The notes under the pieces are model-generated. The model searched no databases and had not been told where the DNA came from. It saw nothing but the letters and a program-made list of their open reading frames with translations. Below are positions 1 through 64,000 of a stretch of 64,000 nucleotides of DNA, piece after piece. Source of the stretch: a bacterium (lineage in GTDB: Bacteria > Hydrothermota > Tepidihabitantia > Tepidihabitantales > Tepidihabitantaceae); NCBI GenBank assembly GCA_039793395.1, contig JBAMLV010000018.1, positions 9,993 to 73,992 of the forward strand. The letters are read 5' to 3'. Both the position numbers and the translations under genes were made by a program. The first letter of the stretch is position 1. Every line of letters starts with the position of its first letter.

Positions 1-418
1 GGCGCAGCAGCGGCGCACCACCGAGGGCAAAGGTGTGGGTCAGTTTTTCCATCCGGTGAAAATCGGTGGGCGTAGCGGCATTGGTGATGCCGGGTACTTC
101 AACCAGTAAATCGCGGGGCAGGGCAAAAAGGTTCAGCCGGTTGAGTTTGAAGTTCAGATGGGCGACGATGACGATGTCCGAATGGGCAATTTTTTCCCGG
201 GGGATGCGGGTTCTGCCGCCGTGGTCCTGAGCCGGGTTCAAAGCACGGGCATCCTTGCCGATTAAAAGGATGTTGAACTCATCGGCAGTATCAGTCAGGG
301 TGGCTGGAACCGGGTAACCGGTGCGGGGTAAAAACAAAAACAGCACCGCACCACCGGCGAGCAGGAGCACAATGCCAGGGACAATCAGCAGCAGGCGCCA
401 GATTTTCCGGAGTGCCAT
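1..418 (-). CDS. LytR/CpsA/Psr (LCP) family protein, N-terminal part (3' end runs off the window)
   Basis: Not in the ORF track because it is open at the window edge. Hand translation from ATG at 418 gives MALRKIWRLLLIVPGIVLLLAGG (TM anchor), then FNILLIGKDAR, HSDIVIVAHLN and LFALPRDLLVEVPGI, the usual LCP core pattern. No in-frame stop to position 1. It starts 3 nt after the der stop. Confidence 0.7.
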   Translation of the reverse strand, partial: MALRKIWRLLLIVPGIVLLLAGGAVLFLFLPRTGYPVPATLTDTADEFNILLIGKDARALNPAQDHGGRTRIPREKIAHSDIVIVAHLNFKLNRLNLFALPRDLLVEVPGITNAATPTDFHRMEKLTHTFALGGAPLLR

Positions 419-420
419 TG

Positions 421-1695
421 TCAATCGGTGACCTTCAGCCGGATAGGATAACCGGTGAACCGGAACTGGTGGCGGAGTAAATTGATAACGAACCGCTGAT
501 AGCGGATGCCGACCGCATCCGGACAGGAGACCCGGAGCCGGAATAGCGGCGGTCTAATACCGGTCTGGGATAAAGCGATCACCCGGCAGCCGGGTGCAGG
601 TGGCTGGTCCTGAAGCTGATTGAGAATGGTGGCACGGAGGAACCGGGCGCTGATGCGCAGGGCACCGGAATGGTAAACCGCCTTTGCCTGCCGGACCGCA
701 TCCCGGACACCCTTACCCCGCAGGGCACAGGCGTAAATCAGGGGTGCATAACTGACAAACTGCAGTTTGGTGGTGATGTATTGCTCAACCTTTTTTCTCA
801 GTTCCCGGGGAATCAGGTCGGTCTTGTTGGCAACAATTACCAGCCCCCGGTTTCGCTCGGTTACCAGATTGATTATCCGCCGGTCCTGAGCAGTAGGACC
901 TTCCGTGGCGTCAATTACCACCAGCGCAATGTCGCAGCGGTCAATGGTGTCAATCGCCCGGCTGACTGCGTAATATTCCACCGGCTGGTCAATTCTGGTC
1001 CGGCGCCGGATGCCGGCGGTGTCAATGATGCGAAAGGTTTCGCCTTCAAATTCAAAGTTTTCTTCAATGATGTCTCTGGTGGTGCCGGGAACCGGTGTGA
1101 CAATTGCCCGTTCGCTGCCGAGCAGCCGGTTGAGCAGGGTGGACTTGCCGACATTGGGCCGGCCGAGGATTGCCAGTGCTACTCCGGTGCGGGGTGGCAA
1201 CCGGACCGGCGGCAGCTGGTGGACAATTTCGTCCAGCAGTTCATCCACACCGGTTCCGTGTTCGGCAGAGATGGTAAACAGGTGCTCGGCACCGAGGCGG
1301 TAGAATTCGGTTTCGTCAAAGCCGCGCCGGATGTCGCATTTGTTGACTGCGAGCAGAAATCTTTTTCCCCGGGCGCGCACCCGGTTGGCGATTTCAATAT
1401 CCAGCGGCACCAGTCCGGTGGTGCCGTCAACCACCAGCACGATAACCGTTGCCTCATTGAGGGCAATCTCCACCTGGCGGGTTATCTCCTGCTGGATTTC
1501 AGTCCCGGCATCCGGGACATAGCCGCCGGTATCAATCACCAGAAATTCCCGGTCCTGCCAGCGGCAGGGGCGGATGAGCCGGTCCCGGGTGACCCCGGGT
1601 TCCTTGAGGGTGATGGCAACCCGACCACCAACCAGCCGGTTGAAGAGGGTGGACTTGCCGACATTGGGCCGGCCGATAATCACCACGGACGCCAT
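421..1695 (-). CDS. der: Ribosome-associated GTPase Der/EngA
   Basis: Two tandem GTPase domains (GRPNVGKSTLFNRL..DTGG..NKCD and GRPNVGKSTLLNRL..DTAG..NKTD) plus a C-terminal KH-like tail. 424 aa. Confidence 0.95.
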   Translation of the reverse strand: MASVVIIGRPNVGKSTLFNRLVGGRVAITLKEPGVTRDRLIRPCRWQDREFLVIDTGGYVPDAGTEIQQEITRQVEIALNEATVIVLVVDGTTGLVPLDIEIANRVRARGKRFLLAVNKCDIRRGFDETEFYRLGAEHLFTISAEHGTGVDELLDEIVHQLPPVRLPPRTGVALAILGRPNVGKSTLLNRLLGSERAIVTPVPGTTRDIIEENFEFEGETFRIIDTAGIRRRTRIDQPVEYYAVSRAIDTIDRCDIALVVIDATEGPTAQDRRIINLVTERNRGLVIVANKTDLIPRELRKKVEQYITTKLQFVSYAPLIYACALRGKGVRDAVRQAKAVYHSGALRISARFLRATILNQLQDQPPAPGCRVIALSQTGIRPPLFRLRVSCPDAVGIRYQRFVINLLRHQFRFTGYPIRLKVTD

Positions 1696-2129
1696 TTGAT
1701 ATTAAGATTATTGTTTTTGCTGAAGTGAGTCAAGGGGAAAGGTGCTGACCGTGTCCGAAGTTGTTGGGGATGAGCGGGGTTCGGTGCGGGCACAGGTGGA
1801 TGGGACATGCAGTTGAGCGGTAGGTCCGGTGGTCAGACTTGAACCGGTTATTGAGCTCGGGCGAATATTGATCATTGGGAAGGGGAGTGTGTCGGGCTCG
1901 GGATTCAGACGGGATGGGGGTAATGAGTTCCGGGTGGCGGCCACGGTGGCGGTCAGTAAAGGTCCGGGGTCCGGGGCAAGCCCGGAAGCCGCACCCACCC
2001 CAGCCCGGGGCTAGCCCCCCAATTCGGGATAACTTACTGCCGATCAATGAGATAACATCAGAAGGTTGATATGATTTGCTGAGTATCAGCAGGGACGACT
2101 GCGAGAGGAGTTAGGATTGGCAGGCGGTT

Positions 2130-2411
2130 TCAGTACCGGGACAGGATGAGGATTACAATTGCGAGCGCACCGAGGAACACAACCACCCCGATGCCAACCC
2201 AGAAGAGGTTAAGGCTGCGGAGTTGTTCATACCGTTCCGCCACCTCTGCCATTTTGTCGGGGTCAAGGGGTGGCTTGAGTTTGTCTTCAACAATTTCGCC
2301 TTTGAATCGGAGCTGGCAGCCCGGGCAGGTGGTGTAGAGCCGTTTCATCAGGCGCCCGCATTCCGGGCAGAAGTAGTATTTACCTCTTTTGATTACCGGT
2401 GCCTCATTCAC
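2130..2411 (-). CDS. Small zinc-ribbon protein with C-terminal transmembrane helix (hypothetical)
   Basis: CPECG..x..CPGC four-Cys ribbon and a hydrophobic tail (FWVGIGVVVFLGALAIVILIL). GTG start with no obvious SD. Confidence 0.5.
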   Translation of the reverse strand: MNEAPVIKRGKYYFCPECGRLMKRLYTTCPGCQLRFKGEIVEDKLKPPLDPDKMAEVAERYEQLRSLNLFWVGIGVVVFLGALAIVILILSRY

Positions 2412-2619
2412 AGTTGAATGATAGGAAATTATCGGGTGGCGGTCAAGAAATTTAACCCGGATTTTGAGGGGTAAGGGGAGAAATCAACCCGGCTGTTTCA
2501 CTTGACAGATAAAATTCTATGCTCACAATTGATAATAGGGTCTGCAAAGGCAGACCAGCGGAAGGCGATGGTTTCTATACTATGATTAAAATGCCCTCAG
2601 GGGCAGAAAGGAGCAGTAA

Positions 2620-2901
2620 ATGCCGCGTGGACAAGCATTGATGAATCGCACCGTGAAGTTGACGGAGGCGATGCAGCCGATCTTCGGACCCGGAAAGCAG
2701 ATTAAGGTCCGGGATATCAACAAGAAGCTGTGGGCATATATCAAGAAGCATAAGTTGATGAGTGGTGAGGGACCGCTGATGAAACGGACCATCACCCTGA
2801 CCCCGGAAATGCAGGCGATTATGGGTAAAAAGACAGCAGTGAAGGTCGGCGAGATGAATAAGCTGCTGTGGAAATACATTAACGCCAACAACCTGTTCTA
2901 A
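2620..2901 (+). CDS. SWIB/MDM2-domain protein (stand-alone, 93 aa)
   Basis: Two half-repeats, VKLTEAMQPIFGPGKQIKVRDINKKLWAYIKKHKL and ITLTPEMQAIMGKKTAVKVGEMNKLLWKYINANNL, match the SWIB pattern (L.p.L..i.G....sR.e..KklW.YIK...L). SD GAAAGGAG lies upstream and a terminator downstream. Confidence 0.7.
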   Translation: MPRGQALMNRTVKLTEAMQPIFGPGKQIKVRDINKKLWAYIKKHKLMSGEGPLMKRTITLTPEMQAIMGKKTAVKVGEMNKLLWKYINANNLF

Positions 2902-2927
2902 TCTTCGTTTAAAGAGCGTAATAAGGC

Positions 2928-2960
2928 AACCCCCGTGAGTGCGGGGGTTCAGCCTTTTTT
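2928..2960 (+). terminator. Rho-independent terminator after the SWIB gene
   Basis: The stem AACCCCCG / CGGGGGTT has an 8-bp GC-rich core and the loop TGAGTG. CAGCC and then TTTTTT follow. Confidence 0.7.
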
Positions 2961-3048
2961 ATGACCGCTGGCGGTCGGGTCTATTAAGTATCGTTTTTTT
3001 AGAGGGTTGAAAAAACGGGCAGCGGGTTTAATCCAGTTGTTTTTCTGC

Positions 3049-3077
3049 TTGACAGCAGGGCAGGAATTTGTTATTAT
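3049..3077 (+). promoter_or_regulatory. Sigma70-type promoter for the 23S-5S operon
   Basis: TTGACA (3049-3054), a 17-nt spacer, then TATTAT (3072-3077). An A/T-rich stretch lies upstream, and the promoter sits about 65 nt upstream of the 23S 5' end. Confidence 0.55.
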
Positions 3078-3119
3078 TTTGTTAGCCAAAATTTTAGAAT
3101 TTTTGCTCTTTGACAATTT

Positions 3120-3137
3120 GGAGAAGAGGCAGGCAGA
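3120..3137 (+). other. 5' half of the 23S precursor processing stem (pairs with 6157-6174)
   Basis: GGAGAAGAGGCAGGCAGA is complementary, apart from 2 G-U wobble pairs, to TCTGTTTGCCTCTTCTCC just 3' of the 23S. This is the arrangement of RNase III processing stems. Confidence 0.6.
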
Positions 3138-3143
3138 TATTCA

Positions 3144-6154
<3,011 letters not shown>

Positions 6155-6156
6155 TT

Positions 6157-6174
6157 TCTGTTTGCCTCTTCTCC
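6157..6174 (+). other. 3' half of the 23S precursor processing stem (pairs with 3120-3137)
   Basis: See the partner feature at 3120-3137. Confidence 0.6.
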
Positions 6175-6188
6175 TTAATCTTGAAAAT

Positions 6189-6306
6189 TCCCGGCGGTGA
6201 TACCGGAGGGGAAACACCTCTTCCCATACCGAACAGAGCCGTTAAGCCCTCCAGGGCCGATGGTACTGCGCTGGCAACGGCGCGGGAGAGTAGGTCGCTG
6301 CCGGGT
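6189..6306 (+). rRNA. rrf: 5S ribosomal RNA
   Basis: TCCCGGCGGTGATACC...CCCATACCGAACAGAGCCGTTAAGCCC...GGGAGAGTAGGTCGCTGCCGGG, with helix I closing 5'/3'. A T-rich tract follows (GTTTTTGTTTTATT). Confidence 0.9.
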
Positions 6307-6338
6307 GTTTTTGTTTTATTAAATCAGTTCCGCAATCT

Positions 6339-7541
6339 TTGACGATACGCCGATTAACAGCTAAATTTAGTCAGTTGCGCAGTTCAGCCGGTATTTTCCT
6401 GATTGTGCTTTTGGGCGGCGGCTGTTATTATCCGCCAATGCGAACCGGAACACGGCTTCAGCCGACGGCAGAGTTGCGGGTGCGGGTGCGGTTGAGCGTG
6501 GCGGGCGAGCGGGTGAAAATCAGCGGTGCTCAGCCAGTGATGCTGGTCACGGGTAATCAGTCCCAGGCGCTGAAATCCAACGAGTCAATTGAACTGGTGC
6601 GCCAGGTTAATGGTTATGATATCGTTGCACCCGGGAGGGTCTGGCGGGGGGTGTTGGATACAGTCCGGCTGAAATCGGATGGACCGATTCAGGTCGGGAG
6701 CCAGTTTTATCGGGGGGAGATAATCGCTTTCTGGCTGGCGGAAACCGGGCTGGTGGTGGTCAATGAACTCGGACTGGAGGATTATCTTTACAGTGTGGTT
6801 CCGTGTGAAATCGGTCCGATTAACCCTGCAACCTATCAGGCGGTCAAGGCACAGGCGGTGGCGGCCAGGAGTTTTACCATTTCCCGGCTTGGCAAGCGCA
6901 TGGGTCTTGGTTATGACCTATATGACAGTTATCTGCGCGACCAGGAATATCGGGGGGCAGGGGTGGAACTGGCACTGGCACGACAGGCGGTTGATGAGAC
7001 CAGGGGCGAGGTGCTGATTTATCAGGAAAGGGTGGCTGAGGCGCTCTATCACGGGAACTGCGGGGGCAAGACCGCAGAAGGTGCAAGCGGCTATCTTTGC
7101 AGTGTGTCCGACCGTCCGCACCGCTCCGGCGGAGCACCGTTCTGCAGTTGGAGCAGTAACTTTTCCTGGCAGGTGAAAATCGGACTGGACAGTCTTGAGC
7201 GCAGCCTTGCCCGGTTAAAGGGCATTACCGGCAGCATCCGGGTCCGAAGCGTGCGGGTGGAGAAGGAGCGGCATTCGGGCCGGGCGCAGCGGCTCTATTT
7301 TCAGACCGACCGGGGTACGGTGGCGGTTTCGGGCAACGATTTCCGGTTCTGGCTGGGTTTGAAGTCAACCCTGATTGACATCCAGATTGCCGGTCGCCAG
7401 GTGTTGATTAACGGCCGGGGCTGGGGCCACGGCGTCGGGCTGTGCCAGGACGGGGCAATCGGAATGGCAAGGCAGGGGTATGGGTATCGCCAGATATTAA
7501 GCCATTATTACCCGCGGCTCAAGCTCAGAAGGTGGTATTGA
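6339..7541 (+). CDS. SpoIID/LytB domain protein (peptidoglycan amidase enhancer family)
   Basis: Has LEDYLYSVVPCEIGP...AVKAQAVAARSF and C-terminal GHGVGLCQDGAIGMARQGYGYRQILSHYYP. An N-terminal hydrophobic segment is present. TTG start, so the exact start is uncertain. Confidence 0.85.
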   Translation: MTIRRLTAKFSQLRSSAGIFLIVLLGGGCYYPPMRTGTRLQPTAELRVRVRLSVAGERVKISGAQPVMLVTGNQSQALKSNESIELVRQVNGYDIVAPGRVWRGVLDTVRLKSDGPIQVGSQFYRGEIIAFWLAETGLVVVNELGLEDYLYSVVPCEIGPINPATYQAVKAQAVAARSFTISRLGKRMGLGYDLYDSYLRDQEYRGAGVELALARQAVDETRGEVLIYQERVAEALYHGNCGGKTAEGASGYLCSVSDRPHRSGGAPFCSWSSNFSWQVKIGLDSLERSLARLKGITGSIRVRSVRVEKERHSGRAQRLYFQTDRGTVAVSGNDFRFWLGLKSTLIDIQIAGRQVLINGRGWGHGVGLCQDGAIGMARQGYGYRQILSHYYPRLKLRRWY

Positions 7542-8135
7542 TCAGGTTCCGGTTTCTTCCCCGGACATTTCCTTTTCTTCGGGCACATCGGTAATGAATA
7601 CCGCGGCTGCAACCACACTGGTCCAGAGGCCATTCTTGTTGCCGATGGCGGTCTGGGTAATGTTCTGGGTGCGGACTATTTCCCGGGCGATTTTCCAGAT
7701 TTCCTTGCGCTTGTCATAACTCAGGTCCGGGTCAAAGGGCACTCCCAGGGTGGTGGCGAGCATCTGGGCTGCCAGGTCTTCGGCGTAATCACCGGCACGG
7801 TCCTCGCGCTCACCAAAGGAGTGGTATTCGGAAAGGTAGCCGTAACGGGAAGGGTCTTTGGGTATAGCAATTCCAACTGAGGCGGAAATCAGCCGGTGGG
7901 GTTCGTTGGTCGCATTGTCACTCATCACGACAAAGAGCACCTGTCCCGGTTTCAGCAGGTTCAGTCCCCGCTGCCGGGAGATGATCCGGCAGTAAGGGGG
8001 AAAGATTGATGACACCCGGACGAGGTTAAACGGGGCGATGCCGGCGTCACGCAGCGCGGCTTCAAAACTGGCAAGCCTTTCCCGGTGGACACCGACGCCT
8101 TTGGTGAGGAATACATAACGGGGCAGGATGACCAT
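7542..8135 (-). CDS. pdaD: Pyruvoyl-dependent arginine decarboxylase
   Basis: N-terminus is LPRYVFLTKGVGVHRERLASFEAALRDAGIAPFNLVRVSSIFPP. The Ser-Ser self-cleavage context and the size are typical of PvlArgDC. Confidence 0.85.
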   Translation of the reverse strand: MVILPRYVFLTKGVGVHRERLASFEAALRDAGIAPFNLVRVSSIFPPYCRIISRQRGLNLLKPGQVLFVVMSDNATNEPHRLISASVGIAIPKDPSRYGYLSEYHSFGEREDRAGDYAEDLAAQMLATTLGVPFDPDLSYDKRKEIWKIAREIVRTQNITQTAIGNKNGLWTSVVAAAVFITDVPEEKEMSGEETGT

Positions 8136-8158
8136 TTTCCCTCCTTAAAAAGAAAAGG

Positions 8159-8231
8159 TGGAGCAGACCAGATTTGAACTGGCGACCTCCAGAGTGCGAT
8201 TCTGGCGCTCTCCCAACTGAGCTACTGCCCC
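8159..8231 (-). tRNA. tRNA-Ala (anticodon CGC)
   Basis: The reverse complement folds as a cloverleaf: GGGGCAG/CTGCTCC acceptor with G3:U70, anticodon loop AT-CGC-AC, T-loop GCCAGTTCAAATCTGGT. CCA is not encoded. Confidence 0.9.
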
Positions 8232-8378
8232 ACAATTTTTTGGTGCCGGCTTCAAAGCCGCACCCTCCGGCGCTGAGAAATTATTCGCTTCACCGCCGTA
8301 TCAATTTTAAATCGGCGCCGGCTCCTGTCAACAGGAAAAATGCAGGACCGAAACCGGGTGCGAAAGGGCAGAACATCC

Positions 8379-8407
8379 TTGACCGCCGGCATTACCGGTG
8401 TTAATAT
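8379..8407 (+). promoter_or_regulatory. Candidate sigma70-type promoter
   Basis: TTGACC, a 17-nt spacer, then TAATAT, about 24 nt upstream of ATG 8431, which has a GGAGG SD. Confidence 0.4.
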
Positions 8408-8430
8408 TATGCAAAGACAGGAGGTGTGAT

Positions 8431-9798
8431 ATGAAACGGTTTGCCGTTTGGTCCGCAGTGCTGGTGCTATTGACACCGGGCTGGGCACATTGTCAGTTCG
8501 GGGTCATCGGCACAAGCAGCACCAGGTCTGCCACCGGTCCGAACAACAGCCATAAACTGGCATACCACTCGGAAATGTTATTCCCGGCGTGGGACACGGT
8601 CACACTGGTTTTTCAGTCCAATAACACCATCTATCTTGCCGTCTCCGGGAACGGAGAAATAAACCCCTGGCAGGTGCCGGTGGCGCTTTATCCGGGCGCT
8701 GACCCAGCAATTACCTGCGGCAGCAATAACGAGCGACAGCTGGTCTGGCAGATGCTTGATACCGCAGGCGGACGGCTGAACATATTTTACTGCAACCTTG
8801 AATACCGGAACCGGATGGTGCCAGTCAATGTGAGCACCACCAGTCAGGACTGCTTCCATCCGGATGTGTATGGTGACAGCCTCGGGGTCGCTCATATTGT
8901 CTGGGAGGAGAATGAGGGCACGGGCCGACGGGTTTATTACCGTCAGGCGAATGTCAATGGGGTAATCGGTGAAAGGTTTGCGGTTGCCAGCGCATTGACC
9001 AGTGCCTGGGCGCTGCCGGCGATTGAGAAGTTTAATAATGGTATTGCGGTTGTCTGGGCACATTGTGATTCCACTCAGAATCCACCTGTTTATAAGATTA
9101 TGCGGCGCCGCCAGTTGAACGGGGTCTGGCAGCCTGAGGAGGTGCTGGTTGAGCACAACGAGCCGTTGAACCGGCCGGCACTTGACTTTGGCACTGAAGG
9201 CGAAGATTTTTCCGGCTGCTGGGAAATGGTGGTGAGCGGGAATAGCGAGGTGCAGTTTTACGGTGGTAATGGTGGTGGCTATCCAACAGCCGGTGTTTCC
9301 ACCGCGCCGGTGGTTTCAACCGTGGGTCGGGTCTGGTCCTATCTCTTCTGGGAGGAGGATTCTGCCGGGAACGAAGACATCAATACCCATTTCTATTACT
9401 TTATGACCGGCTGGACTCAGAGTTCAATCCGGCGCTTCTTCTCAATCAACGCACCGATTTATGCGCCCAGCTGTCTGGGGGCGCTTGCGGTCTGGACCCA
9501 GGGGGACAGTGCGCCCTATCAGGTGATGTGGGGGTTTTTTGATTATGCAGTTGGCACGCCGGATCAAACCAGGGTCAGGCGCGCGGGTGAAGGTTTTACC
9601 ACCATTGTGCGTGACCGGCTGGTTCTGCCTGCAGGCGTAAACACCAAACCCGCAGCAGGCGGATTGGTGCTCAGCGATATTGCCGGCAACAGAGTGCTGA
9701 AACTCAAACCCGGGTTCAACGATGTTAGCCGGCTGGCACCAGGGGTATATTTTATTCGTTCATCAGACCGATGGCAGCGGGTGGTGATTATCCGCTGA
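8431..9798 (+). CDS. Secreted protein with T9SS type-A C-terminal sorting domain (function unknown)
   Basis: Start moved to MKRFAVWSAVLVLL (signal peptide, GGAGG SD 6 nt upstream). The C-terminus LKLKPGFNDVSRLAPGVYFIRSSDRWQRVVIIR has the Por/T9SS CTD pattern. Confidence 0.8.
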   Translation: MKRFAVWSAVLVLLTPGWAHCQFGVIGTSSTRSATGPNNSHKLAYHSEMLFPAWDTVTLVFQSNNTIYLAVSGNGEINPWQVPVALYPGADPAITCGSNNERQLVWQMLDTAGGRLNIFYCNLEYRNRMVPVNVSTTSQDCFHPDVYGDSLGVAHIVWEENEGTGRRVYYRQANVNGVIGERFAVASALTSAWALPAIEKFNNGIAVVWAHCDSTQNPPVYKIMRRRQLNGVWQPEEVLVEHNEPLNRPALDFGTEGEDFSGCWEMVVSGNSEVQFYGGNGGGYPTAGVSTAPVVSTVGRVWSYLFWEEDSAGNEDINTHFYYFMTGWTQSSIRRFFSINAPIYAPSCLGALAVWTQGDSAPYQVMWGFFDYAVGTPDQTRVRRAGEGFTTIVRDRLVLPAGVNTKPAAGGLVLSDIAGNRVLKLKPGFNDVSRLAPGVYFIRSSDRWQRVVIIR

Positions 9799-9833
9799 AA
9801 TTGGGCAGAAAAAATATATTGTCGGACCCGAGG

Positions 9834-10946
9834 TTAATTTTCTGCCTGGAGAAGATAGCGGGCAATCGTTTCCGCACCGTTAACCGGATACCGGTTCCAG
9901 CCCGCAGTAGCCATTTCAATCAGTCTGCCCCGGGCTTTTAGCCGCTCAATCATCAGCCCGAACTTTTCTGGCTGATTGAGCGGCAGGCAGACCCCCTGTT
10001 TGAAGGCAAACTCAAAGTTTTCCCGGGCAAAAGGTCCGATATGCGGCAGCAGGGCAAATAGCGGTAGTCCAAGCCCGACCGCCCAGTTGGTGCGCTCGTG
10101 TGCTGCTGTCACCATCAGGTCAATCCGGGAAAAGAGCTCGGCGGTCCGGCGGTTTTCTTCTTTACGGGATGAAAAGACCATCGCTTTTGGCAGTTTTCGG
10201 GCAGAACCCGGACTGGTGCCGGCAAAGATCAGGGTATTGTGGTTTGAGTTCCGGGCAGAACGGACAGCGGTGAGGATGGCACGCAGATGGGGTTTCGGAT
10301 AGGCGCCTGAGGTGAAAAAGGCGATGGTCAACGGTTCACCGGATTCAAGCCGGCTGAGCCGGGATTCAAAAGCGGTTCGGGCAACGGGCAGAATTTCCGG
10401 CTCAATTACCAGTCCGGTGATAACGATGGTATCGGGTTTTACACCTAAAGACCGCAGTCGGCGGGCGGTGGATTCAACCGGGGCAAAGATGCACCAGGCA
10501 CGGTTAACCGCGGAGATTTTCGGTGCGGCAATTTCGCAATGGAGATAGGCAACCCGGCAGACCGGTGCGAGCATACGGGCATAAACCGGATGGTCAACGA
10601 GCACAATACCGGGAAAGTTTGCCAATCGGTCTCTGAGCCCGCGGTCAGAGAGCATAAGTTCCAGATTTGAGCCCCGGGTGCGCAGCCGGTTGTAGAGTGC
10701 GGTCAGGAGCCCGCCGCGGGCACCAAGCCGGTACCCAAGATATGCCAGTTGTCGGGCTGGACCAGCAGGCACAATCTTTTTAACCCCGGGCAGAAACGAA
10801 AGCACCGCGTCCAGATAGTTTGAATGGCCACGCCCGATTTCGGATGCAACTGCGAGCAGATATGGCTTCAACTGTGGCAATAGAATAGATAAACCAGCGC
10901 CGGTGTCAAATTCTATTGACCGCAACCGGACCGGTAAGTCCATCAT
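9834..10946 (-). CDS. Putative GT-B fold glycosyltransferase (MGDG-synthase/MurG-like), weak call
   Basis: An N-terminal GRGHSNYLDA motif resembles the GGGH motif of GT28-like enzymes. C-terminal DLMVTAAHERTNWAVGLGLPLFAL resembles their donor-binding region. This is motif-level similarity only. Confidence 0.4.
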   Translation of the reverse strand: MMDLPVRLRSIEFDTGAGLSILLPQLKPYLLAVASEIGRGHSNYLDAVLSFLPGVKKIVPAGPARQLAYLGYRLGARGGLLTALYNRLRTRGSNLELMLSDRGLRDRLANFPGIVLVDHPVYARMLAPVCRVAYLHCEIAAPKISAVNRAWCIFAPVESTARRLRSLGVKPDTIVITGLVIEPEILPVARTAFESRLSRLESGEPLTIAFFTSGAYPKPHLRAILTAVRSARNSNHNTLIFAGTSPGSARKLPKAMVFSSRKEENRRTAELFSRIDLMVTAAHERTNWAVGLGLPLFALLPHIGPFARENFEFAFKQGVCLPLNQPEKFGLMIERLKARGRLIEMATAGWNRYPVNGAETIARYLLQAEN

Positions 10947-10983
10947 TTGACAGCACTAAGGATCTGCTGATAATTAAGTTTCT

Positions 10984-12768
10984 ATGTGGTTTGGTGAGTT
11001 GATGCTGCCCGAGGATGAGGAACGGGCACCGGGCCGGGCGGTTGAATACCTGCGCCGGCTCTGGCCCTTCTTTGCCCCCTATCTTAACCGGATAATCGGT
11101 GCCGGGTTGCTGTTGCTCGTTTCCAGCGGACTGATGCTTTTGGGTCCGGTATTGCTCAAGCGGGCGATTGATGTCAATATTGCCCGGGGCGATGTTCCGG
11201 GGCTGGCGTTAACCTCGTTGATTTATCTGACAATTCAGGTGCTCACCTTTTTTGCCACCTATTTTCAACTGGTGTGGCTGGCGCAGGTGGGCGAGCGCGG
11301 GGCAGCAGATTTGAAAAGGCGGTTGTTTGAGCACATCCTGAAACTGCCGATGTCCTTTTTTGACCAGAATCCGAGCGGCAAACTGCTCTCCCGGGTGGAG
11401 AGTGATACCGAGGCTTTGAAGATGCTTTTTGCCCGGACTTCGGTGGTGCTGGTGCAGAGCGGGCTGATGCTGGTCGGAATGAGCGTGGTGATGGTGATTA
11501 CCAGCTGGCAACTGTATCTTTTGGTGGCGGTGCTTTTGCCACCGTTTGTGGTTGCCTTTTACTATTTTCAGAAGAAGGTCCGGCCGGTGTATCTGCGGGT
11601 CAGGCGCACGGTTGCTGACATCAACAATCTGGTGGTGGAGGCGCTGCGGGGTCTGCCGGTGATTCAGGCTTTCTGTCAGCAGGCGGGGTTCAGCCGGCGG
11701 ATGGATGAGTTTAACCGGCAGAAGTATCGGGCAGAACTGAAGGCGTCCTATCTCTGGTATGCGGTCTGGTTGCTGATGGATTTCGGGGAGATTGTCGGGA
11801 TTGCGCTGGTGCTGAGTGTTGGCGGGTTATGGGCGCTTAAGGGAACGCTGACCATCGGCACGCTGGTGCTGTTTGTTTCCTATATCAGCCGGCTGTTCTA
11901 TCCGCTGCGCTCAATTTCGGACCAGATTAACATTATGCAGCGGGCATTTGCCTCGGCGGAGCGGACCCTGAATATTTTGGACCAGGAGCCAGAGCCCACG
12001 GGCAGGGTGAGGTCCGGGATTGAACTGAAGCACAAAATTGAGTTTGCCCGGGTGGGGTTTGGCTACAATCCGCAGGAGCCGGTGCTCAAGGATATCAATC
12101 TGATTATCAGCCCCGGGGAAAAGGTGGCGTTGGTGGGTGAGACCGGCGGGGGCAAGACCTCAATTGTCAACCTGCTTTTAAAGTTCTATCAGCCGCAGTC
12201 CGGAAGGATTACCATTGATGGGCTGGACCTGCAGGAGATTGATAATCAGGTGCTCAGGCGGATGGTCGGGTTTGTGCCGCAGGAGGTGGTGGTGTTTCCG
12301 GGCACGGTGCTGGACAACCTGCGGCTGTTTGACCCGGCGATTTCACCCGCGCAGGTGCGGGCGGCAGCGCAGCGGGTGAAGATCAACCGGGCAATTGAGC
12401 GGTTTGAAAATGGTTATGACACGGTGCTCACCGAGGGTGGTGCCAACTTTTCACTGGGGGAACGCCAGCTTTTGGCATTTGCCCGGGCACTGGTGCGCGA
12501 CCCCCAGCTTTTGATTCTGGACGAGGCAACATCGGCGGTTGACCCGCAGACCGAGGGGCTGATTCAGGAGGGGCTGAAGGAGCTTTTGCAGGGCAGAACC
12601 GCCATCATCATCGCCCATCGGCTCGCCACCATTCAGATGGTTGACCGGGTAGTGGTGGTGCACCGGGGCAGGATTGCCGAGACCGGGACCCATGCCGAAC
12701 TACTGATGCGGAACGGGATTTATGCCCGGCTTTACCGCCTGCAGTTTGTTGATGGAGGGGCGGAATGA
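10984..12768 (+). CDS. ABC exporter, fused permease/ATPase (half of a heterodimer)
   Basis: Six-TM exporter domain, then Walker A GETGGGKTS, signature FSLGERQ and Walker B LLILDEATSAVD. Confidence 0.9.
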   Translation: MWFGELMLPEDEERAPGRAVEYLRRLWPFFAPYLNRIIGAGLLLLVSSGLMLLGPVLLKRAIDVNIARGDVPGLALTSLIYLTIQVLTFFATYFQLVWLAQVGERGAADLKRRLFEHILKLPMSFFDQNPSGKLLSRVESDTEALKMLFARTSVVLVQSGLMLVGMSVVMVITSWQLYLLVAVLLPPFVVAFYYFQKKVRPVYLRVRRTVADINNLVVEALRGLPVIQAFCQQAGFSRRMDEFNRQKYRAELKASYLWYAVWLLMDFGEIVGIALVLSVGGLWALKGTLTIGTLVLFVSYISRLFYPLRSISDQINIMQRAFASAERTLNILDQEPEPTGRVRSGIELKHKIEFARVGFGYNPQEPVLKDINLIISPGEKVALVGETGGGKTSIVNLLLKFYQPQSGRITIDGLDLQEIDNQVLRRMVGFVPQEVVVFPGTVLDNLRLFDPAISPAQVRAAAQRVKINRAIERFENGYDTVLTEGGANFSLGERQLLAFARALVRDPQLLILDEATSAVDPQTEGLIQEGLKELLQGRTAIIIAHRLATIQMVDRVVVVHRGRIAETGTHAELLMRNGIYARLYRLQFVDGGAE

Positions 12769-14507
12769 AGTTCAGAATCGCGCCGGGACTGAAACTGGTA
12801 GGGGATTTCTGGCAGCGGCACCGGCTGCTGGCGCTCAGTCTGTTCTTGCTGACCGTGCTCAGCGGCGGGCTGGCGATTGCCTTTCCCTATCTTTTGCGCC
12901 TGATTGTTGATGGTATTAAAACCGAAATCACCGGTCCGAAACTGGTGCGTTATGTTTTGCTCTTAGCCGGTTTCGGCACCCTGCGGGCAATGATGGATGT
13001 GATTCTGCCCTTCATCCGCGGCCGGACCAATGAGCAGTTTCAGTGGGAGGTGCGTAGCGGTGTGTTCCGGCGGATGCTGGAGGCGGGCTATGCATTTACC
13101 AGCCGGTTTCCAAGCGGTGATGTGATGGAGCGGCTGGACCACGACCTGCAGGAACTGTCCTGGTTTGCCTGTTCCGGGATTTTCCGGTTTGTCTATGCCG
13201 GGCTGGTGGTGCTGTTTACACTGGTAATGCTTTTGAAGATGAATCTCCTGCTGACGCTGGTGGTGCTGGTGCCGGTCAGTCTGGTGGTTTTCGGCTGGCT
13301 CCGTGCTGGACCGCTGATTTACCAGTGGTTTATGAAATGGCGGGAGCAGATTGCCGAAACCAACAATCAGCTCCAGGCGGCGTTTGCCGGTATCCGGCTG
13401 GTCAAGGGGTTTGTGATGGAGAACCGGCTGGCAGCGCGCTTCGGGACGACGCTGGACGAGCGGGTTCGGGTGGTGGTCCAGGAGACAAAAGTTGAAGCCA
13501 GGATTCAGGTTTTTTATATGATGATTGCCGAACTTGCCACTCTTTTGATTCTCTGGGTCGGTGGGCTCCTGGTAATCAGAAAGGGTCTAACCCTGGGCGA
13601 GTTTGTGGCGTTCAACGTCTATCTGCTGATGCTTTTGCCGATGATGTTTGATATCGGCAACCTGTTTGTTGCCGGCAGGAGAGCCGGAGGTGCGGGGGAA
13701 CGGATTCAGGCGCTGATAACTGCGGAACCGGAGCAGAAAAGGGCGGTTTTGGCCCGCAGACCGTTTGCCGGTGATTTATACCTTGAGCGGGTCAGTTCTG
13801 GCTACAGCGCAACGCCGGTGCTGAAGGACATTTCAATGGTGATAAAGCGGGGCAGACGGACCGGAATTGCCGGCACAGTCGGTTCAGGCAAGAGCACGGT
13901 GCTGCGCCTGATTTTGCGGCTGATTGAGCCGCAGACGGGCAGGATACTGCTCAACCAGGAACCGGTCACCGAATTTGAGCTAACGGCTTACCGCCAGTTG
14001 TTCGGCTATGCACCTCAGGAGCCAACGCTCTTTTCAATGACCCTGCGTGAGAACATCACTTTTGGCAGACAGGTAAGTGAGGAGCAGTTGCGTCAGGTGG
14101 TGCGGCTTGCCCGGCTGGAGCAGGATATTGCCGGTTTGAAGAACGGTCTGGAGGAAATGCTGGGTGAACGGGGCATTGGACTTTCCGGAGGGCAGAAGGC
14201 GCGGGTGGCGATTGCCCGGGCAATTCTAAAACTGCCGCAGTATATCATACTTGATGACGCCACTTCGGCGCTGGATGCGGACACCGAACAGGAGTTTTTT
14301 GACCAGTTGTTTACCGAACTTTCGGACCGGACCTTCATCATCGTCTCCCATCGGCTCAAGGTGCTTTCAGCCTGTGATTATATCTATGTTTTGGACCGGG
14401 GCGAGCTGGTGGAGGAGGGCACGCCCGCAGAACTGATGGCAAAGCGCGGGCTTTACTACCGGCTTTACCAGCGTCAGTTGCTTAAAGAAGAACTGGAACG
14501 GCTTTAA
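12765..14507 (+). CDS. ABC exporter, fused permease/ATPase (second half of the heterodimer)
   Basis: ATGA overlap with the upstream gene. Walker A GTVGSGKST, signature LSGGQKAR and Walker B YIILDDATSALD. Confidence 0.9.
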   Translation: MKFRIAPGLKLVGDFWQRHRLLALSLFLLTVLSGGLAIAFPYLLRLIVDGIKTEITGPKLVRYVLLLAGFGTLRAMMDVILPFIRGRTNEQFQWEVRSGVFRRMLEAGYAFTSRFPSGDVMERLDHDLQELSWFACSGIFRFVYAGLVVLFTLVMLLKMNLLLTLVVLVPVSLVVFGWLRAGPLIYQWFMKWREQIAETNNQLQAAFAGIRLVKGFVMENRLAARFGTTLDERVRVVVQETKVEARIQVFYMMIAELATLLILWVGGLLVIRKGLTLGEFVAFNVYLLMLLPMMFDIGNLFVAGRRAGGAGERIQALITAEPEQKRAVLARRPFAGDLYLERVSSGYSATPVLKDISMVIKRGRRTGIAGTVGSGKSTVLRLILRLIEPQTGRILLNQEPVTEFELTAYRQLFGYAPQEPTLFSMTLRENITFGRQVSEEQLRQVVRLARLEQDIAGLKNGLEEMLGERGIGLSGGQKARVAIARAILKLPQYIILDDATSALDADTEQEFFDQLFTELSDRTFIIVSHRLKVLSACDYIYVLDRGELVEEGTPAELMAKRGLYYRLYQRQLLKEELERL

Positions 14508-14526
14508 GCCGGTGCCATCCCGGTTT

Positions 14527-14750
14527 TTCTGTCATTGCGAGCGGAGCGAAGCAAACCCGATGCGGCAGGGATTGCCACCTGCCTTCGGCAGAGCGCAATG
14601 ACTCACTACTTTCTGTCATTCCGAGCCCGAAGGGCGAAGGAATCTCAATTAGATTCCTCACTTCGTTCGGCATGCCCCTTCGGGTCAGATTGCTTCGGCA
14701 CTGCGTGCCTCGCAATGACGGATAAAAAAGGTGGCGCCGGAATGACAAAA
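14527..14750. repeat. Cluster of six REP/MITE-like palindromic units of the GTCATT[G/C]CGAG family
   Basis: Forward units are at 14527-14557 and 14611-14645. Reverse units are at 14570-14602, 14651-14670 (partial), 14688-14719 and 14737-14750 (partial). Each contains an internal hairpin. Confidence 0.75.
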
Positions 14751-14804
14751 TAAAAAGGTTGCGCCGGGGGAGGATAATTAGTTGTGGTGATGGGGGAACG
14801 CCAC

Positions 14805-14832
14805 TTGACCCGGTTAATCAGCACCGTATAAT
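14805..14832 (+). promoter_or_regulatory. Candidate sigma70-type promoter of trpS
   Basis: TTGACC (14805-14810), a 16-nt spacer, then TATAAT (14827-14832). The -10 ends 7 nt before ATG 14840. Confidence 0.5.
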
Positions 14833-14839
14833 CGCTTTA

Positions 14840-15844
14840 ATGGAAAAGAAGCGAATTTTAACCGGGGACCGGCCGACCGGTCCGCTGCATCTGGGACATT
14901 ATGTCGGTTCGGTTGCCAACCGGGTTAAACTGCAAAATGATTACGACACTTTTATCATTATTGCCGATATTCAGGCACTGACCACCAATTTTGACCGGCC
15001 AGAAAGGCTGCGCCAGGATGTGCTGAATGTGGCAATGGACAACATCGCCTGCGGTGTTGACCCGGCCAAGGCAACCATTTTTGTTCAGTCAATGGTGCCG
15101 GCGATTGCGGAACTGACGGTGATTTATGCCAATCTGGTAACGGTGCAGCAGCTTTTGCACAATCCGACCATCAAGACCGAAGCCCGGCAGTACAATTTTG
15201 AGGAGTCAATGCCCTATGGGTTTCTCGGTTATCCGGTGAGTCAGGCAGCTGATATTACCTTCTGTCGGGCGCATCTGGTGCCGGTGGGTGAGGACCAGGC
15301 ACCACACATTGAACTGACCCGGAAAATAGTGCGGAAGTTTAATGCGATTTATGCCCCGGTGCTGGTTGAGCCGGAACAGTTGCTCAATCCCCGGCTGGTC
15401 GGGCTGGATGGAAATACCAAGATGTCCAAGAGTCTGGGGAATGCAATTTATCTATCGGACCCACCGGCGGAAGTCAAGCGGAAGGTGAGCACGGCGGTTA
15501 CCGACCCGGCACGGATTCATCCGAGCGATCAGGGACATCCAGAGGTGTGTGTGGTGTTTGCCTATCACCAGCACTTTAACACCAGTGAGGTGAAGGATAT
15601 TGAGGAGCGGTGCCGTGCCGGAACAATCGGCTGTGTGCCGTGTAAGGGTCGGCTGAGTGAGGCGCTTAACCGGTTTCTGGAGCCAATCCGGGAGCGGCGG
15701 GCAGAGCTGGAGCAGGACCCGGACCGGGTGTGGGACATTCTGAAAGCCGGGACCGCGCGCGCCCGTGCCGAAGGGGAAAAGACGATGGCACTGGTGCGGA
15801 CAGCAATGAAGATTGACTATTTTCCGATTCCCCGCACGGACTAA
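14840..15844 (+). CDS. trpS: Tryptophan--tRNA ligase
   Basis: Has MEKKRILTGDRPTGPLHLGHYVGS (HIGH-type motif) and KMSKSLGN. Start moved from the ORF-track TTG to the ATG that gives a canonical N-terminus. Confidence 0.92.
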   Translation: MEKKRILTGDRPTGPLHLGHYVGSVANRVKLQNDYDTFIIIADIQALTTNFDRPERLRQDVLNVAMDNIACGVDPAKATIFVQSMVPAIAELTVIYANLVTVQQLLHNPTIKTEARQYNFEESMPYGFLGYPVSQAADITFCRAHLVPVGEDQAPHIELTRKIVRKFNAIYAPVLVEPEQLLNPRLVGLDGNTKMSKSLGNAIYLSDPPAEVKRKVSTAVTDPARIHPSDQGHPEVCVVFAYHQHFNTSEVKDIEERCRAGTIGCVPCKGRLSEALNRFLEPIRERRAELEQDPDRVWDILKAGTARARAEGEKTMALVRTAMKIDYFPIPRTD

Positions 15845-15859
15845 AGGGACGGGTTTTCA

Positions 15860-16537
15860 GTGCCAACTGCCGGACAAGCCAATTTCGGGGTTATTGTTGC
15901 TGCGGGCAGGGGGCGCAGGTTTGGCGGTTTGAAGCAGTTTGCCCGGGTAAAAAATAAGCCGCTGCTGTTTTATAGTCTGCGGGCATTTGAACGGTGTCCG
16001 GTGATGAAGGGATATGTGGTGGTTGCCAATCCGGGTAAAATTTGTGCGGTCAGACGGATGGGGCGCATCTTTCGGCTGAAGAAGTTGCGGGCAGTGGTCA
16101 AAGGGGGAAGGGAGCGGATGGATTCGGTTGCTGCCGGACTGGCAGCGCTGCCCGAGGAGGGGTATGTGGCGGTGCACGATGCTGCCCGGCCATTGATTGT
16201 GCCGGCGATGCTTGCCCGTGGTTTCCGGATTGTCCGGCAGAGTGGGGCGGTAGCATTTGGCGCCCGGGTGACCGAGACGGTGAAGGAGGTTGTCGGTCGC
16301 CGGATCGTGCGCACCGTGGACCGGGAGGGACTGGTGACCATCCAGACGCCCCAGTTTTTTGATTTAAGGCTGCTCCGTCGGGCTTATGCCCGGTGCCGGA
16401 ATCAAGGGGTGCTGGTGACCGATGAATGTCAGGCGGTGGAGTTGTGGGGAGTTGAGCCGGTGGTGATTGTCCATGAGCGGCTGAATCTGAAGGTGACCTA
16501 TCCTGAGGACCTGCTGGTTTGTGAGGCGCTTTTATGA
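15860..16537 (+). CDS. ispD: 2-C-methyl-D-erythritol 4-phosphate cytidylyltransferase
   Basis: Has VIVAAGRGRRFGG..KQF...KPLL and VAVHDAARPL...VTETVKEV motifs. GTG start. Confidence 0.88.
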   Translation: MPTAGQANFGVIVAAGRGRRFGGLKQFARVKNKPLLFYSLRAFERCPVMKGYVVVANPGKICAVRRMGRIFRLKKLRAVVKGGRERMDSVAAGLAALPEEGYVAVHDAARPLIVPAMLARGFRIVRQSGAVAFGARVTETVKEVVGRRIVRTVDREGLVTIQTPQFFDLRLLRRAYARCRNQGVLVTDECQAVELWGVEPVVIVHERLNLKVTYPEDLLVCEALL

Positions 16538-17700
16538 GTAAAATCCGGGTTGCGGTTTTCGGTTCCACCGGTTCGGTTGGCAGGTCAGCACTGGAGGTGA
16601 TTGCTCATTTGAGCGCAAGGTTGAAACTGGTGGCAATTGCCTGTCAAAGGTCGGTGGCGGTGGTCTGTGCTCAGGCAGAGCGGTATCGGGTGCCGGTGGT
16701 GGGGGTGAGCGACCCGGAGGCAGGGGCGGCGGTGCAGAAACAGCTGGGCAGGAAGTATCAGGTGCTTGCCGGTTATCAGGGTCTTGAGGAATATTCCCGG
16801 GTTGGTGATTATGACCTGCTGGTGATGGCGATGGCCGGGACCGGGGGGCTGGATGTGGTGCTGAATGCGCTGCGCCGGGGGAAAAGGGTGGCACTGGCAA
16901 GCAAGGAGCTTTTGGTCGCCTATGGAGAAGCGATAATGGGTATCTGCCGGCGTTACCGGGCAGCGATTTTGCCGGTGGATTCGGAGCTGGCGGCAATTCA
17001 TCAGTGTCTGGACAATCGCGGGGTGGCGAATGTGCGCCGGGTAATTCTGACCGCATCGGGTGGGCCGTTCTGGCGTCAGGGACCGCCGCCGGATGCCAGT
17101 CGGGCACAGGTGCTGCGCCATCCGACCTGGAGGATGGGAAGGAAGATTACGGTTGATTCGGCAACGCTGATGAACAAGGGGCTGGAGGTAATTGAGACTG
17201 TCCGGCTGTTCGGGTTGAAACCGGAGCAGGTGGAGACGGTGATTCATCCGGAGTCAATTGTCCATTCGATGGTGGAGTTCCGGGATGGTTCAATTCTTGC
17301 CCAGCTGTCGGTGCCGGATATGAGGTTGCCGATTCAGTATGCGCTGACCTATCCGGAGCGGCTGGATTCGCTGGTTTCGCCGCTGAGTTTTGAGCGGTGT
17401 CGGGAGTTGAGGTTTGTGCCGGTTGAGCGACACCGTTTCCCCTGTCTGGACCTGGCTTATCAGGCACTGCAGGCGGGCAGTGCGGGTACAACCGCGCTTA
17501 ATGCCGCCAATGAGGTGGCAGTGAACGCTTTTCTTGCCGGTAAAATTGCATTCGGAATGATTCCGGATATAATTAAATCTGCCTTGGAAATTTTTGCTCC
17601 GAAAAAACCGAAGAAATACCAGCTCTCCGAGTTGCGCCAACTGGAAGCACGGGTAACCGATTTTGCCCGGGCAGTGATTGCCGGGAACCGGAGGGGATAA
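16534..17700 (+). CDS. dxr: 1-deoxy-D-xylulose 5-phosphate reductoisomerase
   Basis: Has VAVFGSTGSVGRSALEVI, LASKELLV, PVDSELAAIHQC and HPTWRMGRKITVDSATLMNKGLEVIE. Confidence 0.95.
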   Translation: MSKIRVAVFGSTGSVGRSALEVIAHLSARLKLVAIACQRSVAVVCAQAERYRVPVVGVSDPEAGAAVQKQLGRKYQVLAGYQGLEEYSRVGDYDLLVMAMAGTGGLDVVLNALRRGKRVALASKELLVAYGEAIMGICRRYRAAILPVDSELAAIHQCLDNRGVANVRRVILTASGGPFWRQGPPPDASRAQVLRHPTWRMGRKITVDSATLMNKGLEVIETVRLFGLKPEQVETVIHPESIVHSMVEFRDGSILAQLSVPDMRLPIQYALTYPERLDSLVSPLSFERCRELRFVPVERHRFPCLDLAYQALQAGSAGTTALNAANEVAVNAFLAGKIAFGMIPDIIKSALEIFAPKKPKKYQLSELRQLEARVTDFARAVIAGNRRG

Positions 17701-18963
17701 ATGTCATTGAGCACAATCCTGCTGGTGCTGATTCTGATTGGTGTGCTGATAACCTTTCACGAGTTTGGCCATCTGGTTGTCGCCAAAATCGCCCGCATTC
17801 CCGTCGAGTCCTTTTCTATTGGCTTCGGACCGGTGTTGCTGAAGAAAAAAATTGGTGAGACCGAATACCGGCTGTCATTGGTGCCGCTGGGCGGTTATAT
17901 CAAAATGACCGGCGAGGACAATCCGGAACAGGGTGGTTACAGCAGTAAGCCGGCCGGGGTGAGAATTGCAGTGGTGGCGGCAGGACCGTTTTTCAATCTG
18001 GTGCTGGGGTTTGGGCTGATTGTGGCAATGTATCTGATTTTCGGGGTTAGCTATCCGGCGCCGGCGGTAACACCGCTGCCGGGAAGCGGTGCGGCGGTGA
18101 GCGGGTTTGAGCCCGGGGATCTGGTTTTGAATGCTGCCGGCGAGACGATACCAGAATTTGATGCGCTGGAGCAGGTGTTGAAAAGGAAGCGGGGGGAGGA
18201 AATTGTGCTTAAGGTCCGGCGCGGCAGTGATGTCCTGATGATTAATTATCTGGTGCCGGATACGCTGGAGCTGGAGCCATTTATTCCGCCGGTGATTGAC
18301 CGGGTGCGTGCCGGCAGTCCGGCGGAGCGAACCGGATTAAAAGCGGGGGACCAGATTGTGGCAATTGCCGGAGTTGAGGTAAAAAGCTGGGATGATTTTG
18401 TCCGCATTGTTCGGGAAAATGGTGGCCACCGGATTGAAATCAGGTTCCGGCGCGGTGATTCGCTGTTGATAGATTCCATTACCCCGGCACTGGAGCAGGA
18501 CCAGCTTAGCCGGGAGCGGTTTGGCCAGATTGGCGTCTGGGTGCGGTTGCCCAAGAAGGCAATCTCGGTTCCGGTTGCCATCTGGGAAGGGATGCGCCGG
18601 ACCGGCTACATTACGGTTCAGACATTTGTAATTATCTACAAGGTTGTCACCCGGCAGATTTCCACCCGGGCAATCGGTGGTCCGATAATGGTGGCAAAGA
18701 TTGCCTATGAGGGTGCGAGCTGGGGAATGGAGTATTTTTTGGCGCTCTGGGCGCTGTTGTCAGTCAATCTGTTCGTGGTTAATATGCTGCCGGTGCCGGT
18801 GCTTGACGGCGGGCGGATACTGCTTGACCTGATTGTCGCCATCCGGCGGCGTCCGCTTAGCGCGCGGGAGCTGAACTGGGCAAACAATATCGGCTGGGCG
18901 TTAATCGGACTGCTGGTCGCACTGACGCTTTTTAACGACCTGCGGCGGCTGTTTTTAAAGTGA
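17701..18963 (+). CDS. rseP: RIP site-2 metalloprotease RseP (M50 family, PDZ-containing)
   Basis: HEFGHLVVAK zinc motif, PDZ-like segments (GSPAERTGLKAGDQIVAIAG) and C-terminal NMLPVPVLDGG. Confidence 0.9.
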   Translation: MSLSTILLVLILIGVLITFHEFGHLVVAKIARIPVESFSIGFGPVLLKKKIGETEYRLSLVPLGGYIKMTGEDNPEQGGYSSKPAGVRIAVVAAGPFFNLVLGFGLIVAMYLIFGVSYPAPAVTPLPGSGAAVSGFEPGDLVLNAAGETIPEFDALEQVLKRKRGEEIVLKVRRGSDVLMINYLVPDTLELEPFIPPVIDRVRAGSPAERTGLKAGDQIVAIAGVEVKSWDDFVRIVRENGGHRIEIRFRRGDSLLIDSITPALEQDQLSRERFGQIGVWVRLPKKAISVPVAIWEGMRRTGYITVQTFVIIYKVVTRQISTRAIGGPIMVAKIAYEGASWGMEYFLALWALLSVNLFVVNMLPVPVLDGGRILLDLIVAIRRRPLSARELNWANNIGWALIGLLVALTLFNDLRRLFLK

Positions 18964-20186
18964 AGATTGTCGCCGTCGCGTCCACCTTTGAGTCGCAGAG
19001 GTTCGCAAGCGGCTATCCTCCAAAAGGGGCACGGCTGTTTCTGCGTCCGGATGTTGAAATCTGTCGTCTGGCAGCATTGAGTCCGGAAGTGGATTTTGTT
19101 TACCGGGACGAGCGGGTGGAGGTGGTTGAGCCGGAAGAGTGCCAGCTGGCGGTGGTGCGGATTGATTTCAATCAGGAGGCGCGGTCAGTGGTGGAGCGGT
19201 TTACCGAAGCCGGCATTCCGGTGGTGGTATTCGGGCCGGAGGTTACCACCTGGCAGGATGAGGTTCCAGCCTGGGTGCGATACCGGGTGACTGGTGACAT
19301 AACACTGGTCTGGAGACTTGTTCTTCAGGATGCCGAAGCCGGCCGGCTTCAGCCAGTATATTCCGCACCGGCTGCGCCGCACTATGTTGTTCCCCGTTTT
19401 TTAGTTCCCCAGCCAAAATTGATGAATACCGGTTATCAGGCGGTTCAGTTTGTCCGCGGCTGTGCCTGTCTGCCTGAACACCGGCAGTTCTGTCCAGAAT
19501 ATCTTTATTATCGGGAACAGAGCGCATTCCGCAACCGGGAGGAGATTATCGGTGAAGTGGTTTCGCTGCCCGGTAAATACATTCATCTGCTGGATGAGGA
19601 TGTGGCGCGTTATCCGGAGTATTATTACCGGCTGTTTGCACTGCTCTGGCGTTACCGCCGGCATTGGACGGTTAATGCTGGGGAAAGGATATTTGAATAT
19701 CCGCAACTTATCCGCCTGCTTTCCAAAGCCGGGGTCAAGATTGTTTTTCTTAATGAAACTTTTCTCAATCGCCGGCTAGAGGCGGCGTTAATCGACAATA
19801 AAACCGTTAAATGGCTTTATCGCCGGGTGAAATTTCTCCAGTCGCGGCGGATGCTGGTCGGCGCCCGGCTGGTGTTGCCGGCAGCCGGTGCCGATTACCA
19901 GCGGATTGCCACACTGCTCAGCCGGATTGACCTTGATTTCATTGAGCTGAGGTTTGTGACAGTTGATGGGAACAGCCGGATGCGTTTAGTGCCGGTCAGT
20001 TATCATCCACTGGTTCAGCCTGATGAGCCGGCCTGGGTCAAGAGCCGTTTTTACGGATTTGATTTGCTGCTGGACCGATTTTTGCGCCGGCCCAGGAGGG
20101 TCGGTTTTCATTCCACCGCCTGGTATCTGATTCCCTACAGCCTGGCTTATCGTCAGAACTTTCTTGAAGGGATTCCGGTCCCCTGA
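18960..20186 (+). CDS. B12-binding/radical-SAM-like protein with non-canonical Cys motif (hypothetical)
   Basis: The N-terminus resembles a B12-binding domain (AGIPVVVFGPEVT). VQFVRGCACLPEHRQFCPEY...FRNREEIIGEVVSLPGKYIHLLDEDV then follows the radical-SAM core layout, but the spacing is CxCx7C rather than CxxxCxxC. 4-nt overlap with rseP. Confidence 0.5.
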   Translation: MKIVAVASTFESQRFASGYPPKGARLFLRPDVEICRLAALSPEVDFVYRDERVEVVEPEECQLAVVRIDFNQEARSVVERFTEAGIPVVVFGPEVTTWQDEVPAWVRYRVTGDITLVWRLVLQDAEAGRLQPVYSAPAAPHYVVPRFLVPQPKLMNTGYQAVQFVRGCACLPEHRQFCPEYLYYREQSAFRNREEIIGEVVSLPGKYIHLLDEDVARYPEYYYRLFALLWRYRRHWTVNAGERIFEYPQLIRLLSKAGVKIVFLNETFLNRRLEAALIDNKTVKWLYRRVKFLQSRRMLVGARLVLPAAGADYQRIATLLSRIDLDFIELRFVTVDGNSRMRLVPVSYHPLVQPDEPAWVKSRFYGFDLLLDRFLRRPRRVGFHSTAWYLIPYSLAYRQNFLEGIPVP

Positions 20187-20193
20187 GTTGAAC

Positions 20194-20433
20194 TCAGAAG
20201 ACCGGTTCTACCGCCTTGACTGCCGGGACCTGCTGTTTCAGGGTCTGTTCCACGCCGGCGGCAAGGGTCAGACTGGAAAATGGGCAATGGGCACAGGAAC
20301 CGGTGAGCCGAACCCGGACCACGCCGTCCTGGGTGATCTCTACCAGTTCAATATCACCACCATCCAGCTGTAAACCAGGTCTGATTTTCTCTTCAATGAC
20401 CTGACGAATCCTGATTTTTGTCTCTTCGTTCAT
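20194..20433 (-). CDS. NifU-like (Nfu-type) Fe-S cluster carrier domain protein
   Basis: Has IRPGLQLDGGDIELVEI..GVVRVRLTGSCAHCPFSSLTL, the typical Nfu C-terminal domain with CxxC. Confidence 0.8.
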   Translation of the reverse strand: MNEETKIRIRQVIEEKIRPGLQLDGGDIELVEITQDGVVRVRLTGSCAHCPFSSLTLAAGVEQTLKQQVPAVKAVEPVF

Positions 20434-21503
20434 TCGGACGCTTCCTTTCTGATGAACTTCGCATCCGGATTCGGCCGGGCGACCTTACCGATGATGGTCT
20501 TATTGACACGCCATTCATCAAGTTCCTCGTCATTAAATGGCTTGACGGAGTATCTGGTATCGTTGCTGCCGGCAATCTTTACCGGTTTACCGTTGTTATG
20601 GTCGCAGTAACGGGCACAAATCCGGGCAGCGATTTCCATATCCTTTTTCGTTGGTTTTGCGGTCCGCAGTATTACCACCGGTCCGACCGTTTCCACTGGC
20701 TGGAAAATCAGGTCGTTGGACCGGGCAAGACTTTCCAGGGTTCGGTTTTCTTCTTCGTTTCTGCCGGCAATAACCTTTGCCTTGCTGGCAAGCCGGAAAT
20801 GACGGCCATAGTGAAGGATTTGAATTTCATCAATCGTCTGGAACTGTCCGTGGTCAATTGCGTCCTGGCAACGGGCAGCGAAATTGGGGTCGGTAAGCAG
20901 GCAGCCGGCACCCGGGGTCGGGTAGTCAACAATTCCAAACTCCCGTGCCAGGCGAATCTGGCGACGCCGGTTACGACCATGAAAGTCAAGGAGCCGTTCC
21001 CGGCGGATCAGCCCGGTTAGTTCCGGAATGGTCGGTTCAAGGATTTTGGCTGAGAGCGGTCGGAGAATTTTGCCTTCCAGCCCGACCGTCTTCTCCAGCA
21101 GTTTCATCGTTCGTTTGCTCTGGGAAATGAAACGCTGGCCCAGCACTTCACCCGTAAAGACAAAGTCAGCGTGGATTTCGTTCATCAGCGTCTTGGCATG
21201 TCTGAGCATATATGCCATGCAGTCAATACAGGGTGCCAGTTCCCGAATGTAACCGAACTTCGGCGTGCGGACCAGTTCCAGGTATTCGTCGCCGGCGGTA
21301 ATTGAAACCAGCGTGATATTGAGCAGTTTCGCCAGCTCCTGGAGCTGGTCGTCGGTCGGCACCCGGCCGATGACAGGGAAGGGTAGTTTGAAGTTGAGCG
21401 CAACCGCCGCAATCCGCTGTTCGGTTATCAGTTTGAATGCCAGGATGCTGTCAAGACTGCCGGAAAAAAGGCCAACCGCCTTGGAGTTGCGACTGTTAAT
21501 CAT
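20430..21503 (-). CDS. PP-loop ATP pyrophosphatase, ThiI/MnmA-like thiolation enzyme family
   Basis: N-terminal PP-loop variant GLFSGSLDSILAFKL, then PCIDCMAYMLRHA...FVFTGEVLGQRFISQS. 4-nt overlap with the downstream NifU-like gene. Confidence 0.65.
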   Translation of the reverse strand: MINSRNSKAVGLFSGSLDSILAFKLITEQRIAAVALNFKLPFPVIGRVPTDDQLQELAKLLNITLVSITAGDEYLELVRTPKFGYIRELAPCIDCMAYMLRHAKTLMNEIHADFVFTGEVLGQRFISQSKRTMKLLEKTVGLEGKILRPLSAKILEPTIPELTGLIRRERLLDFHGRNRRRQIRLAREFGIVDYPTPGAGCLLTDPNFAARCQDAIDHGQFQTIDEIQILHYGRHFRLASKAKVIAGRNEEENRTLESLARSNDLIFQPVETVGPVVILRTAKPTKKDMEIAARICARYCDHNNGKPVKIAGSNDTRYSVKPFNDEELDEWRVNKTIIGKVARPNPDAKFIRKEASE

Positions 21504-21566
21504 AATCGGAGGTTAAACGGTTTTAATGAGGTTAACTTTGTCCCTGAACCCTCATTCATTATTTAA

Positions 21567-21594
21567 ATTTTACCCTTGTTACCGGACAAGTCAA
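21567..21594 (-). promoter_or_regulatory. Candidate sigma70-type promoter for the PP-loop/NifU pair
   Basis: On the minus strand: TTGACT, a 16-nt spacer, then TAAAAT, about 60 nt upstream of ATG 21503. Confidence 0.4.
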
Positions 21595-21608
21595 GAAAGT
21601 TGAAGACG

Positions 21609-23279
21609 CTATGGCAGGGAGTTCAGGAATTGCCGGAACCGGGGCTGGTCAGGTTCAAGTTTCAGTGCCTGGATAATTGCCTGACGGGCAGATTCCGGTT
21701 CTCCAAGGCGGCGAAAGAGCAGGGCAAGGTTGTAGTAGAGGCTGGCGTCATTGGGTGCAAGGGCACAGGCGCGGCGCTGGAGTTCAATGGCGCCTTTGCG
21801 GTCCCCCCGGTTCAGAGTGAGTAGCGCCAGATTGGCATATGCCGGAGCAAAATTCGGCTGTTCCCGAATTACCCGCTGGAGCAGTGTCTCGGCTGCTGGA
21901 TAGTCACCGGTCTTCTGTAACAGGGCAGCGAGATTGAACCGCGCAACAGTCATTGTGGAATCAAGTTCAATTGCCCGGTAGAGGTGGAGCCGGGCTTGAT
22001 GGTAATCACCACGACTGATAAGCAGTATCCCGAGGTTGTAATGGCCCGGGGCATAGTTCGGCGCCTCGGCAACCATCCGGGAGAAGAGGGTTTCTTCGTT
22101 CTGCCAGACCTGCAGCCGCTGCCGGAGAAAGGGAAGTGCCAGGACACACCAGCCCACGCCGGTGACGAATGCGATTTTCCGGTCCAGGGTTGGCGATAAC
22201 CTGGGGGCATCTGGTCCGGCCGGCTTTTTGGTTGGGGAATATATTAGGGCACTCAATGCCAGCAGAATGCCCATTGCCGGCAGATAAAGCAGTCGGCCCA
22301 GGGGCCCAAAGGGCAGAAGGATGGCGACCGGTAGAAGCAGGACGACGGACCAGAACCAGCCAGTTAATACCAGCGGCCGGTTGCGCATGAGGGGGAAGCC
22401 GGACAGGAGTAACAAAAGATAGCCAATGCCGATGACAGTCCAGATGTTCAGTCCGGCAGGACCGGCAGGGGAAATGAAGGTGCGCCGGGTAAACGGGATG
22501 AACAGCAGGACAATCTGCTGGCCAAAGGAGGAAAGGCTTGAATTGAGCAGGGGCAGGATGGCGGCTGGTGGTTTCATCGGCAGTAAGGTTTTGAGAATCA
22601 AAAGCCGGAGCAGGAGCCAGGTGCTGAAAATGGACAAGAGTGCGGTAATGAGTAACAGTCTAACTTTGTGCCGTTGCCGGTAGTCCGGGGATAAAAATAA
22701 CCAGAGGATGAGGACCGGCAAAAGCAGGGCGGCGCTTTCTTTGGCATAGCTGCCCGCCGTGTATCCAAGGATGGTAAGAGTTAGATAAATCCAATGTCGG
22801 CGCTGACGGTAAAGGAAAAGTCCGAGAAAGGCAGTGACAGTTCCAAGCCCGGCAATCAGGTCGGTTCGGCCGCTGATATAGGCAACACAATCGGCGGCCA
22901 TCGGGTGGAGGCTGAACACCATACCGGCAAGCACCGAGCCGGTCCGGGAGCCGGTAACTTCAAATAATAAGAGCGTAAACAGGAGGCAGACTATGCAGTG
23001 AAGCAGGATGTTGGTCAGATGAAAACCGCGGGGTTGGTGTTTATAGATAAGCCGTTCCAGCCGAAGCGAAAAGTTGGTAAGCGGCCGGTAATAAGGGTCG
23101 GTGCCGAGGTGTTCATTCGTACCGTGCCAGAATGATTGGCTAAAGGCGCTGAGCGGAGTCTCGCGGTTATGAACAATCAGGTTGATGTCATCCCAGACAA
23201 ACTGGTAATTGATTGCGGGCAGATAGATGAGGGCGGCGGCGAGTGCCGGCAAAAACAACAGGAGTCTCTTTTTTACCAA
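21609..23279 (-). CDS. Polytopic membrane glycosyltransferase-like (GT39/TMTC-like) protein with C-terminal TPR repeats
   Basis: N-terminal YQFVWDDINLIVHN...YYRPLTNFS motif, about 10 TM helices, then about 5 TPR units (APGHYNLGILL..GDY..A...Y..AIELD). Confidence 0.75.
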   Translation of the reverse strand: MVKKRLLLFLPALAAALIYLPAINYQFVWDDINLIVHNRETPLSAFSQSFWHGTNEHLGTDPYYRPLTNFSLRLERLIYKHQPRGFHLTNILLHCIVCLLFTLLLFEVTGSRTGSVLAGMVFSLHPMAADCVAYISGRTDLIAGLGTVTAFLGLFLYRQRRHWIYLTLTILGYTAGSYAKESAALLLPVLILWLFLSPDYRQRHKVRLLLITALLSIFSTWLLLRLLILKTLLPMKPPAAILPLLNSSLSSFGQQIVLLFIPFTRRTFISPAGPAGLNIWTVIGIGYLLLLLSGFPLMRNRPLVLTGWFWSVVLLLPVAILLPFGPLGRLLYLPAMGILLALSALIYSPTKKPAGPDAPRLSPTLDRKIAFVTGVGWCVLALPFLRQRLQVWQNEETLFSRMVAEAPNYAPGHYNLGILLISRGDYHQARLHLYRAIELDSTMTVARFNLAALLQKTGDYPAAETLLQRVIREQPNFAPAYANLALLTLNRGDRKGAIELQRRACALAPNDASLYYNLALLFRRLGEPESARQAIIQALKLEPDQPRFRQFLNSLP

Positions 23280-23281
23280 AT

Positions 23282-23923
23282 TTACTTTCTGTTTTTCAGA
23301 ATCCGGTATTCTACCAGCTGTTCCTCCTGATACAGTGCAAAGGTGGTGTCGCCCCGGGTCCAGGTCTGTGATTTCTGGCGTTTGACCACACCCAGACCAC
23401 TGGCAAGCCAGATGGTCTGGTGGAAATTTACCCTGGTGCTTCGGGTTTCAACCCGGAAACACTGAGCAAAGGAGCCAGCCGGGACTGTTACCGGTTCGCA
23501 GGCAGTAACTCTGGTCTCTTCCCTTTTCTCCGGCGAATCAAACCACCGCTGGCCAATGGTCAACGGTTGAACGAGATAGACAATCCGTTCGGCATGGCCG
23601 GTCCGGTCGGGCACGAATTTGATAATTGTGTCGCCGTGCCGCTGGTAGTAGTTGAGGATAGACTTGCCATTTCCCAGTGGCACTTCCACTACCCAGACTT
23701 TGCCGAGATCGGGGATGTTCTTTACTCCTTTAATCACCTCGGCAACACGCACTTCCTGACGGCTGGTGGTGTCCGTGCCAGCAATGCGCCGTTCGGTAAC
23801 TTCCATAATTTTGACCGCGCCGGGAATAAGGGGAAAGAAGTCGGCAGTCCGGCGCTGACAGGTGGTGAGGGGTGGTAAGAGGAGGAGCAGACCAGCAATT
23901 ATGCTGTTTTTTAGTTTTGCCAT
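23282..23923 (-). CDS. Secreted/lipoprotein-like hypothetical protein
   Basis: Signal peptide MAKLKNSIIAGLLLLLPPLTTC. No recognisable motif. Confidence 0.5.
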   Translation of the reverse strand: MAKLKNSIIAGLLLLLPPLTTCQRRTADFFPLIPGAVKIMEVTERRIAGTDTTSRQEVRVAEVIKGVKNIPDLGKVWVVEVPLGNGKSILNYYQRHGDTIIKFVPDRTGHAERIVYLVQPLTIGQRWFDSPEKREETRVTACEPVTVPAGSFAQCFRVETRSTRVNFHQTIWLASGLGVVKRQKSQTWTRGDTTFALYQEEQLVEYRILKNRK

Positions 23924-23984
23924 ATGTAAATCCTATATGTTAATCCGGTTTTGTCAATCAGTTATCCGGGAAAGCGGGAGGTTT

Positions 23985-25034
23985 TTACCCCAATAACCGG
24001 TTGATGGTGCTGGTGAGCGCGGTGGGTTCGGTCCGAAGCCGGCGGGCAAGCCATTGCGGGTCAATTTTACCGGAACTGATCGCCTGTTGAACCAGTCCGC
24101 TGATGGTATTCAGGTCGATCGGGTGCCAGCGATGCCAGCGGGTGGTGCCGTAGTTTTCAAGCGCGGTTACCACCGCACTGCGCAGGCCGATGATTTCAGC
24201 GGCGGTGCCGAATCTTTTGTTCAATTTCTTGGCAAGCCGATAGACCGGCTGGAACAGAGCGGGATAGCGGTAGTCCCGCGCGATGTGGTGGTCAAGCACC
24301 AGAGTTTTTATTGATCGGAGCAGCAGGAGATGGGTGATATTAAACAGGCTGATAAGGAACTGTAGATCGGTCTGCGGATCGGACTGGAGAAAGGTGGGGT
24401 AACCATCAATTATCGCCACCTGCGGCTGAAAGCCGGTAATAAGCTCAGTCGTCTGGTCGTCAACCGGTCCGGCAACATCAGAACTGACCAGTAGTTTTCC
24501 CCGCCCCCGGGTGATTTCGGTCATAATGACCCGGCCCGGTTCGGTGTCGGCTTGACCATGCCACAGTGGTGGTGAGAAGCCGATTTCCGTTTTTTTAAAC
24601 TTGAACCGCCGGCCATCAGCCCAGATTATCTCCCGGGGCAGGCCGTCGATCATCTGGAAGAACCGGCGGGCAGTTTCCTGCTGTTTTGCCGGCAGGTCGT
24701 CCGGTGATTTGGCGAAGATGATTTTTCCTCCGTAAAGTGCGGGGTCGCGCCGGTCAAGAAAGTGGTCAAGATGATAATGGGAAACGACGATGATTTCTGC
24801 CTGTTGGGCGGCAGCGGTGACCGCAGCTTCGTAATCATTACGGAGCTGTTCCCGGACTGCCTCGGGTAGGGGAAACTGTTCGGTCTGGGCAGAAACTCCG
24901 GGGTCAATGACAATTGAAATTTCGGGTGTGCGCACGGCGATGCACATCCCTTTTACTCCTAATGAGTCCAGTGCCACGGTCTGGATTTTGAGGCCCGGTC
25001 CGGCTGACAGGATTAGCGATGGTAACGGGTTCAT
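23985..25034 (-). CDS. Metallo-beta-lactamase fold hydrolase
   Basis: Has VVSHYHLDHF (HxHxDH) and later DHH. 4-nt overlap with cdsA. Confidence 0.7.
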   Translation of the reverse strand: MNPLPSLILSAGPGLKIQTVALDSLGVKGMCIAVRTPEISIVIDPGVSAQTEQFPLPEAVREQLRNDYEAAVTAAAQQAEIIVVSHYHLDHFLDRRDPALYGGKIIFAKSPDDLPAKQQETARRFFQMIDGLPREIIWADGRRFKFKKTEIGFSPPLWHGQADTEPGRVIMTEITRGRGKLLVSSDVAGPVDDQTTELITGFQPQVAIIDGYPTFLQSDPQTDLQFLISLFNITHLLLLRSIKTLVLDHHIARDYRYPALFQPVYRLAKKLNKRFGTAAEIIGLRSAVVTALENYGTTRWHRWHPIDLNTISGLVQQAISSGKIDPQWLARRLRTEPTALTSTINRLLG

Positions 25035-25840
25035 TTTCCAACGAGCAGTGTGAGATAGTAGAATGCCGGGATTGCAAAGAGCAGCGAATCAGCCCGGTCC
25101 AGAAACCCGCCGTGCGGTCCAAGGGTTCGGGCACTGTCTTTTGCTCCGACCGCACGTTTGAAAATGGACTCAAATAAATCGCCGAGCTGGCCAACCGCGG
25201 AAAGTCCGATTCCGGCAAGTGCGAGCAGCCAGACCGGATAGAGGCAGAAAGGTTGAAGTCTGGGTAGCCAGAGTCCGCTGACCAGCGCACCAGTAAGCAG
25301 TCCGCTAATCGCGCCGACAACTGTTTTGTTCGGGCTCAAATACGGAGCGAGCTTTCTTTTGCCCAGCAGTTTTCCGAAGGCATAGGCAGCGGTATCACTG
25401 AGCCAGGTCAGAACGAAGGGGAAAAGCACCAGCCAGGGGGAAAATTTATTGTGCCAGGCGAACTGACGGAGGAGAATTAGATGGGCAGGCAGAAAACCGA
25501 GGTAAATCACGGTGAACAGATTGTAAACCGGGATCCGGGGTAAGGGGTGACGATTGAGGATTCCCCCTATGAAGATAATGGCAATTGGGACAATTAGCAT
25601 TCCGGGCAGCAAGTTGAAATGGGCAGAGATTATTGTCAGGGTGTTGAGCAAAATCAGTAACCATCGGTTGAGCACGATGTCTGCCCGAGCAAGGAGGTGC
25701 TGAAATTCAATAGTTGCCATTATCACCCATGCCGCAACCAGCAGGGTGAGTACATCAGGATGTAAAAACAGGACCACGCCACTTACCAGCAGGGTGAGCG
25801 CCGTGCCGATGACAATCCGACTTATAAGACTATTTTTCAT
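25031..25840 (-). CDS. cdsA: Phosphatidate cytidylyltransferase
   Basis: Has SDTAAYAFGKLLGKRKLAPYLSPNKTVVGAISG and FESIFKRAVGAKDS..LGPHGGFLDRADSL. Start moved to MKNSLISRIV, 11 nt overlapping the uppS end, because the longer ORF would overlap uppS by about 120 nt. Confidence 0.88.
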   Translation of the reverse strand: MKNSLISRIVIGTALTLLVSGVVLFLHPDVLTLLVAAWVIMATIEFQHLLARADIVLNRWLLILLNTLTIISAHFNLLPGMLIVPIAIIFIGGILNRHPLPRIPVYNLFTVIYLGFLPAHLILLRQFAWHNKFSPWLVLFPFVLTWLSDTAAYAFGKLLGKRKLAPYLSPNKTVVGAISGLLTGALVSGLWLPRLQPFCLYPVWLLALAGIGLSAVGQLGDLFESIFKRAVGAKDSARTLGPHGGFLDRADSLLFAIPAFYYLTLLVGK

Positions 25841-26555
25841 CAATCCTGCCAAACCGGCGTTGGCGCCGGGAGAAGTCGGCAATTGCCTCCAGTAACTGGT
25901 TACGGCGGAAGTCAGGCCAGAGGGTTTCAGTGAAATAAAGTTCTGCATAGGCAGACTGCCAGAGCAGGAAGTTGGAGATGCGCTTTTCGCCGCCGGTGCG
26001 AATCAGCAGGTCAACCGGCGGCAGTTCCGGGTCATAAAGCAGGCGCGAAAATTCATCTTCGGTGCGCGGCGGCCGGTTAATTCTACCACTTTGCCAGAGG
26101 TTGAACGCCTTCTTCAGGGCATCAATTATCTCGGCTCTGCCTCCGTAACTGAGCGCCAGCGTCAGGGTTAGACCGGTGTTGTTTCTGGTGTCGGTGATGA
26201 GCGAGTTGACCTTGCGCTGGACCGCCTCGGGCAGGTCGCGCAGCCGACCGATGGCACGCACCCGGACATTGTTTTTCATCAGGTCGTCATGCTCCTCGTC
26301 AATCCCGCGCACCAAAAGTTTCATCAGGCTTTTAATCTCATTTTCCGGGCGCTGCCAGTTTTCAGTGGAGAGTGTAAAAACGGTCAGGAATTTAACTCCG
26401 ATTTCGCCGCAGGTGCGAACGACCTCGCGTAAAGCTCTCATTCCCTGGCGATGACCGAATGAGCGCGGCAGTCCCCGTCTTCTTGCCCAGCGGCCATTGC
26501 CGTCCATAATCGCGGCAATATGAACCGGAATCTTCAGGCCCGCTAATGCTGACAT
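25830..26555 (-). CDS. uppS: Di-trans,poly-cis-undecaprenyl-diphosphate synthase
   Basis: Has HIAAIMDGNGRWARRRGLPR, LTVFTLSTENW and RTGGEKRISNFLLWQSAYAELYF. Confidence 0.93.
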   Translation of the reverse strand: MSALAGLKIPVHIAAIMDGNGRWARRRGLPRSFGHRQGMRALREVVRTCGEIGVKFLTVFTLSTENWQRPENEIKSLMKLLVRGIDEEHDDLMKNNVRVRAIGRLRDLPEAVQRKVNSLITDTRNNTGLTLTLALSYGGRAEIIDALKKAFNLWQSGRINRPPRTEDEFSRLLYDPELPPVDLLIRTGGEKRISNFLLWQSAYAELYFTETLWPDFRRNQLLEAIADFSRRQRRFGRIDEK

Positions 26556-26603
26556 TCAAGGTTTCCCGGAGTGACTGCCGGCTTCATTTGACTGCCGGCA
26601 GGT

Positions 26604-27161
26604 TTATCTTTCCATTATTTCTGCCTGTTTCTTTGCCAGCAGGTCATCAAGTTTTTTAATGAATTCGTCGGTGATTTCCTGAACTTTCTTCTGTGCCAGT
26701 TTGGCGTCGTCTTCGGAAATTTTCTTGTCCTTTTCCAGTTTTTTTACTTCTTCAATTACATCCCGGCGCACATTACGAACTGCTACCCGGGCATCTTCGG
26801 TCAGCTTGGCGCACAGTTTTGCCAGTTCCCGTCGCCGTTCTTCGGTCAGGGGTGGAATTGGAATCCGCACGAGATTGGCTTCCGCCTTGGGGGTAAGTCC
26901 GAGGTCGGCTTTCAAAATCGCTTTTTCAATTTCCGGTAGCAGCGTCCGGTCCCACGGTTGCACAACCAGCTGCCGTGGTTCTGGTGTTGAGATATTTGCC
27001 ACCTGGCGGAGAGGGGTGGGGGTGCCATAATAATTTACTTTCACTCCATCAAGGATTGCCGGATTGGCTCGGGCGGTGCGCAGCCGGGCGAACTCGGCGG
27101 TTAGCACCTCAACTGCCCGGTTCATCCGGTTACGGCATTCGATATAAAGTTTTTCTAACAT
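26604..27161 (-). CDS. frr: Ribosome recycling factor
   Basis: 185 aa, with ANPAILDGVKVNYYG and IPIPPLTEERRRELAK. Confidence 0.95.
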   Translation of the reverse strand: MLEKLYIECRNRMNRAVEVLTAEFARLRTARANPAILDGVKVNYYGTPTPLRQVANISTPEPRQLVVQPWDRTLLPEIEKAILKADLGLTPKAEANLVRIPIPPLTEERRRELAKLCAKLTEDARVAVRNVRRDVIEEVKKLEKDKKISEDDAKLAQKKVQEITDEFIKKLDDLLAKKQAEIMER

Positions 27162-27835
27162 ATTACACTCCCGATTTTTTTCCCACTGATGATATTCAGA
27201 ATAGCCCTGGGGCGCGTGATGTCAAATACCACAATCGGTATCCGGTACTCCTGACAAAGGGTGATGGCGGTCCGGTCGAGCACCTGCAGGTTCTGCTGCA
27301 GTGCCTGGTCGTAGGTCAGTTTCGGATAGAAGCGGGCATCGGGCTCTTTTTCCGGATCGGCAGAAAATACCCCTCGCACCCTGGTTCCTTTCAGGAGGAC
27401 ATCCATATTCAGTTCGGCGGCGCGCAGTGCCGCGGCGGAATCCGTGGAGAAGAACGGATTACCGGTTCCGCCAGTTAGAATCAGCAGAACACCTGCCTGG
27501 AGGCTGGCTCTTGCCTTAGTGACTGTGTAGGATTCAACAAAGGTACCAACCCGGAAAGCCGAAAAATGTCGTACCGGTATCTGTCGGCTGAGCAGGTCGG
27601 TAAGCCGGATGCCATTGATTACAGTCGCCAGCATTCCAATGTGATCGGCACTCACGGCGTCAAGCTCCCGGTTGTCACGACCACGAAGGATATTCCCTCC
27701 CCCAAGAATCAGTGCCACCCGAACTGAGCGCCGCGCCAGTTGAACCAACTGGCTGACCACCGAATCTAAAACCGATTCTTGACCGAACACATCACCGGAT
27801 ATTTTTAGCAGGACCTGGCGGTATTTTTTACTCAC
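27155..27835 (-). CDS. pyrH: UMP kinase
   Basis: Has YRQVLLKISGDVFG and GGGNILRG. GTG start at 27835 chosen (N-terminus VSKKYRQVLLKISG) because the ORF-track ATG at 27868 would overlap tsf by 41 nt. Confidence 0.9.
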   Translation of the reverse strand: MSKKYRQVLLKISGDVFGQESVLDSVVSQLVQLARRSVRVALILGGGNILRGRDNRELDAVSADHIGMLATVINGIRLTDLLSRQIPVRHFSAFRVGTFVESYTVTKARASLQAGVLLILTGGTGNPFFSTDSAAALRAAELNMDVLLKGTRVRGVFSADPEKEPDARFYPKLTYDQALQQNLQVLDRTAITLCQEYRIPIVVFDITRPRAILNIISGKKIGSVIC

Positions 27836-28421
27836 CCAGTTTAAACCGGGCGAAGCGCCGGATAACAATGTTTTCGCCGAATTTGGCGATATTTTCCTTC
27901 AAATAATCGCCGACGGTTTTCTCCGGGGCTTTGACAAACTGCTGTTCCAGCAGACAAACTTCGGCGTAAAACTTTTCTATTTTCCCGGCAACGATTTTTT
28001 CAACTACCTGAGGCGGTTTTCCGGTCTGGACGGCCTGTTCTTGATAGATACGCCGTTCCCGTTCAAGGACTTCGGGCGGAATGCCGTTACGATCAATGGC
28101 AATCGGGTCACAGGCAGCAATGTGCATGGCAACATCCCGGACAAAGCGCCGGAATTCCTGATTTCGGGCAACAAAATCAGTTTCCGTATCAATTTCAATC
28201 AGCACCCCGAGCCGTTCGCCGGGATGAATGTAGGCATCCACCACTCCGGCTGCAGTCGGGCGCTCAGCTTTTTTTGCTGCCTTTGCAATACCGCGCTTGC
28301 GGAGGATTTCAATTGCCTGGTCGATATCACCTTTAGCCTCTTCCAGTGCGGTTTTGCAGTCCATTACGCCGGCTCCGGTCCGGCGCCGTAATTCAATAAC
28401 CTTGTCCATCGGTTGACTCAT
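27828..28421 (-). CDS. tsf: Translation elongation factor Ts (short form)
   Basis: Has LRRRTGAGVMDCKTALEEAKGDIDQAIEILRKRG and the TDFVARN motif. Confidence 0.93.
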   Translation of the reverse strand: MSQPMDKVIELRRRTGAGVMDCKTALEEAKGDIDQAIEILRKRGIAKAAKKAERPTAAGVVDAYIHPGERLGVLIEIDTETDFVARNQEFRRFVRDVAMHIAACDPIAIDRNGIPPEVLERERRIYQEQAVQTGKPPQVVEKIVAGKIEKFYAEVCLLEQQFVKAPEKTVGDYLKENIAKFGENIVIRRFARFKLGE

Positions 28422-28426
28422 ATATA

Positions 28427-29161
28427 CTATCCTTCCCGGTCAGGTTTTGTCTCACCGCTTTCCTCAACTTCGGTTTCAAACTGTTTTTTGCCTTCCATAA
28501 CCGCGTTGGCGATGTGGCTCGTTACCAGCCGGATTGAACGAAGGGCGTCATCGTTGCCCGGTATCGGGTAGTCAATGAGCTCCGGGTTGCCGTTGGTGTC
28601 AATCAGCGCAATCACCGGAATCTTCATTCTCCTGGCTTCAGCAACAGCGGTTGCCTCTCGTACCGGGTCGACCACATAAATTGCCCCGGGCAATCGATCC
28701 AGCTGCTGTAGGCCGTTAAATAACTTTGAAAGTGTTCGGTATTCCCGCTGCAAGCGTAAGGTCTCCTTCTTTGGTGCGTTCAGCTGGGTGTTACTGAGTA
28801 TCCGTTCCAGTTCCGCGAGCCGGCTGATCCGGGTGGAAACGACATTGAAGTTGGTGAGTAGACCGCCGACCCAGCGCACGGTGACAAATGGTGCGCCACA
28901 GCGCCGAGCTTCTTCCTCAATAATCGGGCGCGCCTGCTGTTTGGTGCCGACAAAGATGATGTCCTTGCCTGATTCGGTAATTGTTCGTGCTGCGTCGTAG
29001 GCGGTGGTCAGTCGTTCAAGCGTTTTTTCAAGGTCAATGATGAAAATGCCATTTCTTTTTCCGAAGATGTATGGCTTCATCTTCGGGTTCCAGCGCCGGG
29101 CATGATGGCCGAAATGCAACCCGGCTTCAAGAAGTTGTTTAATCGTTAGCGTTTGGTCCAC
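28427..29161 (-). CDS. rpsB: 30S ribosomal protein S2
   Basis: Has [25 protein letters not shown] and VIALIDTN. Confidence 0.95.
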
Positions 29162-29535
29162 TGGAATCGCTTCCTTCTTTTTGCCAATCCGTATTTCATT
29201 CTTTCCTTCTCCCGCGGGTCCCGTTTCAGTAGATCCGCAGCCTTTAATGTTCCCCGCAGTTCGGGGTTGAATTGGAGCAGTGCCCGGGCAATTCCCAGTG
29301 CCACCGCCGCCGCCTGCGCAGACAGTCCCCCACCCGCAACTACGCTCTTAACGCCAAAGTTGCTGACGCCGGATACCTGGAGCGGTGATAGTGCAACTTT
29401 CACCAGGTCCTCCCGGCCGAAGTAATTGGGCAGGGGCCGTCCATTTACTGTGTGTTCATTCTGTCCCGCAATCAGCCATACTTTCGCAGTGGCGCTTTTA
29501 CGGGAACCGGTTGCAAAGTAACTGGTTGAATTCAT
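29146..29535 (-). CDS. rpsI: 30S ribosomal protein S9
   Basis: Has [12 protein letters not shown] and C-terminal [25 protein letters not shown]. Confidence 0.95.
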
Positions 29536-29972
29536 ACATTATTCATTTCTACCGGCACAAGTTTCTGTGCCTGGTGTTTGTGTTCTGGTCCAACATAGAT
29601 GTGCAGGCGCCGGATTCGCTTTGCCTGCAGACGGTTTTTGGGCAGCATCCGCAGAACCGCCAGTCGTAAAGGACGGGTCGGAAATCTTTCCACCAGCTGG
29701 CGATAGGTAATCTGCTTCAGGTGTCCGGGTTTCGTGTTATAATGCCGGTAATAAACTTTTTCTTCAAACTTTTTGCCGGTAACCCGGATTGCACCGGCAT
29801 TAATAACTACTACATGGTCGCCCGCATCCACGTGCGGGGTATAAGTGGCGCGGTGCTTTCCCATCAGCAGCCGGGCAATGCGGCTGGCAAGCCGGCCCAG
29901 TACCTGGTTCTGAGCATCAATCAGATACCATTCACCTTTTACCGTCTCTTTTTTGGCAATATATGTTTTCAT
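29532..29972 (-). CDS. rplM: 50S ribosomal protein L13
   Basis: Start moved to MKTYIAKKETVKGEWYLIDA, the canonical L13 N-terminus. Also has LGRLASRIARLLMGKH. Confidence 0.93.
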   Translation of the reverse strand: MKTYIAKKETVKGEWYLIDAQNQVLGRLASRIARLLMGKHRATYTPHVDAGDHVVVINAGAIRVTGKKFEEKVYYRHYNTKPGHLKQITYRQLVERFPTRPLRLAVLRMLPKNRLQAKRIRRLHIYVGPEHKHQAQKLVPVEMNNV

Positions 29973-30028
29973 TGTATCAAACCTTATACCAAAATATCTG
30001 CCGGTTGTCAATTTCTGCCGAACCGAGG

Positions 30029-30523
30029 TTAAAAAGGTATGTCATCAAGCTGGTCCTTGGGAATATCCGGTTCTTCGTCCGGGGGCAGTTCGGATTCAGC
30101 CGGTTCGGTGTCCACGGGTGCAAGGCGGTCAAGGAGTTGGATGCTGCGACCGTGAATTTCTACGACGCTTCTTTTTTCACCAGTTGCTGTGTTCCAGGAA
30201 CGAGAGCGAAGTTCGCCCTGAATTACCACTGCCGAACCCTTTTTTAGCCTGTCCGAAAGCCGGTCAGCCATCGGGCCCCAGGTGCTAACGGTGAAAAAGT
30301 AAGTTTCTTCCCGCCAATCGCTGCTATTCTGGTCTTTGAAGCGCCGGTTTACTGCGATCCGGAAGGTGCAGTGGGGAGTTCCTTTCGGAGTGTAGCGGAT
30401 ATCCGGGTCAGCAACCAGCCGGCCCATTACGATGACACTGTTGAGATAGACAAGTCGCAGTCCTGTGCCAGAACTACCTTCCTCGCGGAAAGAGTTTGAC
30501 GCATTTGATTTCTGCTCATTCAT
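30029..30523 (-). CDS. ssb: Single-stranded DNA-binding protein
   Basis: OB-fold core NSVIVMGRLVADPDIRYTPKG and an acidic tail ending DDIPF. It carries an N-terminal extension of about 25 aa if the ATG at 30523 is used. Confidence 0.88.
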   Translation of the reverse strand: MNEQKSNASNSFREEGSSGTGLRLVYLNSVIVMGRLVADPDIRYTPKGTPHCTFRIAVNRRFKDQNSSDWREETYFFTVSTWGPMADRLSDRLKKGSAVVIQGELRSRSWNTATGEKRSVVEIHGRSIQLLDRLAPVDTEPAESELPPDEEPDIPKDQLDDIPF

Positions 30524-30544
30524 CTTTCACCCCGGTTAAATTAG

Positions 30545-30886
30545 TCATTGTGCCGACGGAACCGGTGCGGCGGATTCATTTCCGGCCGTGGAGGTGGTTT
30601 TTCGTTCCGGCAGCCGGAAAATGGCGATGCGCAGCATCTCCTCGCGATGGAGCAGGTCGCGGCGGATGCGCTCCGGTGTTGTCGGCGGTGCCTGGAAATT
30701 GATGAACAGATAAGTTCCTTCTCGTTGTTTGCGAATCGGATAGGCGAAGGCACGGCGTTCAATTTTTGTTTCGGTCACCGCCGCACCATAACCAGTCAGC
30801 ATTTCCACCAACTCCTGGCGAATTTTGGTTACTCCTTCCTCATTTAAATTGCCGTCAATAATCACGGCTAATTCATAGTTATTCAT
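30545..30886 (-). CDS. rpsF: 30S ribosomal protein S6
   Basis: N-terminus is MNNYELAVIIDGNL...AFAYPIRKQREGTYLFINF. Confidence 0.9.
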   Translation of the reverse strand: MNNYELAVIIDGNLNEEGVTKIRQELVEMLTGYGAAVTETKIERRAFAYPIRKQREGTYLFINFQAPPTTPERIRRDLLHREEMLRIAIFRLPERKTTSTAGNESAAPVPSAQ

Positions 30887-30907
30887 TTTTACTCCTTTCG
30901 GATTGAG

Positions 30908-31960
30908 TCATTTGAACCTGATAAGCAGGACATCTCCGTCCTGAACACGATAACCTTTACCTTCAATTTTGACTTTGCCGGCGCTGTGAGCCGACTGAAA
31001 CCCGCCGGCAGCAATCAAATCCTGCCAACTGACAACTTCAGCTTTGATAAAGCCTTTGCCGATGTCGGTGTGAATCATATAGGCGGCATCCAGGGCGGTG
31101 ATACCGGCAGGTGCAGACCAGGCGCGGGTCTCTTCGCCTTTTACAGTGTAAAATCTGATCAGATTGAGCGCATTAAAGCAGGCGGTAATAATCGCCGCCG
31201 GACCCTCGGGGTGGAGTTTCAGGCTGGTGCGCATTTCAATTTTGTCAGGTTCGGGAAGGTCGGTCAGCACCTGTTCCAGTTCGGCTGAGAAAAAAATCGG
31301 TTTCCTTGCTGCCAGTAGCGGAAACTCGGCAGGGTTCGGAGGTTCGGTGTCGGAACAGTTCAGGGCGTAAATCACCGGTTTGAGCACGAAAAGTGCCAGT
31401 TCGCCGACCGCACGCTGTTCTTCGGGAGTAAGGGGCGGGGGAATAAAAGTCTGCTGGAGGGAGTTTGCCAGTTTTTCAAGTGCGGAAATCAGATGAATCT
31501 TATCCGGGGTTGCCGGTTCTTTGCGCGCTGAGTTGAGTCGTTTCTCAACGACGGTGAGGTCGGCAATTGCCAGTTCGGTTTCCACAATTTCCGCGTCCCG
31601 GTCCGGGTCGATCGATTCAAGAATATGGGGAATGTCAGGTGAAGTGAAGTTGCGAATCAGGTGCAGGATGAGGTTGGTTTCACGAATATGAGCAAGAAAC
31701 TTGTTTCCAAGACCCGCCCCGGAACTCGCGCCCTTTACCAGTCCGGCAATGTCCACAAAGTCAATGTGTGCGGGGGTTACCTTTTTAGGGTTGATGACCG
31801 CAGCAATCCGGAATAGTCGTTCATCAGGGACAGTTACGACGCCGACATTTTTTTCAATTGTGGTAAAGGGATACAGGTCTACCCGGGCACCGGCACCGGT
31901 GAGCAGGTTGAAGAGGGAAGTCTTGCCGACATTCGGCAGTCCGACGATGCCGATTTTCAT
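30908..31960 (-). CDS. ychF: Ribosome-binding ATPase YchF
   Basis: Has MKIGIVGLPNVGKTSLFNLLT, YPFTTIEKNVG and a C-terminal TGS-like end YRVQDGDVLLIRF. Confidence 0.93.
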   Translation of the reverse strand: MKIGIVGLPNVGKTSLFNLLTGAGARVDLYPFTTIEKNVGVVTVPDERLFRIAAVINPKKVTPAHIDFVDIAGLVKGASSGAGLGNKFLAHIRETNLILHLIRNFTSPDIPHILESIDPDRDAEIVETELAIADLTVVEKRLNSARKEPATPDKIHLISALEKLANSLQQTFIPPPLTPEEQRAVGELALFVLKPVIYALNCSDTEPPNPAEFPLLAARKPIFFSAELEQVLTDLPEPDKIEMRTSLKLHPEGPAAIITACFNALNLIRFYTVKGEETRAWSAPAGITALDAAYMIHTDIGKGFIKAEVVSWQDLIAAGGFQSAHSAGKVKIEGKGYRVQDGDVLLIRFK

Positions 31961-32592
31961 CAGCAGGTCCTCGGCAGTTTATCCGGCTTTATATTTGAGG
32001 CGGCCGGGTCAACTTTTTCCCCATCAACCTGATGGTTATTGGGCGCCCGTGCTGAGTTAAACCGGTTCATTGCCTTTTCAATTCCTTCGTTGAACACGCA
32101 CAGACAGGTATCAGCCGCCAGCGTGAGGATTTGAGGTAACCGGGTAAGTTCAGCCGGGGTCCAGGGAGAAAGCACATACTCGGATGCAGTTGCTGTTCCA
32201 GGAGAACCGATGCCGATCCGCAACCTGGGGAAGTTGTCATCTCCGAGCTGATAAATAATGGATGCCAGACCTTTGTGGCCGCCGTCTGAACCCCGGGGGC
32301 GCAGCCGTAGAGTCCCAAACGGTAGATTCAGGTCATCAATCACCACGAGAAATTTATCTGGATAGTGGGTGAGTTGCTCTTTGACCACAATGCCGGAGTT
32401 GTTCATATAGAGCAACGGTTTAACCAGTGTCAGCGGTCGAGAAGCAATCACCGTGCGGGCGAGAAGCATTCCGGAGAGATGGTGGAAGCGCATTCCTGTG
32501 CGCTGGGCGATGGTATCCACTACCAGGAAGCCGATGTTATGGCGGGTATTAGAGTAGCGGTTTCCCGGATTACCCAGTCCGAAGATGGTCAT
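31960..32592 (-). CDS. pth: Peptidyl-tRNA hydrolase
   Basis: Has GLGNPGNRYSNTRHNIGF and GGHKGLASII. Confidence 0.92.
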   Translation of the reverse strand: MTIFGLGNPGNRYSNTRHNIGFLVVDTIAQRTGMRFHHLSGMLLARTVIASRPLTLVKPLLYMNNSGIVVKEQLTHYPDKFLVVIDDLNLPFGTLRLRPRGSDGGHKGLASIIYQLGDDNFPRLRIGIGSPGTATASEYVLSPWTPAELTRLPQILTLAADTCLCVFNEGIEKAMNRFNSARAPNNHQVDGEKVDPAASNIKPDKLPRTC

Positions 32593-32593
32593 G

Positions 32594-33289
32594 TTATTTC
32601 TTCTTTGTTTCCTTCTCTACTTTCTTGCCAGCTTCGGCTTTTTCCGCTTCAGTACCGACCTCTTCTTTCTTCTTTTCCTTTATTACTTCCGGTTCGGCTA
32701 CAGCTTCAGGTTGCGGGGCGGTTACTTCAGCGGCGGCAAGCTTGCGCGGGGTTAAAATGGTCACAATGGCTGATTCTGGTGGCAGCACAAATTCAATCTC
32801 GGGATAGTTCAGTTCCGAGATGTGGATGCTATGGCCCATTTTCAGATGCGTGATGTCAATGTCAATGTGCTCCGGGATTTTGTCAATTGTTCCCCGAACC
32901 GGAATTTCTCGCAGGAGCACTTCCAGCATCCCGCCCTGCTTCACCCCTTCAGCCGTGCCGTGGATAATAACCGGCACCGAAAGGGTTATTTTCTCGCGGG
33001 GGTGAACCTTCTGGAAGTCCACATGCAGAAATGTGCCATCAATCGGGTTGCGCTGAATGGTCTTGATCACGCAGCGGGTGGTTCCGGCGCCATCAATGAC
33101 CACATCAACAATTGGTGCATGCCCGCTGAGTTCCCGCAGGAGCATCATAAACTCATGCGCCGAAATTGAAAGCATAACTGACGGGTCACCGTGGCCATAC
33201 ATTACCGCCGGTAATAAACCGGCACGACGTAGTTTTCTGATTTTTGATTTACCGGTTTCGGTTCTGATGTTTGCTTTAATCTGTGCCAT
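32594..33289 (-). CDS. rplY: 50S ribosomal protein L25/general stress protein Ctc
   Basis: Has RKLRRAGLLPAVMYGHG and HVDFQKV, plus a K/E-rich tail. Confidence 0.88.
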   Translation of the reverse strand: MAQIKANIRTETGKSKIRKLRRAGLLPAVMYGHGDPSVMLSISAHEFMMLLRELSGHAPIVDVVIDGAGTTRCVIKTIQRNPIDGTFLHVDFQKVHPREKITLSVPVIIHGTAEGVKQGGMLEVLLREIPVRGTIDKIPEHIDIDITHLKMGHSIHISELNYPEIEFVLPPESAIVTILTPRKLAAAEVTAPQPEAVAEPEVIKEKKKEEVGTEAEKAEAGKKVEKETKKK

Positions 33290-33300
33290 AACGCTCCTTT

Positions 33301-34242
33301 TTATTCAATAAATAGCGAGCTGACCGATTCTTCGCGATGGATGCGGAAAATGGCTTCCGCCAGCAGCGCGGCGACGGTCAGCACTTTAATCTTCGGGTGG
33401 GATTTTGCCGGGGGCTGGGAAATAGTATCAGTGATGACTATTTCGGAGAGCGGTGATGCCGCAAGATTGCTGACCGCATTGCCGGAGAGGATGCCGTGAG
33501 TGGCAGTTGCCCGTACGGACCGGGCACCGGCTTTAATCAGCGCCTCGGCAGCTTTAACGAGTGTGCCGCCGGTGTCAATCATATCGTCGAATATCAAGGT
33601 ATCCATTCCCGAGACTTCGCCTACCACTCTTAGTGCTTCAACTTGATTTACTGCCGGACGGCGCTTATCAATAATGGCAATTGGTATGTCCTTACCTAAA
33701 CGCTGGGCAAATCCGCGTGCCCGGTTTGCCCGGCCGGTGTCCGGCGCCACGACTACCAGGTTTTCAGTCTGATGGCGGTGATATTCCACCAGCACCGGTG
33801 TTGCGTAAAGATGGTCAACCGGGATATCAAAAAATGCTTGAATCTGTTCGGCGTGCAGGTCGATGGTTAAAATTCGGTCGACACCGGCACGGGTCAGCAG
33901 ATTGGCAATAAGTTTTGCCGAGAGCGGGACCCGGGGGCGGTCCTTGCGGTCCTGCCGGGCGTAGCCGTAATAGGGGATGACCGCGGTTATCCGCCGGGCT
34001 GATGCCCTTTTTAACGCGTCAATCATCAAGAGCAGTTCAAGTATGTTTTCAGCCGGTGGCGGAGTTGATTGGACAATAAACACATCCTCGCCCCGCACAT
34101 TTTCGTTGATACTGATATGAATTTCACCATCGGCAAAGTTGGAAATTTCCGCGTCGCCCAGCGGCACTTCCAGCCGGGCAGAAATTTTCTCTGCCAGGGG
34201 ACGGTTTGACCGCCCGGAAAAGATTTTCAGCTCCTTATCCAT
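33301..34242 (-). CDS. prs: Ribose-phosphate pyrophosphokinase
   Basis: Has YYGYARQDRK, VVAPDTGRANRAR and DDMIDTGGT. Confidence 0.95.
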   Translation of the reverse strand: MDKELKIFSGRSNRPLAEKISARLEVPLGDAEISNFADGEIHISINENVRGEDVFIVQSTPPPAENILELLLMIDALKRASARRITAVIPYYGYARQDRKDRPRVPLSAKLIANLLTRAGVDRILTIDLHAEQIQAFFDIPVDHLYATPVLVEYHRHQTENLVVVAPDTGRANRARGFAQRLGKDIPIAIIDKRRPAVNQVEALRVVGEVSGMDTLIFDDMIDTGGTLVKAAEALIKAGARSVRATATHGILSGNAVSNLAASPLSEIVITDTISQPPAKSHPKIKVLTVAALLAEAIFRIHREESVSSLFIE

Positions 34243-34280
34243 ATCTTTCGCTCCGTAATTACCATACGAACGATCCTGAA

Positions 34281-34353
34281 CTGGGGCGGAAGGATTCGAA
34301 CCTTCACAACAGGATCCAAAGTCCTGTGTCCTGCCAGGTTAGACAACGCCCCA
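34281..34353 (-). tRNA. tRNA-Gln (anticodon UUG)
   Basis: The reverse complement TGGGGCG..CAGGA-CTTTGGA-TCCTG..GAAGGTTCGAATCCTTC-CGCCCCA-G folds as a cloverleaf. Confidence 0.9.
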
Positions 34354-34354
34354 A

Positions 34355-35224
34355 TTAGCTTCCGACGACAGACGGTCTTGAGTGGGTTATAATCCAGAGA
34401 TGCCCGGTATGAAACCCTGCGGCCATCGGGTCAGTTGGATATTGCAACCCATAGACCGTACTGCCGGAACCGGAGAGACCGGCAACAAATGCGCCCTTTT
34501 GTAAAAGCAGGTGTTTAACCTTTGCCAGCTGTGGATAACGGGCAAAAACCACCGTTTCAAAACTGTTTTTAACCTGCTCCGCCAGTCCCGCCAGTTCTTT
34601 CCGCCTTATTTTTAAGGCAATAATTTTAGGCGAAATACAGGGCAATGTCAATTTCCGCCGACTCTGATCCAGTTCCTGATAAGCCCAAGCAGTTGAAATA
34701 CCGAATCCAGGATAATGGATAATTACCCGCAGTTTCGGTAGTGCCAGGGGGCGCAGTTTTTCCCCCCGCCCCCGGGCAACACAGGGAACACCTTTAAGAA
34801 AAAACGGAATATCGCTGCCGATTTTGCGCGCAATGGTAGAAAGTTGCTGTGGTTTCAAAGGATGGCTAAACAACCGGTTTAGTCCGGCAAGGACGGTTGC
34901 GGCATTAGAAGAACCACCCCCCAGACCGGCGCCGATTGGGATCTTTTTGTGAATTAGAATTTCAATTCCGGTCTGAATACCACTCACGGCAAAGAAAAGT
35001 TCAGCCGCACGATAGGCAAGATTTTCCTTTTCCGGGATATTCGCTCGGGCACCGGTAGTTTTTACCCGGATTCCCCTCCGTGTTTTCTCCAGTACAATCC
35101 GGTCACCAAATTCCAGCGGCACCATTATCGTTACGATTTCGTGATAACCGTCGGGTCTTTTCCTGCCGACCCAAAGCCCGAGATTAATTTTTGCCGGTGA
35201 GACCAGCGTGATTGAATTCATCAC
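34355..35224 (-). CDS. ispE: 4-diphosphocytidyl-2-C-methyl-D-erythritol kinase
   Basis: Has SPAKINLGLWV..RPDGYHEI and the GHMP motif KKIPIGAGLGGGSSNAA. Confidence 0.9.
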   Translation of the reverse strand: MMNSITLVSPAKINLGLWVGRKRPDGYHEIVTIMVPLEFGDRIVLEKTRRGIRVKTTGARANIPEKENLAYRAAELFFAVSGIQTGIEILIHKKIPIGAGLGGGSSNAATVLAGLNRLFSHPLKPQQLSTIARKIGSDIPFFLKGVPCVARGRGEKLRPLALPKLRVIIHYPGFGISTAWAYQELDQSRRKLTLPCISPKIIALKIRRKELAGLAEQVKNSFETVVFARYPQLAKVKHLLLQKGAFVAGLSGSGSTVYGLQYPTDPMAAGFHTGHLWIITHSRPSVVGS

Positions 35225-37800
35225 CTTTCAATAAAGCAGGATGCCGGGTCAATCTGCCATTCCGGAGAGAAAAAACCGGCCGCCCGGATTCCGTGCCAGC
35301 CGAATTTCCTGACCGAGCGGTCAAAAACCATAAAGTCCGGGACTGAAGTCCCGGAACCAATGATTCCCCAGAAAAGCGACAGTCGGGTGGCGGCGGGGTC
35401 GGTGCCGAACCGGCAGAGCACCAGCCGTTGGGGATTCAAGGGGTTGGGATAAGTGACAATTGCTGCCAGGTGTTCACCGAGGTCTGTTTCATTGACAAAA
35501 ATCCTGCCCTGCCGGGTCCGCACCGGCAGGCGATTTATAATCCGTTCCGCAACTGCGTTCTGATCCGGACTGCCGAGCACAATCAGGTTACGCTCCATTG
35601 GCACCCCCCCGGTGTCCGGATAAACTTCAGCCGTGCCATTGCCAATAAGCCACCAGCGCAGACACTCCTGAGTTGCACTGTGACGCAGAAAGCCGGTCAG
35701 TTCCGGATCTTTTGTTCCGTAAACGACGGCAAAAGGAGAAAACATCACCTGCTTTGCCGGTCCGTAAGTTTCCGGTTTTTTACCAGGTTGGTTGTTTTTT
35801 CCCCGGGTGCCAGCATTCCAGCCGGTTCTATCCAGCTGGACGGTTACCGGTCTGGAGGTCTTAAACTTTCCCCTGATAACCCGGCCATCAATTTTCAGCT
35901 TCACCGTGGGGCTGTGAAGGTTCAGCCGGTCAAGGTTCAGGGTAAGCCGGGTGATATTGCTCGTATGGATGTCTATCAAAGAATCGGTAGCAAATGCTTC
36001 AATGGTGGCATCCCTGCCAACCGTTCGCACCCGGTTGATCGTCAGCCAGTAAGCACGGTTGGACTGGGCAAGGTCAGCGGTCCGGAACCTGATATGCATT
36101 GGGGCGTTTATTCGCCTTTTTTCTTTGAGAAATGATATTAACTCCTGGTCATCCACACACACCGTGCCATCAGGGTAATTCCACCAGTGCTTTACCTCTG
36201 GCACCTCCTTATAACGGTATTGATAGCCAAGCGCATTCAGCCACAGGGCAAAGGTTCGGCTGTGAATTGGCGGGACATTATCATCGTCTCCACCGTGCAG
36301 GATGAAGACCGGCAGATTGAGCGCATTATCAACCAGTGCGGGTACATTATCGGGCCGGGCTGCCATATCCCTGATGGCGAGTTTTGAGGGTTCACTGAAG
36401 ATGATAGTTCGCTGCAGGAAATTGGGAACATAAAGTGGAAATGAGGGCCAAGCGGCTGCGGGTGCGATTGCGGCAAAGCGATCGGGAGAGGTAAGACCGA
36501 TATACCAGGTGCCGTGTCCACCCATTGAATGGCCGGTGAGGTAAATTCGGTCGGTGTCAATCGGGAATGCAGCACACACTTGCTGGAGGACTTCAAAGGC
36601 ATCCAGTCTGCCCCAGTCCTGCCAGTCAAATCCGTAAGGTCGGCGATTGGTCGGACAGACGATGAATGCCCAGTCTTTTGGCTTGTAACATCCGGCTAAA
36701 TCACTCGCTTCCACGCCGGCGCCGTGTAGTGATAAAATCAGGGCGTAGGTGCGGTCTGGCTGGTAGTCCGCAGGATAGGTAATTGCGTAATACTGGGCGG
36801 AGGAGTCAATCGCGGATAGGAAGGTCCTTTTATGTGGCTGAGTTATCAGGCGGGAGCGCAATTCAATTGTGTCCGAATGTTGAAAATCACCGGTTCGGGC
36901 AGTAATTATCAGGTAATAACCAGCGGTGTCATAAGGAAGTGCCGGGAACTGGACCGGAATTGCGGGTTTTTTTACCCCGAGCGCGGGGATATTACTGATA
37001 GTGGTATCGGCAATTGGGATTGCTTCGTCGCTATCGCTCCTCGCAATGACAGAGAAAGAAGACTTGGTTTCGCTGCGCTCGTAATGACGGGGAAGGAGTG
37101 TCAGGTGGAGATGGACGTTGTTCAGGAGATTTTCCGTAGTATTTAATAGTGGAATTCCGAGCCAGCCGCGGGTTTCGGTTTCGGCGATGATGTCCGGAGC
37201 GGTAATATCACTGGTTACGCTGATGAGCGGAGCCGAAACCGGAATCAGTAAAAACCGTACCCGCTGGTCGGCATAACCGGATAGGCGGAGTATCACCCGG
37301 TTGATGCCAGAATCAATGAGCACCGGGGTCTGAAACCAGTTGTTGCCGTAGACATCACCGAGATAACTCAGGCCGTTGATGATAAAACTGCCAATTCGGG
37401 TAGCAATTGCGAGCGCCCGCGATTTTTTTGGGGAGTAAAATTCGGCACAGGCATAACCGACCGCTGCCAGTCCACTTATTCCGTAATATTTCTGAATTGT
37501 ATCCCAGCGGACATCAGGGTATTCGGCATTCAACCAGCCGGCAGAATCTATGCTGACCTGCCGCCAGCGGGCAAATCCGCCCTGAACTAATCCGGAGTTA
37601 AGAGAATCATCAGGTTTAGGTTTAAGTGTTGCCGGGTCTTCAACCGCTTCGGTAATTCCTTCCCGGGTTCCGACTGAAAATGGTCCGCAGACGAGCCACT
37701 GGCGGATGATAATTGTATCCGGAATTGAAGGCAGATTAGCGGCAAAGGTGATGACATAAGTGAATGGCAGGATTAAAAACAGCGGGATTTTTTTTGACAT
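35221..37800 (-). CDS. Large secreted alpha/beta-hydrolase (esterase/peptidase S9-like) protein
   Basis: Start moved to MSKKIPLFLILPFTYVITFAA (signal peptide). Catalytic region is LSLHGAGVEAS...IYLTGHSMGGHGTW (GxSxG)...ILHGGDDDNVP. It carries an in-frame repeat-derived segment; see the repeat feature at 37018-37088. Confidence 0.75.
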   Translation of the reverse strand: MSKKIPLFLILPFTYVITFAANLPSIPDTIIIRQWLVCGPFSVGTREGITEAVEDPATLKPKPDDSLNSGLVQGGFARWRQVSIDSAGWLNAEYPDVRWDTIQKYYGISGLAAVGYACAEFYSPKKSRALAIATRIGSFIINGLSYLGDVYGNNWFQTPVLIDSGINRVILRLSGYADQRVRFLLIPVSAPLISVTSDITAPDIIAETETRGWLGIPLLNTTENLLNNVHLHLTLLPRHYERSETKSSFSVIARSDSDEAIPIADTTISNIPALGVKKPAIPVQFPALPYDTAGYYLIITARTGDFQHSDTIELRSRLITQPHKRTFLSAIDSSAQYYAITYPADYQPDRTYALILSLHGAGVEASDLAGCYKPKDWAFIVCPTNRRPYGFDWQDWGRLDAFEVLQQVCAAFPIDTDRIYLTGHSMGGHGTWYIGLTSPDRFAAIAPAAAWPSFPLYVPNFLQRTIIFSEPSKLAIRDMAARPDNVPALVDNALNLPVFILHGGDDDNVPPIHSRTFALWLNALGYQYRYKEVPEVKHWWNYPDGTVCVDDQELISFLKEKRRINAPMHIRFRTADLAQSNRAYWLTINRVRTVGRDATIEAFATDSLIDIHTSNITRLTLNLDRLNLHSPTVKLKIDGRVIRGKFKTSRPVTVQLDRTGWNAGTRGKNNQPGKKPETYGPAKQVMFSPFAVVYGTKDPELTGFLRHSATQECLRWWLIGNGTAEVYPDTGGVPMERNLIVLGSPDQNAVAERIINRLPVRTRQGRIFVNETDLGEHLAAIVTYPNPLNPQRLVLCRFGTDPAATRLSLFWGIIGSGTSVPDFMVFDRSVRKFGWHGIRAAGFFSPEWQIDPASCFIER
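37018..37088 (-). repeat. Two tandem units of the GTCATT[G/C]CGAG repeat family embedded in frame in the hydrolase CDS
   Basis: The minus strand reads CGTCATTACGAGCGCAGCGAAACCAAG TCTTCTTTCTCTGTCATTGCGAGGAGCGATAGCGACGAAGCAATCCC. It translates in frame as RHYERSETKSSFSVIARSDSDEAIP and shares TTTCT(CT)GTCATTGCGAG with the units at 14527 and 14611. Confidence 0.65.
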
Positions 37801-37875
37801 CGGAAAGATGTTAGTTAGCACCGGTGTCCAGTCAATGATGGACCGCGAGTAATTGACCTGGGTTGCTGACGGTTT

Positions 37876-39129
37876 ATGATAATTTCTATGTGGGAAAAAG
37901 CAATCTTTGAAAAAATTACTCAGGAGATTGAACAACTGGAACCGGAAATGATTGAGATGCAGTCCCGGCTTTGTGCGCTGCCGGCAATCAGCCCGAAATC
38001 CGGAGGGGAGGGGGAAAAGGCGCGTGCCGATTATCTCCGGGGAGTACTACAATCCTGGGGATTATCTGTTGAGGAGCTGCGCGCTCCGGACCGGCTTGCA
38101 CCCTGCGGTTACCGCCCAAATCTGATTGTCCGGTTAAGCGGTAAAAGGTCTGGTCCGACAATCTGGATTATGACCCATCTGGATGTTGTGCCGCCGGGAC
38201 CACGCGCCTTGTGGCATTCAGACCCGTTTACCGCCCGGGTTGAGAACGGGAAAATCTATGGTCGCGGGGTTGAGGATAACCAGCAGGAGATGGTAGCCAG
38301 TATTTTTGCGGTTCGGGCACTGCTGAATCTTGGACTTCAACCTGAACTGCCGGTCGGACTGATGCTGGTTGCTGATGAAGAGACCGGTTCCGAATTCGGT
38401 GTTGACTACCTGCTGAAAAATCACCAGTTGTGCCGGGCTGACGACCTGGTGGTTGTTCCTGATGCCGGCAATGAGGAGGGAACTCTGCTGGAAATTGCTG
38501 AAAAATCGATCCTCTGGCTGAAGTTTACCACTTATGGACAGCAAGCCCACGGTTCTACCCCCCATCACGGGAATAATGCCCATCGTGCGGGCGCTCAAAT
38601 GCTCGTGCGGCTGGACACGGTGCTCCACGAGCATTTTAGTGCCCGGGATGAGCTGTTTACGCCTCCTGTTTCCACAATTGAGCCGACCAAAAAGGAGGCA
38701 AATGTTCCCAACATCAACACCATTCCCGGGGAAGATGTTTTTTACTTTGATATGCGGTTACTGCCCTGCTATCAGCTGGAGGAGGTGCTGAACCTGGTGA
38801 AACGGGTGGCGGGTGAAATTGAAACCGAATTCCGGGTGAAGGTACGGATTGACATTGAACAGCAGGCACCGGCAGCACCGATAACGCCAGCGGATGCACC
38901 GGTGGTGCGGTTGCTTGCGGATGCGGTTCGGGCGGTTTATGGTCGGGAGCCGGTTCCCGGGGGTATCGGTGGCGGCACAGTAGCAGCATTTTTCCGGCGC
39001 CAGGGAATCCCGGCGGTGGTCTGGGGGAAAAATGCGGGACAGGCACACAAGCCGGATGAGTTCTGTCTGATTGCCAATATGGTGGGTAATGCCAAAGTGT
39101 ATGCCCATCTTTTTGGCCGGATGGTTTGA
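37876..39129 (+). CDS. M20 family metallopeptidase (ArgE/DapE-like)
   Basis: Has IWIMTHLDVVPPG, GRGVEDNQQ and LVADEETGSEFG, with a dimerisation-domain layout. Confidence 0.85.
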   Translation: MIISMWEKAIFEKITQEIEQLEPEMIEMQSRLCALPAISPKSGGEGEKARADYLRGVLQSWGLSVEELRAPDRLAPCGYRPNLIVRLSGKRSGPTIWIMTHLDVVPPGPRALWHSDPFTARVENGKIYGRGVEDNQQEMVASIFAVRALLNLGLQPELPVGLMLVADEETGSEFGVDYLLKNHQLCRADDLVVVPDAGNEEGTLLEIAEKSILWLKFTTYGQQAHGSTPHHGNNAHRAGAQMLVRLDTVLHEHFSARDELFTPPVSTIEPTKKEANVPNINTIPGEDVFYFDMRLLPCYQLEEVLNLVKRVAGEIETEFRVKVRIDIEQQAPAAPITPADAPVVRLLADAVRAVYGREPVPGGIGGGTVAAFFRRQGIPAVVWGKNAGQAHKPDEFCLIANMVGNAKVYAHLFGRMV

Positions 39130-39177
39130 GCTGGTGTCCGATTTGACTTTTATTATTATTAGCGTTAAGGTAAATCA

Positions 39178-39549
39178 ATGGAACTTCGTTCACCTGAAGA
39201 ACTGAGGCCGTTTGTAGAACTTGACCGGGCAGAGGTTGTTGATGAACGTTCAAAGGGCGGTGAGGTGATACTGATTCCGCTGCTCAACCCCTTTGCTCCC
39301 CGGCCGGCACTGAGCGCGGTGGCTGATAATCTCAGCTGGTTTATGGAGCGGGTGACGGGCAGAGGGTATCAGAAAGCCGAAGAGGTATACGATGTCGGGT
39401 TTATCGTCCGGGAGCCGGGCCATCAAGCATTCGGATTAAAGGTTAATGCCGAAAGCGGTATGGTGGTCATCTCCCGGATTTCAATTCTGGAAGACGAGAC
39501 GGTCTTTCGCCGGTATGTGAACTATTTACGCACGGGTATTTTTCTGTAA
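39178..39549 (+). CDS. Hypothetical protein
   Basis: 123-aa ORF with ordinary composition and no recognisable motif. Its 3' end overlaps the convergent gene by 28 nt. Confidence 0.4.
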   Translation: MELRSPEELRPFVELDRAEVVDERSKGGEVILIPLLNPFAPRPALSAVADNLSWFMERVTGRGYQKAEEVYDVGFIVREPGHQAFGLKVNAESGMVVISRISILEDETVFRRYVNYLRTGIFL

Positions 39550-41399
39550 TTTTCCAGCCCGGTTATCAGCAGTTCTGCTGTGAGGAGTAATGCTGCGAGG
39601 TAGAGCAGGGGACCGGTGAGTTCGCCGCCGGGGATGACCCCCGGGGTTATATTTTTGATGCCGCGCCGGTTGAGTAGTTCGTTGCTGGCCGGCGTCAGGT
39701 CGCCTTCTTCAGGTAGAGGATTTACGGCAAACGCCCGGCGGCTGTGATTTTCCAGTTGGTAAATACCTGGCAGTCGGGTGTCGGTGATAAGGAGTTCAGG
39801 CCGGGGAAGGGAAGGTTCTGGAATTACTGTTTTTTCGCCGGCGGGCAGGACCAGCCGGAGTGGCTGGAGTGCCGGCACTGTCAGCCGGACGGTATCACCA
39901 ACAAGCCACTGATTCCGGAACGCCCTGTTAGTGAGGTATTTGATAGTCTGGTGAAGCAGCGGCACAAAAACCGCCTTGTAAATCAGGTCGGTTGCTTCGG
40001 GTTCAGGCGCAAAACTCCAGGCAATCAGGTTCTTTTCTGGTAGTTCCAGAATCAGCGGATCCTGGTCCGCAAGCCGGATAAGTGTTCTGGCGCCGGCGAG
40101 CCGGGTATGACGGAAGATGCGCACCCCGGTGAAGTCACCGGTCCGGAAACCGGCAAGCAGTGGATGGGTGGTGTCAACTTCCCGGGGGGTAACAAATCCG
40201 GATAGGTTAACAGGACCACCGGCAGGAAGCAGGCGCTCAATCCCCGACCCGGGAAGGGCGGGGATGCACAAGAGCAGACCACCGCCGGAACTGAGATAAA
40301 AATCCAGGCGGTCAAAGTCCGCCGGACTGAGGGCACCGGCATCGGCGATGATAATCACCGGATAACCGGAGAGGTCGGTGCGACGCAGTTCGGCAGAGTT
40401 CAAGAGCAAAGGCTGAAAGTGAACGGTGTCGCTTAACAGTGCCAGCTGCAGATATTTTCCCGGTACATTTGCGGAGACAAAAATTGGAACAGTGATGCGG
40501 CTGGGAATGTCAAAAGCAAAGAACCGGACATCGTCAATGGGCAGCGAGTCCGGAGACAGTTCCAGACTGCCGGTATAGATACCGGGCTGGTTAAAGGCTA
40601 CTGGAAAATCTATGGTCGCCCGGGAGCGCGGGGCAAGATTAACCGTCTGCTGTTCGCGGTGGTTTTCCATTTTCAGGGTAATTGTACGGGTAACCGGGTT
40701 AGAGCCGTAGTTAGCGATTTCGGCCTGGAGTCGGTTGTTATGAAGGGAAACTTCGGTGATGCCGGCGTTGTCAAACGCCGGGTTGCTGAAGTTGAATACC
40801 CAGAGTTTCCCAGCGGTAAACTGAAAGCCGTTTTCAGGAACCGCCCGTTGTTGCAGGTCGGTGATGAGTACCACCGGCAGTGGGGATGCTCGGCACAGGG
40901 ATTCGGCGGTGGTAAGTGCGGGTTGTAGTGTCCAGGCGCCGGCTGAAGGTTTGATTGTATCCAGAAGCCGGCTGATGGAATTTTTGCCGGTAATCAGGGT
41001 GTCGGTGCGGCTGGTGAGGAGCAGCCAGGGGCGGTGGGAGTTCTGGATAATCTGGCGGCAGGTATTCACCGCGATGGACCAGCGGCGGCCATAGCTCATA
41101 CTGTAGGAGTCGTCAAGAATGATCAGGACCCGGTCCGTTCCAATCCGGACCGGTAGTGCGGTTTTGAGTCCGGGTCGGCTGAGTGCCAGCGGGATGAGCA
41201 GGAGAAACAGAGTCCGGATGAGCAGCAGCAGAATTTCCTTGAGCCGGACCCAGGAGAACCTTTCCCGGCGCACACTCTGCAGCAACAGCAGCGAGGGAAA
41301 GTTCTGGTGCCGGAGCCGGAGTCGGGTAAGCAGATGGATAATCAGCGGCACCAGTCCCAGTCCGAGTAGATAGAGAAATTGCGGCTGGAGGAAATACAT
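39522..41399 (-). CDS. BatA-type N-terminal double-TM domain protein (aerotolerance/MoxR-system associated)
   Basis: The N-terminus MYFLQPQFLYLLGLGLVPLIIHLL..R...FPSLLLLQ is the characteristic double-TM domain. A C-terminal TM is also present. 1-nt overlap with the DUF58 gene. Confidence 0.7.
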   Translation of the reverse strand: MYFLQPQFLYLLGLGLVPLIIHLLTRLRLRHQNFPSLLLLQSVRRERFSWVRLKEILLLLIRTLFLLLIPLALSRPGLKTALPVRIGTDRVLIILDDSYSMSYGRRWSIAVNTCRQIIQNSHRPWLLLTSRTDTLITGKNSISRLLDTIKPSAGAWTLQPALTTAESLCRASPLPVVLITDLQQRAVPENGFQFTAGKLWVFNFSNPAFDNAGITEVSLHNNRLQAEIANYGSNPVTRTITLKMENHREQQTVNLAPRSRATIDFPVAFNQPGIYTGSLELSPDSLPIDDVRFFAFDIPSRITVPIFVSANVPGKYLQLALLSDTVHFQPLLLNSAELRRTDLSGYPVIIIADAGALSPADFDRLDFYLSSGGGLLLCIPALPGSGIERLLPAGGPVNLSGFVTPREVDTTHPLLAGFRTGDFTGVRIFRHTRLAGARTLIRLADQDPLILELPEKNLIAWSFAPEPEATDLIYKAVFVPLLHQTIKYLTNRAFRNQWLVGDTVRLTVPALQPLRLVLPAGEKTVIPEPSLPRPELLITDTRLPGIYQLENHSRRAFAVNPLPEEGDLTPASNELLNRRGIKNITPGVIPGGELTGPLLYLAALLLTAELLITGLENYRKIPVRK

Positions 41400-42292
41400 C
41401 AGTTGAGCCGGCGCCGGTGTTCCAGATAGGTGAAGAGTGCCTGGTCAAACGGGGTGGTAATGCTCAGCGGCTGGTAATCAACCGCGGCTTCGGCACAGTT
41501 GTGGCGGAAGTTTTCTAACCGCTTCCGGAACCGTTCGTGATACTGACGCTGAATCAATCTCGGGTCAACGGCGATTTCCTGTCCGGTTTCAAGGTCGCGC
41601 AGTAGTAACGGATTGCGGAAGTCAAGTTGTGCCTCCTCCGGATGAAACAGGTGGAAAACCAGTAGTTCGTGCCGGCGTGCCCGGAAGTGACGCAGCGCCG
41701 AAATGATCGCGGTTTCATCATCCCAGAGGTCGGAGATGACAATCACCAGACCGCGGCGCCGGATGCGCTCGGCAAGTTCATGGAGGGTGGAGCTGATGTC
41801 GGTTTCACCCGCGGGTCTGAGTTTTTCCAGTTCCTGGAAGATGATATGAAGATGGACGGTGGTGGCGCGGGGCGGGATGTAGCGGTCAATTTTTGAAGAG
41901 AAGGTAATCAACCCGGTTGAGTCCTTCTGCCGGTTCAATAGATAGGCAAGGCTTGCCGCCAGCCAGCGGCCGTAATCAAGTTTAGAATAACTGCCGGTAG
42001 GGTATGCCATTGAGGCGGAGGCATCAAGCACGAGATAGGCGCGGAGATTGGTTTCCTCTTCATACTCCCGGACAAAGAACCGCTCGGTCCGGCCGTATAC
42101 CCGCCAGTCAATCCGTTTAAGTTCGTCGCCGGGCATATATTGACGGTGTTCGGCAAATTCCACCGAGAAACCCTTGAACGGGGAGCGGTGTCGACCGCTG
42201 AGGAAACCCTCTACGACCATTCGCGCCTTGAAATCAATGCCTTTGAGCCGGGCAATCAGTTCCGGTTTGAGCAACGAGGTGCTGTGCGCCAT
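41399..42292 (-). CDS. DUF58 domain protein (vWA-like, MoxR-associated)
   Basis: Has GRHRSPFKGFSVEFAEHRQYMPGDELKRIDWRVYGRTERFFVREYEEETN..LVLDASASM. Start moved to MAHSTSLLKPEL; the upstream 69 codons of the ORF look non-coding. Confidence 0.85.
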   Translation of the reverse strand: MAHSTSLLKPELIARLKGIDFKARMVVEGFLSGRHRSPFKGFSVEFAEHRQYMPGDELKRIDWRVYGRTERFFVREYEEETNLRAYLVLDASASMAYPTGSYSKLDYGRWLAASLAYLLNRQKDSTGLITFSSKIDRYIPPRATTVHLHIIFQELEKLRPAGETDISSTLHELAERIRRRGLVIVISDLWDDETAIISALRHFRARRHELLVFHLFHPEEAQLDFRNPLLLRDLETGQEIAVDPRLIQRQYHERFRKRLENFRHNCAEAAVDYQPLSITTPFDQALFTYLEHRRRLN

Positions 42293-42348
42293 ATAACAGT
42301 TTAGCCCCGACACCGCTATGTTGTCAATCAACAACGAACAGGAAAAAC

Positions 42349-42376
42349 TTGACAGCGGGCACGGGATGGTTATAAT
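42349..42376 (+). promoter_or_regulatory. Near-consensus sigma70-type promoter
   Basis: TTGACA (42349-42354), a 16-nt spacer, then TATAAT (42371-42376). Confidence 0.55.
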
Positions 42377-42382
42377 CGGGTT

Positions 42383-42586
42383 GCAGAGTAAAAAGGACGC
42401 AGAGGAAGCGGTTGAGTAGTATGAGTCATTCGCGGGGACAACCAGAGCCGCAGACTCGGGCTTAATCTGCAGACTGCGGCGACGCATCTGATAAACCAAT
42501 CCTGGGTTGCGCTCCCGGAAGGGGGAGCACCGAGGTTTTATTACAGTAATAATGTGCCGGGTGGCACTGGAATTGAGGAGGTATGG
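42383..42586 (+). promoter_or_regulatory. Structured 5' leader / candidate cis-regulatory RNA of about 200 nt (class unknown)
   Basis: A GCAGACT direct repeat supports two mutually exclusive helices (42447-53/42474-80 versus 42450-54/42466-70). GC hairpin 42511-16/42523-28 with a GGAAGG loop. AU hairpin 42538-52. Hairpin 42554-67 just before the SD. Confidence 0.35.
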
Positions 42587-43414
42587 ATGGCAATAAGAGG
42601 CGATGCCGGGAGTTTACTGCTGGTCCAGGGCCGAACCGGGCCGGCAGTTGGATTTATCTGGGAGCCGGTGAAAATCGGTCCCGGGTTTGAGTGGATTGAC
42701 CACGATACGATCCGCATCCTTGAGGGCGGGCTGGCGGGCAAGATTCTCGGGGTCAGGACCGAACTGATGGCAAATAATGCCGGCTGTTATCTGTTTGACC
42801 AGCAGCGGCAGATCGGCTCGGTTTCAATTGAACGCAACCCTCCGGGTAAGGGGATTATTCTCTGGGATGCACAGGTGCTGGCGCCATACCGGCAGAATGG
42901 TCTGGCAGCAATAATGACCTGGATAATCTTCCGGGAACTGCTGCTGAGCCAGACGGTGGCAACTTTCCGCATCCGGATGGTTCGTTCGGTCAAAGCCGGA
43001 GCGAACGGGACTGAACTGCAGAACATCGGGATGGGGGTGATTGCGGTCCGACTCGGTTTCACCCCGGAACTGAACCTGGGCCGGACAATCCGCGGGGATA
43101 ATATTACCGGGATTGAAGCCCTGCCCGCGGTCAACGGTAATCCGCCGGCGCTGAAAATCACCCTGCGCACCGACCCGTTTGTGCTGGCTGCATTTGTGCT
43201 CAGTCCGGATACGATGAAACCGACCCAGGACTTCCGCACCTATCTGGAAATCAAAAATAACTACTTCACCATTCATGAGTGGGCAAAGAATGGGTTGCTG
43301 GTAATCAACGGTAATTATCTGCTGCGCACGCCCCAGATTCATCATTTTGTCAACCGGATGGCGGTTGATGAAGCGGAGGCAATAATCTTTCGCAATAAAA
43401 TCCGCGGCCTGTAA
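42587..43414 (+). CDS. Hypothetical protein with a GNAT-like N-terminal segment
   Basis: Start moved to the ATG preceded by GAGGAGG. The segment ILWDAQVLAPYRQNGLAAIMTWIIFRELL resembles GNAT motif A (R/Q-x-x-G-x-A). The rest is unrecognised. Confidence 0.45.
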   Translation: MAIRGDAGSLLLVQGRTGPAVGFIWEPVKIGPGFEWIDHDTIRILEGGLAGKILGVRTELMANNAGCYLFDQQRQIGSVSIERNPPGKGIILWDAQVLAPYRQNGLAAIMTWIIFRELLLSQTVATFRIRMVRSVKAGANGTELQNIGMGVIAVRLGFTPELNLGRTIRGDNITGIEALPAVNGNPPALKITLRTDPFVLAAFVLSPDTMKPTQDFRTYLEIKNNYFTIHEWAKNGLLVINGNYLLRTPQIHHFVNRMAVDEAEAIIFRNKIRGL

Positions 43415-43505
43415 CCCGGCTTCCTTAATAATTTAATCAGCACCGCTCCGTCTCCTTTTCCGTTCCAGTCTTGCCTTGGGGGGTAAGTTTTTTAATATCA
43501 GTTTA

Positions 43506-44399
43506 ATGAGTGGAACCGCTGATACCCGGCGTCAAAGGAAAAGTCTGCAGTTCTCAATTTTTCTCAATACCGGTTTTGCGCTGGCAGAGCTGGGCGCCGG
43601 TCTGTTTGCCAATTCTATGGTGCTGGTTGCCGGTGCGTTGCATGATGCGGGTGATGCGGTGGCGCTGGTGCTCTCCTATCTTGGTCTCAAACTGTCGTTA
43701 TTGCCCCCGAGCCGGCGTCGGACTTTCGGCTATCGCAAGGTCCGGATTCTTATTGCCTTTGTCAATGCGCTGGCGCTGGCGGTGTTCACCGTGCTGGTGG
43801 TGCGGGTAGCAATCAGCCGCATCCTGGCGCCGGAGCCGGTGAAGAGTCCGGTGTTGATAGTGATGGCGCTTGCCGGCATCGCGGTCAACGGTGCTGCGGT
43901 TCTGGTGCTGAGCCGGGACCGGTACTCCCTGAACATCCGGGCGGCGATGTGGCATCTACTGGACGACCTGCTGGGGTTTCTGGTGGTACTGCTCGGCGGT
44001 CTGGCCATCCGGCTGACTGGGCTGGTGGTTATTGACCCGCTGCTTTCAATTGGGGTCAGTCTGTTTGTGCTTTACGGTGTCTGGCGGGTTTTCCGGGAGG
44101 CGGTGAGTATCCTGATTGACTCCACACCCCGGGATTTAAACTACGATGAGGTCCGCCGGTTCATCCTCGGTTCTTCACCGCTCATTCAGGAGGTCCATGA
44201 CCTGCACATCTGGACCCTGGGTGAAGGTGAGCGGGCGCTGATGGCACATCTGGTGGTTGCGGATGGTCTGGTCAGCAGTTTTCAGCCGTTGCTTGCCCGC
44301 TTGAGCTGCGACCTGAAAAAGCGGTTTGACATCAGCCACATTACGCTGGAACTGGAATGCGGCGGGTGCAAATCCGGTGAAAATGTTTGTCTTAACTGA
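43506..44399 (+). CDS. Cation diffusion facilitator family divalent-metal efflux transporter
   Basis: Has AGALHDAGDAVAL and WHLLDDLLGF, six TMs and a C-terminal cytoplasmic domain (VHDLHIWTL). Start moved to ATG 43506. Confidence 0.88.
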   Translation: MSGTADTRRQRKSLQFSIFLNTGFALAELGAGLFANSMVLVAGALHDAGDAVALVLSYLGLKLSLLPPSRRRTFGYRKVRILIAFVNALALAVFTVLVVRVAISRILAPEPVKSPVLIVMALAGIAVNGAAVLVLSRDRYSLNIRAAMWHLLDDLLGFLVVLLGGLAIRLTGLVVIDPLLSIGVSLFVLYGVWRVFREAVSILIDSTPRDLNYDEVRRFILGSSPLIQEVHDLHIWTLGEGERALMAHLVVADGLVSSFQPLLARLSCDLKKRFDISHITLELECGGCKSGENVCLN

Positions 44400-44700
44400 A
44401 CGCCAATAACGGAGAGAAAGGTTCTCCCACTGCTGAAAACGATGCCGGTTTTGTGTCCATGGCTATCGTTTTAGTAATGATGCCTGCCGATTAAACCGTA
44501 AGCTGGATTTTTTAGTCGGAGCCCGTGGTTCAAAACCGGAGTGGGGTGACCCCGGGGGTCGCCCACCCGGCAGCGGAGATTTTTAGGGTAATAATTTAAT
44601 AACTATCAGAAAACACAGGAGTTAACAAATCAGGGTTCAATTTTTGCCCGTTTTTGGGGTCTAATTTTATTGGCTGGCTGGTGAACCAAAGGTTTGGGGG

Positions 44701-47145
44701 TTAAATCTTTGCCCGGCGCAGGCGCAGGGAGTTGGTGACCACATTGATTGAGGAGAGTGCCATCGCAATTTCGGCAATGAGCGGGTGGAGCAAGCCGAGC
44801 ATTGCCAGCGGGATTGCCAGTATGTTGTAAAAGAGCGCCCAGAAGAGGTTCTGGTTTATTTTGCGGAAGGTGGCACGGGCAAGCCGGAGCGCGGTCAGCA
44901 CCCCGGTGAGTTCGCCGCGGACCAGGGTGACATCGCTGGCCGCAATGGCGATGTCGGTGCCGGTGCCGATCGCAATTCCCACATCCGCGGCTTTCAATAC
45001 CGGGGCATCATTGATGCCGTCTCCGACCATCGCCACGGTTCGGTATTGCTCCCGGATTTGAGCCAGGGTCCGGAGTTTGTCTGCGGGCAGGAGTTCCGCA
45101 AACAGTTCGTCAATGCCAATGCTGGCGGCAATCGGTTCGGCAGCGGTGCGGCTGTCACCGGTGAGCATCACCGGCACGATGCCGAGGTTTTTGAGTTCGG
45201 TAATCACCGTTTTTGTTTCGGGTTTGAGTGCATCGGCAAGGATGATGATGCCGAGCGGTCTGGTACCGGCAGCGGTGAACAAAAGCGTTACGGACCTTTG
45301 GAGGTTGCTGGCGGCGAGTTCCGTGAGTGTGCTGGTTTCAATGCCGTTTTCGGCAAGCAGCTGGAGTTTGCCCACCAGGGCCGGTTCGCCATTGACGATG
45401 CCGGTAATACCCAGGCCAGGTCGGGCGGTGATTGCGGTTGCCGGCGGGATTTTTAAGTTCCGGGATTTTGCCGCCGTCAGGATGGCACGGGCGAGCGGAT
45501 GTTCTGAGCCCTGTTCCAGTGCGGCGGCAAGCTGGAGCAGTTGGTTTTCGTCAACCCCGGGGCAGGGGACAATCCGGCTGAGCTGGGGTTTGCCGATGGT
45601 GAGGGTGCCGGTTTTGTCAAAGGCAATCGCCCGGACATTGCGCAGGGTCTGGAGCGCGGCCGGGGAGCGAAAGATGATGCCGCGCCGGGCAGCGATGCCA
45701 GCAGCAACCATCAGCGCGGTTGGTGTTGCCAGGCCCAGGGCACAGGGGCAGGCGATCACCAGGACCGCAATGCCGGCAAACAGGGCCAGGGAGAGCCGGG
45801 AGAGTTCCGGGTTGACCCAGGGGAGCAGGGTGTGCGCCCGGATAAGGAAAGGGCGGAGTGCCGGGGTAAAGGCAAACCAGCAGCCGGCAGTGAGCAGGGC
45901 AAGGGCAAGGATTGCCGGGACGAACCGGGCGGTGATGCGGTCGGCAAGCGCCTGCACCGGAATTTTTTTGAACTGTGCCTGTTCTACCAGCCGGATGACC
46001 TGAGCGAGGAAGGTGTCTTTGCCAACCCGACGCACCGCCACCTTGATGAAACCGGTGGTGTTGATGGTTGCGCCCAGCACCTCATCTCCGGGCTTTTTCT
46101 CCACGGGCAGGGGTTCACCGGTGGCCATTGATTCGTCAACTTCAGTTGTGCCTTCAATGATGACGCCGTCGGTCGGGATTTTTTCTCCGGGGCGGACGAG
46201 CATAATGTCGCCAGGTTTGAGCCGATTAACCGGTACTTCGGTCTCTTTGCCGTCAACGAGAATCCGGGCGGTGCGCGCCCCAAGTGAAAGCAGCTGGCGA
46301 ATGGCACCGGCGGCACTGCCCTTTGCCCGGGCTTCCAGGTAGCGGCCCGTAAGGTAAACTGCCATCAGCATTCCGGCAACGCGGCCTAAGTTTTCCACCG
46401 GCAGACCGAAAAGCACCATTACCGAAGAAATCAGCGCCGCGGCGGTGCCGAGGACAATCAGCACATCCATCGTTGCCGAGCCGCTGCGGATTGAGGCACA
46501 GGCGGTTTTCAGAGTGTGCCAGCCCGGGATGAAAAGCACGCCGGCACCGAGCAGTAGTTCAATCAGGGTCATCAGTTTCATTGGCAGATGAAACTGATGG
46601 GCAAGATGAGGCACCATCAGCACCAATGTTGGAATTACCAATAGCCAGGCGAGCACCATCCGGTTTTTTGCCTTTTTGAGTTCGGCGGCAAGCAGTGTCG
46701 CCTCATCACCGGTCTGCTCGCGAACATCATACCCGGCACTGACAATCGCCTTTTTCAGCGCTTCGGGCGGAGTGATTTTCGGGTCAAATTCCACCACCGC
46801 CTCCTCGGTGGCAAAGTTCACCTGGGCAATTTTGACCCCGGGCAGTCGGTTGAGCGCCTTTTCAATCGTAACCGCACAGCCGGCACAGGACATACCGCTG
46901 ATGCCGATGACCGTGGATTCGGTATGGGAAAGTTCGGTTTTGGTTGCGGGTGCGGATTCAGTCATTGCCGGTCGGTCGTGACCCGGGGAGAGAAACTGCT
47001 CCGGATTTTCCCGGAATTGGTTGAGGCAGGTGGTGCTGCAGAAGGAGTAGGTTTTGCCTTTATATTCCCAAATGCCCGCGGACCGGTTTTCATAGACACT
47101 CATCCCGCACACCGGGTCAATGTGAACCTGGGGCTCTTGGCTCAT
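44701..47145 (-). CDS. copA: Copper-translocating P1B-type ATPase with N-terminal YHS/TRASH and HMA domains
   Basis: Has DPVCGM...[12 protein letters not shown] (TRASH), [15 protein letters not shown] (HMA), [17 protein letters not shown] and GDGINDAP. Confidence 0.92.
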
Positions 47146-47304
47146 AAATTTTAGACCTGAATTTGGTCGGTCAGGATGCGTAAGCTGGCCGGTGCACTTT
47201 CAAGGGTCAGCCATTGGGTTGAGGGCGATGGGAGCGATTTGCGCCTGAAAGTCCGGGGAATGGAGGTTAAGCGGGTGCGGGCTGAATTTTTGCAATTAGC
47301 GACA

Positions 47305-47392
<88 letters not shown>

Positions 47393-47484
47393 GGTGCTGT
47401 TGTTTGTAGATTAGTCTGGATAAATCGGATGTCAATTTTGATTGCGGGGTTGACAGGGGGATTAGCCGGTTTATCCTGTGACGA

Positions 47485-48543
47485 ATGGGCAGTGGCGCAA
47501 TGTTGATTCTGACGCTGGTCCTATCCGGGCAGGTTCAGGAGCTGGGCCGGTGCCCGGTTGATTCGGTAATCAGGATTGAGGCGGGGAGTTTTATCAGTCC
47601 GGACAGTTTTCAGGTGCTGGTGGTGGAACAGGCAGGGGTTTTAAATCTGTGTCGGTCCGGAAACAGTACTGACCTGTCCGGTCCGGTGCCGGTTTTTCGG
47701 CTGGCGCTTTTGCGAATGAATGGACCGGGTTTTCAGGTTTGCTGGCGTTCCGGTTTGCTGCTGGGCAGTCAGGCGGTGGCATATAATCTGCTGCCCGAAG
47801 CCTGGGCGAGCGGTGATTTTGATGGCGATTCGCTGGCCGAGATTGTGATTTTCAGCGGCGGTTATCTCCAGGTGCTGAATTTTGATCAGCGAGTGGTGCG
47901 GGTTGAGTCGGTGCCGGCAGCAGGGGGGATGATTCTGGATGCGTGCGGTGCTGACCTTGACGGAAACGGAATTCAGGAGCTGGTGACCCTGGAGCTGGAG
48001 GTAGATTCGGCGGGCAGGCACCAGCTGGTGCGTATCCGGGGGTTGGGCTTTAGCGGCGAGGAGAGGCAGGGGTTGGCGGTCGTTCTACCTGATTCGGAGC
48101 CCGGGATGAAATTTTTCCTGCTGGGTTCAGCCCGGCTTGAGGATTATCCGGGTTCACCGGTGTTAATTGTGGGTGAGTATCCGGCGCTGAAGCCGAGCCG
48201 GTATTATCTGCTTTATCAGGCAAAGGCCGATTCATTCGTTCTGACCAACACCCCTTTTCCCTGGCAGGAGTGGTTTGTGCGCACCGAGGTGCTGGCTGCG
48301 GGCAGGCTCAACCTTTTCAATATCGGTGATACGCTGGTCGCCTGGGGCTATTTTGTGCCGGGTGTGGGCAGCAGTTCGGGGCTGAGTTTTGCCGCGCTGC
48401 AGGATGGGGAGTGGCGGGTCTTGAAGCCCAGGCCGGAAGGGACCAAAATCAGCGGCTCGTGGTGCCGGTTTAACACCGCCTGGCTCAATCTGCGTCAGGG
48501 CAGGTTTTATCTATATCCGGAACCGCCATTTTTCTGGCGTTAG
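47485..48543 (+). CDS. Hypothetical protein with FG-GAP/VCBS-like Asp-rich repeats
   Basis: Has GDFDGDSLAEIVIF and CGADLDGNGIQELVTLE motifs, with a weak N-terminal hydrophobic segment. Confidence 0.45.
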   Translation: MGSGAMLILTLVLSGQVQELGRCPVDSVIRIEAGSFISPDSFQVLVVEQAGVLNLCRSGNSTDLSGPVPVFRLALLRMNGPGFQVCWRSGLLLGSQAVAYNLLPEAWASGDFDGDSLAEIVIFSGGYLQVLNFDQRVVRVESVPAAGGMILDACGADLDGNGIQELVTLELEVDSAGRHQLVRIRGLGFSGEERQGLAVVLPDSEPGMKFFLLGSARLEDYPGSPVLIVGEYPALKPSRYYLLYQAKADSFVLTNTPFPWQEWFVRTEVLAAGRLNLFNIGDTLVAWGYFVPGVGSSSGLSFAALQDGEWRVLKPRPEGTKISGSWCRFNTAWLNLRQGRFYLYPEPPFFWR

Positions 48544-48578
48544 TTTGACCTTTTAGGCATCAGGCATACAATTGAATT

Positions 48579-49031
48579 GTGCGACAACTGAAGGTGCTGG
48601 AACGGGACCTGCTTTTTGCCCTGACCAATCAGGTTCAGGAGACCGCACATTACCTGGACCTTGACACTGGTGAGGTGATACCGGTTTTCAGTTTCAACCG
48701 GGATGAGATTCTTGCCCGGGTCCGGGAGCGGCCGGAGCGCTATCTCCGGCTGGTGCCCCAGAGTGCCCACCAGGGCCGGGAGATGATGGAGCGGTTCATC
48801 AAGACGGTGTCAAGGCAGGATCTGCAAGCCCGGCTCAAGCAGGCGCTTGCCGGGGGAAGGATTTTCAGCCGGTTTCGGGAGGTGCTTGCGCACTTTCCGC
48901 AGGAGCAGCGGCGCTGGCGTCAGTTCCGGACGATGTATCTGACCGCACCGCTCCGGGAAAAACTCCGCAGCCGGGAGATTGAACTGGTACTTGTCCCGGA
49001 CTCAAGCGGTGAGGAGCAGGAGCCGGAGTGA
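48579..49031 (+). CDS. Hypothetical protein, possibly UPF0158 family
   Basis: The pattern YLDLDTGEV...RY..VP.....G...M..FI..V......RL..AL.G..IFSRFREVL......WRQF recalls UPF0158. Called from memory only. GTG start. Confidence 0.45.
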   Translation: MRQLKVLERDLLFALTNQVQETAHYLDLDTGEVIPVFSFNRDEILARVRERPERYLRLVPQSAHQGREMMERFIKTVSRQDLQARLKQALAGGRIFSRFREVLAHFPQEQRRWRQFRTMYLTAPLREKLRSREIELVLVPDSSGEEQEPE

Positions 49032-49038
49032 GCCCTGG

Positions 49039-51048
49039 CTATTGTACCAGCGTAAATTTTCCGGTCAGTTGCCAGTTGCCGGTTTTCAACCCGACCAGAT
49101 ACACACCCGCGGGTAACAGTCTGCCTGCATTATCGGTGCCGTTCCATTTGAGCGTATAACTGCCGGCTGGCTGATAGCCCTGAAACAGAATTTTTACCAT
49201 TCTGCCGCTGGCGTCAAACACCGCCAGTTGAACCAGCGCGCGGGCAGGGATGAGGTAATGAATCGACAGAGGTCTTTTTGCCGGTGTGGTACCGAGCGCG
49301 AGTCGGGGATAGCCGGGCAGCGGCTTGCCGTTCTGGTCCGAAGCGATGCCGACCATAACCGTATGGAGATCAAGGAGCCATTCGTTCGGGTCAAATTCAA
49401 CCCCCACCGGCTGGCGTGCCAGGCGGAAGCGGTTGCGCTGCGGGTTTTCATTAACCGGATAATGGAGCAGGGTGTCACCGCCACTGAACAAAACCCTGAT
49501 CTCCACCGGCATATGGAAGACTGGTGGTGCACCGCTGATATTGTTCTGGGAAAGGTCGATCACCAGGTCCCAGGAGTCACCGGCAGGGTTTGTCTGCCAG
49601 CCGACCGTGTAAACCGGATAGCCATAGGAGTAAACCCATTCGTTAAAGAACCAGTCGAGGTCAAGACCGGTAGTTCGTTCGGCGATGCGCTGGTAGTCTT
49701 CAGTTGAGGCGTTGCCGTATTTCAGGCTTTCACCATAGGCACGCAGGTTGGCAAAGAAAATTCCGGGTCGGTTCCAGACCGTGTCCGCCATCACATATCT
49801 GAGCATATGCTGGACCCAGGCACCCTTGCAGTAGGAGTGGCCCCAGTCAAATTCGTGACCGGCAGGCGGGGCATAAATCGGATGGGTGTCGCTTGACTCT
49901 TCGGCAAAATAGTCCCGGGCACGGGAGCGAATCAGGCTATAGAAGGAGGCAAGTCCCTGCTGGTACCAGGTGAACAGTTCATCCGAATAGGTGGCAAATC
50001 CCTCGTTGAGCCAGATGTTACGCCAGTCAACACAGGTGACCATATCGCCCCACCAGTGATGGGAAAGTTCGTGGGCAATGCCGTTGTCGTTGCCGTTGGT
50101 AATCCAGTAGCGGTGGACCATGGTCAGGGTCTGGTTTTCCATTCCGCCCCACTGGAACGGATAGGCTACCACATGACCATACTTTTCGGTGGCAAACGGG
50201 TATGGTCCATAGCGCTCGCGGTCGGCAAAGAAGGTAAGCATAGCCGGGACATTGCGGAAGGCGTTGACCGCCCGGAGCGAGTCTTCGGGCCAGCAGAAGT
50301 TCATTATCGGCAGGGATTCAGCAGGTGCGGGATGCCACCACTGGGTGTAAACCGCCCAGCGTGATGCGGCGAAGGTTACCAGATAAGTGCTGATGGGGTA
50401 GCGATGGGTCCAGAAACAGGTTTTTTTACCTCCGCTTACCCGGACACTGTCCAGCACCCCGTTGGCACAGCCGGACATTGAGTCCGGAGTGGTGATATTA
50501 ACCTGACAGCCCCGTTCGGCTTTGTCCCATGGTTCGTCAAAGCAGGGAAACCAGTAGCGGGCATCGGACGGCTCAGTAGTGGAGTAGCAGATGGCGTGGG
50601 GAATCTGCTGGGTGCCGCGGGGATAAAAATAGAAGCCACGGTTGGAAGTGCCGGCGTTCCGGTGATAGTAAATGTCAATTGCCAGCGATTCGCCGTTGTT
50701 GAACTCCCGGTCAAGGTCAATCAACACCCGGCCAGCGCCGGTGGTGAAGGTGCAGACATTTCCTTCCCGGCGGACGGAATCGCACACGAGGTTCACCAGG
50801 TGCAGGCTGAAGGTGTCAAAGTGGTCATGGCGGGCGGTCAGTTCCACCCGGCAGTGGCCGGTCATTGCCCCCGAGTTCATCGGCAGGTCAAGGTCAATCC
50901 GGTAGAACCGGACATCAAAATGATGGGTGGATTCGGCAAAACCCCAGTCCGACCGGGGATAAAGGGTATATTTAGACTCGGTCAACGGCTGGGGGAAAAC
51001 CGGTATCAGTCCGGCAAGGGTGAAGATGGCCCAAAAAAGCCTTTTCAT
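49039..51048 (-). CDS. M1 family aminopeptidase with T9SS C-terminal sorting domain
   Basis: Signal peptide, GGMENQ (GAMEN-type) motif, and HELSHHWWGD..x18..WLNEGFATY (HExxH-E). The C-terminus is LPAGVYLVGLKTGNWQLTGKFTLVQ. Confidence 0.88.
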   Translation of the reverse strand: MKRLFWAIFTLAGLIPVFPQPLTESKYTLYPRSDWGFAESTHHFDVRFYRIDLDLPMNSGAMTGHCRVELTARHDHFDTFSLHLVNLVCDSVRREGNVCTFTTGAGRVLIDLDREFNNGESLAIDIYYHRNAGTSNRGFYFYPRGTQQIPHAICYSTTEPSDARYWFPCFDEPWDKAERGCQVNITTPDSMSGCANGVLDSVRVSGGKKTCFWTHRYPISTYLVTFAASRWAVYTQWWHPAPAESLPIMNFCWPEDSLRAVNAFRNVPAMLTFFADRERYGPYPFATEKYGHVVAYPFQWGGMENQTLTMVHRYWITNGNDNGIAHELSHHWWGDMVTCVDWRNIWLNEGFATYSDELFTWYQQGLASFYSLIRSRARDYFAEESSDTHPIYAPPAGHEFDWGHSYCKGAWVQHMLRYVMADTVWNRPGIFFANLRAYGESLKYGNASTEDYQRIAERTTGLDLDWFFNEWVYSYGYPVYTVGWQTNPAGDSWDLVIDLSQNNISGAPPVFHMPVEIRVLFSGGDTLLHYPVNENPQRNRFRLARQPVGVEFDPNEWLLDLHTVMVGIASDQNGKPLPGYPRLALGTTPAKRPLSIHYLIPARALVQLAVFDASGRMVKILFQGYQPAGSYTLKWNGTDNAGRLLPAGVYLVGLKTGNWQLTGKFTLVQ

Positions 51049-51065
51049 TTCATTTTCTCCTTTCG

Positions 51066-52493
51066 TTATTGAATGTTAGTCCTTTTTTCCGGAAAAATCA
51101 GGGTAATGAGCACAAACCATACCAGGCTCACCACAATTCCGGGAATAAAGCCGTGAATTTTCAACGGGTTTTTGAGCGCCATCCATAAAAGGGCGGTCAG
51201 GGAGCCGGCGAGCATGGAGGTGAAGGCTGCCGGTCGGCTTGCCCGCTGCCAGTAGAGCCCGAATAGATAGGGCCAGAGGGTGGTGGCGGCGATGACCGCC
51301 CAGGCAAAGCCGGTGATCACCAGAATCATCGCCGGTGGCTTGATCGCGACCAGGAAGGCGATGATGCCGATGGCGGCCGCAACCAGCCGGGAGATGAGCA
51401 CCTCCCTTTCCGCGGACAGGCTGGTCTGGAAACTGTCCCGGATTAAATCCTTGACAATTGCACTGGCAGCGGTGATGAGCACCGCGGCAAAGGTGGACAT
51501 TCCGGCGGCAACCACGCCGGTGAGGAATATGGCGCCAAAGAACGGTGACAGGCTGGACTTCACCAGACTGGGAATCGCCTGGTCAGAATTGGCAAGGTCC
51601 GGGAAGAACAGTCTGGTGGCGGCGCCGTTAAAGTAGGGCAGGAGTGCCATCGTGGCGCCGATTGTTGCCAGCACCGTGCCCAGTTTCAGCACCTTGACGC
51701 TTTTGATGGAGTAGAAGCGGCTGACCAGCTGGGGCATTCCCCAGACACCGAACGAGACAATTGCCGCATAGGAGAGCAGGCCCGCCCAGCCCCATTCACC
51801 CGGGGTCTGGACGAACCGGCCCTGGTCAATTGCTGCCAGTCGGCTGAACAGCTGGGCAAGCCCGCCGGCACGGGCAACCGCCGCTGCCGTCAATAGTAAC
51901 AGGCTGAAAATCATTATCCACGCCTGAAGGAAACCGGTCCAGACGACCGCCAGATAGCCGCCGAGTGCGACATAGACAATGATGATGATGCCGGAAATCA
52001 AAAGCCCGTAGATATAGGGCAGGTCCATCAGGATGGCAAACGAGTGTCCCATCCCCTGGAGTACCGAAACGCTGTAAATCAGCAGAAAGATGCCGATGAT
52101 GAGTGCGGAGTAGAACCGGGCTTCGGGTGAGTCGTAGCGCTTGGCAAACAGGTCAGGCAGGGTGATGGAATTCAGTCGGGCGGTCAGGGCACGGGTCCGC
52201 AGGCCAAGCACAATCCAGGCAAGCAGAGTGCCGATGAGGACATTGGTGGCACCAATCCAGATAGTTGCCATGCCGTATTTGTAGCCAAATCCGCCGCCGC
52301 CGATGATGACCACCGAGGAGAAGTAGGCGGCAACAAAGGAGAAGGCGGTAACCCAGGGTCCGAGCGAGCGCGAGCCTAAATAAAAGCCTTCAGCTGAGCG
52401 CTTCATCCGGGCGCTGGTGAGCACACCGATGACAAACAGGCTGGCAAGATAGAAAAACAGCACCAGCGCATAGATAATGGTCGGGCTCATCAC
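51066..52493 (-). CDS. Sodium:solute symporter (SSS) family transporter
   Basis: About 13 TM helices, with the typical N-terminus (FYLGSRSLGPWVTAFSFVAAYFS). 4-nt overlap with a small upstream membrane ORF. Confidence 0.85.
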   Translation of the reverse strand: MMSPTIIYALVLFFYLASLFVIGVLTSARMKRSAEGFYLGSRSLGPWVTAFSFVAAYFSSVVIIGGGGFGYKYGMATIWIGATNVLIGTLLAWIVLGLRTRALTARLNSITLPDLFAKRYDSPEARFYSALIIGIFLLIYSVSVLQGMGHSFAILMDLPYIYGLLISGIIIIVYVALGGYLAVVWTGFLQAWIMIFSLLLLTAAAVARAGGLAQLFSRLAAIDQGRFVQTPGEWGWAGLLSYAAIVSFGVWGMPQLVSRFYSIKSVKVLKLGTVLATIGATMALLPYFNGAATRLFFPDLANSDQAIPSLVKSSLSPFFGAIFLTGVVAAGMSTFAAVLITAASAIVKDLIRDSFQTSLSAEREVLISRLVAAAIGIIAFLVAIKPPAMILVITGFAWAVIAATTLWPYLFGLYWQRASRPAAFTSMLAGSLTALLWMALKNPLKIHGFIPGIVVSLVWFVLITLIFPEKRTNIQ

Positions 52494-52612
52494 TCTTCCA
52501 GCCGGTTAAGGAGCGCCCAGATGATGGCGGCGAGGACCGAGCCAAATGCAACCAGCACGGCGGCAAAGGTGAGCCAGGGACAGTGGAACGGGCCGTTCAT
52601 AAAAATAATCAT
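52490..52612 (-). CDS. Small single-TM protein upstream of the symporter (accessory-subunit-like)
   Basis: MIIFMNGPFHCPWLTFAAVLVAFGSVLAAIIWALLNRLEE. ATGA coupling to the SSS gene parallels the yhdT-panF arrangement. Start chosen at the internal ATG. Confidence 0.45.
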   Translation of the reverse strand: MIIFMNGPFHCPWLTFAAVLVAFGSVLAAIIWALLNRLEE

Positions 52613-52755
52613 ATTTTGATTTTCGCCGGTGTCAAACCAGTGGCCGCGGGCAGATGAAACTGCTTGACTTATCAAGCCGGAGCGATTATCATTTTATGCT
52701 GGCCGTTTAACCGGCAAGAAGCAGGCTTTAAGTAAGTTTAACGAAAGGAGCGATA

Positions 52756-54474
52756 ATGCGAAAGGTAGCATTGATATCAGTGGCGCTGGTCTGGGCGCTG
52801 GCGATTGGCGCCGAGGGGCGCTGGCTGAGTCCGACCCCGACCCATCACTACACAATTCCCAATCCAGAACCCGGGATTTTCCCGCCGGCACCGGAGCCGT
52901 TCTTCTCGGTGGTTGACACCTTCCGGTATGACGACAATATGCCGGCGAACGCCTGGGCATGGGTCCAGGGTGGCAACGGCTGGGGGGTGAAGTTCATTGC
53001 CCCGGCAGCCAGTTTTACCCTGAAGGGCGCACTAATCCACTTCTATTCCGGCTGGCCGGTGCCGGGCGGCACCCGGGCAATGGTCAGGGTGTATGCTGAT
53101 GATGGTCCGGGCGGTTCACCCGGGACCGAAATCTGGCATTCGGACACTTTGAATATCACCCGGGGGCAGTGGAACTATGTTTCCATTGAGGAGCCGGTGG
53201 TTGGTTCTAACTACTACATTTTCTATGTGCAGGTGGACTCCTATCCCATCTGTCCTGGTCTTTCGATTGATGTGGCGAATAACGCCCCTTCGCACCGGAT
53301 GTGGTCCTATCTGAACGGCACCTTCTCTGAGGATGCCCGGCGCGGTGAGTGGCTGATTCGCTCGGTTGTGGAATGGGACCCGCCGGCAACCGATGCGGCA
53401 ACCCTGTACTTTGCTGCGGCAATGCCGCCGGACACCCTGCCGAACATCAACCTCAACATCCGGGCAACCATCAAGAACCTCGGCACCGAGCAGTTGCCGC
53501 TGGGCACACCGGTCCGGCTGCGGATTACCGGTCCGCAGAGTTATGTTTATGAGGACACGATGACCACGAGTGCGAACCTCATCCGGGGTCAGACCGCCCA
53601 GATGAACTTCTCACCGGCCTGGCGGATTCCCTCGGTCACCGGCAACTACCGGATTTATGTCTGGACCGAGGCGGCGGGGGAGCAGTATCCGGCTGATGAC
53701 ACGATCATCTACGACCTGAGTGTTGCTCGCTGGATTGAGTATGCCAATTACAACAACCCGCGCTGGCTCACCTGGGCCGGTCCGGAGCGAGTGGTCAAGT
53801 TCAATCCGGCGCAGTTTGGATTGCAGTATCCGGTCGGAGTGAACCGGGTGCGCACCCAGTTCTATCTCCATCCGTCCTATCCCTGGCCCGACTCCACCTT
53901 CCATTTCAAAATCTATGCCGGTGACGGGACAACCCTGCTTTATGAATCCGGCGACATTGAGGCACCGGCGGGCGCACCGGGTGCAATCAAGGCTTATGAC
54001 CTGGATTCGATGCTGATTTTCACTTCGGGTGAGTTCTATGTGGCGGTGGCACCAGTGCACTCCTCGGGTCATCCTTCATCACTGGCGGATGACAGTTCTG
54101 ATAGCCGCAGTTTCTACGGCGCACCGGGCGGCTGGATTCCCTGGACCAATGGCGAGCTGTTCATTTCGGCATCGGCACTGGGCGGTGTGGGCGTGGAGGA
54201 GGGGTACAACCCGAATCTACGCACCGCGGAACTGCGGCTCTCCAGTCCGGCGGTTGACCGGCTGCTGATTCACTGGCAGGTGCCCGGGCCATCACGGGTA
54301 AACCTGGCACTTTACGATGCAACCGGCAGGCTGGTCCGGGAGCTTTATACCGGGGACAATGTCCGTTCTGGCAGGACGCCGGTGGACCTCTCCCGGCTGG
54401 CAGCGGGCATTTACCTGGTCCGGCTGGAAAGCCCGTCCGGTTCGGCGACGCATAAACTGGTGGTTAATCACTGA
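52756..54474 (+). CDS. Secreted protein with T9SS C-terminal sorting domain (function unknown)
   Basis: Signal peptide MRKVALISVALVWALAIGA. The C-terminus is VNLALYDATGRLVRELY...LAAGIYLVRLESPSGSATHKLVVNH. Confidence 0.75.
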   Translation: MRKVALISVALVWALAIGAEGRWLSPTPTHHYTIPNPEPGIFPPAPEPFFSVVDTFRYDDNMPANAWAWVQGGNGWGVKFIAPAASFTLKGALIHFYSGWPVPGGTRAMVRVYADDGPGGSPGTEIWHSDTLNITRGQWNYVSIEEPVVGSNYYIFYVQVDSYPICPGLSIDVANNAPSHRMWSYLNGTFSEDARRGEWLIRSVVEWDPPATDAATLYFAAAMPPDTLPNINLNIRATIKNLGTEQLPLGTPVRLRITGPQSYVYEDTMTTSANLIRGQTAQMNFSPAWRIPSVTGNYRIYVWTEAAGEQYPADDTIIYDLSVARWIEYANYNNPRWLTWAGPERVVKFNPAQFGLQYPVGVNRVRTQFYLHPSYPWPDSTFHFKIYAGDGTTLLYESGDIEAPAGAPGAIKAYDLDSMLIFTSGEFYVAVAPVHSSGHPSSLADDSSDSRSFYGAPGGWIPWTNGELFISASALGGVGVEEGYNPNLRTAELRLSSPAVDRLLIHWQVPGPSRVNLALYDATGRLVRELYTGDNVRSGRTPVDLSRLAAGIYLVRLESPSGSATHKLVVNH

Positions 54475-54491
54475 GCCCGCAGCGGACTTCA

Positions 54492-54521
54492 GGGGGCTGG
54501 CAACAGCCCCCTTTTTATTTT
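54492..54521 (+). terminator. Rho-independent terminator
   Basis: GGGGGCTG-GCAA-CAGCCCCC followed by TTTTTATTTTT. The T-tract overlaps the stop codon of the convergent gene. Confidence 0.75.
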
Positions 54522-54883
54522 TCTCTTTCCAGGCGGTAGAGCTCTTCGTCTGAAAGCCCGAAGTAATGGCCGATTTCGTGAATCATCACCCGGCGCACCA
54601 GTTCCCGGAGTTCCTGTTCATTTCGGCACCGGGCGGCAATCGGCTCTTGAAAGATGATGATGGTGTCGGGCAGGACATTGCCATAGAATGGTCCCCGGCG
54701 GTTGAACGGAACTCCCTGGTACAGGCCGAGTATTGACCACGGGTCTTTGCCCAGGCGCTGTGCCAGTTCCGGCGGTGCGAGCGGCAGGACCATCACCCCG
54801 AGGTTTTTAATCCGGGCGGAGAAGAATTCGGGAAGATTGTCAACCACTTCGGCCACCAGCTGGCGAAACTGTTCCCGTTCCAA
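54515..54883 (-). CDS. Small zincin-like metallopeptidase family protein (DUF1025-like)
   Basis: Has VMIHEIGHYFGLSDEEL. TTG start at 54883 gives the family-typical N-terminus (LEREQFRQLVAEVVDNLPEFF) and abuts the yggS stop. The ORF-track ATG would overlap yggS by 71 nt. Confidence 0.7.
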   Translation of the reverse strand: MEREQFRQLVAEVVDNLPEFFSARIKNLGVMVLPLAPPELAQRLGKDPWSILGLYQGVPFNRRGPFYGNVLPDTIIIFQEPIAARCRNEQELRELVRRVMIHEIGHYFGLSDEELYRLEREK

Positions 54884-54884
54884 C

Positions 54885-55571
54885 TTATTCTCTGGGTCCA
54901 AACAGGGCGGTGCCGATGCGGATGATGGTTGCCCCTTCCTCAATTCCGACTTCAAAGTCGGCGCTCATCCCCATTGACAGTTCGGGCAGGGCAATGCCAA
55001 ACCGTTCCTGCATTTCTGCCCGCAGCCGGGAGAGCAACTGGAAGCAGGCTCGTGACGCCTCCGGGTTGGTAATCGCCAGGCCCGGGCCGATGGTCATCAA
55101 GCCCTGAAGCTGGAGCCGGTTGAGCGTTAGCACCGCGGAAACCAGTTCGGCAAGCCGGTCCGGGCTGACCCCGTGCTTGGTCGGCTCACCGGCAGTGTTG
55201 ACCTCAATCAGCACCGGGATGGTGATATTTTTCTGCTCGCACCGGTGCTGGATTTCCTCAGCCAGATGGAGTGAATCCACGCTCTGAATCAGGTGAAAAA
55301 GTTCCAGTGCCCGTTTCACCTTGTTGGTCTGCAGGGTGCCGACCAGATGCCACTCCACCGGGGTGTCAATCAGCGGAATCTTTGTCTGTGCCTCCTGCAC
55401 CCGGTTCTCACCGAAGCGGGTGATGCCGGCGGCAATTGCCTCCTTGATGAGTTCCACTGGTTTGCTCTTGGACACCGCCACCAGTTTGATTTCGGCCGGA
55501 TTCCTGTTGGCGCGGGCACATGCCGATTGAATCCGGCTTTGAATTAGTTTTACATTTTCGGCAATTGCCAT
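54885..55571 (-). CDS. yggS: YggS family pyridoxal-phosphate homeostasis protein
   Basis: Has LVAVSKSKP, FGENRVQE, HLVGTLQTNKV and MGMSADFEVGIEEGATIIRIGTALFG. Confidence 0.9.
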   Translation of the reverse strand: MAIAENVKLIQSRIQSACARANRNPAEIKLVAVSKSKPVELIKEAIAAGITRFGENRVQEAQTKIPLIDTPVEWHLVGTLQTNKVKRALELFHLIQSVDSLHLAEEIQHRCEQKNITIPVLIEVNTAGEPTKHGVSPDRLAELVSAVLTLNRLQLQGLMTIGPGLAITNPEASRACFQLLSRLRAEMQERFGIALPELSMGMSADFEVGIEEGATIIRIGTALFGPRE

Positions 55572-55788
55572 CAGCCGATTATAGACCTGTTAGGGCTAAA
55601 ATCAAGGGATGACCCCGGGGGTTGGTCAGGGGGCAGGGTCTGCCGGTTGAAGTGAATCCGGGATTTTCAGACTAACTCTATTATTTTCTGTTACTTGGGT
55701 GAACAGGGCTGAAGTGGCTGCAAACTGGATGTTAAATTTCGGGCTTTTCCGGGGTCTTACTTTATGAGAGCAAACAAAGGAGCAGTTT

Positions 55789-56160
55789 ATGGCAAAAGAT
55801 ATCTTAAAGCGGATTGAAACCTGGCAGGTGAAGACCGAACCGGATGCGGTCCGGGAACGGCTGGTCCGGCTGCGGGAGTCAATGACCAGGCGGTATATTC
55901 AGGAGATGAGCCGGCTGGTGGAAATGGAGACCCGGGTTAAGCAGGTGCTGGACAGTGCGGACATTCCTTCAATCAGCTATCCTTTCTATCTGGACTTTGC
56001 CCGGGAGGTTTATTCCCGGCAGCGGCGCCTTGCCGGCGAGTCGCTGCGCCGGGAGGTGGCGGTTTTGCTTTACAAATGGGTGCTCAGGGAACTGAAACCG
56101 GAGATTCTGGAGCGGGTTCGGGATGAGGTGCTTTCGGTCTCGGCGCCAGAGGAGCGGTAA
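55789..56160 (+). CDS. Hypothetical protein
   Basis: 123-aa helical, charged ORF with an AAAGGAG SD 6 nt upstream. No recognisable motif. Confidence 0.5.
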   Translation: MAKDILKRIETWQVKTEPDAVRERLVRLRESMTRRYIQEMSRLVEMETRVKQVLDSADIPSISYPFYLDFAREVYSRQRRLAGESLRREVAVLLYKWVLRELKPEILERVRDEVLSVSAPEER

Positions 56161-56226
56161 AGGGTAGTTGTTAGGGGTCAGGGGTGAAACCAGGTTTGAC
56201 AGGGACATCAGGGTGGCTAAATTAGG

Positions 56227-58161
56227 GTGATGGGCAAGCGCCGGTGCCTGATAAGAAATGAGCAACCGCGCCGGTCCGGGCCAGGTGGTGCCCGGGTTTT
56301 ACCGCTGGTCCTGGTATTTAGTCTGGCGCTGGTGGTGCGGGTAATTTATCTGCTGGTTGCCCGAAAGCATGACCCGCTTTTCTTTGCGCCGCAGATGGAC
56401 GGGCTTTATCATCATCAGTGGGCGGTGGCAATTGCCCGGGGAATGGAGTTCATTAATGACGCCTATTTCCGGGCACCGCTTTATCCCTTTTTTTTGGGTT
56501 TAATCTACCGGGTTTTCGGTCCAGACCTGTTTACTGCCCGGCTGATTCAGGCGGTGCTGGGCAGTGCCAGCTGTGTGCTTTTGTCGTTACTCGGCAGGCA
56601 GATATTTGACCGTCAGACCGGTTTTTATGCCGGACTGGCGATGGCGGTGTATCCGCTGTTCATCTATTTTGACGGTGAACTGCTGATTCCGGTGCTTCTG
56701 GTTTTTCTTTTGCTTTGCGGTTTGGTGCTGTTTTATCTGCGGGATAAAAACCGGTTTTTGCTGCCGCTGGCTGGACTCTGCTTCGGTCTGGGCGCAATTG
56801 CCCGGCCGAATGTTATTTTGGTGGTGGCAGCGCTCGGGGTGTGGTTGGTGGTTGAATACCAAAAGCGCTGGTGGCGGCGGGCACTGCCTTTCTATCTGGC
56901 GGTGGTTTTGCCAATTGTGCCGGTGACGGTGCGTAATTACATTAAAAGCCGGAGTCTGGTGCTCATTGCCTGGCAGGCCGGGACCAACTTTTTTATCGGC
57001 AATAATGAGTTTTCCGACGGCACCACCGCCATCGTGCCGGGCACCCGGGGTTCGTGGTGGGGGGGATATAATGATGTCCGGCGGATTGCCGAGAGCGAGT
57101 CGGGGCAGAGTCTGAAAGGTGTGGAGATTGACCGGTTCTGGCTGAAAAAGGGGCTTAAGTTCTGGCGTCGCCATCCAGCAGGGGCGATTTTACTGACCCT
57201 GCGCAAACTTTATCTCTGGTTTGCCGGGTATGAGGTTTCCAATAACCGGGATTTGTATTTTTTCAAGCGCTACACTTTTCTCAACTTTCTGCTGTTTACC
57301 ACGCCGGTGCTGAAGTTTCCGTTTGGAATTGTATTTCCGCTGGCGGTCATCGGGATTTATTTAAGCCGGCAGCGGTGGCGGACACTGATGCCGATTTATC
57401 TTTTCCTTGGCGCCTATACCCTGTCATTCATTCCTTTTTTTGTTACTGCCCGGTACCGGCTGCCGCTGGTGCCGTTATATCTGCTGTTTGCGATTGCGGG
57501 CGCGGGTGCGGTTTTCCGGGTAGAAGCGCGTGCGCGACGCCGGGCACTGATTGTCGGCGCAGCGGTTTTTTTCGTGGTCAATCTGAACCTTGCGGGTGCG
57601 GGTAGAAGGGCAGACCCGGCACAGAACCACTTCTTAGCAGCAAACGGCTATTATCAGCAGGGAAGAACGGAACCAGCCCGCCGGGAACTGGACCAGGCGC
57701 TGGCGCTGGATTCAGCAGCCAACATCCTGTCCCTTGAGGCAACGATGCTTTTGGCGCAGAACCGGATTCCAGCGGCAGCAGCGGTGGCGCAGGCAGCGGT
57801 CCGGCTCCATCCGGATGAGGCGGACAGTTACGGCATTGCCGGTAATGTGTATGCCGCGGCTGGAAAACTGGATTCGGCAGAGATGATGTTTTACCGGGTG
57901 GTGGAACTTGACCCGTTTGGTCCAGAAGGCTGGAATAACCTGGGCAATCTGGCGCTCGCCCGGGGTGAACTGGCGCAGGCACGCCGGTATTACGAGCAGG
58001 CGTTAAAAAACAGCCCCAATTTTGTGCTGGCACTGTTTCATCTCGGGCTGGTGGACTATTATCAGGGCAGGGTTGGGTCGGCACACGCACGCTGGCAGCA
58101 GGTGCTCAAACTGGACCCGGGTTTTCACAAGGCAGGACAGGCGCTTGAGGAGTTAAGATAA
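56227..58161 (+). CDS. GT39/ArnT-like polytopic membrane glycosyltransferase with C-terminal TPR repeats
   Basis: Has RAPLYPFFLGLIY and many TM helices, then TPR units (AANGYYQQGR.., AGNVYAAAGKLDSAEMMFYRVVELDP, WNNLGNLALARGEL..A...YEQALK..P). Confidence 0.75.
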   Translation: MMGKRRCLIRNEQPRRSGPGGARVLPLVLVFSLALVVRVIYLLVARKHDPLFFAPQMDGLYHHQWAVAIARGMEFINDAYFRAPLYPFFLGLIYRVFGPDLFTARLIQAVLGSASCVLLSLLGRQIFDRQTGFYAGLAMAVYPLFIYFDGELLIPVLLVFLLLCGLVLFYLRDKNRFLLPLAGLCFGLGAIARPNVILVVAALGVWLVVEYQKRWWRRALPFYLAVVLPIVPVTVRNYIKSRSLVLIAWQAGTNFFIGNNEFSDGTTAIVPGTRGSWWGGYNDVRRIAESESGQSLKGVEIDRFWLKKGLKFWRRHPAGAILLTLRKLYLWFAGYEVSNNRDLYFFKRYTFLNFLLFTTPVLKFPFGIVFPLAVIGIYLSRQRWRTLMPIYLFLGAYTLSFIPFFVTARYRLPLVPLYLLFAIAGAGAVFRVEARARRRALIVGAAVFFVVNLNLAGAGRRADPAQNHFLAANGYYQQGRTEPARRELDQALALDSAANILSLEATMLLAQNRIPAAAAVAQAAVRLHPDEADSYGIAGNVYAAAGKLDSAEMMFYRVVELDPFGPEGWNNLGNLALARGELAQARRYYEQALKNSPNFVLALFHLGLVDYYQGRVGSAHARWQQVLKLDPGFHKAGQALEELR

Positions 58162-58212
58162 CCGCAGTTGTGATTGCCACTGCCATGGGAGTAATCGGCC
58201 CGGAGCAGGTAA

Positions 58213-59466
58213 TCAGATGTGCCGGAGCTGGGGGCGGAGCAGGGTAATGGTGGTGAGGCTGAGCAGGATGACAACTCCTGATAGCAGCAGGGCAAAGAGG
58301 GCGCCTTTTGTCTGGGCAATTGAGCCGGCGATGAGGCTGCCAATCGGAAACATGCCGTTGAAGAACAAAGAGAACACACTCATTGCCCGGCCGCGGATGT
58401 GGTCCGGGGAAAGGGTTTGAATCAGGGTGTTGGTGAGGGCCGAGATACTGGTCTGGCAGATGCCGATGAGGATGAGCAAAAAGAGGGCAAGGTGATAGTT
58501 GCGGCAGAAGGAACAGGCAATCAGCAGGATTCCGAACAACATTGTGCCGGATAAGAGGATTTTGCCGCGGTAACGGGTTTTGCTGAGTGAGGCAAGGGTA
58601 AGTCCACCAATGACCGCTCCGGCACCGAGGCAGGTCATCATCAAGCCATAGCCGCGGGCGTCCTGGTGCAGGACATCACGGGCAAGAACCGGCATCAGGG
58701 GGATGTAGGCGATGCCGAAGGAGGAGAAGACACCGGTCATCAGGATGAGGATGCGGATGTCGGGGTGGGATTTGACAAAGCGCAAGCCGGAGAAAAGCTG
58801 GGCAACAATCGGTTCGTTTGAGGTGTTGGTGATGGGTTTTTCGAGCCGAATGTAGAGCAGGGCGAGGATGATGGCAAGGAAGCTGGCGGCGTTGAGGGCA
58901 AATACCGGTGCCGGACCGGAGAAGGTGAGAATTGAGCCGGCAATTGCCGGACCGACCATCCGGGCGATGTTGAACATTGAGGCGTTGAGGGCGATGGCGT
59001 TGAGAACATTCTTTCTGCCAACCAGTTCCGGCACCAGGGTCTGGGCAACCGGGGCATTCAGTGCCACGAAGATGCCAGCAAGGAAGGAGATGAAGAGAAT
59101 ATGGTAGATGTTAATCACCCGGGTCCAGGTGAGCAGGGCGAGGAGCAGGGCTAAGAGGGCAAGGGCGGACTGGCTGAAAAGCATCAGGTTGCGTTTGTTG
59201 AAACGGTCGGCAAGCACACCGGCTGGCAGGGAGACAAGCCAGACCGGCAGCCAGTTCATTGCCGAGTCCAGACCGACAAAGAATGGGGAGTTGGTGACCG
59301 TAAGGACGAGCCAGCTTTTGGCAACATTCTGCATCCAGGTGCCGGTGAAGGAGATCATATTTCCGAACCAGTAGAGCCGGAAGTTTCTGTGCCGGAAGGC
59401 GGCAAGGGTGGTGGGAAGGGGGATGGTGAAGACGGTGTTAGTTCGTTCCGGTTCCTGGTCTGACAT
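58213..59466 (-). CDS. MFS transporter (EntS/MFS_3-like)
   Basis: 12 TM helices and N-terminal AFRHRNFRLYWFGNMISFTGTWMQ. ATG 59466 chosen; the ORF-track TTG start is at 59484. Confidence 0.85.
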   Translation of the reverse strand: MSDQEPERTNTVFTIPLPTTLAAFRHRNFRLYWFGNMISFTGTWMQNVAKSWLVLTVTNSPFFVGLDSAMNWLPVWLVSLPAGVLADRFNKRNLMLFSQSALALLALLLALLTWTRVINIYHILFISFLAGIFVALNAPVAQTLVPELVGRKNVLNAIALNASMFNIARMVGPAIAGSILTFSGPAPVFALNAASFLAIILALLYIRLEKPITNTSNEPIVAQLFSGLRFVKSHPDIRILILMTGVFSSFGIAYIPLMPVLARDVLHQDARGYGLMMTCLGAGAVIGGLTLASLSKTRYRGKILLSGTMLFGILLIACSFCRNYHLALFLLILIGICQTSISALTNTLIQTLSPDHIRGRAMSVFSLFFNGMFPIGSLIAGSIAQTKGALFALLLSGVVILLSLTTITLLRPQLRHI

Positions 59467-59511
59467 TAAAGGCGATTTTAGCAATCAGGTGCCGGAGTTC
59501 AATAAAATTAA

Positions 59512-59753
59512 CTATCTGCTGACGATCAGTTTGCTGATCACTCCTTTTGGCTGGTGAAGGAAATATATGCCCGGACTCAGGTGAGTGAGGTTGTTAAGTC
59601 CGGGTTTAAGGTGACCAGCATCCGTTTTGCCGGACCACAAAGCTGCCAGTCATAGGTGGTGCCGCCGATGGTGTCAATTCTGCCGACATAAATTGAGTCC
59701 AGGGCAAGGAGCGGTGTGATACCGAGCAGGGCAGTTAAAAAAATCCGGCACAT
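59512..59753 (-). pseudogene. Remnant of a T9SS-cargo gene (58-codon signal-peptide ORF fused out of frame to the last 42 or so codons of a T9SS sorting domain)
   Basis: Hand translation, frame 1 (59753-59577): MCRIFLTALLGITPLLALDSIYVGRIDTIGGTTYDWQLCGPAKRMLVTLNPDLTTSLT*. The shifted frame continues LAALWSGKTDAGHLKPGLNNLTHLSPGIYFLHQPKGVISKLIVSR* and stops at 59512-59514. Confidence 0.55.
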
Positions 59754-59771
59754 AACACCTCCTTACGGTTT

Positions 59772-59800
59772 ATTTTATTTACGATTATCGGTTTTGTCAA
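59772..59800 (-). promoter_or_regulatory. Near-consensus sigma70-type promoter upstream of the remnant ORF and MFS gene
   Basis: On the minus strand: TTGACA (59800-59795), a 17-nt spacer, then TAAAAT (59777-59772). SD AAGGAGGTG lies 4 nt before ATG 59753. Confidence 0.5.
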
Positions 59801-59811
59801 GAAATGGTTTT

Positions 59812-60642
59812 TCAGTTGAGAGGGACAAACTGCCAGTAAAGGGTGTCGGGCAGGCAGGTGAAAAGCAGAAAGCCGGGTTGACCGAAGTCAAGGGCACGGC
59901 TGATCGTGCCGACCGTGAAATGGTTGACACCGCCAATCCGGTAGTGCCGGAACCCGTGGATGTGGCCCGAGATAAGGGCAAAAACATTGAACCGCTGCAT
60001 CAGGGACTGGAGTTTTGCCCGTTCCGCGGCTGAGCCGAGCCGGAAGATGGATGGGGTCTGGTCATCATAAAGGGGGAAGTGGGTGATGATAATCTGGCGT
60101 GCGGGCGGACGGGCAAGCTCCTGTTTTAGCCACTCAAACTGGCGGGCACCGAGTCTGCCTTCCCCGGTGTCCAGGAAGATGAGTTTGAGTCCGGGGCGGG
60201 TGAGTACCAGCGAATAGCAGGCAGGTCCGAATCGCTCCTTGTAAAGTTCCCAGCTGTTCAGACGATAGAGGTCGTGGTTGCCGATGGTGACATAATAGTT
60301 GATGCCGGTCTGCCGGAGCAGGGCGGCAACCGAGTCAAATTCAGCCACGGTGCCGTGTTCGGTCAGGTCACCGGCAACGCAGAAGAGGCTGATGTCCAGG
60401 GTGTCAATTGCCGCAGAGAACTGCTGCCACCAGCAGCCAACAGGTTTGCCGATGTGGATGTCACCGAAGGCCGCAAATCGGAGGGTGTCGGCACCGGGCA
60501 GGGGAGGCGGCGGTGGCAGCGCCAGGCTTTCTTCCACCCGCTGCTCCACATCCGGATGGAGCAGAACCACCAGCGGGTCAAGTTCACAGCTGGCAGTGAG
60601 CAGGATGAGGAGGAGAAATCGGCGCCCCAATTTATTTGCCAT
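59812..60642 (-). CDS. Calcineurin-like metallophosphoesterase, secreted
   Basis: Signal peptide, then FAAFGDIHIG, VAGDLTEHG, GNHD and ISGHIHG motifs. Confidence 0.85.
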   Translation of the reverse strand: MANKLGRRFLLLILLTASCELDPLVVLLHPDVEQRVEESLALPPPPPLPGADTLRFAAFGDIHIGKPVGCWWQQFSAAIDTLDISLFCVAGDLTEHGTVAEFDSVAALLRQTGINYYVTIGNHDLYRLNSWELYKERFGPACYSLVLTRPGLKLIFLDTGEGRLGARQFEWLKQELARPPARQIIITHFPLYDDQTPSIFRLGSAAERAKLQSLMQRFNVFALISGHIHGFRHYRIGGVNHFTVGTISRALDFGQPGFLLFTCLPDTLYWQFVPLN

Positions 60643-61297
60643 AGCGGACCCCGATTTCCATTTTCAGGTTGGTGAGGCTGAGCAAGCCCGTGGACAGGCC
60701 GTTGGATCCGACCTGACACCGGCTGATGATTTTCCAGTCGGGGGTGAAACGGTAAGCGGTGCTGATCGCACCCGGCAACTGCTGGGGGTTTTTGATTTCC
60801 AGGCGGTCATAGTTACTCAGTTCTGCATTGACGGTCAACCGGTTGGAGTTCAGCAGTTGCCAGGCGAGGTGATAGAGCAGGTTCCACTCCGGGAAAAGGG
60901 GCTGGCGGCGCTGTCCAGCAGTAAAAAATGGCAGGCGCCGGCACACTCCGAGTCCGAGCGTCAGTTGACGGATGGGGCGGCAGCGGAGAAGAAAAAACAG
61001 GCGGTCTTCGGCGCTCTGCCAGTCGTTCCATTGCTGGTGCTGGAACCCAAGGTCCAGTTTCCAGCCAGGAAGACGGGGATGGGTCAGTCCGGGGCGGAAC
61101 GCCGCGCCGCTTAATCCGGAGTGCGGTAGCAGGCTGAAGCTGACTGCGGCATCAAAGGACACAAAGGGATTGATGCCGGCAAGGACACCGGCAGTGAAAA
61201 GCCCCCGTGCCTCCACTCCGGCTTCTCCCTGATAGGCAATGCTCAGGTCCGGAGAAAGGGTCAGTGCCGGGAGCAGAAGCAGAAATAGGGCGGGCAC
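60632..61297 (-). CDS. Hypothetical outer-membrane beta-barrel-like protein
   Basis: Signal-like N-terminus MPALFLLLLPALT, alternating-hydrophobicity strands, and an aromatic-rich C-terminal end (MEIGVRYGK). 11-nt overlap with the phosphoesterase gene. Confidence 0.4.
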   Translation of the reverse strand: MPALFLLLLPALTLSPDLSIAYQGEAGVEARGLFTAGVLAGINPFVSFDAAVSFSLLPHSGLSGAAFRPGLTHPRLPGWKLDLGFQHQQWNDWQSAEDRLFFLLRCRPIRQLTLGLGVCRRLPFFTAGQRRQPLFPEWNLLYHLAWQLLNSNRLTVNAELSNYDRLEIKNPQQLPGAISTAYRFTPDWKIISRCQVGSNGLSTGLLSLTNLKMEIGVRYGK

Positions 61298-61390
61298 ATT
61301 GAAAATTATCGTCTGGCAGTTCAGAAGTCAAATTCTGCTTGACAGAAATGAAAAAACGGCTTATAATTGGTTACCGAAAAAGGAGGTTTT

Positions 61391-63706
61391 ATGGCACGGG
61401 TCGGTTTGTGCCTGCTCGTTATTGCCACGGCGGTTAGTGCCCAGTGGCTGGAAACAATAGTCTATCTGCCGGATACGCTGAACGAAACTGCGGAACCGAT
61501 GCGGATCTTCTACAATCCGGGTAATAACAACCTTTTCATTTTTGGCAGCGGGCGCACGGTGCTGGTGCTGGACGGGGTCACCGGACGGAAAATTGCCCGG
61601 GTGGAACTGCCGGGTTCATATTCTGATTTCTGTTACAATCCACGGGAAAACCGGATTTATCTGGCAGGTGAGTATATTACCGTAATTGATGCGGCGGGCT
61701 GCCGGGTTGCCGGCGTTATTAACCCGGGTTTTACTACCAATGACATCTGCTATAATCCGGAACTCAACCGGGTTTATGCGGTTGGCGGTATGCTGGTGGT
61801 GGTGGTTGATGCCGGGGCGGACAGTATTATCGGCACCATCAGCCTGCCCTGGAGTTCGTCGGCAATTGAGTGTGCCACCCGGGTAAACAAGGTTTACTGC
61901 GCGCTGGATAATGAGGATGTGGTGGTGATTGACTGCCAACGGGACAGTGTGATTGCCCGATTTTATTCCGGTGCCGGACCGTATGCGATGCTCTATAATC
62001 ATCTGACCAATCGGCTTTATATCGCCGAGGGATATGACGAGGACATCACCGTGGTTGACTGTGACCGGGACACGGTGGTGCGCTGGCTGGTTGCCGGGTA
62101 TGAGCCGCGGTTGATGTGTCTGAATCCGGTGAGTAATAAGTTTTACTGTGCGGACTGGTATAATAACTGGTTCGGGATTTACGATGCCGGGGCGGATACG
62201 CTGATTCGCTGGATTTTGCTCGGGACCAGGGGGCAGCGTGGTCTGGTGTTTGATTCCATTGACAATCTAATTTATGTATCGCTTTACGAAGATGACAGTC
62301 TGGTGGTGATTGATGGTGTGAGCGATGAACTGCTCCGGACGGTGCCGGTTCCGGGGTATCGCCCCTGGGGTCTGGCTTACAATCCGCGGGCCCAGCGAGT
62401 TTACTGTGCCGAGTATGGCAGTCAGAGCGTTTCGATCTATGATGCGCCGACCAGTGCGCTTGTTGGTTTCCTACCGATGGAACGGTTTCAGCCGCAACTG
62501 CTGACCCGGATTGCCAGCAATGAGCGGATTTACTGCGCCAGCCCAGGTGCGCGCTTCATTATTCCGCTGGAGGGCGCAAGCTGCCGACTCCGGGCACCGG
62601 TTTTTCTGCCGGCAGCGTTGGACCGAATGCTGTATGCGGATGGGGTTAACCGCGTCTATTGCAGTTCGGTTGACAGTTCAATAACCGTGGTTGACTGCGC
62701 TACGGAGCGGGTGCGCGGGGTGGTCCGGATGCCTTTTCCGCCGGTGGCAGCGGTTTATGCCCCGGATGTCAACCGGATTTATCTGCAGGGACCGGTTGCT
62801 ACCGAATCAACAATCGTGGTTTTTGACTGTCTGAACGATTCCGTCAGCGGTTATATCTATACCAGACCCGGTCCGCAGGTGCTGAGTTATATTCCGGCGC
62901 AGCACCTGCTTTACTTTACCGAGGCCGGTTCGGGAATACTGACTGCCTATGATGTGGTTGAGCAGCAGCGTATTGCCGAAATCAGCCTGCCCGGGGAGAT
63001 CGGCCAGGTGTGTCATCTGCCGGCTTTTAATCTGCTGGCGGTGAGTTTCAATGGCGACCCGCGCCTGTATTTTATTGACTGTTCCACCCATACGGTCCAG
63101 GACTCACTTTATGTTTCGGGTATTGCCGCCAGTATGCTGTATAATCCGGTCAACAACCGGCTTTACATTCTGACCTTTGCTGATACCCTGCTGGTGGTTG
63201 CGCCGGAACTGTCCGCGGTGGTTGATACGGTGGTACCGGCTCTGCGCAGTCCCTGGATGGTGGCGCTGGATACGATTGCGAATAAACTTTATCTTGCGAG
63301 TGCTTACCAGGTGCAGGTGATTAATTGTCAGACCAACCAGCCCGGGGATGTGATACGATTGCCGGCTATGGTCGGAACAGGGGTCTGGAGTCCCGGGACC
63401 CGGCGCCTGTTTGTTACCCTGCCTTCCAGGCTGGCGCTGGCGGTTATCCGGGACAGCGCGGTGGTCGGCACGGCTGAAGAGCAGGTGGGGGCAGAGGGGC
63501 TAAAGGCGGTGCCGACCGTTGTCCGCGGGGTGCTGAATCTTAATCCGGAACTGGCACCGGTGCTGCTGATGGATGTTTCGGGTCGGTGCCGGCTGGTGCT
63601 CAAGTCCGGGATGAACGATTTGCGCTCAGTTGCGCCCGGGGTGTATTTTATCATCAGCAGGCAGGACAAAAGGAGCGGCATCAGGAAACTGATTATCGCC
63701 CGGTAA
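61391..63706 (+). CDS. YVTN-type beta-propeller repeat protein with T9SS C-terminal sorting domain
   Basis: Start moved to MARVGLCLLVIATAVSA (AGGAGG SD). About 40-aa repeats N.(I/V)Y(L/C/V)A......V.V(I/V)D......V occur more than 10 times. The C-terminus is SVAPGVYFIISRQDKRSGIRKLIIAR. Confidence 0.8.
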   Translation: MARVGLCLLVIATAVSAQWLETIVYLPDTLNETAEPMRIFYNPGNNNLFIFGSGRTVLVLDGVTGRKIARVELPGSYSDFCYNPRENRIYLAGEYITVIDAAGCRVAGVINPGFTTNDICYNPELNRVYAVGGMLVVVVDAGADSIIGTISLPWSSSAIECATRVNKVYCALDNEDVVVIDCQRDSVIARFYSGAGPYAMLYNHLTNRLYIAEGYDEDITVVDCDRDTVVRWLVAGYEPRLMCLNPVSNKFYCADWYNNWFGIYDAGADTLIRWILLGTRGQRGLVFDSIDNLIYVSLYEDDSLVVIDGVSDELLRTVPVPGYRPWGLAYNPRAQRVYCAEYGSQSVSIYDAPTSALVGFLPMERFQPQLLTRIASNERIYCASPGARFIIPLEGASCRLRAPVFLPAALDRMLYADGVNRVYCSSVDSSITVVDCATERVRGVVRMPFPPVAAVYAPDVNRIYLQGPVATESTIVVFDCLNDSVSGYIYTRPGPQVLSYIPAQHLLYFTEAGSGILTAYDVVEQQRIAEISLPGEIGQVCHLPAFNLLAVSFNGDPRLYFIDCSTHTVQDSLYVSGIAASMLYNPVNNRLYILTFADTLLVVAPELSAVVDTVVPALRSPWMVALDTIANKLYLASAYQVQVINCQTNQPGDVIRLPAMVGTGVWSPGTRRLFVTLPSRLALAVIRDSAVVGTAEEQVGAEGLKAVPTVVRGVLNLNPELAPVLLMDVSGRCRLVLKSGMNDLRSVAPGVYFIISRQDKRSGIRKLIIAR

Positions 63707-63808
63707 AGCGGTTTTTTCCGTTCTGTAAACTTGACTTTACGCAAGCGGGGAGTATTTTTTTGAAAAGCCGGGAACGGGCGGTTTTCCGGCTATCAAAAGG
63801 AGTAACCG

Positions 63809-64000
63809 GTGACGGACAGCTTGCGGTTTTTTATTGAACGGTTTGAGGAACTGCGGAAGCAGCCGCCAGAGCCGGGCAGGTATTATCAGCCCCGTGCCTA
63901 CCGGAATGCTGCGGTGCGGTTCCGGGCACACACCGCTCATAACTGCGAACAGGCAAAGAATTTCTTTAACCTCAGCGCCTGTCCGCTCCATTCGGTTTCG
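63809..64000 (+). CDS. Partial CDS (N-terminus only), function uncertain; faint resemblance to the PolX-family 8-kDa/HhH N-terminus
   Basis: Not in the ORF track because it is open-ended. GTG is preceded by AAAGGAG. Translation is VTDSLRFFIERFEELRKQPPEPGRYYQPRAYRNAAVRF..., 64 codons with no stop to the window edge. Confidence 0.3.
   Translation, partial: MTDSLRFFIERFEELRKQPPEPGRYYQPRAYRNAAVRFRAHTAHNCEQAKNFFNLSACPLHSVS

Follow-up and report, generated by a model that had tools for sequence, protein, structure and literature searches.

A cluster of palindromic repeats, very probably of the CGTC-tagged family, between ABC exporter genes and trpS

Organization of the spacer between the ABC exporter genes and trpS

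The window analyzed here (the whole 64,000-nucleotide stretch of DNA) contains a tandem pair of ABC exporter genes followed by trpS. Both exporter proteins match the Pfam families ABC_membrane and ABC_tran, with the transmembrane and ATPase domains fused in each. Between the ABC stop codon (14505–14507) and the trpS ATG (14840) lies a spacer of 332 nt, and short repeat units occupy about 235 nt of it, starting 13 nt past the stop codon (Table 1). The interval 14520–14754 comprises three full units (U1, U3, and U5), one divergent full unit (U2), and two half-units (U4 and U6), which are present in both orientations (U1 and U3 forward; U2, U4, U5, and U6 reverse). The spacer belongs to contig C18 of this genome (G000 in the comparisons below), where the match to U1 spans C18:24513–24554.

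Table 1. Coordinates of the genes, repeat units, and promoter at the locus, and of one further repeat copy in the window.
Feature	Coordinates	Strand	Description
Tandem ABC exporter gene pair	10984–14507 (10984–12768 and 12765–14507)	+	Upstream neighbor of the cluster
U1	14520–14558 (core 14531–14556)	+	Pyrimidine leader GGTTTTTCT, GTC head, short-loop GTCATTGCGAGCGGAGCGAAGCAAAC, tail CC
U2	14570–14602	-	Divergent full unit GTCATTGCG-CTCTGCC-GAAG-GCAGGTG-GCAATC ("GTGGCAATC" subtype), tail-to-tail with U1
U3	14605–14650 (core 14615–14644)	+	Leader CTACTTTCT, followed by GTCATTCCGAGCCCGAAGGGCGAAGGAATC and tail TC
U4	14651–14684	-	3′ part of an ATTCC-type unit (CCCGAAGGG...CGAAGTGAGGAATCT), without its own 5′ arm
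U5	14682–14729 (core 14688–14719)	-	Leader TTTTTTATCC, followed by GTCATTGCGAGGCACGCAGTGCCGAAGCAATC and tail TG; full unit, inner stem GGCAC/GTGCC
U6	14737–14764 (core 14737–14754)	-	5′ half: leader TTTATTTT, followed by GTCATTCCGG
trpS promoter	14805–14832	+	TTGACC-16 nt-TATAAT; 11 of 12 consensus matches; downstream of the cluster
trpS	14840–15844	+	Tryptophanyl-tRNA synthetase, from its translation; downstream neighbor of the cluster; orthologs 86–88% identical in six congeners
Further family copy	37012–37060 (C18:47004–47052)	-	Covariance model R1, 66 bits; inside a long ORF

All six units listed in an earlier note on this DNA are present at the coordinates given there. The note described the spacer as made almost entirely of such units, which is accurate except for the last 85 nt before the trpS ATG; these are free of repeats and form the promoter region. 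Its statement that every unit can fold on itself applies to U2, U3, and U5, which form DNA hairpins of −7.1, −5.7 (two-tier), and −7.4 kcal/mol, respectively. The lone fold of U1 is weak (−2.3 kcal/mol), and neither U4 nor U6 has a fold of its own. A covariance model (R1) was built from 19 seed units of the family. This model matches U1 (51.8 bits, E = 1.5e-10), U3 (55.0 bits, E = 2e-11), and U5 (57.5 bits, E = 4e-12), and leaves U2 unmatched at E ≤ 1.

Pairs of the U1/U2 type are repeated at C22:~100–175 and C8:48337–48431. The heads of U2 and U3 are 12 nt apart, and the 8-bp inverted repeat that the earlier note placed between the end of U3 (14638–14645) and U4 (14651–14658) is exact. On the minus strand, U6 precedes U5 by one period of 27 nt, and the U5/U6 region includes a direct repeat (14711–14737 and 14738–14764) with 78% identity. 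Based on head-to-head spacing, about 12 half-unit/full-unit tandems similar to U6/U5 were found in the genome. Spacing analysis also suggests that U4 and U6 may be the displaced 3′ half and the 5′ half, respectively, of one unit.

A lineage-specific junction upstream of trpS

A terminator for the ABC genes and the promoter of trpS had been expected to coexist inside the cluster. The promoter, however, is located between the cluster and trpS, and neither strand of 14300–15000 showed a hairpin with a T-run directly behind it. A T-rich tract is located 5′ of each hairpin, such that there is no canonical terminator in either direction of transcription. All seven genomes of the genus share the promoter sequence TTGAC(C/T)...GTATAATC and the distance between it and the ATG, but not the sequence further upstream. 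Because the −10 element ends 7 nt before the trpS ATG, the mRNA is probably leaderless.

In five of the six congeners (G001–G005), the ABC gene is directly followed by a convergent gene, with no repeats at this place. The distance between the ABC gene and trpS is approximately 21 kb in G001, G002, and G004, and the intervening 21-kb block of G001 was found on contig C25 of the present genome. The cluster marks a lineage-specific junction at the ABC/trpS locus. As this junction exists only in G000, a comparison of orthologous ABC-trpS spacers is impossible as such.

Consensus structure and genome-wide distribution of the repeats

A full unit consists of an unpaired (T/C)GTC head, an outer stem, an internal loop, an inner stem with its loop, and a YC tail, in this order. 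The outer stem has 5 bp (ATTSC/GSAAT) and the internal loop is GA/GAA, followed by a variable inner stem of 4–6 bp that closes a loop of 3–4 nt. Upstream of the head, a pyrimidine-rich leader of about 11 nt is specific to this lineage. The GTC head is invariant in all 19 seed units, and the A-T opening of the stem (ATT.../...AAT) is paired in 15–19 of them. The stems are supported by the pairing of 86% of the cells in the seed units, compared with 16–47% when the 3′ partners are slid by one to three columns. Further support comes from a compensatory exchange of G-C for C-G in the outer stem (ATTGC/GCAAT vs. ATTCC/GGAAT) and from three pair types in the inner stem. The commonest variant, with a GAGGAGCGAAGCGAC interior, has no convincing fold with nearest-neighbor DNA parameters, and its inner stem requires tandem G.A pairs.

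The motif GTCATTSCGAG has 27 exact sites in the 1.275-Mb genome and is not unique to this locus. With R1, 31 copies were found at E < 0.001 (43 at E ≤ 1) in the 1.28-Mb, 79%-complete genome, and these 31 copies are spread over 11 contigs. Nineteen of them are located wholly outside ORFs of at least 90 aa, although such ORFs cover 92% of the genome. Pairs of units in opposite orientation occur at C18, C22, C8, C4, and C13. Among 40 relatives, the R1 copy number ranges from 0 to 93. The spacers upstream of acpS and downstream of the PPC gene, which were compared in place of the ABC-trpS spacer, have units in G000 and in none of the six congeners. The units are non-coding, dispersed, mostly intergenic, and polymorphic between congeneric species, which agrees with the REP-like, hairpin-forming family proposed from the sequence of the locus. 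The accompanying term "MITE-like" is not appropriate, given that each element is a single hairpin with asymmetric ends and lacks terminal inverted repeats, and that two clean presence/absence sites, compared with the six congeners, showed no target-site duplication. By inspection, ten small ORFs that adjoin repeat copies look like ordinary host genes (acpS-like, FabZ-like, and secreted proteins), and no nuclease or transposase gene was recognized among them.

Relationship to CGTC-tagged REPs and the NTS/SRM motifs

The spacer very probably represents a cluster of CGTC-tagged palindromic repeats, of one family with the dRS3/NTS repeats of Neisseria and the Ssn-related motifs. The earlier note knew of no formal description of this core. 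However, the superfamily of CGTC-tagged REPs was described in 2013 (Di Nocera, De Gregorio, Rocco, BMC Genomics 14:522; PMC3733652), and Ssn proteins, which are GIY-YIG nucleases of single-stranded DNA, have been tied to such repeats (Chenal et al., 2025, Nat Commun; PMC11893778). In the former study, the tag is the tetranucleotide CGTC, or TGTC/CCTC, at one end of the palindrome, and WOR-3 does not figure among the five phyla listed. The families CGTC-1 to CGTC-4 take in dRS3 (Neisseria), RPE-4/RPE-6 (Rickettsia), and CGTC-1 of Bradyrhizobium, the units of which allow loops of unusual length.

The CGTC REPs of PMC3733652 and the present units have the same unpaired CGTC/TGTC tag, A-T stem opening, and short unpaired tail. 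They also share the opposite-orientation pairs (often heterodimers), the lack of an associated transposase, and a mainly intergenic placement with occasional in-frame intragenic copies. The differences concern the stems, which have 8–9 bp with loops of 4–5 nt in the published families, whereas the present units have a stem interrupted by an internal loop and a longer interior, and the tail, for which the consensus is CCA in contrast to CC/TC here. Moreover, the tandem 5′ half-units with a period of about 27 nt found here have no mention in the available text for CGTC REPs. For the tag itself, 15 of the 31 copies in this genome have T immediately before GTC, and nine have C. In 172 copies from other phyla, the shares at this position are 63% C and 33% T, which corresponds to the CGTC/TGTC tag described by Di Nocera et al.

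U3 and the NTS consensus CGTCATTCCCGCGMAVGCGGGAATCYRG (PMC11893778) have GTCATTCC...GGAATC in common, such that the head, the outer stem, and the first tail base of Neisseria NTS/dRS3 are the same as those of U3. The SRM/NTS motifs are likewise directional, hairpin-forming, rare inside genes, and clustered (PMC11893778). However, they have one 8-bp stem with a 4-nt loop, whereas the units here are two-tier (5 bp, the GA/GAA internal loop, and 4–6 bp), carry the lineage-specific leader, and occur in an assembly without an ssn gene. The published SRM pattern, HGTCWYN(0-2)YYVSBRHN(0-5)WNVSBRGN(0-2)RNCYNB, matches the NTS consensus and none of the units in the spacer; it has only three matches in the whole genome, all unrelated. 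The two-tier variant is missed by this pattern, so counts of SRM-bearing genomes are underestimates.

The earlier note connected the core with spurious peptides in many metagenome annotations, and copies were found to be widespread in other phyla. The dominant 32/33-mer of this genome is letter-identical to copies in Bradyrhizobium yuanmingense, Roseiarcus, and Sphingomonadales. Such identical 32-mers shared with Alphaproteobacteria argue for either a strong constraint imposed by the partner enzyme or horizontal spread. An Rfam scan of 13500–16000 at E ≤ 10 found no family over the spacer, with weak chance matches elsewhere only, and literature searches with exact DNA and peptide strings returned only unrelated primer matches. 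The cluster is genuine, and within a known family of repeats it is an ordinary case.

Association with small GIY-YIG genes

In the published Ssn system, the repeats typically lie on both sides of a gene for a single-domain GIY-YIG protein of about 90–100 aa, which is assigned to CDD family cd10448 and cuts single-stranded DNA strand-specifically 5′ of the motif (PMC11893778). Single-domain GIY-YIG genes encoding 97–114 aa are flanked on both sides by R1-type repeats in the congeners G003 (locus L005, with the gene for the 97-aa homolog at 1489–1782) and G001 (L010) and in G015 and G016, which are members of the same taxonomic family; loci L006 and L009 are both-sided as well. In other phyla, the repeats are present on both sides of such a gene in Bradyrhizobium ganzhouense (L156), Pedobacter miscanthi (L161/L163), a Planctomycetota MAG (L097), and a Pseudomonadota MAG (L154); in Sphingomonas cynarae (L157), R1 matches are found on the downstream side only of the GIY-YIG homolog. 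Whole-genome searches of five named genomes were more informative than a survey of loci, in which a GIY-YIG gene was found within 8 kb at only two of 119 repeat-bearing loci from other phyla. With dispersed repeats and a gene present in a single copy, a low count is to be expected, and the survey is therefore a weak test of association. The 97-aa partner protein matches the Pfam GIY-YIG family with 60.4 bits over residues 5–75. For the GIY-YIG proteins of the relatives, the best PDB match is the UPF0213 protein 1zg2 (E = 1.6e-4), and there is no NCBIfam match.

No small GIY-YIG gene was found in the present assembly, either with the Pfam profile or by tblastn with the proteins of nine relatives (nothing below E = 0.04). 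The sole Pfam GIY-YIG match in this assembly is a 635-aa frame, which is probably UvrC. Thus, the repeat copies are orphans or the gene is unassembled. Short-read binning easily loses a gene of 300 bp that is enclosed by repeat clusters. The small gene was also not found in the copy-rich relatives G005 (93 copies, 99% complete), G006, G011, and G013. No ssn gene is seen in the genomes richest in copies (93, 47, and 31), and the two congeners that have the gene carry fewer copies of the variant. In the published survey, 19% of the repeat-rich genomes have no ssn gene (PMC11893778).

Alternative explanations

The cluster may have been kept for a role at the RNA level, in which it ends transcription or guards the 3′ end of the ABC mRNA and insulates trpS. 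Protection of 3′ ends from exonucleases has been proposed for the REPs of E. coli. The RNA of the spacer has a predicted fold of −119.4 kcal/mol (z = −3.6 relative to shuffles), the cluster begins immediately behind the ABC gene, and REPs are mostly found downstream of genes and may act as RNA (PMC3733652). However, a strong fold is expected from any set of inverted repeats, and the hairpins have their T-rich tracts on the 5′ side rather than a T-run behind them. In addition, the cluster is missing 3′ of the ABC gene in all six congeners and is therefore not a conserved regulatory part of the operon. Such a role is unlikely. Alternatively, the ABC-repeat-trpS junction could be an assembly chimera, with two true genomic regions, both ending in a repeat cluster, joined in this MAG through the shared repeats. 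Contigs here and in the relatives often start or end in repeat clusters (C22:48–175, C11:331, C13:525, and G005:C4:17–135), a nearly identical U1/U2 pair is found at the start of C22, and the separation of ABC and trpS by about 21 kb in three congeners is in line with a false join. Nevertheless, the gene that follows ABC in the relatives is found on C25, where the next 110 nt are unrelated, non-repeat sequence, and it does not simply abut a repeat cluster; the other end of the 21-kb block runs on into C25 without repeats. G003, G005, and G006 also differ in the region upstream of trpS, which indicates that rearrangement here is common in the genus. A chimeric junction is considered quite unlikely, and the units exist whatever the join.

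In their size, hairpin form, pairing, and intergenic bias, the units resemble REP/BIME elements, and a further reading would make them GTAG-type REPs or IS200/IS605-like ends moved by a RAYT/Y1 tyrosine transposase. The GTAG REP/BIME elements of E. coli and Pseudomonas, with their RAYT, are alike in outline, as a small nuclease-type enzyme recognizes a short, imperfect palindrome with an unpaired tag in single-stranded form, and the repeats bracket the gene for this enzyme. However, the tag in that system is GTAG rather than (T/C)GTC, and the enzyme is of the HUH/Y1 type, compared with GIY-YIG for the present family. Y1_Tnp (PF01797) has no match in this genome, whereas the same search matches six of 14 control genomes, and Di Nocera et al. 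found no CGTC REP that adjoins a tyrosine transposase gene (PMC3733652). Mobilization by RAYT/Y1, already contradicted by the head sequence and the absence of Y1_Tnp, is highly improbable. It is even harder to credit that the spacer encodes a real small protein. The ORFs at 14482–14748 (minus strand) and 14535–14753 (plus strand) provide open frames of 88 and 72 codons; however, they have no Pfam match and cross units in both orientations, which results in repeat-derived peptides (SLRGTQCRSNL, CFAPLAMTE, and CLAMTDK), and the whole spacer is missing from all six congeners. The suspicion that these ORFs are repeat artifacts is borne out.

Proposed mechanism and implications

If the cluster belongs to the CGTC-tagged family, as we consider very probable, the published enzymes of Neisseria, N. 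elongata, N. wadsworthii, and Wolbachia suggest that a partner nuclease would cut only the motif strand, at a position a few nucleotides to the 5′ side of the head. By analogy with the same enzymes, the family may spread or be maintained through interaction with the nuclease during replication, repair, or DNA uptake. The copies in this genome are most likely relics of past activity, or dependent on a gene that the assembly, which is 79% complete, has lost. A possible influence on expression at this locus, for example if the ABC transcript carried an extensive RNA structure at its 3′ end, would be secondary.

It is also conceivable, though we judge it rather doubtful, that the repeats of this genus multiply without an Ssn nuclease and that the tandem arrays of 5′ half-units are the footprint of copying. 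Each repeat in these arrays consists of the leader, GTCATTSCGAG, and about 4 nt, with a period of about 27 nt, and the arrays always end in one full hairpin. A possible route of copying would involve repeated cutting within the leader and subsequent template switching at the inner stem. If this were true, it would provide the first mechanistic clue to how CGTC REPs spread, which is a question left open in PMC3733652 and in PMC11893778.

For the locus itself, these findings indicate no special regulation of trpS, with the cluster as a passenger at a junction of rearrangement. More broadly, many metagenome annotations contain spurious small ORFs, and proteins falsely extended at the C- or N-terminus, that stem from this repeat. 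Finally, the finding extends the CGTC-REP/Ssn system to an uncultured lineage with small genomes.

Repeat Units in the Spacer Between the ABC Exporter Gene and trpS

The cluster between the ABC exporter gene and trpS is real and belongs to a known repeat family, the CGTC-tagged REPs, also known as Ssn-related motifs (SRMs). The earlier note located it correctly, and the sequence between the ABC stop codon and the trpS start codon matches its description, including the exact 8-bp inverted repeat formed by U4 and the end of U3 (repeat I15). Its statement that the family lacked a formal description was wrong, since two studies describe it. According to Di Nocera et al. (2013; PMC3733652), CGTC-tagged REPs carry a CGTC or TGTC tag, A-T pairs that open the stem, and short tails, and are found as opposite-orientation pairs, mostly in intergenic regions and without a transposase. 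The same study equates its CGTC-1 family with dRS3 of Neisseria. The Neisseria Transformation Sequence (NTS) is defined as CGTCATTCCCGCGMAVGCGGGAATCYRG and is bound as single-stranded DNA (ssDNA) by SsnA, a 94-aa single-domain GIY-YIG protein whose cleavage site lies upstream of the NTS and is confined to the motif strand, with dsDNA and RNA left uncut; SRMs typically bracket ssn genes (Chenal et al., 2025; PMC11893778). The NTS consensus and U3 have GTCATTCC...GGAATC in common. None of the units matched the published SRM pattern, and the variant found here has a two-tier hairpin that this search pattern overlooks.

Features of the ABC exporter-trpS spacer (window positions) and half-unit arrays elsewhere in the genome (contig positions)
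Feature	Location	Strand	Description
ABC exporter stop codon	14505-14507		TAA
U1	14531-14556	+	full unit
U2	14570-14602	-	full unit, divergent
U3	14615-14644	+	full unit; ATTCC/GGAAT type
U4	14651-14684	-	3' part only
U5	14688-14719	-	full unit
U6	14737-14754	-	5' part only
U6 then U5	14711-14764		half-unit array; direct repeat D1
trpS promoter	14805-14832		near-consensus; TTGACC-16-TATAAT
trpS start codon	14840		ATG
Half-unit array	C13:481-573		
Half-unit array	C8:48296-48378		
Half-unit array	C8:82473-82559		
Half-unit array	C22:32307-32371		
Half-unit array	C11:319-372		

As ssDNA, the two-tier hairpin forms in U2 (-7.1 kcal/mol), U3 (-5.7 kcal/mol), and U5 (-7.4 kcal/mol), whereas U1 folds weakly and U4 and U6 do not fold. 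The spacer RNA has a strong predicted fold (-119.4 kcal/mol, z -3.6), chiefly through pairing of U1 with U5; this is expected of inverted repeats and thus provides no evidence of function. The ORFs at 14482-14748 (-) and 14535-14753 (+), suspected earlier to be repeat artefacts, proved to be so, with readings such as SLRGTQCRSNL, CFAPLAMTE, and CLAMTDK. Neither these two ORFs nor the one at 14645-14824 (-) has a Pfam match.

This locus is only one of many that carry the motif. The genome (1,275,430 bases in 25 contigs, 79% complete; the window is C18:9993-73992) contains 27 exact matches to GTCATTSCGAG and 19 copies of the full form GTCATTSCGAG...GAAGSAA(T/A/C)C. With a covariance model of the family (R1), 31 copies reach E<0.001, and relaxing the cutoff to E<=1 raises the count to 43. 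Under an ORF call that was greedy on purpose (>=90 aa, longest possible start, 92% of the genome covered), 19 of the 31 copies are wholly between ORFs, and another reaches 6 nt into the end of an ORF. Of the others, six fall within ~200 nt of the beginning of start-extended frames, two within the final 50-80 nt of a frame, two in ORFs of <=107 aa, and one inside a long frame (window 37012-37060).

Structure and Phylogenetic Breadth of the Repeat

Based on the alignment of 19 full units behind R1, the unit starts with a GTC head, and the hairpin after it has two stems. The outer stem (ATTSC/GSAAT) spans 5 bp and the inner one 4-6 bp, closed by a loop of 3-4 nt; between the two stems, GA in the 5' arm and GAA in the 3' arm are unpaired. 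Standard pairs occupy 86% of the cells, compared with 16-47% when the 3' partners are shifted by 1-3 columns. Three sequences have the outer-stem G-C changed to C-G on both sides, which produces ATTCC/GGAAT units such as U3, and one inner-stem pair occurs as all four standard types (GC, CG, AU, and UA). The commonest interior, GGAGC-GAA-GCGAC, requires tandem G.A pairs and folds poorly under standard parameters. With all copies anchored on the head, a pyrimidine-rich leader of ~11 nt and a YC tail are evident, with no conservation beyond these.

A single scan of a species-representative genome collection with the pattern GTCATTGCGAGN{3,22}CGAAGCAATC identified at least 119 loci in many phyla, and the earlier note was right about a ubiquitous core. 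The matches listed include Alpha- and Gammaproteobacteria, Desulfobacterota, Chloroflexota, Bacteroidota, Cyanobacteria, Patescibacteria, Planctomycetota, Zixibacteria, Ignavibacteriota, Omnitrophota, Armatimonadota, Gemmatimonadota, Spirochaetes, Firmicutes, and Campylobacterota. The dominant 32/33-mer of the genome under study has identical copies in Bradyrhizobium yuanmingense, Roseiarcus, and Sphingomonadales. Outside the hairpin, conservation across phyla among the matches listed is limited to the base that precedes GTC (C or T) and a C-(A/C)-G tail; judging from these sequences, the long pyrimidine leader characterises the lineage studied here.

Association With Genes for Small GIY-YIG Proteins

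Among 40 relatives, R1 counts range from 0 to 93, and a gene for a 97-114-aa GIY-YIG protein (rough consensus QFYVYLMASKTGTLYLGVT..RRVYEHK..GFT.RYNV..LVWYE...AI.REKQIK.W.R.KK..LI...NP.W.DL) is present in two congeners (G001 and G003) and three other family members (G015, G016, and G024). R1-type repeats directly adjoin this gene on both sides in all of these except G024, which has two weak matches on one side only. A relative from the same order (G038; 24 copies) has a broken homolog (L019/L014; G038:C3:76450-77193), with three TAA stops inside the protein-search match and the Pfam domain split across two frames, and this gene is still flanked by R1 repeats (76450-76498 and 77145-77193). In other phyla, whole-genome searches of five named repeat-bearing genomes found homologs with 43-51% identity: one in Bradyrhizobium ganzhouense, four in Sphingomonas cynarae, six in Pedobacter miscanthi, and one, weak, in Sporomusa malonica, with none in Helicobacter rodentium. 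Repeats are found on both sides of the gene at loci from Bradyrhizobium (L156), Pedobacter (L161 and L163), a Planctomycetota MAG (L097), and a Pseudomonadota MAG (L154), and only downstream of it in Sphingomonas (L157).

The genome under study has no Y1 transposase, and its sole GIY-YIG match is within a 635-aa frame, presumably UvrC. A tblastn search with the small GIY-YIG proteins of relatives gave nothing below E 0.04, and the partner nuclease gene is absent from this assembly. This absence is weak evidence because contigs frequently break at repeat clusters, and binning can readily miss a gene of 300 bp that has a cluster on either side. A simple link to the nuclease is weakened by the mismatch to the SRM pattern and by four relatives, namely G005 (99% complete), G006, G013, and G011, which have the most copies of the variant after the genome under study, yet no gene was found in them. 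A third weak point is that membership of the relatives' small GIY-YIG proteins in CDD cd10448 is putative, with no NCBIfam match and a UPF0213 GIY-YIG protein (1zg2, E 1.6e-4) as their closest PDB entry.

A second kind of small GIY-YIG protein (MYYVYVLKS.KDNKLYTGYT..L.KR...HN.G.VKSTK.RRPFKL...) was observed in three order-level relatives (L002, L004, and L008 in G032, G025, and G026, respectively). R1 matches beside these genes are weak at two loci (E>0.02) and absent at the third.

Tandem Half-Units

In approximately 12 cases genome-wide, one or two truncated 5' copies, each consisting of the leader, GTCATTSCGAG, and ~4 nt, precede a full unit on the same strand. Their spacing ranges from 21 to 28 nt and peaks at 27, and a single full hairpin unit closes each array. 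Shuffled genomes have ~15 head pairs within 120 nt, evenly spread. No description of such arrays was found in Chenal et al. (PMC11893778) or Di Nocera et al. (PMC3733652). In the spacer, U5 could have split a single unit into U6 (ATTCC 5' arm) and U4 (GGAAT 3' arm, CCCGAAGGG inner hairpin). Nested insertion fails as a general explanation because the other arrays lack 3' halves.

Insertion Sites and the trpS Junction

A comparison across the genus covered two spacers whose flanking genes are conserved, one upstream of acpS and the other downstream of a PPC-domain gene. Both have units only in the genome under study (0/6 congeners), with no target-site duplication visible at either site. The species-specific acpS insertion (C8:60823-60884; L164) is directly upstream of the gene, and the complement of its pyrimidine leader places GAGGAAAAAG immediately 5' of the GTG start, an arrangement that resembles a ready-made ribosome-binding site. 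Elsewhere on C8, two units (77116-77140 and 82560-82584) share the ~70-nt sequence that comes after them (CCGAAAAAATAAGGGGGGCGTTGCCGCCCCCCTGAATTCGCACACGCAGCC...). At both sites it precedes the 3' ends of very large convergent genes (1478 and 1236 aa) and looks like a duplicated gene end including a terminator-like GC hairpin.

The -10 element of the trpS promoter ends 7 nt 5' of the ATG, and no Shine-Dalgarno sequence was found before trpS (window 14805-14842). Every one of the seven genomes of the genus keeps the arrangement TATAATC-NNNNNN-ATG, promoter and spacing alike, and the trpS mRNA is therefore probably leaderless. Everything upstream differs. No terminator-like hairpin with a T-run was found in window 14300-15000. 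Within the trpS coding region, a match to the Rfam Zeta-pan RNA (window 15736-15787; 26 bits, where the gathering score is 56.7; E 0.07) is most likely due to chance.

In G001-G005, a convergent gene follows the ABC gene after ~10-30 nt, without repeats, and in G001, G002, and G004 a gene block of ~21 kb separates the ABC gene from trpS. In the genome under study, this block is on another contig (C25:52396-71008), with non-repeat sequence past both ends. Given the different arrangement in congeners, the repeat cluster sits at a junction specific to this lineage. It is possible, though less likely, that the ABC-repeat-trpS junction is a chimeric join via shared repeats. The placement of the block on C25, together with the differing regions upstream of trpS in G003, G005, and G006, points to a possible breakpoint of recurrent rearrangement immediately upstream of the conserved trpS promoter.

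Follow-up and report, generated by a model that had tools for sequence, protein, structure and literature searches.

A repeat segment in frame within a secreted hydrolase gene

Is the short, repeat-like segment inside a conserved hydrolase gene of this WOR-3 bacterium a copy of the palindromic elements that lie between genes on the same contig and, if so, how did a non-coding repeat become protein sequence? An initial annotation of the window (the whole 64,000-nucleotide stretch of DNA analysed here) had proposed that one repeat family occurs both at 14.5 kb and in frame inside the hydrolase coding sequence. Indeed, one open reading frame (35221–37935, minus strand) continues uninterrupted across the segment, with a likely ATG start at 37800 that yields an 859-amino acid product. 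Judged from its sequence, this product is a secreted S9/alpha–beta-hydrolase-fold protein, with a signal-peptide-like N terminus, a Pfam match to Peptidase_S9 (E = 3e-11) and the catalytic motif GHSMGG at residues 423–428. More than 100 full-length orthologues (828–881 amino acids) occur in WOR-3 and Zixibacteria, in a conserved neighbourhood (synteny with an M20 peptidase gene and ispE), and in their alignment GHSMGG and every other invariant column of the family are intact in the insert-bearing hydrolase. The gene and the parts of the segment are:

35221–37800, minus strand: host hydrolase gene, stop codon included (from the list of open reading frames)
37015–37095, minus strand: inserted segment, 27 codons (L236–P262), LPRHYERSETKSSFSVIARSDSDEAIP (from the protein alignment, codon view and insert census of 120 orthologues)
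37063–37089, minus strand: unit 1, a short-form arm that has decayed (CGTC tag followed by ATTACGAGCGCAGCGAAACCAAG; peptide RHYERSETK; nhmmer E = 0.026, 10.8 bits)
37052–37062, minus strand: pyrimidine-rich leader or spacer between the units, TCTTCTTTCTC
37015–37051, minus strand: unit 2, a long-form arm close to consensus (TGTC tag, then ATTGC-GAG-GAGCGATAGCGAC-GAA-GCAAT and a CCCA tail; peptide VIARSDSDEAIP; nhmmer 35.2 bits)

In and around the segment the minus-strand letters are ...CTC CTT CCC CGT CAT TAC GAG CGC AGC GAA ACC AAG TCT TCT TTC TCT GTC ATT GCG AGG AGC GAT AGC GAC GAA GCA ATC CCA ATT GCC..., in full agreement with the quotation in the initial annotation. The segment is made up of two direct (head-to-tail) units, one decayed and the other near consensus. 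Unit 1 (CGTC tag at 37089–37086) differs from the common short form GTCATTGCGAGCGCAGCGAAGCAATC, found at four foreign loci (L023, L064, L071 and L098), by 5 mismatches in 26 positions, has lost the stem and tail feature (ATTAC...CCAAG) and gave no fold on its own in RNA folding. Unit 2 (T-GTCATTGCGAGGAGCGATAGCGACGAAGCAAT-CCCA, with its TGTC tag at 37051–37048) is nearly identical to arms at two foreign loci (L016 and L018) and is predicted to fold into a 5-bp stem, in which ATTGC pairs with GCAAT, an internal loop and a mini-hairpin. The predicted RNA fold of the genic segment was no better than that of shuffled sequences (z = +0.68; z = −0.72 for unit 2 alone). The peptides that the segment encodes include SSFSVIAR and SDSDEAIPIADTTISNIPALGVK. 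The repeat-arm consensus can be read without a stop codon in all but one of its six frames, the exception being the frame read as IASLRSQ*, which contains a TGA.

Membership of a dispersed repeat family

The intergenic copies at 14.5 kb comprise:

14531–14602, plus strand: head-to-head dimer, full palindrome, intergenic, 25 nt downstream of the stop codon of an ABC-transporter gene
14615–14674, plus strand: palindrome, intergenic, ATTCCGAG/GGAAT sub-type (fold z = −2.3)
14687–14721, minus strand: lone arm GTCATTGCGAG-GCACGCAGTGC-CGAAGCAATC with CGTC tag (fold z = −2.5)
14733–14746: further fragment, ..CCGGAATGAC

The first dimer has a predicted RNA fold of −31.8 kcal/mol (z = −2.5), and the sub-type of the second palindrome is also that of an in-frame copy in a distant orthologue of the hydrolase, P0048. 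TGTC is the tag before 14531 and before 14615, and CGTC is the one before the minus-strand arm ending at 14719; the TTTCT leader found between the genic units recurs ahead of both plus-strand palindromes and of the P0048 copy. The segment had been described as a palindromic repeat within coding sequence, a description that suits the family as it stands at 14.5 kb but not the genic copy, which has direct arms and forms no palindrome.

In an nhmmer search, a profile drawn solely from foreign genomes (165 units, with no copy from the window) matched both tandem units and placed the segment's similarity to the intergenic family far beyond chance, in line with the proposed kinship of the second unit with those at 14.5 kb. 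Unit 2 was the best match in the whole window (37016–37052, minus strand; E = 5.2e-10, 35.2 bits), alongside intergenic arms at 14687–14721 (minus strand; E = 2.3e-8) and 14529–14554 (plus strand; E = 9.7e-8), with unit 1 (37069–37090, minus strand) at E = 0.026. The composite pattern GTCATTVCGAG-N6-20-GAARCAAWC occurs three times in the window (14531 plus, 14688 minus and 37018 minus) versus none in 100 shuffles, and the bare 11-mer GTCATTSCGAG was not significantly enriched there (5 matches, 2.1 expected). The family escaped a generic repeat finder run over the whole window, because its copies are too short and gapped. Rfam returned no match for the 14.5-kb cluster (E ≤ 10) or for eight loci with canonical copies (E ≤ 1), and a literature search with the repeat core in both orientations returned primer noise only.

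Beyond the window, an exact-pattern scan placed the family in at least 18 phylum-level groups, with a 26–34-nt arm conserved almost base for base among Bradyrhizobium, Patescibacteria, Chloroflexus, Helicobacter, Sporomusa and WOR-3. Across 120 foreign loci, 74 full palindromes were found versus 66 lone arms; the preceding base of foreign copies is C or T, and the alphaproteobacterial copies end in CCAG. The mini-hairpin, variable at 7–21 nt, covaries (2.16 consecutive pairs, versus 1.32 ± 0.06 in shuffles). In unrelated bacteria, full elements lie in frame in a UvrA gene (L103) and in the GATase domain of a GMP synthase gene (L082), each with a Pfam match on both sides. The in-frame palindrome of P0048 (45 amino acids, ATTCCGAG sub-type) lies at a different site from the segment at 37 kb and, on sequence comparison, is an independent copy, so that the same gene family has been struck twice. 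Three other orthologues (P0026, P0063 and P0067) possibly carry decayed remnants at a site near residue 280, which stay unproven because the GCGAG-type profile is blind to the ATTCCGAG sub-type. Together, the P0048, UvrA and GMP synthase copies support past copying into new sites, as far as sequence can tell, in line with the earlier suggestion that the element is or was mobile.

An insertion into a conserved turn

A clean gap had been expected in orthologues, and it was found exactly at (L)PRHYERSETKSSFSVIARSDSDEA(IP): all of the more than 100 orthologues have four residues, forming a beta-turn, where this hydrolase has 27. The net gain is 23 amino acids (69 nt), rather than the roughly 25 residues first estimated. 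Extra residues at this site are confined to the hydrolase's own species cluster, with 119 of the 120 orthologue clusters lacking the insert; the nearest relatives without it, both syntenic, share 76% (P0002) and 71% (P0003) identity in the protein alignment. By this comparison, the length difference is an insertion here rather than a deletion elsewhere. The gap was placed by a protein-guided codon view; a plain MAFFT DNA alignment of the window, P0002 and P0003 misplaced it.

The identical segment is present in three more assemblies of the same species, with 2–4 single-nucleotide differences in the 2,580-nt coding sequence, and the proteins of the species cluster, all of either 859 or 866 amino acids, all carry the insert. 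Contigs of the four assemblies (from JGI and NCBI) span 42–299 kb and have the same gene order. No insert-free allele of this species was found, the four near-clonal assemblies all being filled at this site. A scan of a metagenome contig collection recovered neither the flanks 0–30 nt apart nor a control with the flanks 75–100 nt apart, a pattern that matches the window; with the control also absent, the collection does not contain this species and the scan is uninformative. A search for target-site duplications at the unit borders had been suggested as a check, and none was visible around the insert in the window or around the P0048 copy, nor was any evident around the foreign copies. The TCCC on either side of the insert was considered as a candidate and rejected, as it belongs to the element's own AATCCC end.

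In the AlphaFold2 (AF2) model (pTM 0.82), the insert is predicted to be a disordered loop, in agreement with the hydrophilic loop that the initial annotation had envisaged: residues 241–257 lack secondary structure and score below 50 in pLDDT, and the insert lies between confident beta-strands at 229–237 and 261–268 (flanking blocks at pLDDT 86–95), approximately 160 residues upstream of GHSMGG. The alignment behind the model was shallow (26 sequences), and residues 426–486 of the catalytic domain are also of low confidence.

Origin of the segment

Our preferred reading, to which we assign a probability of about 0.85, is that the segment is the remnant of a CGTC-type REP that was copied in frame into the hydrolase gene and has been tolerated there as a loop. 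The source would be a palindromic repeat, small and non-autonomous, from the family to which the hairpin dimers at 14.5 kb belong, and the copying would have taken place in the ancestry of this WOR-3 species, once that line had diverged from relatives whose version of the protein is today no more than 76% identical. With a net length of 69 nt, a multiple of three, and mostly stop-free frames, the copy would simply have been translated. The site of insertion appears to be a tight turn that joins two beta-strands in the beta-rich N-terminal region, a long way along the sequence from the catalytic serine; we infer that this position made of the copy a hydrophilic, disordered 23-residue loop, and that selection therefore did not remove it. 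The hydrolase is probably still functional, and the insert probably has no function of its own. What remains at present would be two direct arms with no predicted whole-element hairpin, the first decayed and the second near consensus. As to how the copy was made, our best guess is a single-strand process that works through hairpins and duplicates no target sequence. Points against this reading are the lack of a target-site duplication or any other footprint of transposition, the lack of an insert-free allele that would show recent mobility, the head-to-tail order of the units, which is negligible among CGTC REPs (PMC3733652), the shallow alignment and partly low confidence of the AF2 model, and the unequal decay of unit 1 relative to unit 2, which a single event does not explain.

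An unlikely alternative is that the copy derives from an intergenic one elsewhere in the genome by gene conversion, template switching or illegitimate recombination rather than by transposition, and that the family is not mobile in the manner of a transposon. The lack of target-site duplications is consistent with this, as are the absence of a transposase between or beside the paired copies examined (ordinary genes only lie between those of L041 and L062), a literature without a dedicated CGTC REP transposase, and the resemblance to slippage or recombination products of a partial 5' duplication, GTCATTCCGAGCCCTTCT-GTCATTCCGAG, in P0048 and of direct arrays in Chloroflexus (L011). However, the family occupies unrelated sites in many genes and phyla, which requires some efficient copying process, and recombination alone leaves clean insertions into unrelated sequence unexplained. 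Less likely again is that the insert has been co-opted, either as a functional loop of the secreted enzyme or with unit 2 kept as a nucleic-acid element. No copy in the window is better preserved than unit 2 (35 bits), despite its coding location, and the insert is identical in the four assemblies; yet those assemblies are near-clonal (2–4 differences per 2.6 kb), so that identity is uninformative, while the loop is predicted to be disordered, the genic fold does not surpass shuffles and similar inserts occur in functionally unrelated proteins.

That an ordinary lineage-specific loop expansion resembles the family by chance might be argued from the 11-mer, which alone is not enriched, and from unit 1, which alone is marginal (E = 0.026), but this is very improbable, being effectively refuted by the match of unit 2 to a profile of foreign units only (E = 5e-10), and also opposed by the composite pattern (three versus none), the common TTTCT leader and the CGTC/TGTC tags. 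An assembly or binning artefact, with a chimeric join through the repeat, might be suspected because metagenome assemblies classically go wrong at repeats; we find this scarcely credible, since four independent assemblies agree in the sequence of the segment and in gene order, and both the frame and the flanking conserved residues are intact.

Comparison with known repeats

CGTC-tagged REPs form a super-family described by Di Nocera, De Gregorio and Rocco (2013, BMC Genomics 14:522; PMC3733652), which, according to that article, includes the Rickettsia elements RPE-4 (= CGTC-4) and RPE-6 (= CGTC-1) and the dRS3 repeats of Neisseria (= CGTC-1). As described there, these REPs are mostly head-to-head dimers just 3' of open reading frames, with negligible head-to-tail arrangement and no dedicated transposase; CGTC-1 to CGTC-4 have uninterrupted 8–9-bp stems and 4–5-nt loops and are listed for five phyla, WOR-3 not among them; and intragenic in-frame copies were catalogued, many in uvrA/B/C, dnaE2 and polA. 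The units studied here share with them an unpaired tag at one end (CGTC or TGTC, CCTC being a further variant of theirs), a stem that opens A-T, T-A and has a short, unpaired CCA-like tail after it (ATTGC...GCAAT plus CCCA in unit 2, no longer in unit 1), a position 25 nt past a stop codon as two head-to-head dimers (the 14.5-kb cluster) and an in-frame copy in UvrA. They depart from them in the head-to-tail order of the genic copy and, relative to CGTC-1 to CGTC-4, in a 5-bp stem (ATTGC/GCAAT or ATTCC/GGAAT), a GA-rich GAG/CGAA internal loop and a covarying mini-hairpin.

In-frame read-through, which the initial annotation had rightly recognized, is thus not new in kind, having been reported for CGTC REPs in 2013 (PMC3733652) and earlier for Rickettsia. 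What may be new is the arm architecture and the spread over at least 18 phylum-level groups. No peptide encoded by this unit appears in the intragenic-REP table of that article (Additional file 3). We tentatively propose, while leaning somewhat against it, that the ATTGCGAG/ATTCCGAG-type unit is an undescribed family within the CGTC super-family that has its own constrained layout: a tag, then a 5-bp stem, a GA-rich internal loop, a mini-hairpin that covaries, and a tail. Overlap with the 'Bradyrhizobium CGTC-1 with unusual loops' of PMC3733652 is possible, the units being set apart by that article's text description and peptide table. Like Rickettsia palindromic elements (RPEs), which lie in frame in unrelated protein genes and are translated as added peptides (PMC10969869), the segment adds 23 amino acids in frame, to judge from the gene sequence and the predicted loop. 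Unlike RPE-1 (about 150 bp, Rickettsia only), it is 69 nt long, has two direct arms and belongs to a family of many phyla; its link to RPEs is that PMC3733652 equates RPE-4 with CGTC-4 and RPE-6 with CGTC-1.

Classical REPs and REPINs are likewise short hairpin units, often in inverted pairs, intergenic and without target-site duplication. They are lineage specific, however, and have RAYT transposases, whereas the arm described here is nearly identical across phyla and bears a CGTC/TGTC tag instead of the GTAG tag of the REP/REPIN-RAYT system; we know of no RAYT association for units tagged in this way. The Neisseria dRS3 units (ATTCCC-N8-GGGAAT) form plain hairpins of 20 nt, which phages and recombinases use as targets in that genus. 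Their ATTCC...GGAAT core after GTC resembles the ATTCCGAG...GGAAT sub-type (14615 and P0048), but our units give no sign of a phage or recombinase target role. MITEs have terminal inverted repeats derived from insertion sequences and make target-site duplications, and neither feature is seen here, although bacterial MITEs (ERIC, Correia/NEMIS and the Anabaena MITEs) are also small, non-autonomous and occasionally fused in frame with host open reading frames (PMC10969869).

Implications

The hydrolase offers a clean case of a non-coding repeat turned protein sequence, with an empty site in more than 100 orthologues, a filled site in frame and a visible structural context, and it widens the range of in-frame REP insertion to WOR-3, a candidate phylum without cultured members. 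It also carries a warning for annotation, in that strings such as VIARS..EAI, HCERSEAI and ..APRND in conserved proteins are repeat-derived rather than lineage-specific functional motifs. The larger interest lies in the family more than in this copy, a near-invariant 30-nt hairpin module being copied across so many phyla without a known transposase. If the units do form an undescribed family, the machinery that copies or maintains them would be either broadly conserved or broadly transferred, and the in-frame copies (twice in the hydrolase family, and in UvrA and GuaA) would arise again and again as a by-product and supply proteins across bacteria with loop insertions.

Results

The hydrolase open reading frame (35221-37935, minus strand) has a signal-peptide-like N-terminus and carries Peptidase_S9 and alpha/beta-hydrolase signatures in Pfam. 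Its most likely start is the ATG at 37800, which gives 859 aa, is backed by orthologues and leaves a divergent intergenic region of ~75 bp; the mechanical frame begins 45 codons earlier (TTG at 37935), which puts its upstream end over the beginning of the divergent M20 peptidase gene, whose ATG is at 37876. Within the hydrolase gene lie two repeat units in direct orientation (a head-to-tail pair), separated by a pyrimidine leader. These, the intergenic units of the same kind and the RNA genes of the window are as follows:

37015-37095, minus strand, genic segment, CTT CCC CGT CAT TAC GAG CGC AGC GAA ACC AAG TCT TCT TTC TCT GTC ATT GCG AGG AGC GAT AGC GAC GAA GCA ATC CCA
within 37015-37095, minus strand, unit 1, CGTC-ATTACGAGCGCAGCGAAACCAAG
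within 37015-37095, minus strand, unit 2, TGTC-ATTGCGAGGAGCGATAGCGACGAAGCAAT-CCCA
14531 (plus), 14615 (plus) and 14688-14719 (minus), intergenic units directly 3' of the ABC-transporter gene
3144-6306, plus strand, 23S and 5S rRNA genes (no 16S gene inside the window)
8159-8231, 34281-34353 and 47306-47392, all minus strand, tRNAs

The initial annotation had placed the repeat family in frame inside this coding sequence. In the window, the 11-mer GTCATTSCGAG alone showed no significant enrichment (5 matches versus 2.1 expected); the two-part pattern GTCATTVCGAG-N6-20-GAARCAAWC was enriched (3 matches versus 0 in 100 shuffles). The strictest test applied a family profile built from 165 units of other genomes only, whose top match in the window was unit 2 (37016-37052, minus strand; E=5.2e-10), with the 14.5-kb arms at E=2e-8 and 1e-7 and unit 1 at E=0.026. 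The observation therefore stands, and so does the assignment of the genic segment to the family; the codons read through it without interruption, and the proposed similarity to the 14.5-kb units exceeds chance, one profile matching both. The genic copy is not, as had been supposed, a palindrome: its units are direct, and its folding as RNA does not improve on that of shuffled sequence (z=+0.68). For the intergenic copies the fold is clearly superior to that of shuffles (z about -2.4). Unequal decay (unit 1 decayed, unit 2 the best-preserved copy in the window) hints at two separate events.

Orthologues were the best 120 of >5000 homologues, all full-length (828-881 aa) and named at source as WOR-3 or Zixibacteria prolyl-oligopeptidase-family peptidases. 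Shared neighbours identify P0002, P0003, P0048 and P0067 as orthologues, with ispE downstream at all four loci and the M20 peptidase gene upstream at P0002 and P0003, matching the window. In a 26-sequence alignment, L236-P262 spans 27 residues in the window protein versus 4 (for example, DTFL or NRLI) in every orthologue, between well-conserved flanks (..LNTT..V.L.L.. and ..ADT.I..IPALGVKKPA..). This is the clean gap that had been anticipated; the extra in-frame residues are borne out, at a net gain of 23 aa (69 nt) and not the suggested 25 or so. A census of inserts of at least 10 aa across all 120 orthologues agreed, the window species cluster alone having additional residues here, so that by parsimony the insertion occurred in this lineage, after the split from relatives now <=76% identical. 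All four members of the 90% cluster (859 or 866 aa) have the insert. Three further assemblies (two NCBI MAGs and one JGI metagenome; contigs 42-299 kb) contain the identical 81 nt, with only 2-4 SNPs across the 2580-nt hydrolase CDS; the segment is therefore real, and such a near-clonal population makes its identity uninformative on polymorphism or constraint.

An AlphaFold2 model from the 26-sequence alignment (mean pLDDT 78.7, pTM 0.82) placed residues 241-257, with pLDDT <50 and no secondary structure, between strands 229-237 and 261-268, the neighbouring 10-residue blocks having pLDDT 86-95. The insert would thus lengthen a beta-hairpin turn in the N-terminal beta-rich region into a predicted disordered hydrophilic loop, in keeping with the initial reading. 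The catalytic GHSMGG (423-428) follows ~160 residues later; it is intact in the window protein, as are the remaining invariant columns.

P0048 (881 aa; a distant WOR-3 orthologue, locus L002, 982-3627) has an independent 45-aa in-frame insert at ~residues 280-325, ~45 residues past the window protein's insert site (peptide RSVIPSPSVIPSEVEES...LDSLRSLGVTW). At the DNA level this insert combines a partial unit with a full palindrome of the ATTCCGAG/GGAAT sub-type, to which the window unit at 14615 also belongs, and in the right arm a compensatory stem, ACCCC/GGGGT, replaces ATTCC/GGAAT. Several orthologues carry ~10-aa extras at ~residue 280, the site of the P0048 element (P0026, P0067 and P0063; loci L125, L126 and L127, respectively); the P0026 DNA (..CCTCGCTCGGAATCAC.. 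and ..GGCCGAAATGACA) resembles right arms that have decayed, and the position may be a hot spot for insertion or hold old remnants.

Among 173 units in the foreign loci listed (at least 120), 16 unit/frame combinations fell in long open frames, most of them rejected as true genic copies, being spurious frames of GC-rich genomes. Full elements lie in frame in two loci of uncultured gammaproteobacteria, uvrA (L103, 29 aa; ..GPTS-VIASKAKQSHSTGSANNGIATSPLAPRNDNN-GERSLT..) and guaA (L082, 26 aa; in the glutamine-amidotransferase domain of GMP synthase), where Pfam domains on both sides of the insert (UvrA and GMP synthase) mark true host genes; Pfam support was less clean for a PD-(D/E)XK nuclease (L067) and a TrwB-like/NUDIX protein (L030). 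In a patescibacterial locus (L041, 3691-5265, minus strand), the frame of a 524-aa multi-pass membrane protein enters a full element at the C-terminal end (..LSLRGSLATKQSPVSRNKSEIASLPSVARNDRQF), which is either an extension derived from the repeat or the result of an over-called stop. The consensus arm is stop-free in five of its six frames (only ..IASLRSQ* has a TGA), which makes read-through likely when the number of added nucleotides is divisible by three.

The family was scanned with an exact pattern in one genome per species (at least 120 loci, L005-L124). Among the matches listed, the exact two-part core GTCATTGCGAG..GAAGCAATC occurred in at least 18 phylum-level groups, with matches in Alpha-, Gamma- and Deltaproteobacteria, Helicobacter, Chloroflexota, Bacteroidota, Ignavibacteriota, Cyanobacteria, Melainabacteria, Patescibacteria, Planctomycetota, Zixibacteria, Latescibacterota, Omnitrophota, Gemmatimonadales, Armatimonadetes, Spirochaetaceae, Firmicutes and Chitinispirillales. 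The canonical element is a palindrome of 69-122 nt (GTCATTGCGAG-x-CGAAGCAATCC .. loop .. GGATTGCTTCG-x'-CTCGCAATGAC), with 74 palindromes versus 66 lone arms among the loci listed (at least 120). A single arm can fold alone, as GTC-ATTGC-GA-(G..C mini-hairpin)-GAA-GCAAT-C, into a 5-bp stem, a GA-rich internal loop and a mini-hairpin (L005-L124; window 14687-14721 and 37015-37051). Pairing is retained in the mini-hairpin across differences in sequence and length (for example, GCCGCGCAGCGGC, GGCCGAAGGCC and GACCATGTAATGGTC; mean 2.16 consecutive pairs versus 1.32 +/- 0.06 in shuffles). Arms have 26-nt and 32-34-nt forms, the short form containing GCGAAGC, and a palindrome often combines one of each. 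In Chloroflexus sp. (L011, 1372-1506), three identical arms stand in direct tandem ~50-51 nt apart; lone arms in a head-to-tail array are therefore not confined to the hydrolase. Rfam returned no such family (14.5-kb cluster at E<=10; eight loci with canonical copies at E<=1), and a literature search by the repeat sequence itself found nothing relevant.

Discussion

Di Nocera et al. 2013 (PMC3733652) define 'CGTC-tagged REPs' by a CGTC or TGTC tag that stays unpaired, stems starting A-T, T-A and a CCA tail; they form head-to-head dimers close to ORF 3' ends, lack a dedicated transposase, occur as in-frame intragenic copies, often in DNA-repair genes, and include Rickettsia RPE-4 and RPE-6 and Neisseria dRS3. 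The window units share these super-family features but depart from the four published families, whose stem is by definition uninterrupted over 8-9 bp and whose loop has 4-5 nt, and the peptides that the window units encode are absent from that paper's intragenic-REP list. The window unit might be what that paper calls Bradyrhizobium CGTC-1 'with loops of different length'. As in-frame intragenic repeats are already described for the CGTC super-family and Rickettsia palindromic elements (RPEs) (PMC3733652; PMC10969869), the hydrolase copy is a known phenomenon in a new phylum.

The genic segment is an in-frame copy of the repeat family, in a real genome and in a predicted loop, and would have survived as a neutral passenger, frame, stop-free sequence and a tolerant turn having coincided. 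Our best guess at its origin, by analogy, is hairpin-dependent single-strand copying, as by IS200/IS605 or RAYT enzymes; the main rival is a copy made through recombination or template switching. Target-site duplications, which had been suggested as a check at the unit borders, are absent from both the window and P0048 inserts, no transposase stands beside the paired copies inspected (L041 and L062), and none dedicated to CGTC-tagged REPs is known from the literature. The initial annotation was correct in both observation and interpretation, with small corrections to residue number, palindromic form and target duplication.

Classical REPs are lineage specific, whereas the core of this repeat is found, near-constant in sequence, in at least 18 phylum-level groups. 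As a lead, the family itself is of more interest, with its distinctive arm structure and its near-invariance across phyla.
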